Part shown: positions 1 to 48,606 of the stretch, in pieces | How the letters are laid out: the number at the start of each line of letters is the position of its first letter | How positions within the stretch are numbered: position 1 is the stretch's first letter | Assembly: GCA_013288305.1 (NCBI GenBank) | Contig: JABDCD010000005.1 | Coordinates: 1-48,606, forward strand | Direction: 5' to 3' | Length of the DNA: 48,606 nucleotides | Origin: Alphaproteobacteria bacterium | GTDB lineage: Bacteria; Pseudomonadota; Alphaproteobacteria; Rickettsiales; SXRF01 | Translations under genes and position numbers: made by a program | The notes under the pieces: model-generated | The model's database searches: none | Told to the model about the DNA's origin: nothing | What the model saw: only the letters and a program-made list of their open reading frames with translations

Positions 1-1962
1 TTCGGGGTCACGCGCCAGGGCTAGGGCGAGCGCTTCATACGAAGCCAGATCCGCCGTCACCAGTTCGGGCAATTCTACCGCGTGCAGCAGGCTCGCCGCG
101 ACGCGGCTGACGAAGCTTTCTCCCGCCATCGTCACCACCGGCACGCCGCACCACAGCGCGTCGCTGGCGGTGGTATGGCCGCCTACCGGGAAACTATCGA
201 GAAACACATCGACATGCCGGTAACGCGCCAGATGCGTCGCTTGCGGCGCCGTCGCAGCGAAAATAATCCGCGCCGGATCGACGCCGCGCTTTCCGGCTTC
301 GCGCTTAAGGTTGGCGGTGGATTCCCCGTTGCGTTCGTAGAGCCAGAGCACGCTGCCGTCCACGGCATTCAGCAGCCGCATCCACACATCAAACAACTCC
401 GGCGTAAGCTTGTAGCTGTTATTGAAATCGCAAAACACGAAACCTTTTTCCGGCAGGCCGCAGGCCTTTCGCGTCGGTGTGCCCAAGGGCAGGGGGCGCT
501 TGCGGTCGTTGATCTGGTAGCTGTGCGGCAGCCGTATCAACCGCTCGGAAAACAAGGCATCGTCCGGTGCGGCAATTTCATCGGCGATGAAATAGTCGAT
601 GAAGGGGGCACCGGTCGTGCCCGGATAACCCAGATAATGCATCTGGATGGGGGCAGGGCGCAGCGCCATCAAATCCATGCGGTGCTGGCGCGTATAGCCT
701 TTGAGATCGACCAGTATGTCGATGCCGTCCTGTGTGATGAGTTCGGCGGCGCTGCGGTTATCCGTCGTGCGGATGTCGCGGAAGCGCTCGACGGCGCTCG
801 CGATGCGCGCCCGCTCGGCGCTGCCATCGTCCACGCCGCAGGAATAGGCATAAAGCTCGAACCGGTTTTTATCATGCCGTTCGAACAATTCGCTGATGAG
901 ATACGCTGTGGCGTGTTGGTGAAAATCGGAGGACAAATAACCGATCCGCAGCTTTCCGCCGGAACGCAGCGGACGCTTGGGATCGTAAGGTTTCCCGGCA
1001 TACTGCGCCGACCAGCGTCTGGCATTTTCAAGCTGCAGGCGGGAGTCGGCGTAAAGCGCGATGATGAACGGGCTGGCATATTGCTGCGTTGCGGTAAGAA
1101 CATCCGTCAACTGCGCCATGATGCTCTCCAGTTCGTCCCACCGGCACAAATGCCGCAATTGATGCAGCAATTCGGTCAATATCTCGGCATGGCGGGGATC
1201 GACACGGCGTGCCTCCTCATAAGCGATGACGGCCCCGGCCTCGTCCTTGGCTTTCTGCAGCACTTTGGCGAGATTGACGCGGGCATTCACATAATCGGGT
1301 TTCAGCGCGATGGCCTGGCGATAAGCGGCCATGGCCTGCTCGTACATCTCCAGATTCTGATAAACATTGCCCAGCGTGTTGAGCGCCATGACGTGTCCCG
1401 GCTCCAGGCGCAGGGCTTCGAGGACGGCTTCCTGCGCTTCGTCGTAACGCCGCAGGTGATAGAGCGCCAGCGCCAGATTGGCCAGCGCATCCGGCACGCG
1501 CGGATGAATGGCCAGCGCCTTGCGGAAAGCGAGAACGGCGTTTTCCATATCGCCGCGCTCGAAGTAAACCGTGCCCCCTTGAAACGGCACCAGCATTCTT
1601 TGAAAGATGCCTTGCAGGGTGGTAAGCCGCGCCCGGCCTTCGTTATGCGCCGGCGCTATTTTCAAGAGATATTTATAGGTTTTGATGGCCACCCCTATCG
1701 GGCCGGTTTCTTCCAAGGCGCGTGCCAGATCGAAACAGGCCTCCGCGAAGTGGGGCTTGTATTTAAGCGCCGTGTTGAAAGCGGCGATGGCTGTGCTGCT
1801 TTCCCCCAGCCTGTTGCAAATCATCCCCTTGATATGCCAGGCTTCCGCATGGGTGGATTCGCGCTCCAGCAGCCGGTTGACCGACTGCCGCGCCTCCTGC
1901 AGTTTCCCTTCCGCCATTTGGGCGGAGATGGTGGTTATCTCGGAATGGGAAGCAGGGCACAT
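1..1962 (-). CDS. TPR-repeat O-GlcNAc transferase (SPINDLY/GT41-like); 3' end runs off the window
   Basis: Not in the ORF track because there is no stop in the window. The minus frame reads TPR repeats, then GYLSSDFHQHATAYL, DILVDLKGYT, HYLGYPGTTG, DVFLDSFPVGGHTTASDALWCGVPVVT and SRVAASLL. ATG at 1962 (alternative 1917). Confidence 0.9.
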   Translation of the reverse strand, partial: MCPASHSEITTISAQMAEGKLQEARQSVNRLLERESTHAEAWHIKGMICNRLGESSTAIAAFNTALKYKPHFAEACFDLARALEETGPIGVAIKTYKYLLKIAPAHNEGRARLTTLQGIFQRMLVPFQGGTVYFERGDMENAVLAFRKALAIHPRVPDALANLALALYHLRRYDEAQEAVLEALRLEPGHVMALNTLGNVYQNLEMYEQAMAAYRQAIALKPDYVNARVNLAKVLQKAKDEAGAVIAYEEARRVDPRHAEILTELLHQLRHLCRWDELESIMAQLTDVLTATQQYASPFIIALYADSRLQLENARRWSAQYAGKPYDPKRPLRSGGKLRIGYLSSDFHQHATAYLISELFERHDKNRFELYAYSCGVDDGSAERARIASAVERFRDIRTTDNRSAAELITQDGIDILVDLKGYTRQHRMDLMALRPAPIQMHYLGYPGTTGAPFIDYFIADEIAAPDDALFSERLIRLPHSYQINDRKRPLPLGTPTRKACGLPEKGFVFCDFNNSYKLTPELFDVWMRLLNAVDGSVLWLYERNGESTANLKREAGKRGVDPARIIFAATAPQATHLARYRHVDVFLDSFPVGGHTTASDALWCGVPVVTMAGESFVSRVAASLLHAVELPELVTADLASYEALALALARDPE

Positions 1963-2036
1963 ACAGTTGGCAACGGGTTGGTGTGAGGTGTAGCCGGTCC
2001 CCCTTCGCCTAAGGTTGCTTTCGTGCGGCTTACGAA

Positions 2037-2104
2037 TCCTCCTACGCTAAAGCTTCGGAGGACTTACGGGGCGTAAGCCACCCGAAGCCGAAGGCGAAGG
2101 GTGG
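2037..2104. repeat. REP-like double hairpin abutting the tRNA 3' end
   Basis: TCCTCC-tacgctaaagcttc-GGAGGA and CCACCC-gaagccgaaggcgaa-GGGTGG stems; the second shares bases with the tRNA CCA. Confidence 0.6.
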
Positions 2105-2178
2105 TGGGCGGCAGAGGGCTCGAACCTCCGACCTCTACGGTGTGAACGTAGCGCTCTGACCAACTGAGCTAGCCGCCC
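2102..2178 (-). tRNA. tRNA-Val(CAC)
   Basis: Reverse complement: GGGCGGC TAGCTCAGTTGGTCAGAGC, anticodon arm CTACG-TT-CAC-AC-CGTAG, GGTTCGAGCC, GCCGCCC-A-CCA; 77 nt. Confidence 0.97.
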
Positions 2179-2266
2179 CTTGTCATCGTCATATAGCCAC
2201 CCAGCTTCTTCTTTACAATCTTTTCATGAAACCATGCTATATTGCGCACATTGAGTGGAGGCGCTT

Positions 2267-3472
2267 ATGGCAAAAATCAAGGTCAAAAATCCCATCGTCG
2301 AGATCGACGGCGACGAGATGACGCGCGTCATGTGGAAGATGATCAAGGACAAGCTGATCCTGCCGTATCTCGACATCGACCTCAACTATTTCGACCTGTC
2401 GATCCAGAACCGCGATGCCAGCGAAGATAAAATCACCGTCCAGGCGGGCGAGGCGATCAAAAAATTGGGCGTCGGCGTTAAATGCGCCACTATCACGCCC
2501 GACGAGGCGCGCGTCAAGGAATTCGGCCTCAAGAAAATGTGGAAATCGCCCAACGGCACCATCCGCAATATCCTCGACGGCACAGTATTCCGCGAGCCGA
2601 TCATCTGCAAGAACGTGCCGCGCCTGGTGCCCGGCTGGACGCAGCCGATTGTGATTGGCCGCCATGCGTTCGGCGATCAGTACCGCGCCACCGATTTCGT
2701 CATCCCCGGCGCTGGCAAACTGACAATGACCTTTATGCCCAAGGACGGCAAGCCGGTGGAACATGAGATTTTTGAATTCAAAAACGGCGGTGTGGCCATG
2801 GGTATGTATAATCTCGATGAGTCGATCCGCGGCTTTGCCCATGCCTGCTTCAATTATGCGCTGGCACGCAAATACCCGGTGTATCTCTCGACCAAGAACA
2901 CCATCCTCAAAGCCTATGATGGGCGCTTCAAGGATATTTTTCATGAAGTATTCGATGCCGAATTCGCCGAACGCTTCGATAAGGCGGGACTCACCTACGA
3001 GCACCGCCTCATCGACGACATGGTGGCGATGGCGCTTAAATGGTCGGGCGGATTCCTGTGGGCGTGCAAGAATTACGACGGCGACGTGCAGTCCGACACC
3101 GTGGCGCAGGGCTTCGGCTCGCTCGGCCTGATGACCTCGGTGCTGATGACGCCGGACGGCAAAACCGCCCTGGCCGAGGCGGCGCACGGCACGGTGACGC
3201 GCCATTTCCGTCTCTATCAGCAGGGCAAGGATACCTCGACCAACCCCATCGCCTCAATTTTCGCCTGGACGCGCGCGCTTTCCTACCGCGCCAAGTTCGA
3301 TGCTACGCCGGACGTCGCGGCCTTCGCAGAAAAACTTGAAAAAACCTGTGTCGATACAGTCGAAGCCGGTTTCATGACCAAGGATTTAGCCGCCCTCATC
3401 GACCCCGACCAGAAATTCCTCACCACCAACCAGTTTTTGGATAAGTTGGAAGAACGTCTGCGCCAGAAGTAA
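2267..3472 (+). CDS. icd: NADP-dependent isocitrate dehydrogenase (type II)
   Basis: [39 protein letters not shown] and [10 protein letters not shown] motifs; GGAGG RBS before ATG 2267. Confidence 0.98.
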
Positions 3473-3477
3473 ATAAT

Positions 3478-4119
3478 ATGAGAATAATAGGGATTTTATT
3501 ACTTGTTTTGGGATTCGTATCTCTGGCTGTATACGTTTTTTATTATTCTCATTCCGGCGATCTTATCGCAAGCAGCGAGATGTTCACTTACCAAGCTGAA
3601 AGTGTTAGTGAATACGCTAACGCTTTTAGAAAAAGACAATTGTTAGTAGGTGAGGAGACTCATAAAAAATGGTTGGAATCATCGCCTGTGAATATGATGC
3701 CTGAAGATGGCCCATTAAAACTTGGCTTAATGGTATCACAAGAAGGAATGATCAAAAACAGAGGCTTGGCTAGTCCTACCTATATACTTCTCGATGCGCA
3801 GACAGGACAGGAAGTTTTCCGGCGGGAATTAAAGGGCGGACATACACCTTTTATATCCAACCACATTGGATTGTCATTTCATGATGAATATGTAATTGCA
3901 GATCACGTAGTAATTCCCAAGCCAGGAAAATACATACTTCGGGCTGGATTTGTCCAGTGGACTTTTGCTTCTTCCAATCTCTCGATAACATTTGAAGTTA
4001 TGGCGCATGTTGCTGACCTGAATCTTACTATAATAATTCTTCCAGTGGGATGTATGCTTATAGGCGCGATAATTGGTTTACTCACGCGTCCTCAAGCGAA
4101 GAATATTATTCTCCAATAA
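3478..4119 (+). CDS. hypothetical membrane protein, low GC
   Basis: 213 aa ORF with N- and C-terminal hydrophobic helices, 5 bp after the icd stop; AT-rich relative to neighbours. Confidence 0.7.
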
Positions 4120-4594
4120 ACTTCAGCGCCACGCCGTTATTGCAATAGCGCAGTCCCGTAGGCGCCGGGCCGTCTTCGAAGATGTGCCCCTGGTGGCCGC
4201 CGCAGCGCGCGCAATGATATTCCGTGCGCGGAATGATCATTTTATAATCGGTTCTGGTTTCGACGTGGCCGTGGATGCTGTCGTAAAAACTTGGCCAGCC
4301 GGTGCCGCTGTCGAATTTGTATTTCGACGGAAACAGCGGCAACGCGCAACCGGCGCAGGCGAAAATGCCCTGGTGTTTTTCTTCGTTGAGCGGGCTGGTG
4401 AACGGGCGCTCGGTGCCTTCCTCGCGCAGCACATCATATTGCTCCGCGCTCAAGCGCTTTTTCCATTCCGCATCGCTTGCGGTCACTTTTTCGATTTTTT
4501 CATCGGCCATAACCGCCTTTATTCTCCCAAATCCGGCAAAGGCCAATGCGCTGGCCGAAGCCAATAATAACTGCAAAAAACGCCGCCGATTCAT
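4106..4594 (-). CDS. msrB: peptide-methionine (R)-S-oxide reductase with Tat signal
   Basis: [33 protein letters not shown] and GLRYCNNG motifs; N-terminal MNRRRFL Tat signal places the start at 4594. Confidence 0.95.
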
Positions 4595-4595
4595 A

Positions 4596-4880
4596 TTATT
4601 GCTGCATCCGTTCCTGGGCACGGCTAAACGCATCGGGTCGGGCATTGCCCGAAGTCAGACCGAACGAAACCCCACTTTGTCCCACCGGCTGCATCTGGAA
4701 ATTAGCGGAGGGCGGGCTGCCGTCATCGGCGACATGCGGGAAAGGAATTGTGTAGTCCGGGTCGGAAAAATTGGCGCTGGCTTTATTGCCGGTGCTGTTG
4801 TCGATTTCCAATGCAGAAGCGCTGTGGATTCCAAACGCCACAATCAGTGCGGCGGTGATGGCAAGGCGACGTGATGGCAT
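4596..4880 (-). CDS. small secreted hypothetical protein
   Basis: Signal peptide ending ASA, AGGAGG RBS, stop immediately upstream of the msrB start. Confidence 0.75.
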
Positions 4881-4939
4881 AAAAACCTCCTGTGAAAATC
4901 GATATTACATTACTCCTTTTCTATACCGTAGCAAGAACC

Positions 4940-5228
4940 GGCATGTTTGGGCGCGGTTTGCACTTGCTTTGCCCTGGTTCGCGCCTGTTTTATCCTGTTT
5001 CGATCCGATTTTAGCCCGTTTTAAACCTGCTTTGACGCAGTATTTCAAACAGAAATTTTTTTTATTATTAATAATCAATATTTTAAAAAAATCATCTTGT
5101 GAATTTTTTCTTTTTCATCCCCAAATTTTTGACATTTTTTGACTTTTTTAACCGTTCATTAATCTTCACCCTGCATGGCATTCGTCGTTCATTATCCAGA
5201 GTAAAAGATAATCGCGTGGCCGGGAAGC
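4940..5228 (-). repeat. composite intergenic element, copy 1 (promoter-like motif, CtrA box, TTGACATTT doublet, 10/11-bp phased array)
   Basis: Same modules in the same order as 34676-34925. Confidence 0.65.
5148..5162. promoter_or_regulatory. CtrA-type box TTAA-N7-TTAA
   Basis: TTAA CCGTTCA TTAA. Confidence 0.55.
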
Positions 5229-5235
5229 CTAAAAA

Positions 5236-6042
5236 TTATGGTTGCTTATCAGCCTTCTTGATCTGCTTCACCGCCGCTTTTACCTTGAGAGCCAGCAGGG
5301 CTTTGCCATATTCGGCGGTGGCGCCGCTGGGATCGCCTTTGGCGCCATCGGTGGGGAAATCCTTTTCGGTATAATGTTTGATGAGGGCAGGGCGCACGCC
5401 CTTGGGATTAATCGCCATGACTTCGGCGGCATCCATGAACCCGGCATGGGCGGCGGCGTTTTCCACGCCCAGCTTTTGCGCCTTGACGAAATCCTCGGCG
5501 CCGTTAGCCGCATAATAATCGCTGACATGCAGCACGGTGACGCCTTCGTCTTTCCATTCCTGGCTCAGTTTTTCGGCAACCTGTTTTTGCGCCTCCTGGT
5601 TGCCGCCATGATCGCCGATGAAACAAATATGCCTGAAGCCATGCTGCTTGAAGCTGCGCGCCGCGTCTTCCAGAATCATGGCGAATCCCTCGTCGCGCAA
5701 GGAGATCGTTCCGGGAAACATCATGTGCCCGGAGGGCGGGCGGATGGAGCCTTCGGGGACATAGGCAATGACCGGCGCCGCCAGCGCGTTACCCAGTGTG
5801 CGCGCAATTTCGCCCGACGTGTAACGCACGATCCAGTTATGCTTGCCGATGGCGATGTGCGGGCCGTTTTGCTCGGTGCCGCCGCTGGGGATGATGATGG
5901 TATCGGTGCCTTTTTCCATCCGCGCCTTGACTTCCGGCCAGGTCAGGTCTTCGAGATAAAACGAATCGTGCCCGGCCCATGCCGCGCATGGAGCGTAGAA
6001 GATAAGAAATAGGGTAGCGATGATTTTCTGCACGGGAATCAA
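5236..6042 (-). CDS. creatininase/mycofactocin MftE-like amidohydrolase family protein with signal peptide
   Basis: EDLTWPEV, GGTEQNGPH, FPGTIS, DHGGN and HAG motifs. Confidence 0.88.
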   Translation of the reverse strand: MIPVQKIIATLFLIFYAPCAAWAGHDSFYLEDLTWPEVKARMEKGTDTIIIPSGGTEQNGPHIAIGKHNWIVRYTSGEIARTLGNALAAPVIAYVPEGSIRPPSGHMMFPGTISLRDEGFAMILEDAARSFKQHGFRHICFIGDHGGNQEAQKQVAEKLSQEWKDEGVTVLHVSDYYAANGAEDFVKAQKLGVENAAAHAGFMDAAEVMAINPKGVRPALIKHYTEKDFPTDGAKGDPSGATAEYGKALLALKVKAAVKQIKKADKQP

Positions 6043-7115
6043 GATGCGTATTTGAGAACGAGATTATGCAATTCCATGGCGATCTGCGCCCCTTCCTTGC
6101 CGCCCATTCCGTGCATATTCCTGCCGAGTATGACCTGCAGCACTTCGATATGTTTGAGCACAATGGTACGATGCGCCGGATTGTCCGGCCGAAGCTGCGT
6201 GCGGCAGAAAAGATACAGCTTGTAGGCGACTTCCGAGGCGCGCCCATAACCGAACGTGCCGGCGCGCGAATGGATGGTCAGCGCCACATCTTTTATATTA
6301 CCGACCACGTCGCCGGCGATTTTTCCCTCCTCCATCTTCTGGTACAACACTTTGAGCTCTGCCATGTTATCCTTTATCCATTGCAGTGAATCGGCGGTAA
6401 TGCCGTCGATGGACGCCTGCGCCTGGCCCAGTACCGCCGGGGTAATCAGTGCGTTAAGGGTTTGGCCGACGCCCAGTTTGTGCCTCAGCGAAAAATCAGG
6501 AGTCCAGATTTTAGGCGTAGACCCAATAAGATGATCTCCCGTAATTTCTTTGGGTGGGCGCTTCGGCTGAATGTTAAGCGTGCGGCGGTTGGATACGCCC
6601 GGGGGCGGCTCGCCTTTACGCCGCCGGCAAGGCCCGACGAAACTCGGAGCGGCCACGAACGGGCGCGGTTTTTCGATGATGCGCTCCAGGCGGTCATAGA
6701 TAGTTTTGGCAGAGAACGGCTTCACGACATATTCATTGATGCCGGTGTCGCGCGCTGCGGCGACGTCGGCCTGTTCGGCGCGCCCCGTCAGCATGATGAT
6801 GGGCAGCGTCGGATTGGACGAGACGGGATCGCGGCGTATCTGGTCGATGAGGGCGATGCCGTCGATATGCTGGATGTTCCATTCCGTAATCAGGAAATCG
6901 AAAGGCTGTTCCTGCAGGAGCCTCTGGGCGTCGGCGCCGCTGCGCGTCAGATGCACGTTGGAAAAGCCCATTTCCCTGAGCATGGATTTGAAAACCGTGG
7001 CTAACTGCTGGTCGGCGTCAGCGACCAGGATGCCATAACTATGCAACGGATTAGGCAATTCAGCCCCCTTTTCCAGGTTACTCTCCACGGATCGATTCGT
7101 TTCCATGAAGAGCAT
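6039..7115 (-). CDS. CheY-like response regulator with Arg-rich GPxRRR motif fused to an HPt-like helical domain
   Basis: Receiver ILVADAD...FLITEW...IIMLTG...YVVKPF, then FVGPCRRRK; C-terminal AGTFGY. Start may be 7106. Confidence 0.85.
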   Translation of the reverse strand: MLFMETNRSVESNLEKGAELPNPLHSYGILVADADQQLATVFKSMLREMGFSNVHLTRSGADAQRLLQEQPFDFLITEWNIQHIDGIALIDQIRRDPVSSNPTLPIIMLTGRAEQADVAAARDTGINEYVVKPFSAKTIYDRLERIIEKPRPFVAAPSFVGPCRRRKGEPPPGVSNRRTLNIQPKRPPKEITGDHLIGSTPKIWTPDFSLRHKLGVGQTLNALITPAVLGQAQASIDGITADSLQWIKDNMAELKVLYQKMEEGKIAGDVVGNIKDVALTIHSRAGTFGYGRASEVAYKLYLFCRTQLRPDNPAHRTIVLKHIEVLQVILGRNMHGMGGKEGAQIAMELHNLVLKYAS

Positions 7116-7153
7116 TTCTATCGTATCCCGCGCCTGGTTGCAAAACTTTTGAT

Positions 7154-7297
7154 TTAGGCTGGGAACAGCGTGATCAGGTGGGCCTGGAGCGAAATGACGG
7201 CGGCGAGGGTGGCCAGGGTGATCAGAAATGAAATGACGCCGTATTCCGTCACCGTGGGACCATTATTATCCTTCAAAAGGCGCAGTATGTGCTTCAT
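7154..7297 (-). CDS. Flp family type IVb pilin (47 aa)
   Basis: MKHILRLLKDNNG|PTVTEYGVISFLITLATLAAVISLQAHLITLFPA: G-x4-EY motif plus hydrophobic helix; GAAAGGAG RBS; below the ORF-track cutoff. Confidence 0.8.
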   Translation of the reverse strand: MKHILRLLKDNNGPTVTEYGVISFLITLATLAAVISLQAHLITLFPA

Positions 7298-7520
7298 AAA
7301 CTCCTTTCAATAACTGTGTCCATATATTATATCCCATTATGGCACGGCAGGCAAGCAGGAAGGTAAATTTTATCTATAAAAATCAAAAGCTTTTAAATAA
7401 AATATTGCTAAAATTTTATCTATTTTGCGCACTGCTGACAGGCTTCGGCAGGCGAGGTATGACAGGATGCGTTCGCGCACCGGCGCTGTCGTACACTACA
7501 AAATGGGACTCAACAGCCAG

Positions 7521-7823
7521 CTACTGCCCTTCCGAAGGCGGAAGCGCCATGCCTTTGGCATCGGCCGGGGGTGCGGCTGGCGCCGGTGCGGTAGGTGCCT
7601 TGCTGGCTTCGCCGGATACTTCGGCGCCGGCGGGCACGTCGTCGGAATCCATGGCTTTATTCTGGGGATTGGAAGCTGCAGGTTCGGGAGGGGGGGTACC
7701 GCCGGTCAGGCCGTTTACCGGCGATGTTGACCGTTCCTGAACGGGCGCCTGGGGCAGCCATATCAGCGCGATGACGATCAGCATCAGGATGAGGGCCAGT
7801 AGAGAAATAGTATTCTTGCTCAT
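7521..7823 (-). CDS. small membrane-anchored Pro/Ala-rich hypothetical protein
   Basis: N-terminal transmembrane helix, AAAGGAG RBS. Confidence 0.75.
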   Translation of the reverse strand: MSKNTISLLALILMLIVIALIWLPQAPVQERSTSPVNGLTGGTPPPEPAASNPQNKAMDSDDVPAGAEVSGEASKAPTAPAPAAPPADAKGMALPPSEGQ

Positions 7824-7931
7824 GATGTTGGACTCCTTTACTCAGGTTCGTGGCAACTGCCGCTAATTATGATTCATAAAAGTCTTTTTTGCAAGATTTA
7901 AGAGATAAATGAGCCAAACTGCATAAAAAGC

Positions 7932-7995
7932 TTGAAAGCGCCGCGATTATACGTATATTGCCCCTTCAAAGGTGGGCCGAATTGCCCGCCTTTTT
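7932..7995 (+). promoter_or_regulatory. rimP operon promoter and leader terminator-like hairpin
   Basis: TTGAAA-N16-TATATT followed by AAAGGTGGGC-cgaatt-GCCCGCCTTTTT, upstream of rimP. Confidence 0.6.
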
Positions 7996-8075
7996 GTTTG
8001 CCCGCGAATGCGGGCAAATAATCGCGCCGAACCCCGCACTTGTTGCGGGGGAAAGCGGATTGGTTGGATTATAGC

Positions 8076-8564
8076 GTGAACATCGTAGAAAAAATAACCT
8101 CCGTCATCGAGCCGTCTCTGGAAGCGATGGGATATGCGCTGGTGCAGCTCAAGCTGGCTGACGGAGCGCGACGCAAGTCGCTGGTGATCATGGCCGAACG
8201 TAAGGACGATGATGCCATGAGCTTCGACGATTGTTCCGCCATCAGCCAGACGGTGTCGGCGCTGCTGGATGTGGAAGATCCGATTCAAAGCGCGTATGAC
8301 CTCGAAGTCTGCTCGCCGGGAATCGACCGGCCGCTGACCAAACCGCAGGATTTCACGCGGTTCGCCGGTTTCGAGGCGAGGCTGGAAACGATGCTGCCCA
8401 TCGACGGGCGCAAACGGTTTCGCGGCGTGATCGAAGGAATGAAGGACGAAGTGATTACGATAAACATGCCGGAAGGCGAGGCGAGGATTGAGTTTAGGAA
8501 TATACGCAGTGCCAAGTTGGTGATGACGGATGCGTTGCTGAAGAAAAATGATACTAAGCCCTAA
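8076..8564 (+). CDS. rimP: ribosome maturation factor RimP
   Basis: DDCSAISQTVSALLDVEDPI, YDLEVCSPGIDRPL and GRKRFRG motifs; GTG start chosen by length. Confidence 0.95.
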   Translation: MNIVEKITSVIEPSLEAMGYALVQLKLADGARRKSLVIMAERKDDDAMSFDDCSAISQTVSALLDVEDPIQSAYDLEVCSPGIDRPLTKPQDFTRFAGFEARLETMLPIDGRKRFRGVIEGMKDEVITINMPEGEARIEFRNIRSAKLVMTDALLKKNDTKP

Positions 8565-8596
8565 AGATAATGAAAACACTATAAAGAGGTAGAATT

Positions 8597-10120
8597 ATGG
8601 CCACGACACAAGCAATTTACGGAAGCACGGAACTCTTACAGATCGCCGACAGCGTCGCGCGCGAGAAGGGGCTGTCGAAAGAGTCCGTCATCGAGGCAAT
8701 GGAGCAGGCGATTCAAACCGCCGGACGCCGCAAGTTCGGCCATGAGCATGACATCCGCGCCGAGATCGACAAGAAAACCGGCGAGATAAAGCTCTACCGC
8801 GTCCGCACCGTGGTGGAAACGGTGGAGAACGAAGTGACCGAGCTGACGCTGGCGCAGGCCAAGCGCATCGATCCCAAGCTGGAAATCGGCGACCAGATCC
8901 GCGACCTGCTGCCGCCGATCGATTTCGGCCGCGTCGCCGCGCAAACCGCAAAGCAGGTGGTGCTCCAGAAAGTGCGCGATGCCGAGCGCGAAAAGCAGTA
9001 CGACGAATTCAAGGACAAGATCGGCGAAATCATCAGCGGCACGGTCAAGCGCGTCGAATACGGCAACGTCATCGTTGATTTCGGCCGTACTGAAGCCATG
9101 ATCCGCCGCGACGAATTAATCCCCAGGGAAGTATTTCGCCCCGGCGACCGCATCCGCGCCTATATCGCCGACGTGCGCCGCGAAAAATCCGGCCCGCAGA
9201 TTTTCCTGTCGCGCACTCATTCGGAATTCCTGGCCAAATTGTTCGCGCAGGAAGTGCCGGAAATTTATGACGGCATCATCGAAATCAAAGCCGCCGCCCG
9301 TGACCCCGGCTCGCGCGCCAAGATCGCCGTGTCCTCAAAGGATTCGAGCGTCAATCCGGTGCTGTCCTGCGTCGGCGTGCGCGGCAGCCGCGTGCAGGCG
9401 GTAGTGGGCGAATTGCAGGGCGAAAAAATCGACATCATCGAATGGTCGTCCGATCCGGCGACGTTTATCGTCAATGCACTATCCTCAGCGGAGGTGACCA
9501 AAGTGGTTATCGACGAGAATAAGAACCGCATCGAAGTGGTGGTGCCGGATGAGCAGCTGTCGCTCGCCATCGGGCGGCGAGGCCAGAACGTGCGCCTCGC
9601 CTCACAGCTGACCGGCTGGAGCATCGACATCCTGACCGAGGCCGTCGAATCCGAACGCCGCGCCGATGAATTCAACAGCCTGTCGCAGCTGTTCATCGAA
9701 GCGCTCGACGTCGAGGAAGTCATCGCCCACCTGCTGGTGACCGAAGGGTTTACCTCGATCGAGGAAGTGGCGTTCATTCCCATCGCCGACCTGACCTCGA
9801 TCGAAGGTTTCGACGAGAATGTCGCCGAGGAGTTGCATAACCGCGCCGCGGCGTGGCTCGAAAAGAAGCAGCAGGAAAACGAGAAGAAGCTCAAAGACCT
9901 CGGCATGGATGCATCGCTGATCCAGTTCCCCGGCATAAAACAGGAATGGCTGGAAAAATTGGGCGAAGCCAAAGTGCTGACGCTCGACGATTTCGCCGAC
10001 CTGTCGACGCCTGAATTGCTGGAAATCATCCCCGGACTGGGTTCGGAAGAAGCGGGCCAGCTCATCATGTCGGCGCGCGCTTCGTGGTTCGAGGGCGAAG
10101 AGCCGGAAAAGCAGGACTAG
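8597..10120 (+). CDS. nusA: transcription factor NusA
   Basis: [24 protein letters not shown] and [13 protein letters not shown] motifs. Confidence 0.98.
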
Positions 10121-10152
10121 CGCAGAACATACTATTGCTCTATATATAACGC

Positions 10153-12630
10153 ATGACCGACAGTAACGACACCATGAAAAAAGAAACCCTGAAAGTGGCC
10201 AACCCCGGTCGGCTGCAGCTCACCAAAACCGTCGAAAGCGGCAAGGTGAAGCAGAGTTTCACGCACGGGCGCTCCAAGAGCGTGACGGTGGAAGTGCGCA
10301 AAACCCGCACCTTCGCGCAGGGCGCCACCGGCGGCATGGTCGAGGTCAAGCCGCAGGGCGCGCCTACCGGTTTCAACGCGGCATCGCTGCAATCCATGCA
10401 TGATGACGAGTCGATGCGCCATCTCACCAATGACGAAAAACTGGCGCGCCTCAAGGCCCTGCACATCGCCGAGGAGGAAATGAAACGCGCCACCGAGCGC
10501 ACCTCGCAACTTCCCGAAGAAGACCGCAAGCGCAAGCCGCAAAAAGCCGAAGACGAAATCCCCACCGTCAGCGCCGATGATCTGGCGGTGGCGTCGATGC
10601 TGCCGGAAAGCGGTAAGAAATCGGCGGCGGCTGTGCCTCCTGCCAAGCTCAAGGCGCATCATCCGGACGAGGAAGGCGAGCGCAGCGACAAAGGCAAAGG
10701 CGGCAAATTAAAATTACGCGGCGGCGAAGAGCGCCGTTCTTCCGGCAAAATCACCGTGCACCAGGCGTTGTCCAATATCGAGGAACAGCGCATGCGCTCG
10801 CTGGCCTCCATCCGCCGCGCCCGCGAAAAAGCGATCAAAAAAGCGCAGGGCGGTCATCAGGAAGCCGAGAAAGTCATCCGCGACGTCGTCATTCCCGAAG
10901 CCATCACTGTCGCCGAGCTGGCCAACCGCATGGCGGCGCGCACCGTCGACGTCATCAAAGTGCTGATGAAACTGGGCATGATGGTGACGGCGACGCAATC
11001 CATCGACGCCGATACCGCCGAGCTGGTGGTCAGTGAATTCGGCCATAAATTCAAGCGCGTCACCGAGGGCGACGTCGAAAATGTCTTGAAGGAAGATGAT
11101 CAGGAAGACGCGGCGCATCTCAAGCCGCGTCCGCCGGTCGTCACCGTCATGGGGCATGTCGATCACGGCAAGACCTCGCTGCTCGACGCGCTGCGCAAGA
11201 CTAATGTGGTATCCGGAGAAGCCGGCGGCATCACGCAGCATATCGGCGCCTATCAAGTGGAACTCACCGGCGGCCAGAAGGTGACATTCCTCGATACGCC
11301 CGGCCACGAAGCCTTCACTGCCATGCGCGCCCGCGGCGCCAAGATCACTGACATTGTCGTGCTCGTCGTCGCCGCCGATGATGGCATCATGGAGCAGACG
11401 AAGGAAGCCATCGCTCACGCTAAGGCGGCGGAAGTGCCCATCGTCGTCGCCGTCAACAAAATCGATAAACCGGGCGCCGATAGCGCGCGGGTGAAAAACG
11501 AATTGATGCAATACGGCCTCGTGCCTGAGGAATTCGGCGGCGAAACGATTGTCGTCGAAGTGTCGGCCAAGACCGGGCAGAATCTCGACAAGCTGGTCGA
11601 ATCGCTGCTGGTGCAGGCCGAAATACTCGAACTCAAGGCCAATCCTGACCGTGCCGCTGCCGGCGTCGTCGTCGAAGCGCGGCTTGACCAGGGTAAGGGC
11701 GTCGTCACCACCATCCTTGTGCAAAAAGGCACGCTGCATACGGGCGATATTGTCGTCGCCGGTCCGGCCTACGGGCGCGTGCGCACGCTGGTCGACGACA
11801 AAGGCCAGACGCTGAAAGCCGCCACGCCCGGTACGCCGGTGGTCATCCTGGGCTTAAGCCACGCACCCGAAGCGGGTGACGAATTCTCGGTCGTCGAGAA
11901 CGAAAAAACCGCGCGCGACATCGCCGAATACCGCGAGCGCCGCACCCGTGAGCAGAATGTCGTGCTGGCAACGCGCACGATGGAATCGCTATTTGGCGAG
12001 GCAGCGGGCACCAATGCCAAGGAATTGCCGGTGATCATCAAAGCCGACGTGCAGGGTTCGGTCGAAGCCATCGCCCAGTCGCTCTCCAAATATTCGGGCG
12101 AGGAAGTGGCGGTGAAACTACTTCATTCCGGCGTCGGCGGCATTTCCGAATCCGACGTTACGCTGGCCAAGGCCACCGGCGCCATGATCATCGCCTTCAA
12201 TGTACGCGCCGCGCCCAAAGCCAAGGAAATGGCCGCCAAGGACAAGGTCAACATCCGCTATTATTCGATCATTTATGAAGTGGTCGATGACGTGAAAGCG
12301 GCGCTGTCGGGCATGTTGTCGCCGACGCTCAAGGAAAATTTCCTGGGCTACGCTGAAATCCGCGAAGTGTTCAACATCAGCAAGGCCGGTAAAGTCGCAG
12401 GCTGCATGGTCACCGACGGCATCATCAAGCGCGGTACGAAAGTACGCCTGCTGCGCGACAACGTCGTCATCCACGAAGGTACGCTCAAAACCCTCAAGCG
12501 CTTCAAGGACGAAGTCAAGGAAGTTAAAAGCGGCTTGGAGTGCGGCATGGCCTTCGAGAATTACGAGGACATCCGCCAGGGCGACCAGATCGAATGCTTC
12601 GAGGTGGAGCAGGTGGCGAGGACGGTTTAG
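10153..12630 (+). CDS. infB: translation initiation factor IF-2
   Basis: [31 protein letters not shown] and NKID motifs. Confidence 0.98.
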
Positions 12631-12708
12631 TCATTAGTCGCCAGTCGTTAGTCGTTAGCGAGGGGCGGCGAAAGAAAACTAACGACTAAAGACTAGCGAC
12701 TAACGGCT
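12627..12708. repeat. heptamer inverted-repeat hairpin (AGTCGTT unit)
   Basis: agtcatt agtcgcc agtcgtt agtcgtt ... aacgact aaagact agcgact aacggct. Confidence 0.85.
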
Positions 12709-12712
12709 TCTT

Positions 12713-13129
12713 ATGTCCAAACTTCACGATTTTTTTTCCAACAAAGGGAACACCGTCCAACGCAACCTCCGCGTCGGCGAGGAAATCCGGCATATTCTGG
12801 CCGATATTTTCCTGCGCGGCGAAAGCAATTCGCCGGAGCTGTTCGACGTGGCTATCACCATTTCGGAAGTGCGCGTCAGTCCGGATTTGAAAAACGCCAC
12901 GGTGTTTGTTATGCCGCTGGCCGGCGAAAACAAAGAAAAGCTGCTGCTGGCGCTCAAGGCCGCCCAGCCGGAAATCCGCTACCTCGTATCGAAACGCGTC
13001 AAGCTGCGCCACACGCCTAAAATATATTTCGCCCTCGACGAATCGTTCGACGAAGCGCAGCGCATCAACGAGTTGCTGAAGAAGCCGGAAGTGGCAAGGG
13101 ATTTAGAAAAACCCGTCAGCGACACATAA
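12713..13129 (+). CDS. rbfA: ribosome-binding factor A
   Basis: RVGEEIR, ITISEVRVSPDLKNATVF and LRHTPKIYF motifs; synteny. Confidence 0.95.
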   Translation: MSKLHDFFSNKGNTVQRNLRVGEEIRHILADIFLRGESNSPELFDVAITISEVRVSPDLKNATVFVMPLAGENKEKLLLALKAAQPEIRYLVSKRVKLRHTPKIYFALDESFDEAQRINELLKKPEVARDLEKPVSDT

Positions 13130-14061
13130 TGCACCGCTGGATTATCCTCGACAAACCTTCGGGTATTACCTCCGCCCATGCGGTGGCGAAGGTGAAAAGG
13201 CTGCTTAAACCCCAAAAAATTGGCCATGCCGGGACGCTCGACCCGCTGGCATCGGGCGTGCTGCCGCTGGCGCTGGGCGAGGCGACCAAGACCGTCGCTT
13301 ATATGATGGATGCCGCCAAGGCCTATGAATTCACCGTCACCTGGGGACAGGAGCGCGATACCGACGATAGCGAGGGGAAAATCACCCACACATCCGAAAA
13401 ACGCCCGGCGAAAGCAGAAATCCTGGCTCTCTTGCCGCAATTCATAGGAAAAATCCAGCAAACGCCGCCCGCCTTTTCCGCCATCAAGGTCGGAGGCAAA
13501 CGCTCCTATGACTTGGCAAGGAGCGGGGAAGGAGTGGAACTGAAGGCGCGGGAGGTGAGGGTGGACTCGCTTCATTTGTCATCCTCGGGCTTGACCCGAG
13601 GATCCATCGTAAAGGACTATGCCGCGCCCACGGCGCTTGCGATGGATCCCCGCCTGCGCGGGGATGACAGTTTCGTATGCCACTGCGGCAAGGGCGTTTA
13701 TATACGTTCGCTGGCGCGGGATATGGGGCGGGAATTGGGCTGTTTTGGCTATGTTTCGCGTCTGAGGCGCATTAAAGTCGGAAAATTCGACCAAACCCAC
13801 GCGATTTCGCTGGAAATGCTGGAAGAAATGGTGCATAAAGGCGACCTTGGTTTTTTAATGCCCGTCGAATCTGCGCTGGACGACATCCTGGCAATCGACA
13901 TCACCGATGACCAAGCCATTCGCTTGCAGCGTGGCCAGAACGTGGTTCTTCCCTTGAATGCGGAGTGTTCGACGATGATAGCGCGCTCGGGCGGCAAGCT
14001 GATTGCCATCTGCGAGTGGAAAGAAAGCCGGTTGAAGCCGGTGCGTGTGTTTAATTTATGA
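13129..14061 (+). CDS. truB: tRNA pseudouridine(55) synthase with an in-frame palindromic insert
   Basis: KIGHAGTLDPLASGVL, PPAFSAIKVGG and CGKGVYIRSLARD motifs. Confidence 0.96.
   Translation: MHRWIILDKPSGITSAHAVAKVKRLLKPQKIGHAGTLDPLASGVLPLALGEATKTVAYMMDAAKAYEFTVTWGQERDTDDSEGKITHTSEKRPAKAEILALLPQFIGKIQQTPPAFSAIKVGGKRSYDLARSGEGVELKAREVRVDSLHLSSSGLTRGSIVKDYAAPTALAMDPRLRGDDSFVCHCGKGVYIRSLARDMGRELGCFGYVSRLRRIKVGKFDQTHAISLEMLEEMVHKGDLGFLMPVESALDDILAIDITDDQAIRLQRGQNVVLPLNAECSTMIARSGGKLIAICEWKESRLKPVRVFNL
13577..13669. repeat. REP/RPE-like palindromic element inside truB
   Basis: TGTCATCC...GGATGACA termini, two internal hairpins, 93 bp. Confidence 0.9.
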
Positions 14062-14128
14062 GTGCTCAGTTTAGAGTGCTGAGTGCTGAGAAAAAACTCG
14101 GCACTGTGTACTCGGCACTCGCAACTCA
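14059..14128. repeat. heptamer inverted-repeat hairpin (TGAGTGC unit)
   Basis: tgagtgc tcagttt agagtgc tgagtgc tgag ... actcg gcactgt gtactcg gcactcg caactca. Confidence 0.85.
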
Positions 14129-14146
14129 ATAGAAAGGAAAGCTGCG

Positions 14147-14428
14147 ATGTCGAGTAAAGCGAAGAAAAAAGAGACTGTGAAACAAGACGTCATCAAAAAA
14201 TTCGCCACCGCCAAGGACGATACCGGCTCGCCGGAAGTCCAGGTGGCACTGCTGACCGACCGGATCAACCACCTGACCGGCCATTTCGAGGCGCACAAAA
14301 ACGACCATCATTCGCGCCGTGGGCTGCTTATCATGGTCGGCCGTCGCCGCCGCCTTCTTGATTATTTGAAGAAGATCGACAGCGAGCGGTATGAAGGAAT
14401 CATCAAGAAGCTTGGCATCAGGAAATAA
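14147..14428 (+). CDS. rpsO: 30S ribosomal protein S15
   Basis: [13 protein letters not shown] and [22 protein letters not shown] motifs. Confidence 0.98.
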
Positions 14429-14432
14429 TGCC

Positions 14433-14499
14433 TTTCAATCTCCGCGAAGGTGGGGATCCATTTAATAAGAACTGGATTCCCGCCTTCGCGGGAATGACA
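14433..14499. repeat. REP-like palindromic element between rpsO and pnp
   Basis: Degenerate left arm ctccgcgaaggtggggatcca; right arm tggattcccgccttcgcgggaatgaca, matching the right arm of the truB insert. Confidence 0.85.
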
Positions 14500-14528
14500 A
14501 ACAACGAAACAGGAAAGAGAGATATACA

Positions 14529-16655
14529 ATGTTCAACATCACCAAGAAATCCATCGAATGGGGCGGTCGCGTACTCACACTGGAAACCGGGCGCGTGGCG
14601 CGCCAGGCCGACGGCGCGGTGCTCGCCACTTATGGCAATACCGTCGTGCTGTGCACGGTGGTTTCCGCGAAAACCCCGAAACCCGACGTGGATTTTTTCC
14701 CGCTGACGGTCAATTATCAGGAAAAAGCTTTCGCTGCCGGTAAAATTCCCGGCGGGTTTTTCAAGCGCGAAGGACGCCCGACCGAAAAGGAAGTGCTGAC
14801 CTCGCGGCTCATCGACCGCCCGATCCGCCCGCTGTTCATCAGCGGCTTTTACCATGAAACGCAGGTCGTCTGCACGCTGCTTTCGCACGATTTGCAGAAC
14901 GATCCCGATGTCGTCGCTCTGGTAGGCGCTTCGGCGGCACTCACCATTTCCGGCATCCCGTTCATGGGGCCGATCGGCGGTTGCCGCGTCGGTTATGTAA
15001 ACGGCGAATATCTGCTCAACCCGACCAAAGCCGAATTGCTCGACAGCCAGCTCGACCTCATCGTCGCCGGCACCAAGAAATCGGTGCTGATGGTGGAATC
15101 GGAAGCGCACGAGCTTTCCGAAGAAGTCATGCTTGGCGCGGTCATGTTCGGCCACCGCGAGATGCAGCCGGTCATGGACATGATCGTCGACCTTGCCGAA
15201 ATCTGCGCCAAGGACCCATGGGAAATGCCTAAGACCGTGGATGCCAAGCTGGTCAAGGAAGTGCGCGAGCTGGCGGAAGCCGACCTGCGCGCCGCCTATA
15301 AGATCACCGGCAAGCAGGAACGCTCGAACAAGCTCGACGAGATCAAAGCCAAGGTGAAAGTGGCATTCGAAGGCCGCGGCCATGACGATAAAGTCATCGG
15401 CAACCAGGTCAAGAAAGTCGAGCAGGACATCGTCCGCACCGATTACGTGCAAAGCCAGAAGCGTATCGACGGCCGCGGCCCGGCCGACATCCGCCCGATT
15501 CAATGCGAAGTCGGCGTGCTGCCGATGACGCACGGCTCGGCGCTGTTCACCCGTGGCGAAACGCAGGCCATCGTCGTCGCCACGCTGGGCACCAGCCAGG
15601 ACGAGCAGCGCATCGATGCGCTCGACGGCGAATATACCGAAGGCTTCATGCTGCATTATAATTTCCCGCCTTATTCCACCGGCGAAACCGGCCGCATGGG
15701 CAGCCCCGGACGCCGCGAAATCGGCCACGGCAAGCTGGCCTGGCGCGCCGTGCATCCGCTGCTGCCGGAAAAAGACGAGTTTCCCTACACGCTGCGTTGC
15801 GTATCGGAAATCACCGAGTCCAACGGCAGTTCGTCGATGGCCACCGTCTGCGGCACGTCGCTGTCGCTGATGGATGCCGGTGCGCCGCTGAAGCGGCCCG
15901 TTGCCGGTATCGCCATGGGGCTGATTAAGGAAAAAAGCGGCTTCATCGTGCTATCCGATATCTTAGGCGACGAGGATCATCTCGGCGACATGGATTTCAA
16001 AGTGGCCGGTACCGAAAAAGGCATCACCGCGCTGCAGATGGACATCAAGATCGACGGCATCACCGAAGAAATAATGAAGGTGGCGCTTGAGCAGGCGCAC
16101 GGTGGCCGCAAGCACATCCTGGGCGAAATGGGCAAGGCGCTCTCCGCCCCGCGCAGCTCGGTCGGCCGCACCGCCCCGCGCATCACCTCGATGACCATCG
16201 CCAAGGATAAAATCCGCGAAGTGATCGGCAGCGGCGGCAAAGTCATCCGCGAAATCTGCGAAGTGACCGGCGCCAAGATCGACATCGAGGATGACGGCAC
16301 CGTGCGTATCGCCGCCACCAGCGAGGAAGCGGGCAAAAAAGCCTATGACTGGATTTATTCCATCGTCGCCGAGCCGGAAATCGGCAAGATTTATACCGGC
16401 AAAGTCGTGCGCGTCGTCGATTTCGGCGCCTTCGTCAATTTCATGGGGCCGAAGGACGGCCTGGTGCATATCAGCGAGCTCGCCGATCATCGTGTCAACA
16501 AAGTCGAGGACATCGTACAGGAAGGCGATAGCGTGAAAGTCAAAGTGCTGGAGATGGACAATCGCGGCAAAATCCGTCTGTCGATGCGCATGGTCGACCA
16601 GGAGTCCGGCGAGGATATTTCTCATCGCATGACCAAGGAACGCAAACCGGCTTAG
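14529..16655 (+). CDS. pnp: polyribonucleotide nucleotidyltransferase
   Basis: [36 protein letters not shown] and [12 protein letters not shown] motifs; KH and S1 domains. Confidence 0.98.
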
Positions 16656-16673
16656 CTTGTTTGACATAGGATG

Positions 16674-16708
16674 AAAAATACCCTCCCTAAACCGGAGGGT
16701 ATTTTTTT
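16674..16708 (+). terminator. intrinsic terminator after pnp
   Basis: AAAAATACCCTCC-ctaaacc-GGAGGGTATTTTTTT. Confidence 0.85.
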
Positions 16709-16733
16709 AAGCGACGGGCTTTATAAAAGACAT

Positions 16734-18629
16734 ATGCAATTGGCTCACCCCAAATATCGCGCCGACATCGATGGCTTACGCGCCGTCGCCATTCTGGCCG
16801 TGGTCGGGTTTCACGCCTTCCCGGCCGTGCTCAAAGGCGGCTTCGTCGGCGTGGATATTTTCTTTGTCATTTCCGGTTTTTTAATCAGCGGCATTATTTT
16901 CGGCAATCTGGAAAATAACAGCTTTAGTTTTGCCGAATTTTACCGCCGCCGCATCCGGCGCATTTTCCCCGCGCTGATAGCGGTGCTCATCGCCAGCCTC
17001 GTATGGGGATGGTTCGTGCCATTGCCCAGCGTATACCGGCAGTTGGGCCGGCACATCGCCGCCAGTGCCGCTTTTTACTCCAACTTCGTATTATGGCACG
17101 AAGCCGGATATTTCGATGCGGCCGCCCTGAACAAACCCCTGCGGCACATATGGTCGCTCGCCATCGAAGAGCAGTTTTATATCATCTGGCCGTTGCTGGT
17201 CTGGCTGATATGGAAGAAGCGGTTGGGCCGCCTGGCCGTTTGCCTGGGTATCATCCTGGCCTCCTTCTATATCAATGCGCGGTTGGTACCAAACCACCAG
17301 ATTGCCGCTTTTTATTCACCGCTATCGCGCTTCTGGGAGTTGACTGCGGGAAGCCTGCTGGCCTATCTCACGCTTCACCCACCCGCGTTCTATGCGCGTC
17401 TTGCAGAACGAACCGTGCTACCCAACGCCAATGCCAAAGCCATCGCCGGGATGCTGCTCATCGTCTCAACCGTGTTTTATGCCATACCTCAAGACCAATT
17501 TCCGGGCTGGTGGGCATTGCCGCCGGTAGCGGGCGCATATCTGGTGATTTCCGCGGGCCGGGATGCCTGGATCAATCGCATCGTCTTGTCCAGCCGCCTG
17601 CTGGTATGGATCGGCCTCATCAGCTACCCCTTATATTTGTGGCACTGGCCGTTATTGTCGTTTGCTTATATTCAGGAGGGTCCGGCATCGTCCCCGCTGC
17701 CGGTTCGTGCGGCGCTTGTCCTGGCGAGTATTGCGCTGGCGTGGCTGACTTACCGGCTGGTCGAAAAACCGATTCGTTTCGGTCCGCGCGGCAAAGAAAA
17801 AACCGCGACGCTGTGCGCCTTGATGGTGGTGATAGGGTATGCCGGGAATTATATCGACAGGCATGACGGCCTCGAAGGCAGGTTTCCGCCCATCGTTCAG
17901 CAGATCCTGAATTTCAAGTTCGATCATCTCACGGCGTGGCGGGTAGGCACCTGCTTTTTGGAGCCGGAGTCCCATCCTGCCTTTGGGGATTGCACCAGCC
18001 ATCCTGTCTCCGCCGCCCGGCACTCCGTGGTCTTATGGGGCGATTCGTTCGCTGCCAGCCTTTATCCCGGGTTCAAAAAAACCATCGGTGATGTCGACCA
18101 ACTTACTCAATTAAGCGCCAAAGGCTGTGTGCCGATTCTGGATTACCAGGGCAAAGAGCCGGATCCTTACTGTAAAAATCTGAACGATTATACATTTGAA
18201 TATATCAAAGCGGAAAAAACCGATCGCGTCGTGCTGGCCGGATCGTGGGAGCAATATGATTGGACGCAGATCGATAATACCGTGAAGAAACTGCGTCAGA
18301 TCGGCATCAAAAGAATCGACCTGGTGGGCACCTTTCCTGACTGGAAAGGAATTCTGTCGCAGCTGCTCTACAATTATTACCGGTCAGAGCAGCGCATACC
18401 CTATCGCATGGATTATAGTTTTCTCAATGACCATCGCGACCTCGACAAAACGATGGCGGAATATGCGAAAAAAGCCGGGATCAATTATATTTCCGTCCTT
18501 GGGATTTTCTGCAATGACGAGGGTTGCCTGGCGCGGGTAGGTGATACTGGAGATACACTGACTTCGTGGAATAACCACCATCTGACGGCCGCCGGGTCGG
18601 AATATGTGGTGTCGCGCTTTCCGAAATGA
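16734..18629 (+). CDS. OafA-like O-acyltransferase (acyltransferase_3 plus SGNH domain)
   Basis: YRADIDGLRAVA, GVDIFFVISGF, HIWSLAIEEQFY, ISYPLYLWHWP and WGDSFA motifs. Start moved to 16734 because the longer start lies in the terminator. Confidence 0.92.
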   Translation: MQLAHPKYRADIDGLRAVAILAVVGFHAFPAVLKGGFVGVDIFFVISGFLISGIIFGNLENNSFSFAEFYRRRIRRIFPALIAVLIASLVWGWFVPLPSVYRQLGRHIAASAAFYSNFVLWHEAGYFDAAALNKPLRHIWSLAIEEQFYIIWPLLVWLIWKKRLGRLAVCLGIILASFYINARLVPNHQIAAFYSPLSRFWELTAGSLLAYLTLHPPAFYARLAERTVLPNANAKAIAGMLLIVSTVFYAIPQDQFPGWWALPPVAGAYLVISAGRDAWINRIVLSSRLLVWIGLISYPLYLWHWPLLSFAYIQEGPASSPLPVRAALVLASIALAWLTYRLVEKPIRFGPRGKEKTATLCALMVVIGYAGNYIDRHDGLEGRFPPIVQQILNFKFDHLTAWRVGTCFLEPESHPAFGDCTSHPVSAARHSVVLWGDSFAASLYPGFKKTIGDVDQLTQLSAKGCVPILDYQGKEPDPYCKNLNDYTFEYIKAEKTDRVVLAGSWEQYDWTQIDNTVKKLRQIGIKRIDLVGTFPDWKGILSQLLYNYYRSEQRIPYRMDYSFLNDHRDLDKTMAEYAKKAGINYISVLGIFCNDEGCLARVGDTGDTLTSWNNHHLTAAGSEYVVSRFPK

Positions 18630-18639
18630 AGCTCTGGCG

Positions 18640-18667
18640 AAAAAAAGGGGCTTCCAAAGAAGCCCCT
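18640..18667 (-). terminator. intrinsic terminator between convergent genes
   Basis: A-run followed by AGGGGCTTC-caaa-GAAGCCCCT; the U-tract is on the minus strand. Confidence 0.75.
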
Positions 18668-18692
18668 CATTTTCAGTAGCTCAGATGCGCGA

Positions 18693-18872
18693 TTAGAGGC
18701 GGATCGGAGTCACTTTTCTGGCCGCCATGGACCGTGCCATCAGGCTAAGGCCCATCTTCGGCTTAGAACGTTTTGCTACTTTCCTTCGGGCAGCAGGCCT
18801 TTTCTTGGCTACTTTCTTCTTCGACTTTTTAGCTACCTTCTTTTTTGCTGTCTTTTTTGCTTTCTTTTTCAT
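18693..18872 (-). CDS. small Lys/Ala-rich basic (histone H1-like) protein, 59 aa
   Basis: MKKKAKKTAKKKVAKKSKKKVAKKRPAARRKVAKR; GGAG RBS and its own terminator. Confidence 0.7.
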   Translation of the reverse strand: MKKKAKKTAKKKVAKKSKKKVAKKRPAARRKVAKRSKPKMGLSLMARSMAARKVTPIRL

Positions 18873-19024
18873 AAAGGACTCCATCTTGGTTGGAACAATA
18901 TCCACCCGCACCATGCGAATGAATATTGAACCCATGTATAACGCGAAAATGATAAATATTTTGTTAATGCAAAAAGCAAAACGGGGTTGTCACCGGCGCT
19001 TGCACAACGGCGCGTCACCATATC

Positions 19025-19099
19025 ATTCCGTATACGGAATTATTTGTATCACGGTAAAAACGGCGGTCACTCTTCGTTATATAATTCCATATCCGGAAC
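19025..19099. promoter_or_regulatory. pair of operator-like palindromes
   Basis: ATTCCGTATACGGAAT (19025-19040, perfect) and ATTCCATATCCGGAAC (19084-19099). Confidence 0.5.
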
Positions 19100-19234
19100 G
19101 ATAAATAATATTTACTGCGCACGCGGCAGACGGCGCAGCGGCTTTTTACGCCCATATTTTCATTTCGACTGTGATATAAAAATCACTATGGCGGCGTGCG
19201 ACGCAGTGCGATATATCACGTCTATATCATTATC

Positions 19235-19894
19235 ATGATTGCCATGAACCTCTGCCGCATCGCTTTATTTCTTTATTTTCTGTTCGCTTTTACCGGCGGC
19301 TATCCTGCTTTTGCCGCCCCCGATTCCTATTTCGACATGACCGAGACGCGTTCCGGGGACATCGTGCCGTTCAAGCGTTGGACCGGCATGATGACGCGCT
19401 ACGACGATCAGAAAAAAGTGCCCGACGATAATTGCGGCAAGGTGAAATTTCATCCCTGCTCGATCCTCGACTGGAAAGCGTTCCTGGAATCGCTGCGCGG
19501 CAAAAAGCTGCGCGAGCAGCTCGACGCCGTCAACGAGTGGGGCAACCAGCATCCCTACATCGCCGACGAGCTGAACTGGGGCGAAGACAATTACTGGGAG
19601 ACGCCCTATGAATTCATGGAAGTCAGCGGCAACTGCAAGGATTACGCCATCGCCAAATATTATTCGCTGCGCGCGCTCGGCGTGTCGCCCGACCGCCTGC
19701 GCGTCATCGTATTGCAGGATCTGAACCTTGGCGGCATCATCCACGCCGTGCTTGGCGTCTATGTCGCCGATGAATTATTGATCCTCGACAACCAAAGCCG
19801 CCGCGTCATGCCGGCGCTGAAAATCTATCACTACCGGCCGGTGTATGGCATCAACGAGGATGCATGGTGGGCGTATTATCCGAAGGGGACGTGA
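19235..19894 (+). CDS. transglutaminase-like cysteine peptidase (BTLCP/LapG-like), exported
   Basis: NYWETPYEF, GNCKDYAIAKY, HAVL and LILDN give a Cys-His-Asp triad; signal peptide; start uncertain (19235 or 19244). Confidence 0.9.
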   Translation: MIAMNLCRIALFLYFLFAFTGGYPAFAAPDSYFDMTETRSGDIVPFKRWTGMMTRYDDQKKVPDDNCGKVKFHPCSILDWKAFLESLRGKKLREQLDAVNEWGNQHPYIADELNWGEDNYWETPYEFMEVSGNCKDYAIAKYYSLRALGVSPDRLRVIVLQDLNLGGIIHAVLGVYVADELLILDNQSRRVMPALKIYHYRPVYGINEDAWWAYYPKGT

Positions 19895-19895
19895 C

Positions 19896-22121
19896 TTAAG
19901 AAAATCTATTCGTCCGCGGAAACCCCTGCGGCGGGAGGCGTCCGGCATCGGCGCGGTTGCCGAGCCAGTCCTTGAGGGCGGTTTCGGTGCGCGTCTTGCC
20001 GCCGAGCGCCCAGCTTAACCCTTCTTTCAGCGTGAACACTTTGACATCGGCCAAGCCGCCGTCCTTGTATTTTTGTAAAATAACTCCGGCGCCCTTTTTC
20101 ATCGGCGGGATTTGCGTGATCGGGAAAATCAGCAATTTGCGGTTGTCGCCGATGACGGCGACGTGATCGCCGCCTACGGGCGCGCACCTGACCGCCTTAT
20201 GCCCTTCCGGCACGTTCAGAATCTGCTTACCGCCGCGCGTCTGCGCCACCACGTCGGCGGCGTCGACGATGAAACCCTTGCCGACGCTCGACGCCACCAG
20301 CAATGTGCTGCCTTCGACATAGATGCACATGTCGGCGATGTCGGCGTCGTTCTCCATATCGATCATCAGGCGCACCGGCTCGCCGAAGCCCTTGCCGCGC
20401 GGGATTTTATCGCAGGGCAGCGTGTAGAAGCGGCCGTCGGTAGAGAATAATAATAACTTATCGGTGGTCTGCCCCTGCAACTGGAATTGTTCCTCGTCGC
20501 CTTCCTTGTGCTTGATGTCCGACAAGTCGAGCTGGTGCCCTTTGACGGCGCGCATCCAGCCCATTTTAGAACATAAAATCGTAATCGGCTCTTTTTCGAC
20601 AAAGGCTTCGATGTCGATCTCCATACCGGCGGGTGCCTCGGCGAACTGGGTGCGGCGCTTGCCCAGCGCTGTTTTCCCGCCGAAGCGCGCCTTGATGTCC
20701 TTGATTTCGTCGCCAATGCGTAACCAGCGTTTTTCTTCCGACTTGAGCAGCGAGTTCAGCTCTTTCTGTTCTTTCGACAGCGCATCGTGCTCGCCGCGAA
20801 TCTCGAATTCCTCCAGCTTGCGCAGATTGCGCAGGCGCATATTCAAAATCGCTTCGACCTGCACGTCGGTCAGCTTCCATTTTTTCATCATGATCGGTTT
20901 GGGCTCGTCTTCCTTGCGGATGATGCGGATGACCTCGTCGAGATTGAGATAGGCGATGAGCAAACCGCCCAGCACTTCGAGGCGATGGGCGATTTTGCCG
21001 AGACGGAAATGCGTGCGGCGCGACAGCACTTCCATGCGGTGGTCGAGGAACGACTGCAATATTTCCTGCAGATTCATCACGCGCGGCGCGCCCTTGGCGT
21101 CGAGCACGTTGAGGTTCATGTTGAAGCGCGTTTCCAGTTCCGTGACTTTGAACAGCGATTCCATCAGCATCTCGGGATCGACGCTGCGGTTTTTCGGCTC
21201 GAGCACGATGCGAATGTCCTCGGCCGATTCGTCGCGGATGTTGCCGAGCAGTTGCAGCTTTTTTTCCTTGAATTTTTCGGCGATGTCCTCGACCAGCTTG
21301 CCCTTTTGCACCTGGTAGGGGATTTCGCTGACGATAATCTGGTACATGCCGTGCGAAAGTTCCTCTTTTTCCCACTTGGCGCGGATGCGGATGCCGCCGC
21401 GGCCGGTTTCATACGCCGCGAGAATATTTTCCGCCGACTCGACGATGACGCCGCCGGTCGGGAAATCCGGGCCGGACACGCGCGTCACCAGATTTTTCAC
21501 TTTGCAATCAGGACGCTCGATTAAATAAAGCAGCGCGTCGCATAATTCGCCGGCATTATGCGGCGGAATCGACGTCGCCATGCCGACCGCGATGCCCTCC
21601 GAGCCGTTAGCCAATAAGTTCGGGAATGCTGCGGGAAGTACGATGGGTTCGGAATCTTCGCCGTCATAAGTGGCGCGGAAATTGACGGTGTCCTCGTCGA
21701 TGCCGTTCAGCAGCGCCATCGCTACTTCGGTGAGCCGCGCTTCGGTGTAACGCATCGCCGCCGGATTATCGCCGTCCACCGAGCCGAAATTGCCTTGTCC
21801 CTCGACCAGCGTGTAGCGCACGGCGAAGGTCTGGGCGAGGCGCACCATCGCCTCATACACCGCCACGTCGCCATGCGGATGGTATTTACCGATGACGTCG
21901 CCGACGACACGCGCGCATTTTTTATAGCCCGATTTGGGATCGAGCTTGAGTTGCAACATCGCATACAGCAACCGCCGATGCACCGGCTTCAGCCCGTCGC
22001 GCACGTCGGGCAACGACCGCGCCGTAATCGTTGACAGCGCATAGGCGAGATACTTCTCCTCCAGCGTCGTGCGGAAGGAGACGAGGTTGATGTGGTCTTC
22101 GCGTTTAGGCTTCGGTGCCAT
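19896..22121 (-). CDS. parC: DNA topoisomerase IV subunit A
   Basis: RSLPDVRDGLKPVHRR, YHPHGD and AAMRYTEARL motifs; 741 aa with a short C-terminal domain; next to recO. Confidence 0.93.
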   Translation of the reverse strand: MAPKPKREDHINLVSFRTTLEEKYLAYALSTITARSLPDVRDGLKPVHRRLLYAMLQLKLDPKSGYKKCARVVGDVIGKYHPHGDVAVYEAMVRLAQTFAVRYTLVEGQGNFGSVDGDNPAAMRYTEARLTEVAMALLNGIDEDTVNFRATYDGEDSEPIVLPAAFPNLLANGSEGIAVGMATSIPPHNAGELCDALLYLIERPDCKVKNLVTRVSGPDFPTGGVIVESAENILAAYETGRGGIRIRAKWEKEELSHGMYQIIVSEIPYQVQKGKLVEDIAEKFKEKKLQLLGNIRDESAEDIRIVLEPKNRSVDPEMLMESLFKVTELETRFNMNLNVLDAKGAPRVMNLQEILQSFLDHRMEVLSRRTHFRLGKIAHRLEVLGGLLIAYLNLDEVIRIIRKEDEPKPIMMKKWKLTDVQVEAILNMRLRNLRKLEEFEIRGEHDALSKEQKELNSLLKSEEKRWLRIGDEIKDIKARFGGKTALGKRRTQFAEAPAGMEIDIEAFVEKEPITILCSKMGWMRAVKGHQLDLSDIKHKEGDEEQFQLQGQTTDKLLLFSTDGRFYTLPCDKIPRGKGFGEPVRLMIDMENDADIADMCIYVEGSTLLVASSVGKGFIVDAADVVAQTRGGKQILNVPEGHKAVRCAPVGGDHVAVIGDNRKLLIFPITQIPPMKKGAGVILQKYKDGGLADVKVFTLKEGLSWALGGKTRTETALKDWLGNRADAGRLPPQGFPRTNRFS

Positions 22122-22146
22122 ACAATTCCGTATCTGTGTTTATAAG

Positions 22147-22692
22147 TTATCGTCCCAGTGCTGCCACTTTTGGTATGTCTCTTGAAATGAGCGCAAGGAT
22201 AGCTTGCTCCATAGCCTGTGATGCCTCGCCGACGACTTGAAATCTCACATGATCATTGCCGGCAGCAATAGCCTCGTTGAACTCTTTCAATTTGTTTCGT
22301 GTGAATGTCCTGATTATGCGGGCATGCATTTTGATCATGGCATCCTCGGCAGTCTCTTGTGTAATATCCGACCCCGAGGGCGTCACAGGCAATAATGCCA
22401 GTATAGTAGCGGGGGAATTGTCTTTGGCAGGAAGGTATATCATATGAATGTCAGAAGGAAGCTCACTTGTTATCTGGTTATTGACCAGTGCTTCATGCAG
22501 ATTTTTAATGACCGGATCATTGCCTGTGATTTCCATATATGCGGCGGAAAAAGTAAGCGGCAGACGATAACGCGCCCGCGTCGTCGCCGGAATTTCTAAA
22601 AATGAACTGTTGATAGCTAGTTTTATGTCACTGACCCGGACAATAGGCTCAGACTTTTTCGGCATGAGTTTTGAAGGTGGATCAGTCCGCAT
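22147..22692 (-). CDS. hypothetical protein, low GC orphan
   Basis: 181 aa ORF filling the recO-parC gap on the same strand; start overlaps the recO stop. Confidence 0.7.
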   Translation of the reverse strand: MRTDPPSKLMPKKSEPIVRVSDIKLAINSSFLEIPATTRARYRLPLTFSAAYMEITGNDPVIKNLHEALVNNQITSELPSDIHMIYLPAKDNSPATILALLPVTPSGSDITQETAEDAMIKMHARIIRTFTRNKLKEFNEAIAAGNDHVRFQVVGEASQAMEQAILALISRDIPKVAALGR

Positions 22693-23428
22693 TTATTTTT
22701 GCCTCTTGTTGTAACGTCTGCACTAGTCTTCCCCGCGCAGGCGGGAGTTTCCGGTTATGCGGCGCAAGCAACCAGTGTTCGAGAAAGTAGCCGGTTAGCC
22801 GCAGTCCTGCAAGGGTTTCCTTACTTCCCCCTCCCCCTGCAGGGGGAGGGGGAAGTAAGAAAGCAGGCAGCGCCAGCAACTTCTCTTTATACGGCTCTCC
22901 CGCCTCGGCCGATACGGCGCGCCCCGATTTAGGCGAGACATACATCAAATTCTCCGTCGCGCCGCCGCCCGCGCATTGGCTTAAGTCCAACCCGAATCCC
23001 GTCTCGGCCAGCAGCGAAAGCTCCAGTTTTACATAGGCTTCCGGCCATCCCTCGTCGCTGCGGAGCGTGGCCAGAAACGCCTCAAATATCCCATATAATT
23101 TCGGGTAGGGATGTCGCTCCGGCAGCGATGATTCTATGACGGCACAGATGGACGTCAGCGCCGCCAGCCGCGCCGCATCGTTCATGAGCCCAGCCGCATT
23201 TGCCTCCAGCAATTCGCATTTGAACGCGCCCAGATGTTCCGACAATCGCGCCTGCCAGGTGGCGCTTACGAGATTGCCGGGCTGGATGACGCCGCGGTTG
23301 GCTTTGGAATGTACGCCGCGCACCACCCCGGCTGAGAGGCCGTGCTTCTGCGAAAATACCCGCGCCACGGCGCTGGTTTCCCCGTGTTTTCTGGATGATA
23401 ATACAATCGCTTCGTCCGTCCAGTGCAT
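22682..23428 (-). CDS. recO: DNA repair protein RecO
   Basis: MHWTDEAIVLSSRKHGE, WQARLSEHLG, GFGLDLSQC and YVSPKSGRAVS motifs. Confidence 0.96.
   Translation of the reverse strand: MHWTDEAIVLSSRKHGETSAVARVFSQKHGLSAGVVRGVHSKANRGVIQPGNLVSATWQARLSEHLGAFKCELLEANAAGLMNDAARLAALTSICAVIESSLPERHPYPKLYGIFEAFLATLRSDEGWPEAYVKLELSLLAETGFGLDLSQCAGGGATENLMYVSPKSGRAVSAEAGEPYKEKLLALPAFLLPPPPAGGGGSKETLAGLRLTGYFLEHWLLAPHNRKLPPARGRLVQTLQQEAKINAD
22820..22859. repeat. perfect 40-bp palindrome inside recO
   Basis: CTTACTTCCCCCTCCCCCTG|CAGGGGGAGGGGGAAGTAAG. Confidence 0.95.
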
Positions 23429-23510
23429 AATATCGCTCTATCGCTTGCAATCCCATGGATAATCGTTAAATTACCGCTTATCCAGTCAACTGACAAAGCA
23501 TTTAAATATT

Positions 23511-24134
23511 ATGAGCAACCAAAATAAACGCGACCGGCTGATCGAATCCGCCGCCCTGCTTTTTCATCACAAGGGGCTGACGGCCACGTCGCTGGCCGAT
23601 ATCGCCAATAAAGCCGAAATTCCCATCGGCAACGTCTATTATTATTTCAAGACCAAGGAAGAACTGGCGCTGGCCGCCATCGCCCGGCGCAAGGAGCAGT
23701 TCAGCGCCGCCTACGCGCAGCTGGAGGAAAGCGTCCCCGACCCGCGCCAGCGGCTGATCGAAGCGGTGCATTATTTCGATAAAGTCCGCGACGAATATAC
23801 GCGCTACGGCTGCCCGGTCGGAAAAATCATCGACGATGCCGATGTCGAAAAAGACGCGGTGGCGCAAACCGCCGCGCAGGTGCTGGCGGATTTTGTCGAT
23901 TGGGCCGAGCGCCAGTTCAAGAGCCTCGGCCACACCGCCGACGGGCGCAAATACGCGACGTCGCTGATGGCCGGCATCCAGGGTGCGGCGATCATGGCCA
24001 AGGCGCTGCGCGATCCGCAGATTATTTCCGATGAAATGGCACGCATCATCGCCTGGATCGAAACGCTGCCCAACCGCAAGATTCAGCTGGGCAAGGTGGG
24101 CATCAAATCGCCGGACGTTTCCAACGCCGCTTGA
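23511..24134 (+). CDS. TetR/AcrR family transcriptional regulator
   Basis: TSLADIANKAEIPIGNVYYYFKTKEEL helix-turn-helix; GCP motif. Confidence 0.93.
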   Translation: MSNQNKRDRLIESAALLFHHKGLTATSLADIANKAEIPIGNVYYYFKTKEELALAAIARRKEQFSAAYAQLEESVPDPRQRLIEAVHYFDKVRDEYTRYGCPVGKIIDDADVEKDAVAQTAAQVLADFVDWAERQFKSLGHTADGRKYATSLMAGIQGAAIMAKALRDPQIISDEMARIIAWIETLPNRKIQLGKVGIKSPDVSNAA

Positions 24135-24146
24135 GTTTCGTTCTTT

Positions 24147-25091
24147 ATGTCCAAGCCTTTTATGATCGGCCTGATCCAGATGCGCATGGGCAAACATGCG
24201 AAGGAAAATTTGGACAAGGCCTGCGCCATGCTGGAACAGGCGGCGGCGGGAGGCGTGCAGGTGGCCTGTCTGCCGGAATTATTTCTCACCGAATATTTCT
24301 GCCAGCGCGAAGACGCGGCGCTTTTCGATTTAGCCGAGCCGATTCCGGGGCCGACGACTGAGGCGTTGGGAAAAATTGCCAAAAAAACCGGCATGGCGAT
24401 TGTCGGCTCGATTTTCGAGCGGCGGACGGCGGGCGTCTATCACAATACGGCAGCCATCATCGAGCGCGACGGAACGCTGGCGGGCGTTTACCGTAAGATG
24501 CACATTCCGCACGACCCGTTATTTTACGAGAAATATTATTTCACGCCCGGCGATCTCGGCTTCAAAGCCTTCGACATCAGCGCCGGAAAAATCGGCACGC
24601 TCGTCTGCTGGGACCAATGGTATCCCGAAGCCGCGCGCCTCACCGCCATGCAGGGCGCGAATGTGTTATTCTACCCGACCGCCATCGGCTGGCACCCCAA
24701 GGAAAAAGCCGAGTTCGGCGAAGCGCAGGTTTCCGCGTGGGAAACCATGCAGCGTTCGCACGCCATCGCCAACGGCGTCTATGTCGCGGCGGTGAATAGG
24801 GTTGGGCATGAACGTATTAATCCTGTGCGAGCACAGCGAGGCACAGGATCTACTGCAGGAGATCCTGCGCAGCCTTGCGGCTCGCAGGATGAAGGGATCG
24901 AATTCTTCGGCCATTCCTTCATCTGCGATCCGTTCGGGCGCATCCTGGCTATGGGCAGTCACGACAAAGAGGAAATCCTGACCGCCACCGTCGACCCAGC
25001 CCTGATCGAAGACACCCGCCGCAACTGGCCGTTTTTTCGGGACAGGCGCGTGGATGCCTATGGGAATATTACCGAACGGTTTGGAAATTAG
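24147..25091 (+). CDS. aguB: carbon-nitrogen hydrolase, N-carbamoylputrescine amidase-like, with an in-frame palindromic insert
   Basis: LPELF, YRKMHIP, EKYYFTPGD and VCWDQWYPE give the Glu-Lys-Cys triad; adjacent to agmatine deiminase. Confidence 0.88.
   Translation: MSKPFMIGLIQMRMGKHAKENLDKACAMLEQAAAGGVQVACLPELFLTEYFCQREDAALFDLAEPIPGPTTEALGKIAKKTGMAIVGSIFERRTAGVYHNTAAIIERDGTLAGVYRKMHIPHDPLFYEKYYFTPGDLGFKAFDISAGKIGTLVCWDQWYPEAARLTAMQGANVLFYPTAIGWHPKEKAEFGEAQVSAWETMQRSHAIANGVYVAAVNRVGHERINPVRAQRGTGSTAGDPAQPCGSQDEGIEFFGHSFICDPFGRILAMGSHDKEEILTATVDPALIEDTRRNWPFFRDRRVDAYGNITERFGN
24817..24893. repeat. palindromic element, ATCCTG family, copy 1 (inside aguB)
   Basis: Its reverse complement aligns with 31683-31762. 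Confidence 0.9.
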
Positions 25092-25094
25092 CAC

Positions 25095-26132
25095 ATGGCC
25101 TTACAATTGAGGATGCCCGCCGAGTGGGAGAAGCACGAAGCGACGCTGCTCGCCTGGCCGCATCATAAAAACGATTGGCCGGGCAAGTTCGAGCCGATTC
25201 CGTGGGTGTACGGCGAGATTATCCGCTATTTGACAAAACATGAGCGCGTGCGCCTGCTGGTGCAGAATGAAAAAGAAAAAACCAAAGCCGCCGATATTTT
25301 AGAACGTGCCGGCGTTGATATGGGTAAGGTGGATTTTTACGTTACCTCCACCAACCGCGTCTGGCTGCGCGACTGCGGGCCGATATTTGTGCGGGACGCG
25401 GCGAGCAAGAAAGCGATGCTCGATTTTCGCTTCAACGCCTGGGCGAAATATTCCAATCATCATCTCGATGACAAAGTTCCGGCAAAATTGAACGAGCACT
25501 TGAAATTAGAACGCATCCAGCCGATGCACAAAGACCGGCGCATCGTGCTCGAAGGGGGCGCCATCGACGTTAACGGCAAAGGCACATTACTGACCACGGA
25601 GGAATGTTTATTGAGCAAAGTCCAATGCCGCAATCCCGGTTTCGCGCGCGAGGATTATGAGGAGATTTTTGCAAAATATCTCGGCATCGAACAGGTTGTC
25701 TGGCTGGGCAACGGCATCACCGGCGACGACACGCACGGCCATGTTGATGATCTTGCCCGTTTCGTCAATCCAACCACCGTCGTTACCGTTATTGAGAAAA
25801 ACAAACGCGATGCCAATTACGCGCCGCTTCAGGACAATCTCAAGCGATTGAAATCAGCACGCGACCAGAACGGAAAGAAATTGACCGTCGTCGAACTGCC
25901 GATGCCGAAACCGTTGATGTTTGAAGGCCAGCGCCTTCCGGCCTCTTACGCTAATTTTTATATCGCGGATAAGCTGGTGCTGATGCCGACCTTCAACGAC
26001 CCCGCCGACCGTATGGCGCTGTCGATACTGGTGGAATGTTTCCCCGGGCGCGAAGTGGTGGGCATTCATGCCGTCGATCTGGTATGGGGATTTGGCACGT
26101 TGCATTGCATGAGCCAGCAGGAGCCGGTTTAA
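25095..26132 (+). CDS. aguA: agmatine deiminase family protein
   Basis: MPAEWEKH, WLRDCGP, LEGGAI, DDTHGHVD, ASYANFY and GTLHCMSQQ motifs. Confidence 0.93.
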   Translation: MALQLRMPAEWEKHEATLLAWPHHKNDWPGKFEPIPWVYGEIIRYLTKHERVRLLVQNEKEKTKAADILERAGVDMGKVDFYVTSTNRVWLRDCGPIFVRDAASKKAMLDFRFNAWAKYSNHHLDDKVPAKLNEHLKLERIQPMHKDRRIVLEGGAIDVNGKGTLLTTEECLLSKVQCRNPGFAREDYEEIFAKYLGIEQVVWLGNGITGDDTHGHVDDLARFVNPTTVVTVIEKNKRDANYAPLQDNLKRLKSARDQNGKKLTVVELPMPKPLMFEGQRLPASYANFYIADKLVLMPTFNDPADRMALSILVECFPGREVVGIHAVDLVWGFGTLHCMSQQEPV

Positions 26133-26136
26133 TACT

Positions 26137-26613
26137 TTATGTCCTAAGATTTCCGCCGCGCCTTTTGCCGCGTTTAAGAGCACTCACTTCAAGGCGATCA
26201 GGATCGCCCATCCCTTTCAACATGCTGCCGATTTGTTCAATGGCTACAGGGGTCGTTATCTTGCCCGGATTAATGATGATGGCGCCGGTATCTTGATGTT
26301 CGCCTTGATCACTAAGGTAAAGCATATCTCTATCTTTGGGAACCGTTAGGCCTTCCGGTAATTTACTTGCAATATCATCTATTAGACCACTCAATGCGAT
26401 TCTTGGTTTGCGCGTGCTTGGAGAAGGGATAAGCATAATGGCAATTCTCGATTTTGATGCATCGTTTTCAGTCTCACTCACGGGAAAAACGTATGCACGA
26501 ATGGCGTTAGGCAACTGCCACTCTTTTAAGGACTTGGCTTTGCGCGCGGCATTTGCAGCAATTCTTATGCTTTTTATTTCTGCTGCATTTGAATGTTGGG
26601 GATCTGTAGGCAT
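26137..26613 (-). CDS. hypothetical protein, low GC orphan
   Basis: 158 aa; GGAG RBS; basic C-terminus. Confidence 0.7.
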   Translation of the reverse strand: MPTDPQHSNAAEIKSIRIAANAARKAKSLKEWQLPNAIRAYVFPVSETENDASKSRIAIMLIPSPSTRKPRIALSGLIDDIASKLPEGLTVPKDRDMLYLSDQGEHQDTGAIIINPGKITTPVAIEQIGSMLKGMGDPDRLEVSALKRGKRRGGNLRT

Positions 26614-26745
26614 ACATACTCCATCAAGTTAATAAAATTCACTAAATTTTATTAAATTTTTAAGATGGCGTCAAGCTAAATGGCACTAATCAAATAATAA
26701 CAATTGTTTAATCAACTTATGTGCGGAGCTTTCGGCGTGTGTATA

Positions 26746-27474
26746 TTATAAAATAGCTCCGGCCAAAATCCGCGTTACGTATTCCGGCACGACGCGCGTC
26801 GCCGGGCCATAGATTTTTTCCTCGAACAGCGTATGGCCGTTCGACGGCTCCATGTTGAGTTCAACCGTATGCCCGCGGCCGGACGCGCGCACCTCATGGA
26901 CGAAACCGGCGGCGGGATAGACGTTGCCGGAGGTGCCGATCGACAGGAATAAATCACAATCGCGCAGCGCGTGATAAATCCTGTCCATGTAAAGCGGCAT
27001 CTCACCGAACCAGACGATATGCGGCCGGAGCCGGCCCGGTTTTTTGCAGCAGGGGCAGCGGGTTTCGACGGTGATATTCTCATCCCATGGAAATATTTCC
27101 TCGCTGACGCCGCAGCGGGCTTTGCGCAGTTCACCGTGCATGTGCCACAGCGCGAAGCCGTCTCCCAGTGTTTTTCCTTCGCCCGCGCGTTCGTGCAGGT
27201 CATCGACATTCTGCGTAATGAGAAAGTATTTTCCGTCCCACTGTGCGGCCAATTCCGCCAGCGCCAGATGTGCGGCGTTGGGTTTCACCTCTTTCAATTG
27301 CTTACGGCGCATGTTGTAAAACTCCTGCACCAGAGCCGGATTGCGAAGGTAAGCTTCCGGCGTGGCGACGTCCTCGATGCGGTGACTGCACCACAGCCCG
27401 CCATTGTCGCGGAAGGTAGGAACGCCCGATTCCGCCGAGATGCCGGAGCCGGTCAGGATGACGATGGTCTTCAT
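26746..27474 (-). CDS. cobB: NAD-dependent deacylase (sirtuin)
   Basis: [39 protein letters not shown] and [10 protein letters not shown] motifs. Confidence 0.95.
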
Positions 27475-28988
27475 GTAAATTTTATGGCCTCTTCCGCCGC
27501 GCGCATCAGCGCCTGCGCTTTGTTGACCGCTTCCTGGTATTCGGCTTCGGCCTCGCTTTCGGCGACGATGCCGCCGCCGGCTTGCACGTATAATTTGCCG
27601 TCCTTGACCAGGCCGGTGCGCAGCGCGATGCAGGTATCCATATTACCGTTGCCGGAGAAATAGCCGATGCATCCGGCGTAAAAGCTGCGGCGCTCAGGCT
27701 CCAGTTCGTCGATGATTTCCATGGCGCGGATTTTCGGCGCGCCGGAGACGGTGCCCGCGGGGAACCCGGCAATCAGCGCCGACAACGCGTCGAATTTCGG
27801 GTCGAGCTCGCCCACGACGTTGGAGACGATGTGCATCACGTGCGAATAATTTTCGATGGCCATGTGCTGCGTCGTCTGCACCGTGCCGATTTTGGCGACG
27901 CGGCCGACATCGTTGCGGCCCAAATCGAGCAGCATCAGATGCTCGGAAATTTCCTTGGGGTCGGAGAGCAAATCTTTGGCCAGCAATTGGTCTTCCGCCT
28001 TGTCACGCCCGCGCTTTCGCGTCCCGGCGATGGGGCGGATGGTGACTTCGCCGTCGCGCAGGCGCACCAGAATTTCCGGGCTGGAGCCGACCAGGGTGAA
28101 TTTTCCGAAGCTCAGATAAAACAAAAACGGCGACGGGTTTAATTGCCTGAGCGCGCGATACAGCGAAAACGGCGGCAGGCTGAACGGCGCGGAGAAGCGC
28201 TGTGACAGGACGGCCTGGAAAATATCCCCCGCCTTGATATATTCGCGCGCGCGTTCGATCATGTCGTTATAATAATCGCGCGTCGTGTTCGAAACGAAAT
28301 CCTCGATTTTTACCAGCGGGAATTGGCGCTTTTCCGGTGGCGGCACCGGCGCGGCAAGCTTGTCCAGTACGTGCCGGATGCGTTTTTTTGCGGCGTCGTA
28401 GGCGGCCTTGGCGTCGCTGCGCTCGGTATCCGCCCAGATGGCGGTGACGATGAAAATCTTGTCGGTCACGGCGTCGAAAATTACCATCAGCTTGGGGCGG
28501 ATGAAGCAGCTGTCGGGGATGCCGATGACGTCGGGCTTGCTGTCGGGTAACTCTTCCATCAGCTTCACCATGTCGTAACCCATATAGCCGACGAGACCTG
28601 CGGCCATGGGCGGCAGGCCTTCCGGGATGTCGATTTTCGAGGCTTCGTACAGCTTGCGCAAAGAGGTCAGAGCATCTTCTTCGCAAGGTTCGCAATGCGC
28701 TTCGTCGAGCGTTTCATTATAGCAAATTTCGGCTTTATTGCCGTGGCAGCGCCAGAGGATGTCCGGCATCAGGCCGATCACCGAATAGCGCCCGCGGATT
28801 TCGCCTTTTTCCACCGATTCGAGCAGGAAGCACGGGCTGTCGCCGTCCATCAGCCGCAGCATGGCGCTCACCGGCGTGTCGAGGTCGGCGGGAACCGTCG
28901 TCCACACCAGTTGCGACAGGCCATGCGCGAAGCGCTGGCTGAAGGTGTCCTGTGCGGGAAAAATCGTGGGGTTGGGAGTGGGCAGCAT
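27471..28988 (-). CDS. trpE: anthranilate synthase component I
   Basis: [36 protein letters not shown] and GTVSGAPK motifs. Confidence 0.96.
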
Positions 28989-30886
28989 TATTTCATTACC
29001 GATTCCAACGCGGCATCGTTGACCGACACCGAATATTTTTCGGCGAGGCTGCGCGTATATTGCTCAAGAATTTCGTTCTGCGCGCTTTCGGTCAGGTTGC
29101 GGCGGATGTCGGCCAGCGCGGCGGTGAGCTTGGCGTCTTTGTCCGGCGATGGGGCGGGGACGATGTTCCCCACTACGGCGATCGCATAGCTGCCGTCTTT
29201 GAGCGGGTAGGCGTTGGTGCTGTCCTGAGGCTTATGCGTAAATACATCGGCGGCGAGTTCCGGCGGCAGTGCGAGATCGCCGAGCGCGGTGCTGCTACGC
29301 ATGATCGCCCCGCCGGTAGCCGGTTTCAGGTTATATTTGGCGATGGCGGCGGCGCGGGCGGCAGGGTCGGAAAATTTCGCGGCGATGTCTTTGGCCAGCT
29401 GTGCCAAGCGCTTGTTGCGTTCCTCTTTTTGCCAGCCGGTGAGGGCCAATCCCCTGACTTCGTCCAGGGCGCGCAGGCGTTCGGGAATAACGCTGTCAAC
29501 GCGCAGAATATAGTAGCCGCCTTTGGCCGTCATCAGCGGCGATTCGGTTTTATCCTCGGCCTTGAAGGCGGCAACCAGGAATTTATCGAGGTTGGGAAGA
29601 GTAGGCTTGCTGCCATCCGGAGCGGCGCCCTGGCGGTCGATGGGGCCGATATGGCTGACCTTCAGCCCCAGTTCCTTTGCCGCTTCGGCCAGCGTCGCAC
29701 CGCCGGCCAGCGCGTCTTCCAGCTTGTTCGCGAGTGTGTTCAGGCCTGCGTCGGCATTGCGCTGCTTCAGGTCTTTTTCCAGCTGCGGGCGCACTTCCTC
29801 GAAGGGGGCGACGGAGGGCTCGTCGATGGCGCTGACATGAAAGATATGCCAGCCGAACGGGCTTTGTATCGGCGGCGTATGTTCGCCGACATGCAGCGAA
29901 AATACCGCATCGGCTGCATTCTGCAATACATTGCCGCGCTCCACCTTGCCCAGCGACAGCGCATTTTTATTGAGTACATCGGTTGTTTTTGCCACCTCGG
30001 CAATACTTTTTCCATTTTTAAGCAATAGCTCGGCGGCTTTGGCCTTATCTTCGGAAGCATAGAGCAATTGCTCGACACCGCGGCGCTCGGGATGCCTGAA
30101 TTCGTCGCCTCGTTCCTTGTAGGCGGCTTTCAAGGCATCTTCGGAAATCGCCGTGGCTAGCGCGTCGGCGCTGGTGACGGTGACGTAACTTAAGCTGCGA
30201 TATTCCGGCGCGGTGAATTCGCTTTTATGCGCGTCGTAATAGGCGGCAATCTGCGCATTGTCCGGCGGCGGCACATTTGCCGCCAGCGAGGGAGCCAGGG
30301 CATAAATCGTGACCGTGCGCTGCTCCTGGCGCGCATTATACAAGGTGCGGACGGCGGCATCCGGCACCGGCACGGCGCTGTCGATGGTGCCCAGCAGCAG
30401 GCCGGAGGCCATGTCCTGGCGCAGCTGGTCGACATAGGTTTTTTCCGAAATATTGCCGTTGCGCAGCGTCGCCTCGAAGCGCTGCTTGTCGAAATTGCCT
30501 TTGTCGTCCTGGAATGCCGGGTTGGCGCGGATGTGGCGCACCACTTCGGCGTCGCTCGGCACCAGCCCCAGCGACTGGCTTTCCAGTGCCAGCAGCTCGC
30601 GGTTAACCAGTTTCTGCAGCACCTGTTGCGGCAGATGGAGGGTTTTCAGCATCTCCGGCGAATAATTGTCGCCGAGGATGCGGCGGACATTCTCGGTTTC
30701 ACGGTGCAGGGCGCGGGCGAATTCATCGCCGCTGATGGCGCTGCCGCCGACGGTAGCGACGGTCACGTTGCGCCCCGGATGGCGCAGCATGTCGCCGATG
30801 CCCCATACGCCGAACGACAATACGAGCAAGCCCAGCAATATCTTAGCCGGCAGGCTGCCGCTTAGGGATCGAAATTGGTCAAGCAT
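28988..30886 (-). CDS. SurA N-terminal domain/PpiD-like peptidyl-prolyl isomerase chaperone
   Basis: LSFGVWGIGD, F..PEYRSL and SPFGWHIF motifs; tpiA-divergent, trpE-coupled synteny. Confidence 0.9.
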   Translation of the reverse strand: MLDQFRSLSGSLPAKILLGLLVLSFGVWGIGDMLRHPGRNVTVATVGGSAISGDEFARALHRETENVRRILGDNYSPEMLKTLHLPQQVLQKLVNRELLALESQSLGLVPSDAEVVRHIRANPAFQDDKGNFDKQRFEATLRNGNISEKTYVDQLRQDMASGLLLGTIDSAVPVPDAAVRTLYNARQEQRTVTIYALAPSLAANVPPPDNAQIAAYYDAHKSEFTAPEYRSLSYVTVTSADALATAISEDALKAAYKERGDEFRHPERRGVEQLLYASEDKAKAAELLLKNGKSIAEVAKTTDVLNKNALSLGKVERGNVLQNAADAVFSLHVGEHTPPIQSPFGWHIFHVSAIDEPSVAPFEEVRPQLEKDLKQRNADAGLNTLANKLEDALAGGATLAEAAKELGLKVSHIGPIDRQGAAPDGSKPTLPNLDKFLVAAFKAEDKTESPLMTAKGGYYILRVDSVIPERLRALDEVRGLALTGWQKEERNKRLAQLAKDIAAKFSDPAARAAAIAKYNLKPATGGAIMRSSTALGDLALPPELAADVFTHKPQDSTNAYPLKDGSYAIAVVGNIVPAPSPDKDAKLTAALADIRRNLTESAQNEILEQYTRSLAEKYSVSVNDAALESVMK

Positions 30887-30972
30887 AGAGAAGGCCTTGA
30901 TAAGGATTCGCGGGCAGAATTACATGGCAAATCATGATTGTAAAAGCATTTTTGATGGATTAATGGTGACGT

Positions 30973-31704
30973 ATGGGGAAAATCATCGTCGGCAACTGGA
31001 AAATGAACGTCGGGCCATTGGCGCAGGTTCGTGATTGGGCGCGCGCTATCTCGCTGCCTTCGGCGGTAGAAGTAGTATTAAGTCCTTCAACGCCGTTTCT
31101 AAGTACAGTATCTGCCGCGGTTGAGGGGACAAATGTCAAGGTGAGCGCCCAGGATTGTTCAAGCCAGCCGGAAGGCGCATTTACTGGTGATGTCAGCGCG
31201 TCCATGCTTAAGGACGTTGGTGTTTCTTATGTTATTATCGGGCATTCGGAGCGTCGGCAAGGACATGGCGAAACCAGCGATGACGTACGAAAAAAAGCGG
31301 CGCAGGCCATCAAAGCCGGCCTGATTCCCATTATCTGCATTGGAGAAAGCGAGCAGGAACGCACCCAGGGCAAAGCTATGGATGTGGTAAGGAAGCAGGT
31401 CATGGAATCTATTCCCGATGAGGCCACAAAAGGCAAAATTCTCCTTGCATATGAGCCGGTTTGGGCTATTGGTTCGGGGAAAACGCCAAGCGCTGATGAC
31501 ATAAGGCAAATGCACGGGCATATACTATCGGTTGCGGCGCAGCGGACAGGGCTTGCGCCGGAGCGGATTTCCGTGTTGTATGGCGGGTCAGTCAAGGCTG
31601 ACAATGCCGCTGGGATTATGGCTGTGCCCGGAGTGGCGGGCGTATTGGTCGGCGGGGCTAGTTTGAAGTTGGAGGAGTTTAATTCAATCCTGCGAGCCGC
31701 ATAG
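30973..31704 (+). CDS. tpiA: triosephosphate isomerase
   Basis: GNWKMN, IIGHSERR, AYEPVWAIG, YGGSV and LVGGASL motifs. Confidence 0.97.
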   Translation: MGKIIVGNWKMNVGPLAQVRDWARAISLPSAVEVVLSPSTPFLSTVSAAVEGTNVKVSAQDCSSQPEGAFTGDVSASMLKDVGVSYVIIGHSERRQGHGETSDDVRKKAAQAIKAGLIPIICIGESEQERTQGKAMDVVRKQVMESIPDEATKGKILLAYEPVWAIGSGKTPSADDIRQMHGHILSVAAQRTGLAPERISVLYGGSVKADNAAGIMAVPGVAGVLVGGASLKLEEFNSILRAA

Positions 31705-31762
31705 CGGCTGCGCAGGATCCAAACCAGATCCTGTGCAGATGCTTCGCATCTCACAGGATTAA
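31683..31762. repeat. palindromic element, ATCCTG family, copy 2 (overlaps the tpiA stop)
   Basis: atcctgcgagccgc-ata-gcggctgcgcaggat ... atcctgtgcagatgc-ttc-gcatctcacaggat. Confidence 0.9.
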
Positions 31763-31773
31763 AAGAGGGCAAT

Positions 31774-32148
31774 ATGTATACAATATTACTCGTCACCCAC
31801 AGCATCATCGTGCTGTTTTTGATCGCCATGGTGCTGATCCAACGCACCGATTCCGACGGCATGGGCGGCCTCGGCGGCGGCGGGGGCAACCAGTTCCTGA
31901 CCGGCCGCGCGCAGGCCAATCTGCTGACGCGCACCACGGCCATCCTTGCTGTCGCCTTCATGGTGACCAGCCTCGTCCTCGCCGTCATGGCCAGCCGCAT
32001 GACCGGTGGGTCGATTATTGATTCAACACCCACTGAGCAGAGCGTACCATTAGAGAATAAGGCAACGGAGAGTGTCCCGGAAGTGCCAAAAGCGAAAATA
32101 ATGGAAAAAGCACCGGCAAAAACGCCCGCGGTGCCCAAGCCGGAGTGA
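31774..32148 (+). CDS. secG: preprotein translocase subunit SecG
   Basis: VLIQR..GMGGLGGG and NLLTRTTAILA motifs; synteny. Confidence 0.95.
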   Translation: MYTILLVTHSIIVLFLIAMVLIQRTDSDGMGGLGGGGGNQFLTGRAQANLLTRTTAILAVAFMVTSLVLAVMASRMTGGSIIDSTPTEQSVPLENKATESVPEVPKAKIMEKAPAKTPAVPKPE

Positions 32149-32156
32149 CAGAGTAA

Positions 32157-34675
<2,519 letters not shown>

Positions 34676-34925
34676 ACGCCTTTTATACCGATTCGTACCT
34701 GTTTCGACCCGTTTCGCACCTGTTTTAACACGTTTCGCACCACTCATGACGCGCGTGTATTTATATATTTCGGCATCTTATGCATTTTTGTGTCTCCTTA
34801 TCCCGTTTTTATTGACATTTATTGACATTTTTAACCAATTATTTACCAACGGAAGCACGCAGATTGTCCACCGCCAAAATTCTTTCATGGCTCAAGCATA
34901 ACGCGGGTTTGTGTGGTCGGGAAGT
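34676..34925 (-). repeat. composite intergenic element, copy 2
   Basis: Same modules and order as 4940-5228. Confidence 0.65.
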
Positions 34926-34964
34926 GGGAATTTTACTGGAGACGAACCCGGCGGGAATCATCAT

Positions 34965-35501
34965 CTATCTGCCATTTTTGCCATTGCCATTTACACCATT
35001 TACAGGGTGATGATGGCCATTTCTGCGCGGGTCAACCAAGCTTTCCAGTAATTGATCTGCATGATCTTTAGCTGTATTATATTTGCGATATGCGCTTTGG
35101 AAGGCTTCAACCAAAGAAATCAGTGTATTTGCACTGATAAGAACACGTTCGTCTGCGGGACTTTTTCCGATAACGATGTTACGGGATTTGACGAATTCCT
35201 CGCATTGTTGAGCAAGAAGGGCGAGTTCGGCTTCTTTGCCGCCGCCGGATACATATTGATTAGTCCTGTCATGTAGCTGTGCGTACTTTTCGCCAGCAGC
35301 GTTTCCATCGAATGTTGAAGCTATTCGTCCGGCTTCTTTGCCCAGCAGTACCAGCGCTTCAACCATCGGCAAATAGCTGGGATCGTCCTGGAGGGGAATG
35401 GCGTGAAGATTTGCAGAATGGTTTTTGCTATCGCCGTTGTTCAGATGTCTGGTAAAACGACCATTTTTCGTCGGTACATACCTTATTTCCGTGTTGCGCA
35501 T
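34965..35501 (-). CDS. hypothetical protein, low GC orphan
   Basis: 178 aa; follows 35524-35997 on the same strand. Confidence 0.65.
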   Translation of the reverse strand: MRNTEIRYVPTKNGRFTRHLNNGDSKNHSANLHAIPLQDDPSYLPMVEALVLLGKEAGRIASTFDGNAAGEKYAQLHDRTNQYVSGGGKEAELALLAQQCEEFVKSRNIVIGKSPADERVLISANTLISLVEAFQSAYRKYNTAKDHADQLLESLVDPRRNGHHHPVNGVNGNGKNGR

Positions 35502-35523
35502 AACGTTTCCGGTAAACTGTTTT

Positions 35524-35997
35524 TTACTTATCTTTATATTCTTTACACCGCATTAAAAACCCCTGCAACGCGTTTTCAAACATGCCGCAGGTACGGGTCA
35601 TTTTTTCGTCCTGGATGCCGACCAGCTGGCTGCGGCAGCTTTTAAGCGCGTCCTGGCACACCTGCGCCAGCATGTCGGCGGCATTTTCCAGCACCGGGTG
35701 GAAGATGGATTCATCATCGGCGCGGCGGCGGTAATGATGATGGAAATGCCGCGGGCCTTTATATTCCGCCAGCGCCAGCGAGACCGGCTTGGCGATGTTC
35801 ATCAGCCGCTGCTGCCAGTAAAGATGCTCGGTATCGCGCCGCCCTTCGGCGTATTCGCTGTCGAGGATGCGCATACAGGCGTTTTCCAGCGACAGCAGCG
35901 AGACCTGAAATTGATGTTCATCCGCGGAGGCGACGCCCGCCTCAGCCGATAATGCCGGTTGCTTTTTCCGGGCTTTCGTGCCAACAGAAGTGTTCAT
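35524..35997 (-). CDS. hypothetical helical protein
   Basis: GGAG RBS before ATG 35997; host-like codon usage. The longer track ORF overlaps eno. Confidence 0.7.
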   Translation of the reverse strand: MNTSVGTKARKKQPALSAEAGVASADEHQFQVSLLSLENACMRILDSEYAEGRRDTEHLYWQQRLMNIAKPVSLALAEYKGPRHFHHHYRRRADDESIFHPVLENAADMLAQVCQDALKSCRSQLVGIQDEKMTRTCGMFENALQGFLMRCKEYKDK

Positions 35998-36064
35998 ATA
36001 CGCTCCACTTGTCTGTGATACTCTATTAAAATTATAGACCAGAATGCGCCCATGTGCCAGATAA

Positions 36065-37411
<1,347 letters not shown>

Positions 37412-37438
37412 TGAAATTCCGCTATTCTCATCGGTTAT

Positions 37439-37768
37439 ATGAGCAAATATGCCTCTCATTATGAAACACACCGCCCGTTCGTCAAGCGGGTCACCGGGCC
37501 GCTTTTCCTGGTGTTTGCTTTGTTTTACTTATGTTTCCACGCCGTCAGCGGCGAGCGCGGGCTGTTCGCCTGGTTCAGCGAAAACCGCAAACTGGAAACG
37601 CTCAAGGCCGAGCTGGCCGAGGTGGCGGCGCGGCGCCAGGCGCTGGACCGCAAAGTGAAAGGCCTCAGTGATAATTCCCTCGATCTTGACCTGCTCGACG
37701 AACAAGCCCGCCGCGAACTTGGCATGGCCGGTAAGGGTGAAACAGTCTATTTTACGGACGGCCGATAA
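37439..37768 (+). CDS. ftsB: septum formation initiator (FtsB/DivIC)
   Basis: Transmembrane helix, GERGL, coiled coil, LDLDLLDEQARRELG; eno-ftsB-pdhA synteny. Confidence 0.9.
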   Translation: MSKYASHYETHRPFVKRVTGPLFLVFALFYLCFHAVSGERGLFAWFSENRKLETLKAELAEVAARRQALDRKVKGLSDNSLDLDLLDEQARRELGMAGKGETVYFTDGR

Positions 37769-37784
37769 GCAGCTGGGCGTCAGC

Positions 37785-38495
37785 TTAGAGTGACCTTGGC
37801 GCTGCCTGCCAACGCGCCGTCGTAGGCGTTTCCCATTCTTGTTTTGGGACATTGTGCAGCGACGTTTTGAGATTTTGGAACGCCGCTATTCCGGCGGCAT
37901 TGCAGTGTGCAGGTTTGACGATAAGCGAAACGGTATCCGACCCTATAATCACATTGCTGCTTTCCTCTTCACTTTGCTTCCTTGCTATATTGGCTTTGAC
38001 TGTTTTCAGGATGCCGGAATCCTCGATTTTTTCAGCTAGCGCAGTCATGACCTGCTGCGCTGTCATTTCAATTCGCTCTGGTTCTCCCTCTGTTTTAAGT
38101 TTGACGCTCCATTTTGTAGGATAGGTTTTACCATCGCTTTTAATAATAAATCTTGGGATTTCCAGACGGATGATCGGGACAACTATAGTTTCATCCTTAT
38201 TTTTTATTTTTATTTTATTTTCCCGCCAACGACTTCCTATAGAAGATTCAGGGCTTTTAAGTGGCTCCATGATCTTCATAATTTCCGCGTTTATTTTTGC
38301 GCCGGAGGATCTTGTCTCTCTTGAGGTTAGATCCAGTTTGTTAGATTTGGTTGATTTGAGCGCCAAATCTGAATTGGAATTTGGCTTACCCTGATCTAAT
38401 GCGCTGTCTGAACCACTTATCTCACTGCCTGTTCCACCAGCCAAATCGACTCCTGAATCTTCAGTTGCTGGATCGTTTTTATTATGTCCTACCAT
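37785..38495 (-). CDS. hypothetical protein, low GC orphan
   Basis: AGGAG RBS before ATG 38495; 236 aa; low-complexity N-terminus. Confidence 0.7.
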   Translation of the reverse strand: MVGHNKNDPATEDSGVDLAGGTGSEISGSDSALDQGKPNSNSDLALKSTKSNKLDLTSRETRSSGAKINAEIMKIMEPLKSPESSIGSRWRENKIKIKNKDETIVVPIIRLEIPRFIIKSDGKTYPTKWSVKLKTEGEPERIEMTAQQVMTALAEKIEDSGILKTVKANIARKQSEEESSNVIIGSDTVSLIVKPAHCNAAGIAAFQNLKTSLHNVPKQEWETPTTARWQAAPRSL

Positions 38496-38729
38496 ATAGA
38501 TACTCCTGCCCTTATTTTCTGCCCCCACCTTAGCATAAAATGGATACGATATCAATATCATTAATAAAAAGTAAACCGACGGCTTTTCGGCTTTTTATAC
38601 ATAGTGTAATCGTGCCCTCGGCTTTTCTTTTTACGCTGCACCGCAGCAATTTCTCCCCCATTAAACGCTTGCAAAAACTGCCGCTTCTGGTGTTTATTGC
38701 TGCGTTCTTATGCTATAATCGAGGATGCC

Positions 38730-39749
38730 ATGCCCAAGCCCGCAAGCAAATTGACCGAGGAACGCGTGACCCCCATGACCGGCGCCCGCCCGCAACCCAA
38801 GGAACTGCTGCTGAAGCTTTACCGCGACATGCTGATGATCCGGCGTTTCGAGGAGAAGGCGGGGCAGCTGTACGGCATGGGGCTGGTCGGCGGGTTTTGC
38901 CATCTGTATATCGGGCAGGAGGCGGTGGTGGTGGGGATGCAAAGCTGCATTTCGTCCGATGACGCCGTTATCACCAGCTACCGCGACCATGGCCACATGC
39001 TGGCCTGCGGCATGGACCCCAAGGGCATCATGGCCGAGCTCACCGGCCGCATCGACGGGTTTTCCAAGGGCAAGGGCGGGTCGATGCACATGTTCTCGAC
39101 CGAAAAGCATTTCTACGGCGGCCACGGCATCGTCGGCGCGCAGGTGCCGCTGGGCACCGGCATCGCGTTTGCCCATAAATACCGTGATAATGGCCGCCTG
39201 AGCCTGACCTATCTCGGCGACGGCGCTATCAATCAGGGGCAGGTCTACGAATCGTTCAACATGGCTTCCTTATGGAAACTGCCGGTGATCTACATCATCG
39301 AGAATAACGAATACGCCATGGGCACCTCGACCAAGCGCAGCCATGCCACCACCGAATTATTCCGCCGCGGCGAGGGCTTCGCTATTCCAGGCAAAAAGGT
39401 AGACGGTATGGACGTGCTGGCCGTGCGCGAAGCCGGGCTGGAAGCGGTCAAATTCGTGCGCGGGGGGGGCGGGCCGTTTTTGCTGGAGATGAAAACCTAC
39501 CGCTACCGCGGCCACTCCATGTCCGACCCGGCCAAATACCGCAGCAAGGAGGAAGTCGAGGATTATAAGGAGCATCATGATCCGATTGAGGGGCTGAAAA
39601 CGCGCATGGTTGGGGATAAAATTGTAAAGGACGAGGAATTAAAAACCATCGAAACCGACATTAAGAAAATTGTGGCCGAAGCCGCGGAATTCGGACAGCA
39701 ATCGCCGGAGCCGCCGGAGAGCGAATTGTGGACGGATGTGACGATATAA
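38730..39749 (+). CDS. pdhA: pyruvate dehydrogenase E1 alpha
   Basis: GFCHLYIGQEA, GDGAINQGQ and TYRYRGHSMSDP motifs; TGcTATAAT upstream. Confidence 0.97.
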   Translation: MPKPASKLTEERVTPMTGARPQPKELLLKLYRDMLMIRRFEEKAGQLYGMGLVGGFCHLYIGQEAVVVGMQSCISSDDAVITSYRDHGHMLACGMDPKGIMAELTGRIDGFSKGKGGSMHMFSTEKHFYGGHGIVGAQVPLGTGIAFAHKYRDNGRLSLTYLGDGAINQGQVYESFNMASLWKLPVIYIIENNEYAMGTSTKRSHATTELFRRGEGFAIPGKKVDGMDVLAVREAGLEAVKFVRGGGGPFLLEMKTYRYRGHSMSDPAKYRSKEEVEDYKEHHDPIEGLKTRMVGDKIVKDEELKTIETDIKKIVAEAAEFGQQSPEPPESELWTDVTI

Positions 39750-39789
39750 GTTTGTCAAACCTATGCAGCAAACTATTTGAGAAGTCTCT

Positions 39790-39930
39790 ATGCGTTTCAT
39801 ATGTGCATTAGCCATGTTGTTTAGCTTGAGCGGTTGCTACTGCGTGCCGGACAAGGGAGACCCCGGCATCGGCCAGGAAGGCTATTTCAGCGGCTGCTGG
39901 GCGGAAGCGAGTAAGAATAAAGGAAATTGA
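39790..39930 (+). CDS. small lipoprotein (46 aa)
   Basis: MRFICALAMLFSLSG|CYCVPDKGDPGIGQEGYFSGCWAEASKNKGN; LSGC lipobox. Confidence 0.6.
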   Translation: MRFICALAMLFSLSGCYCVPDKGDPGIGQEGYFSGCWAEASKNKGN

Positions 39931-39953
39931 TATGGCGAAACCGGCGGCATCCT

Positions 39954-40205
39954 ATGAATAGCCGAAAATTGCTGGTCAAGTTGCTTGCGGGGCATTTCCA
40001 GAATGTCCGCTTCGGCGATTTTCAGGAATTGCTGGAGGATTTTGGGTTTTATTTATCGAGGGTTTCGGGCAGTCATCACATCTATACACATGAGGGTATT
40101 CACGATATTATCAATATTCAGAACGTCAAGGGACAGGCAAAACCCTATCAGATTCGGCAGGCGTTGAAGCTGGTCGAGTTGCATAATTTGAGTTTGGAGG
40201 AGTAA
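39954..40205 (+). CDS. hicA: HicA family toxin
   Basis: FGF..SRVSGSHHIYTH and AKPYQIRQ motifs. Confidence 0.88.
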   Translation: MNSRKLLVKLLAGHFQNVRFGDFQELLEDFGFYLSRVSGSHHIYTHEGIHDIINIQNVKGQAKPYQIRQALKLVELHNLSLEE

Positions 40206-40430
40206 ATGAAAGACTATCACATCAATATTTTCTACAGCGACGAGGATGGCGGCTATATTGCCGATATTCCCGATCTGGCCGGCTGCTCTGCCTTTGGCGA
40301 TACGGCGGAGGACGCATTGCATGAGGTGGAAAAGGCAAAGAAATCATGGCTTGAGGTGGCAAAAAAGCGCAAGCACAAAGCGCCCACGCCGCATTATCGT
40401 CCTGTGATTTATCAACTCCCAGCCTATTAA
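40206..40430 (+). CDS. hicB: HicB family antitoxin (short)
   Basis: [25 protein letters not shown] motif. Confidence 0.88.
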
Positions 40431-40434
40431 ACCT

Positions 40435-41421
40435 ATGCCCGCACAAACCGTACGCGATGCTTTAAGAGACGCCATGGCCGAGGAGATGCGGCGCGATGGC
40501 GAAGTGTTTGTCATGGGCGAGGAAGTCGCCGAGTATCAGGGCGCGTATAAGGTGACGCAGGGGTTGCTGCAGGAATTCGGGCCGCGTCGCGTCGTCGATA
40601 CGCCGATTACCGAGCATGGGTTTGCGGGCTTGGGCGTCGGCGCGGCGATGATGGGGTTGAAACCCGTCGTCGAATTCATGACGTGGAATTTCGCCATGCA
40701 GGCCATCGACCAGCTGATCAATTCCGCCGCCAAGACCGCCTATATGTCCGGCGGCCAGATCAAATGCCCGATTGTGTTTCGCGGGCCGAACGGCGCGGCG
40801 TCGCGCGTCGGCGCGCAGCATTCGCAGTGCTATGCCTCGTGGTACGCGCATGTGCCCGGCCTCAAGGTCATCGCGCCCTATTCGGCGGCGGACGCCAAAG
40901 GCTTGCTCAAAGCGGCCATCCGCGATCCGAACCCGGTGATATTTCTGGAAAACGAAATCCTCTACGGCGAGAAGTTCGATGTGCCGGAAGGCGATGAAAT
41001 AGTGGAAATCGGCAAAGCTGCCGTTGTGCGCGAGGGCAGCGATGTGACGATTGTCGCATTTTCGATCATGGTCGGCAAAGCCTTGGCGGCGGCGGAGCAA
41101 CTGGCGGCGGAGGGTATCAACGCCGAGGTGATCGATTTGCGCACGCTGCGCCCGCTCGATACGGAAACCATCATCGAGTCGGTGAAAAAAACCAACCGCT
41201 GCGTCTCGGTCGAAGAAGGTTGGCCGGCGGCGGGCATGGGTTCCGAAATCGCTGCCATCATCATGGAGCAGGCGTTCGATTATCTCGATGCGCCGGTTGC
41301 GCGCGTCGCCGGCGCCGACGTCCCGCTGCCTTATGCGGCTAACCTGGAGAAGCTGGCGCTGCCGCAGGTACAGCATATTATTGAGGCGGCGAAGCAGGTG
41401 TGTTATAAGTCGACGGCATGA
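40435..41421 (+). CDS. pdhB: pyruvate dehydrogenase E1 beta (no lipoyl domain)
   Basis: [21 protein letters not shown] and [17 protein letters not shown] motifs. Confidence 0.97.
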
Positions 41422-41753
41422 CCTACATCATCAAAATCCTGTTGACCGTGTTGCTGGTGATCTCCTCTGCCGAGGTGGCCAAGCGGTTTCCGGCGCTGGG
41501 AGCAATGATTATCGCGTTGCCGCTGGCCTCGATGATAGCGATGAGCTTTCTCTATTACGATACCGGAGACGCCGCCAGGGTCGGCCAGTTCGCCCGCGCC
41601 ATCCCGCCGATGCTGGTTCCAACCATACTCTTTTTCTACGCTTTCGCGTTTTTAGTTGAATACAAGGTCGGGTTTGTTATGGCTATGCTGGTAGCTGCGG
41701 CGATTATGCTGGGCGGATACGGTTTGTTTATCTATGTAATGCGTGGATTATAA
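41418..41753 (+). CDS. small multi-pass membrane protein (DUF3147-like)
   Basis: SEVAKR-like and ALPLAS motifs, four hydrophobic segments; 4-bp overlap with pdhB. Confidence 0.75.
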
Positions 41754-41756
41754 ATT

Positions 41757-43022
41757 ATGCCCATAGAAATCCTCATGCCCGCCTTGTCGCCGACCATGAC
41801 CGAGGGCAATCTCGCCAAGTGGAACATCAAGGAAGGCGACAAGGTCAAGTCCGGGCAGGTCATTGCCGAGATCGAAACCGACAAGGCGACGATGGAAGTC
41901 GAAGCCGTCGATGAGGGTATTGTCGGCAAGCTCGCCGTCCCCGCCGGAACCCAGGGCGTCAAGGTTAATCAGCTGATCGCGCTGTTGCTGGAGGAGGGGG
42001 AGGATAAGAAGGCTCTCGAGGGATATAAGCCGAAAGCAGGGGGATTAGGGATTGGGGATTCGGGATTAGGTAACAAAGAAGAAAAGAAGGAATCCGCCGC
42101 CCAATCTTCTGCTGCTAACCTCCAATCCCCAATCCCCAATCCCCAATCCCGCGTTTTTGCGAGCCCGCTGGCAAAAAGAATCGCCGCCAACGAAGGTGTC
42201 TCCTTAAGCGGCGTAAGCGGCACCGGCCCGCATGGGCGCATCGTGAAGGACGACGTGCTGAAGGCAAAAAATTCAGGCGGCGGGGCGAGGGGCGCGGTCA
42301 TGCGCAATCCGAATGAATTCAGCAAGATTCCCAACAACAATATCCGCAAGGTGATTGCGCGGCGGCTGATCGAATCGAAGCAGAACGTGCCGCATTTTTA
42401 TCTGACGATCGAGTGCGAATTGAACAAGCTGCTCGATGTGCGCAAGGACATTAATTTCGAGGCCGAAGCCGCGGCGGGCAAGGACAAAAAACCGGTCTAC
42501 AAAGTATCGGTGAACGATTTCATCATCAAGGCCTCGGCGCTGGCACTGCGCAAGGTTCCGGCGGCCAATGCGTCGTGGAGCGACGAGGCGATTCTGCAAT
42601 ACAACAACGTCGATATTTCGGTGGCGGTGGCCATCGACGGCGGGCTGATTACGCCGATCGTGAAGAACGCCGACCAGAAAACGGTGGTGCAGGTGTCGAA
42701 CGAAATGAAAGACCTGGCGGCGCGCGCGCGGGCGAACAAGCTGGCGCCGGAGGAATTCCAGGGCGGCAGTTTCAGCATCTCCAACCTCGGCATGTACGGC
42801 GTCAAGCATTTCGCCGCCATCATCAACCCGCCGCAGGGCTGCATTTTAGCCGTGGGCGCGGGCGTTGACCGCGTCGTCGTCCGCCACGGCAAAATGGAAA
42901 TCCGCAACATGATGGAAGTGACGCTCTCGGTCGATCACCGCGTTGTCGACGGCGCGGTGGGCGCGGAGTTTTTGCAGGCGTTCAGGCACTATGTCGAGAG
43001 TCCGGCGCTGTTGTTGCTGTAG
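41757..43022 (+). CDS. pdhC: pyruvate dehydrogenase E2 dihydrolipoamide acetyltransferase
   Basis: MPALSPTM, IETDKATMEV, ASPLAKR and DHRVVDGA motifs. Confidence 0.97.
   Translation: MPIEILMPALSPTMTEGNLAKWNIKEGDKVKSGQVIAEIETDKATMEVEAVDEGIVGKLAVPAGTQGVKVNQLIALLLEEGEDKKALEGYKPKAGGLGIGDSGLGNKEEKKESAAQSSAANLQSPIPNPQSRVFASPLAKRIAANEGVSLSGVSGTGPHGRIVKDDVLKAKNSGGGARGAVMRNPNEFSKIPNNNIRKVIARRLIESKQNVPHFYLTIECELNKLLDVRKDINFEAEAAAGKDKKPVYKVSVNDFIIKASALALRKVPAANASWSDEAILQYNNVDISVAVAIDGGLITPIVKNADQKTVVQVSNEMKDLAARARANKLAPEEFQGGSFSISNLGMYGVKHFAAIINPPQGCILAVGAGVDRVVVRHGKMEIRNMMEVTLSVDHRVVDGAVGAEFLQAFRHYVESPALLLL
42040..42150. repeat. heptamer inverted-repeat hairpin (GGGGATT unit) inside the pdhC linker
   Basis: ggggatt agggatt ggggatt cgggatt ... 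ccaatcc x4. Confidence 0.9.
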
Positions 43023-43024
43023 GT

Positions 43025-43642
43025 ATGTGGAAGTCTTATTACAGCAAGTTTCTGGAACTCATTGAACCATTGCGTCAAAGTTCTGATGTGCAACGTTATT
43101 ATAAGTATTGCCAAAAAAACAAATTTTTTACACTGATTCTATTTATATTTTTAATTGGGATAGTTGTTGCAGCATGTTGGGGAAAAGAAGAAATTTTACC
43201 AACCTTCTTTGTGAGTTTAGTCAGCTTAATGGTAGTATATGGAAGTAGCCAAGATTCTAAAAATAAGTTGAGATTAGAGCTGTTTGAGAAACGTTATGAA
43301 ATATATGAAGAGCTTATAAAATTTTCTAGTCATACATTGCAAGAAGGAGAGATTGGAGTAGAGGCAGCAAACGCTGCATATCAATCTTTTAGAGGATTAA
43401 AATATCACAAATCTAAGTTTTTATTTGGCGATGATGTGAATAATTATTTTAACGAAATTAATGGTTGTTTTGCCACTATGAGTGCAGCAAGAGGAATAAT
43501 CCCCAGCGCTCCAGGTTTTCAGGAGTGGACTGATAAAAAATTTGAGAGCTTAAAAAAGATTATGCAAATTACGGATGTATGTCCGACCCTTTTTGCCCCT
43601 TACTTATATTTTGGTGACATTAAAAATAAAGGAAATATATGA
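43025..43642 (+). CDS. hypothetical membrane protein, very low GC
   Basis: 205 aa; two transmembrane segments, then KLRLELFEKRYEIY. Confidence 0.7.
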   Translation: MWKSYYSKFLELIEPLRQSSDVQRYYKYCQKNKFFTLILFIFLIGIVVAACWGKEEILPTFFVSLVSLMVVYGSSQDSKNKLRLELFEKRYEIYEELIKFSSHTLQEGEIGVEAANAAYQSFRGLKYHKSKFLFGDDVNNYFNEINGCFATMSAARGIIPSAPGFQEWTDKKFESLKKIMQITDVCPTLFAPYLYFGDIKNKGNI

Positions 43643-43682
43643 TCGACACTAACTGCGACATCGTCACCATTGGAAAATAACC

Positions 43683-43976
43683 ATGCCCCTGCTCGATGAA
43701 CTCCGCCGCAACCGCGAAAAAATCCTTGAGCTAGCCGCCGAGTGCGGGTTGAAGGACGTGCGCGTGTTCGGCTCGGTGGCGCGCGGCGAGGAGCGGCCTG
43801 ACAGCGACATCGATATTGTGGTCAAGCGTATCCCCGGGCCGCCCATGGGGCTTAAAACTTACGGATTCCCGGCGGCGCTGGAAGATATGTTTCATCGCCG
43901 GATTGATTTTGTCGTCGAGCCTACATTGCATTGGGTCATCCGCGATGAGGTATTGCAAGAGGCCAAGCCGATATGA
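43683..43976 (+). CDS. minimal nucleotidyltransferase (MNT) antitoxin
   Basis: VFGSVARGE..PDSDID motif. Confidence 0.9.
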   Translation: MPLLDELRRNREKILELAAECGLKDVRVFGSVARGEERPDSDIDIVVKRIPGPPMGLKTYGFPAALEDMFHRRIDFVVEPTLHWVIRDEVLQEAKPI

Positions 43977-44323
43977 AAGAGGAAAAACTGTACCTGAGAC
44001 ATATTGTGGAGGCATCCGGGCGAATCCAATCCTATGTAGCGCCAGGGAAATCCGAGTTTCTCCGTAATCAAATGATGCAGGATGCGGTGATCAAGGTATT
44101 GGCAAATGTGACCGAATCCATAGACAATTTGCATCAGGCGACCAAAGCCGCGCATTCCGACATGCCATGGAAAATGGTGAAGGCGCTTCGCAACGCGCTT
44201 GTGCATGAGTATTTGGGCGATTTGGAACTGGAGGAATTGTGGAAAATCATTCACGATGATTTGCCTGGTCTTGTCGATGCGGCAAAGAAAATTTTAAAGG
44301 AAAAATATGGAACAGAGCTTTGA
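43973..44323 (+). CDS. HEPN/DUF86 (HepT-like) RNase toxin
   Basis: RNALVHEY (R-x4-H-x-Y); 4-bp overlap with the MNT gene. Confidence 0.9.
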   Translation: MKEEKLYLRHIVEASGRIQSYVAPGKSEFLRNQMMQDAVIKVLANVTESIDNLHQATKAAHSDMPWKMVKALRNALVHEYLGDLELEELWKIIHDDLPGLVDAAKKILKEKYGTEL

Positions 44324-44347
44324 CGAAAATTCGGCGTTGCTGTTGTT

Positions 44348-44815
44348 ATGAAAAAAAGCGTGATGCGTAGATTTGCCGGATTCCTCATCATCGCGGCGAT
44401 GGCATCGTTATCGCCGAAACCGCTGGCGGCGGAGGAAGCGGCCAAGCCGGCGGAGGAATCGGCAAAAGAAAAGCCGGCAGCTTCAGCGGAGGCAAAGGAT
44501 TGCCTGTTCTATGAGCCGGGGGTGGTTGTGCTGAAGGGGCAGTTGCATCGCGCGGTTTCGCTATGGATGCTTGAATTGCGCGATCCGGTATGTATCGATA
44601 AGCGCGAAGATGATAAAATGAATTTCTATCCGGCGGCGGATGAAGTAAAAAATATTTTTTTCTGGCCAAGGAGGGGTGATTTACCCGATAAATATAAGGA
44701 GTTCCTGGATAAGGACGTGGTTGTGACCGGCACGCTTCATCATAAAAATACCGGCTCCAATAAGGGGCAGATCATGATGATGGTATCGCATATTGAGACG
44801 GCGAAAAAGGATTGA
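44348..44815 (+). CDS. secreted hypothetical protein (DUF4431-like)
   Basis: Signal peptide; CLFYEP.VVVLKG and VVVTGTL motifs. Confidence 0.65.
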   Translation: MKKSVMRRFAGFLIIAAMASLSPKPLAAEEAAKPAEESAKEKPAASAEAKDCLFYEPGVVVLKGQLHRAVSLWMLELRDPVCIDKREDDKMNFYPAADEVKNIFFWPRRGDLPDKYKEFLDKDVVVTGTLHHKNTGSNKGQIMMMVSHIETAKKD

Positions 44816-44819
44816 ACGT

Positions 44820-46220
44820 ATGAGCGAAACGAACTTTGACATCGTCATCATCGGCGGCGGCCCCGGCGGGTATGTGGCGGCGATACGCGCGGCGCAGCTG
44901 GGCATGAAAACCGCCGTCGTCGAGCGCGCGCATATGGGTGGTATTTGCCTCAACTGGGGATGCATTCCGACCAAGGCGTTGTTGCGTACATCAGAGCTTT
45001 ATCACCTGATGCATCGTGCAGAGGAATTCGGTTTGAAAGTCAGCGACATATCATTTGATTTTAAGAAAGTAGTTGAGCGTTCGCGGGGCGTCGCCGGGCA
45101 ATTATCCAGGGGCGTTTCCGGGCTGATGAAGAAGCATAAAATCACCGTCATCGACGGGCATGGAAAACTGGCGGGCAAGGGAAAAATTTCCGTTGAAAAG
45201 GATGGCAAAAAAGTCAGCGACTTGACTGCTAAATATATCATCCTCGCTACCGGTGCGCGGGCGCGGACATTGCCGGGATTGGAGCCGGACGGCAAATTAA
45301 TATGGACTTATAGAGAAGCGATGGTGCCGGAGGCGATGCCGAAATCGTTGCTGGTGGTGGGGTCGGGGGCGATCGGTATCGAGTTCGCCAGTTTCTACCG
45401 TACGATGGGCGCGGAAGTGACGGTGGTCGAGGTGATGGATCGCATCCTGCCGGTCGAGGATGAGGAGATTTCCAAATTCGCGCATAAGGCGTTCGAGAAG
45501 CAGAGCATGAAAATCATGACGGCGACCAATGTGAAGGCACTCAAGAAAAATAAAGATAGCGTGACGGCCACGCTGGAGGCGGCCGGCAAAACCAGCGACA
45601 TAACCGTCGATCGCGTCATTCTCGCCGTCGGCATCGTCGGCAATGTCGAGAATCTGGGGCTGGAGGGAACGAAGGTCAAAGTCGAAAAAACGCACGTCGT
45701 CGTCGATCAATGGTCGGCCACCGGCGAGCCGGGCGTTTATGCCATCGGCGACCTGACCGGCCCGCCGTGGCTGGCGCATAAGGCATCGCATGAAGGCGTG
45801 ATTTGCGTCGAGAAAATTGCGGGGCAAAAGGACGTGCATCCGCTCAATGTCAAAAACATTCCCGGCTGCACCTATTGCCAGCCGCAGGTGGCTAGCGTCG
45901 GCATGACCGAAAAAGCGGCGAAAGAAAAAGGCTACCAGGTGAAAGTCGGGCGCTTCCCGTTCATCGGCAACGGCAAGGCCATCGCGCTGGGCGAGCCGGA
46001 AGGCCTGGTCAAAACCGTATTCGACGCCAAGACCGGCGAGCTGCTTGGCGCGCATATGATTGGCGCGGAAGTGACAGAGTTGATCCAGGGCTATGCCATC
46101 GCCCGCACCGGCGAGTTGACGGAAGCCGAATTAATGCATACCGTCTTCCCGCATCCGACCTTGTCGGAAATGATGCATGAGAGCGTATTGGATGCGTATG
46201 GAAAAGTGGTGCATTTTTAG
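44820..46220 (+). CDS. lpdA: dihydrolipoyl dehydrogenase
   Basis: GGGPGGY, GGICLNWGCIPTK and HPTLSE motifs. Confidence 0.98.
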   Translation: MSETNFDIVIIGGGPGGYVAAIRAAQLGMKTAVVERAHMGGICLNWGCIPTKALLRTSELYHLMHRAEEFGLKVSDISFDFKKVVERSRGVAGQLSRGVSGLMKKHKITVIDGHGKLAGKGKISVEKDGKKVSDLTAKYIILATGARARTLPGLEPDGKLIWTYREAMVPEAMPKSLLVVGSGAIGIEFASFYRTMGAEVTVVEVMDRILPVEDEEISKFAHKAFEKQSMKIMTATNVKALKKNKDSVTATLEAAGKTSDITVDRVILAVGIVGNVENLGLEGTKVKVEKTHVVVDQWSATGEPGVYAIGDLTGPPWLAHKASHEGVICVEKIAGQKDVHPLNVKNIPGCTYCQPQVASVGMTEKAAKEKGYQVKVGRFPFIGNGKAIALGEPEGLVKTVFDAKTGELLGAHMIGAEVTELIQGYAIARTGELTEAELMHTVFPHPTLSEMMHESVLDAYGKVVHF

Positions 46221-47283
46221 TGATCACCCTGCGGGACGCGCAGCGTCAGCGCAGGACCCCTTTCAAATTGCACGAGATCCTGCGCCTCGCAGGCTCGCGC
46301 AGGATTATAGGGGTTTCACCCTCCTCGAAATGAGCATCGTGCTGGTCATCATCGCCGTGGTGGTGGGTGGCGGGATGACTATGTTCTCCGCCTCGCTGCA
46401 GAAACGCCAGTTCCAGGAAACGCAATTCAAATTGAAAGCCATCCAGAAAGCGCTGCTCGATTACCGTATGGCCAATAACCGTATTCCCTGCCCGGCGGAC
46501 GTGACGCTGGCGCTGACCGATACGAATTTCGGCGTCGAAGCGAGTACTGCCGGTGATTGCTATAGCACCGGCACCGTCAAGGCCAATTATAGAAATCTCG
46601 TTGCCCCGACCGGCACTACCCATACGACCACCACCGTCGACACCATGAGTTCGACCACCGGAATCAGCGCCGGTATGGCAATTTCAGGAAGCGGTATCCC
46701 GGTGGGAGATACCGTTGCCAGCGTGACCAATGGCACAACGATTGTATTGACTACGGCGGCGACGGCCTCAGCCGCAGGGGTTACGCTGACTTTCGTCGAT
46801 AATGTCCAAGGCATGGTACCCACCGTTACTCTTCGCCTGCCGGATGATTACGCCATCGACGGCTGGGGGCGGCGCATCATGTATGCTGTCGATGCCAGGT
46901 TTACCGCCACCAGTGCGCTGACGAGCACAGTCATACCCGCTACTGATGCCGGTTACAGGATGACCGTCAACGATGAGTCGGGAAATGCCAAAACCTACGC
47001 CGCGGCTTATGTGCTGGTCAGCTTCGGCCCCAACGGCCACGGTGCATTTCCGCGCAACGGCGCCGCCCTTAACGCGCGCATCAGTTCCGCCTCGGCCAAT
47101 ACCGATGAGCAAAAAAATTGTGATTGTAGCAGCGCCACCCCACCCGTTGCCGCCTCGACCAATGGCATCTTTGGCGTCTTTGTCCAGAAGCAGCCGACGC
47201 TGAATACTGCCAATGTGCTGGATTCCTTCGACGATATCGTCGCCTTCGGATCAAGGTCGGACCTACGCAGCCCGACGGAGTGA
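46198..47283 (+). CDS. prepilin-type N-terminal cleavage/methylation domain protein
   Basis: RG|FTLLEMSIVLVII, RIPCPAD, DGWGRRIMYAV and VSFGPNGHGA motifs; start uncertain (46177, 46192 or 46198). Confidence 0.85.
   Translation: MEKWCIFSDHPAGRAASAQDPFQIARDPAPRRLAQDYRGFTLLEMSIVLVIIAVVVGGGMTMFSASLQKRQFQETQFKLKAIQKALLDYRMANNRIPCPADVTLALTDTNFGVEASTAGDCYSTGTVKANYRNLVAPTGTTHTTTTVDTMSSTTGISAGMAISGSGIPVGDTVASVTNGTTIVLTTAATASAAGVTLTFVDNVQGMVPTVTLRLPDDYAIDGWGRRIMYAVDARFTATSALTSTVIPATDAGYRMTVNDESGNAKTYAAAYVLVSFGPNGHGAFPRNGAALNARISSASANTDEQKNCDCSSATPPVAASTNGIFGVFVQKQPTLNTANVLDSFDDIVAFGSRSDLRSPTE
46224..46308. repeat. palindromic element, ATCCTG family, copy 3
   Basis: ccctgcg-ggacgcgcagcgtcag-cgcagga ... 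atcctgcgcctcgcaggctcgcgcaggat. Confidence 0.8.
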
Positions 47284-47286
47284 GAA

Positions 47287-47889
47287 TTACGCCGCCCTCC
47301 GCCCGAACCACCCCTTGATCCGCCCCTTTGCCTTTTCGATTTTCATGACGTCTTCGATGCGGCGGGCGAGGAATGCCCAGATTTTTTCCTGGGCCGCGCT
47401 TTTGTCGTCGAGCCAATAAAGCAACGTCGCGGAATACACGCCCCCCAGCAACAGACGCTTGGTATAAAAATTGAAATCGGTGGAAATATCCCCGGCGGCG
47501 TACCACATCGCATCCACGGTATCATAAAGGCTTTTCAAGGCGCGGTGGGCGTAAAGCGGCATCGCCAGCAACGCCACCGTCCGCCGCACGGCCTCGCGGT
47601 GCGGCGTCAATAATTCGAGGCGCAGGCGTATGGCGGTGGTGATGCGCTCGCGGATTTTCATGTTCTCCAGATGATAACCGGAAAGCGCTTCCAGCATGGC
47701 ATGGTCGGTGGCGCGGATGAAGCTTTCGACGGCATCGATGGCGCCGCCGGGAAACACGCGGATGGCGTCGGTTTCCTTATAGCCTGCCGCTACGGCCGCC
47801 TTGGCCAGCGTCTGTGCGGTCCATCCCTCGAACGGCACGAGCGGCAATGCATGTACGAGTATGTCAGCGGCGGCTTGGGATTTGTTCAT
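47287..47889 (-). CDS. COQ9 family protein
   Basis: VPFEGW, FPGG, KIRERI and AGDISTDFNFYTKR motifs. Confidence 0.92.
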   Translation of the reverse strand: MNKSQAAADILVHALPLVPFEGWTAQTLAKAAVAAGYKETDAIRVFPGGAIDAVESFIRATDHAMLEALSGYHLENMKIRERITTAIRLRLELLTPHREAVRRTVALLAMPLYAHRALKSLYDTVDAMWYAAGDISTDFNFYTKRLLLGGVYSATLLYWLDDKSAAQEKIWAFLARRIEDVMKIEKAKGRIKGWFGRRAA

Positions 47890-47895
47890 ACAAAT

Positions 47896-47964
47896 AAATG
47901 TCAAATGTCAAAAAACAAATGTCAATAGATACATCGCCATTTGACATTTGATAATTGACATTTG
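47896..47964. repeat. heptamer inverted-repeat hairpin (AAATGTC unit)
   Basis: aaatgtc aaatgtc aaaaaac aaatgtc aa ... catttga catttga taattga catttg. Confidence 0.85.
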
Positions 47965-47966
47965 GC

Positions 47967-48606
47967 TTAGTTAGCCACCTGCAGATAATCCGCTGTTTTG
48001 ACGAGGGCGGCGCGGACGCAGTGTTTCGGCAGGTTGATGGTGACCGTGGTGCCGTCGCCGGGCTTGCTTTCGACGTTCACATTGCCGCCGTGCAGGGCGA
48101 CGAATTCGCGCGTCAGCGCCAGCCCCAGCCCGATGCTGCGGTTATTTCCCGCCGTCCAGCAATTATCTTCCTTGAGGGCGGTGACGATGGCGTCGAGCTT
48201 GACATCCGACATGCCCGAGCCGGCATCGTGCACGGTGAACAGCAGCCGCCCGCCGCCGGTTTTTTCGCAAGCGAGCGTGACGCGGCCGCCCTCGCGGCTG
48301 AATTTGATGGCGTTGGCGACGAGATGGCCAAGAATGTGCTGCAGCTTGAGCCGGTCGACATAGAGCAGCATGTCCACGTCGAGGGGAGGGGTTTCCAGTG
48401 CGACCTGGGCGGCATGGGCGTGGTGTTTCTGCGCGTCCGCCACCTGCCGCAGGATGTCGCCGGCATAGACTTCTTCGCGCGCAAGCTGGACGCGCCCGGC
48501 GTCGATGTCGGCGATTTCCAAAAGGTCTTCGATCTTGGCCAGCAGATCGTAGCCGCTTTCCTGGATGTGCTTGACGTATTCGATATATTGCGGATTTTCG
48601 ATCTTG
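47967..48606 (-). CDS. sensor histidine kinase, C-terminal part (PleC/DivJ-like); 5' end outside the window
   Basis: EYVKHIQESGYDLL, NAIKFS, DAGSGM and GLGLAL motifs. Confidence 0.88.
   Translation of the reverse strand, partial: KIENPQYIEYVKHIQESGYDLLAKIEDLLEIADIDAGRVQLAREEVYAGDILRQVADAQKHHAHAAQVALETPPLDVDMLLYVDRLKLQHILGHLVANAIKFSREGGRVTLACEKTGGGRLLFTVHDAGSGMSDVKLDAIVTALKEDNCWTAGNNRSIGLGLALTREFVALHGGNVNVESKPGDGTTVTINLPKHCVRAALVKTADYLQVAN

Follow-up and report, generated by a model that had tools for sequence, protein, structure and literature searches.

Phage-inducible chromosomal islands that redirect packaging in the SaPI manner carry a stand-alone terS gene and its cognate site, apart from the TerL of the helper, and parC of plasmid R1 carries 11-bp iterons that are bound by ParR. 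For SPP1 and SF6, the account in PMC4737164 describes a terminase ring with helix-turn-helix (HTH) motifs one turn of B-DNA apart and ~100 bp of wrapped DNA, and a pac region in which direct repeats flank the cut and which overlaps the terminase promoter. The small terminases of known gene transfer agents (GTAs) are described without a DNA-binding domain, and no binding site of a GTA is known according to PMC6854486 and PMC11841831; the latter, a review of 2024, states that GTAs seem to need no packaging site and treats the packaging peaks of Dinoroseobacter and Caulobacter as unexplained. In the account of the D. shibae peaks given by PMC5786225, no motif was found.

In this study we analyzed two loci in a window of 48,606 nucleotides (the whole stretch of DNA under analysis) from a member of an uncultured alphaproteobacterial family, together with its own assembly (G000; 1.04 Mb, 55% complete) and the genomes of relatives. 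All elements in the window read on the minus strand. The two elements are shells of a small-terminase-like (terS-like) gene that have lost the gene body; the parts kept are the promoter, the start region with its decamers, a spacer of ~100 bp where the gene body would be, and the 3' array of 6-11 units with a period of 10.5-11 bp.

Like the pac region of SPP1 and SF6 (pacL-pacC-pacR) as described in PMC4737164, the elements are ~270-300 bp long, place two kinds of direct repeat on the flanks of a central stretch, and show overlap with a terminase promoter and the terS start. They differ from this pac region in that most copies are gene-less, lie scattered over a bacterial chromosome and carry the promoter of a GTA regulon, and in that the repeats form a regular array of 6-11 units, at which binding and cutting are predicted. 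The setting is that of an RcGTA-like agent, with one conserved portal gene in 23 of the 24 genomes of the family, a GTA_holin_3TM gene and a small ORF before TerL; unlike RcGTA gp1, the HTH-bearing terminase-like gene is an extra gene located elsewhere, which shares the same promoter and is accompanied by look-alike sites. As candidate sites the elements would share with the packaging peaks of Dinoroseobacter shibae and the pseudo-pac sites of P22 the use of discrete chromosomal start points for headful packaging, as these are described in PMC5786225 and PMC10996546. The pseudo-pac sites of P22 are, however, chance look-alikes, whereas the candidate sites herein form an evolved, promoter-bearing repeat family.

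As in SaPI-type systems, the terS-like gene stands apart from TerL, and its SAR116 homologues, located after an AlpA-like gene, look island-like; unlike these systems, there is no island, integrase or capsid-remodelling gene here, and the sites are many and gene-less. The 10-11-bp direct repeats on one face of the helix with a promoter adjacent recall parC, and wrapping by a small protein is predicted here, but no ParM/ParA-type gene lies nearby, the candidate binder is terminase-like, and the copies are chromosomal and dispersed. With MITE and REP repeats the elements share their short length, the lack of a gene, the multiple intergenic copies and the rapid gain and loss; they differ in having neither terminal inverted repeats nor a hairpin, in the working-type promoter at the beginning of the element, and in the module-specific conservation among diverged copies.

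Modules of the two loci and phasing of their arrays

Copy 1 covers positions 4931-5238 (minus strand; sequence model R1: nhmmer E 1.3e-64, Infernal sequence-only E 1.7e-52). It begins with the GTA-type promoter GGCTTCCCGGCCAC (5198-5230), in which the -35-like TTCCCG (5226-5221) and the -10-like TACTCT (5203-5198) are separated by a 17-bp spacer, and an ATG at 5192 opens a peptide of 8 aa. These are followed by a CtrA-box-like TTAA-N7-TTAA (5148-5162), which is perfect only here and in the gene-bearing copy of contig C1, and by the start-region decamer doublet TTAAAAAAGTCAAAAAATGTCAAAAA (5125-5151; period 10, 2.4 copies and 92% matches by Tandem Repeats Finder, TRF). The ATG at 5135-5133 within this doublet is the relic of a terS-like start codon, with the open codons MSKIWG left. 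An A+T-rich spacer in place of the gene body (5041-5124), the sequence of which is unconserved between copies, leads to the phased array (4940-5040), composed of ~9 degenerate units of the GG-N4-AAAC-N type with a mean period of 10.5 bp (self-match z 5.2, 5.9 and 6.4 at lags 10, 11 and 21; TRF periods 10 and 11).

Copy 2 (34656-34936, minus strand; R1: nhmmer E 2e-69, Infernal E 1e-63) lies between convergent genes according to the ORF map. Its GTA-type promoter CCACTTCCCGACCAC (34895-34927) consists of TTCCCG (34923-34918), a 17-bp spacer and TATGCT (34900-34895), and the ATG at 34888 opens a peptide of 36 aa. The decamer doublet TTAAAAATGTCAATAAATGTCAATAAA (34808-34834; TRF period 10, 2.3 copies, 100% matches) contains the relic start codon at 34818-34816, with the open codons MSIKTG left, and is followed by a spacer (34746-34807) and by a phased array of 6-7 units of the GTGCGAAACGT type (34676-34745; z 7.1 at lag 21; TRF period 21, score 73) that abuts the stop codon of kdsA at 34675.

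The sequence-only reading, on which this study builds, had described both loci as one composite element; its positions for the promoter hexamers, the ATGs and the peptides hold for both copies, and so do the 10-bp-spaced doublets (5143-5129 and 34826-34812), the lack of conservation between the modules (leader and spacer identity 48-56% among the three gene-less copies of G000) and the unrelated flanking genes (copy 1 sits between creatininase and an ORF of 94 aa, copy 2 between an orphan ORF of 178 aa and kdsA). The TTAA-N7-TTAA-like box that it assigned to both is perfect in copy 1 (5162-5148), but copy 2 carries TAAA-N7-TTAA instead (34845-34831). The resemblance of the two loci is more than chance; of the 3 occurrences of the twelve-base motif CTTCCCGRCCAC in the assembly (1.04 Mb), two are at the window loci.

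The array, hitherto claimed from the sequence as a degenerate series of 10/11-bp units, is confirmed by two methods. Self-match z-scores at lags 10, 11 and 21 (1000 shuffles each) range between 3.2 and 7.1 for the two window arrays, and are 4.5, 2.0 and 2.8 for the third gene-less copy and 4.2, 3.7 and 6.3 for the 3' end of the intact gene, indicating a mean period of 10.5 bp. TRF independently reports both the arrays (4973-5023 and 34688-34741) and the doublets (5126-5149 and 34808-34830). Four exact AAAC in strict succession at 10/11 spacing were found for copy 2 only, the single case in the genome against none in any of 20 shuffles, so that the arrays are indeed degenerate. The helix-phased repeats of the window arrays span 60-100 bp, comparable to the roughly 100 bp expected for a pac site. 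Gene-less copies within one genome are 59-62% identical overall; the most conserved module is the doublet block, with a pairwise identity of 83-86%, while promoter and array are 57% identical among the three gene-less copies.

The window contains in addition hairpins with arms of tandem 7-base units (for example, GGGATTA x4 opposite CCAATCC x4) at 12627-12705, 14055-14127, 42041-42150 and 47896-47964, and a hairpin of the same class is located at G000:C1:59300-59380.

The gene-bearing copy and the family in relatives

A total of four copies are present in G000: the two window loci, a third gene-less copy (G000:C3:676-989) and a gene-bearing copy (G000:C1:58591-59127). The three-copy profile re-matches its own members at E 2e-69 to 1e-64 and finds the fourth locus at E 4.6e-15. 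In this match (C1:58591-59065) the gene body appears as one insertion of ~200 extra bases between doublet and array, and these constitute the body of an ORF of 145 codons (C1:58690-59127), the start codon of which is the ATG of the doublet and the 3' coding end of which contains the phased array. The pac sites of headful-packaging phages lie in or beside the terS gene; the gene copy here carries the decamers at its start and the array at its 3' end, and the window copies are gene-less. The existence of this full-length copy indicates that the elements descend from a protein gene, an outcome that the sequence-only reading had named as speaking against it and that does so in part, but they are not plain wrecks.

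The 145-aa protein matches phrog_7344 (E 1.3e-11) and phrog_2538 (E 1.2e-6), both of them 'terminase small subunit' families, as well as PF13022 (E 3.1e-6; 27.7 bits, 0.2 below the Pfam cut-off) and the profile of PDB 2ao9 (E 3.9e-6), a Bacillus prophage protein deposited with nine chains; a search of NCBIfam gave no match. Viral HTH clusters were the nearest in the Atlas, for which a stored homologue of the G000 protein was used as the query. The intact gene thus combines an N-terminal HTH with similarity to known small terminases, and the invariant residues of the protein lie in and beside the matched HTH stretch. The protein family is small, with 118 members at E up to 1e-5 among 5.8 billion proteins, most of them unnamed and one named 'phBC6A51 family helix-turn-helix protein'; no phage relative was detected by tblastn against 50,697 phage records.

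The intact gene of G000 is flanked by a 405-aa ORF and a lipB-like gene. It does not sit beside TerL in G008, where the distance is ~68 kb and the usual terS place before TerL is occupied by another ORF of 111-121 aa. Homologues were identified in 11 of the 41 genomes searched, G000 included, and G015 carries three intact paralogues. Homologues from SAR116 (L024 and L027-L032, on single-cell and MAG contigs) lack the promoter motif and lie directly 3' of an AlpA-like gene; this neighbour suggests, from sequence context, that the gene family could have originated in an island or satellite.

A sequence-only (Infernal) model built from the three gene-less copies was searched against the relatives, and gave 3 matches in G001, 5 in G003, 7 in G002, 8 in G007, 11 in G008 and 15 in G021 (gene copy included where present); matches outside G000 and these six relatives were few or weak. 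With four copies in a half-genome and 3-15 matches per genome in six relatives, the dispersed family postulated from the two window loci is borne out. For the census we used 38 gene-less copies from six genomes, after dropping L111-L113 (G017, G004 and G037) as A+T-rich false positives and leaving out three arrays of G001, which have no decamers. The motif regex was found in 34 of the 38 (the other four carry one- or two-base variants, as judged by eye), decamer repeats in 32, and periodicity at a z of at least 4 in 25. The four-part design holds across four genera; the promoter-to-decamer distance varies between 44 and 186 bp, and the decamer-to-array distance is stable near 100 bp. Palindromic repeats (of the GTCATTGCGAG...GCAATCC type and the GTCATCCTGAGCGCAGCGAAGGATC type) are inserted in the leaders of many elements among L055-L064 in G008 and L104-L110 in G021, with the other modules undisturbed.

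Within each genome the decamers are the first ten bases of its own terS, i.e. ATGTCAAG in G000 and G008, ATGTCACA in G003 and ATGCAAAG in G021. The core of the array is AAAC(G/A) in the five genomes with the gene, AAGCGG in G007 and GAAAAA in G001. Neither a single protein nor a profile detected a terS-like gene in G007 (97% complete) or G001 (95% complete), in both of which arrays are present. The arrays of G001, the closest relative, are made of a different 11-mer, GAAAAAATRGC, and have no decamers (L088-L090); the lipB locus holds a gene-less array in G001 and the intact gene in G000. Genomes like G012 possess the GTA and the motif and have neither the gene nor the elements, indicating that the system is dispensable, and both gene and elements are missing also from G022, of the same genus as G008. 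We found no description of such elements in the literature (the supplements of PMC5786225 and PMC11150451 lie outside this scope), and no paper on the family, in agreement with the sequence-only reading, which did not recognize a described element.

A promoter shared with the GTA regulon

The promoter motif of the elements, CCCTTCCNGNNCA followed after 17 bp by TAnnnn, precedes the terminase, portal, tail tube and holin genes of the GTA in relatives. The form CCCTTCC(C/T)G..CCA was found 60-100 bp upstream of all 10 terS-like homologues from the family of the window, and is absent before the homologue from another family. It lies upstream of the portal gene in 7 of the 11 loci examined and of the pair of g1-like ORF and TerL in 5 of 6, the sixth having a pattern match just beyond the stretch examined. 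The head cluster of G008 consists of the g1-like ORF, TerL, portal, protease, capsid and connectors, with the motif before the g1-like/TerL pair and again before the portal, at a spacing of 16-17 bp to a hexamer starting with TA. The GTA_holin_3TM gene lies directly 3' of the motif in three genomes (G008, G004 and G012), among which the motif also directly precedes the tail tube gene, a weakly matching GTA-gp10-like chaperone and a Mu-F-like head protein. Altogether the motif marks GTA genes in the relatives G003, G004, G007, G008, G012, G015, G017, G024 and G036. The number of pattern matches exceeds that of the reversed-pattern control in G003 (45 vs 22), G008 (24 vs 9) and G004 (34 vs 7), and is not above it in G012 (15 vs 13) and G015 (7 vs 12). 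The motif described beforehand as promoter-like is thus real, and as judged from the genes that it precedes in relatives, the promoter of the elements is the promoter of the GTA regulon of this lineage.

For the 55%-complete G000 itself, neither the search for portal, holin, tail tube and capsid families nor tblastn with 16 proteins of the G008 GTA loci detected a GTA structural gene. A general housekeeping promoter was rejected, because in G000 the relaxed motif, when followed by TAnnnT after 16-18 bp, is found at the terS gene and at the three elements; two further matches (on C10 and C35) are located in coding sequence and look like chance. The window copies contain no match to the canonical sigma-70 consensus, by which such a promoter was rejected, and no intrinsic terminator. 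The published GTA promoter of Caulobacter, as given in PMC11150451, differs from the motif herein described, and in Rhodobacter, according to PMC9638019, GafA binds near the -35.

Two more GTA-type motifs without the TAnnnT hexamer were noticed in G000, at C2:8433 and C4:1253 (both minus strand; the C2 copy is located at ~4180-4440 of L003). They form a subclass in which ..CCA is followed after 4-6 bases by TTCCCATGTTTT, an arrangement that also precedes the GTA holin in G004, and both lead into a common GAAGCCGAAYTTATCG leader. A CCUCC-rich hairpin lies at the end of the C2 copy, and a secreted ORF of 138 aa follows the C4 copy. Rfam gave for the C2 copy a single chance-level match (HepC_CRE, E 0.069, with 16.3 bits where the gathering score is 140), and 6S RNA downstream of the C2 motif was rejected for want of support. 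At L124, L126, L129 and L133 of G004, the GTA motif is followed by a conserved non-coding element of ~250 nt with at least 4 copies, which is possibly an RNA of the GTA regulon. The head cluster of G008 (L072, G008:C3:876000-895999) is interrupted between portal and protease by the genes for cytochrome b561 and YceI, and the tail, holin and other GTA genes of this genome are found at remote loci, every one of which carries a motif of its own.

Candidate role of the elements and rival explanations

We propose tentatively, at a probability a little below one half, that the two loci, which are gene-less derivatives of an HTH small-terminase-like gene, serve as GTA-induced, pac-like DNA sites to be wrapped by the terminase-like protein. 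When the GTA regulon fires, the promoter would open the site; the terminase-like protein would assemble into a ring, each turn of the helix facing one of its DNA-binding domains, and wrap the array over 60-110 bp, with a second contact at the decamers. The packaging of chromosomal DNA would be seeded or steered by the element in the manner of a pac site, or else the element would titrate the protein. The sequence-only reading had offered nucleoprotein sites as one of two options, and this is still the best reading of the array, the binding itself being predicted. With the elements, candidate sites for DNA recognition by a GTA may be at hand for the first time. In this candidate role they would belong to the recognition regions of terminases, in a form that lacks the gene, has multiplied and is linked to the GTA regulon, and we hold this mechanism to be slightly less likely than not. 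Against the pac-like reading stand the location of the terS-like gene away from TerL, the presence of arrays without a detected gene in G007 and G001, the occurrence of the agent without the system in G012, the lack of detected GTA structural genes in G000 (55% complete), the small size of the protein family, and the failure of tblastn to find a phage relative.

Even in the closest relative the copies have no syntenic counterparts, and this fits selfish spread as well. The elements could be selfish or decaying shells, i.e. non-autonomous remnants of terS-like paralogues that multiply and turn over without serving the host, an explanation that we consider unlikely and yet the most serious of the rivals. 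The window copies are lineage-specific insertions: the kdsA junction is empty in G001 (KdsA 93% identical), G003, G008 and G021, and the creatininase junction in G002, G003, G008 and G021. An orphan ORF of 178 aa (34965-35501, minus strand, by tblastn synteny) arrived together with copy 2, and the resulting block of ~850 bp in G000 is missing at the kdsA junction in G001 and G003. This ORF sits between kdsA and its usual convergent neighbour, has no match in Pfam, PHROG or NCBIfam, and was not found in 25 relatives. Ancient syntenic sites were accordingly rejected for kdsA and creatininase, the lipB locus of G001 being a weak hint only; no clean empty site was found for alignment; in G022 other genes occupy the site of L058 and the contig ends at that of L059.

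Selfish spread is also in line with the existence of a full-length gene copy and of the three intact paralogues in G015, with the lack of both gene and elements in G022, congeneric with G008, and with the tolerance of inserted palindromic repeats in the leaders. Such shells, if they still attract the terminase, may even ride in GTA particles for their own spread. The copies are old (59-62% identity), however, and have nevertheless kept the doublet block at 83-86% and the phase of the array; the four-part design is constant over four genera, and the decamers track the gene of each genome. Neither a transposase nor terminal inverted repeats were found; copy 1 contains only internal A+T-rich palindromes and copy 2 no inverted repeat.

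An RNA product was considered in a different form from that proposed originally, namely as a GTA-induced, unstructured transcript of ~250-350 nt with the terS leader and start region, acting as a decoy or sponge, either for a regulator of terS translation or for an RNA-binding protein; we regard this as improbable. A complete promoter is retained in every copy, the translation-start region is the most conserved block, a terminator hairpin lies directly 3' of the array in several relatives, and copy 2 and many relatives are located between convergent genes, where they serve no protein gene. No terminator is present in the window copies, however, and a period of 10.5 bp is characteristic of helical DNA rather than of RNA. 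RNAalifold gave 0 consensus pairs over 10 copies, the folding z-scores (-0.10 and +2.0) are no better than shuffles, and Rfam returned nothing for either copy at E up to 1, and only tRNAs at gathering thresholds for the window and three loci. These results speak also against a structured form of the small RNA of the sequence-only reading.

The initiator of phage lambda has its binding sites inside its own gene at ori, and the location of the array within the gene of the presumed binder, together with the layout of decamers, A+T-rich spacer and direct repeats, would allow the elements to be run-off replication origins, with iteron-like repeats, an A+T-rich stretch and an initiator, that amplify chromosome regions before packaging. 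In this they would be similar to the Bartonella agent with its module for run-off replication, which according to PMC5786225 raises packaging there. This is very improbable; the protein matches terminase families, not replication initiators, and there is no helicase loader or primase gene nearby. Usual iterons are longer, moreover, than the units of 10-11 bp found here.

Hardly any credit is left for the original reading, that of small RNA genes under CtrA and cell-cycle control. In model species CtrA is required for GTA production, and a perfect TTAA-N7-TTAA is present in copy 1 and the C1 gene copy, but among the 38 gene-less copies this box was found in only 2, and G008 has it in none of its 10, for which reason it was rejected as a module of the family and the cell-cycle part is unsupported, and neither RNA structure nor an Rfam match was obtained.

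Taking up again the pac-like reading, it is possible, although doubtful, that this lineage possesses a GTA that has regained sequence-directed packaging, with an HTH small-terminase-like protein and promoter-equipped, pac-like chromosomal sites both under the control of the GTA promoter. How GTAs choose the DNA to be packaged is an open question, for which the lineage offers a testable pair, an HTH terminase-like protein and phased look-alike sites. Recognition sites would, if true, be new for GTAs; packaging would start at defined, host-encoded places, and the elements together with newly acquired genes in their neighbourhood would be preferentially transferred. Whatever the function, the motif can be used to trace the scattered genes of the GTA regulon in an uncultured alphaproteobacterial family, and the elements provide an example of control and binding regions that outlived and out-multiplied their gene.
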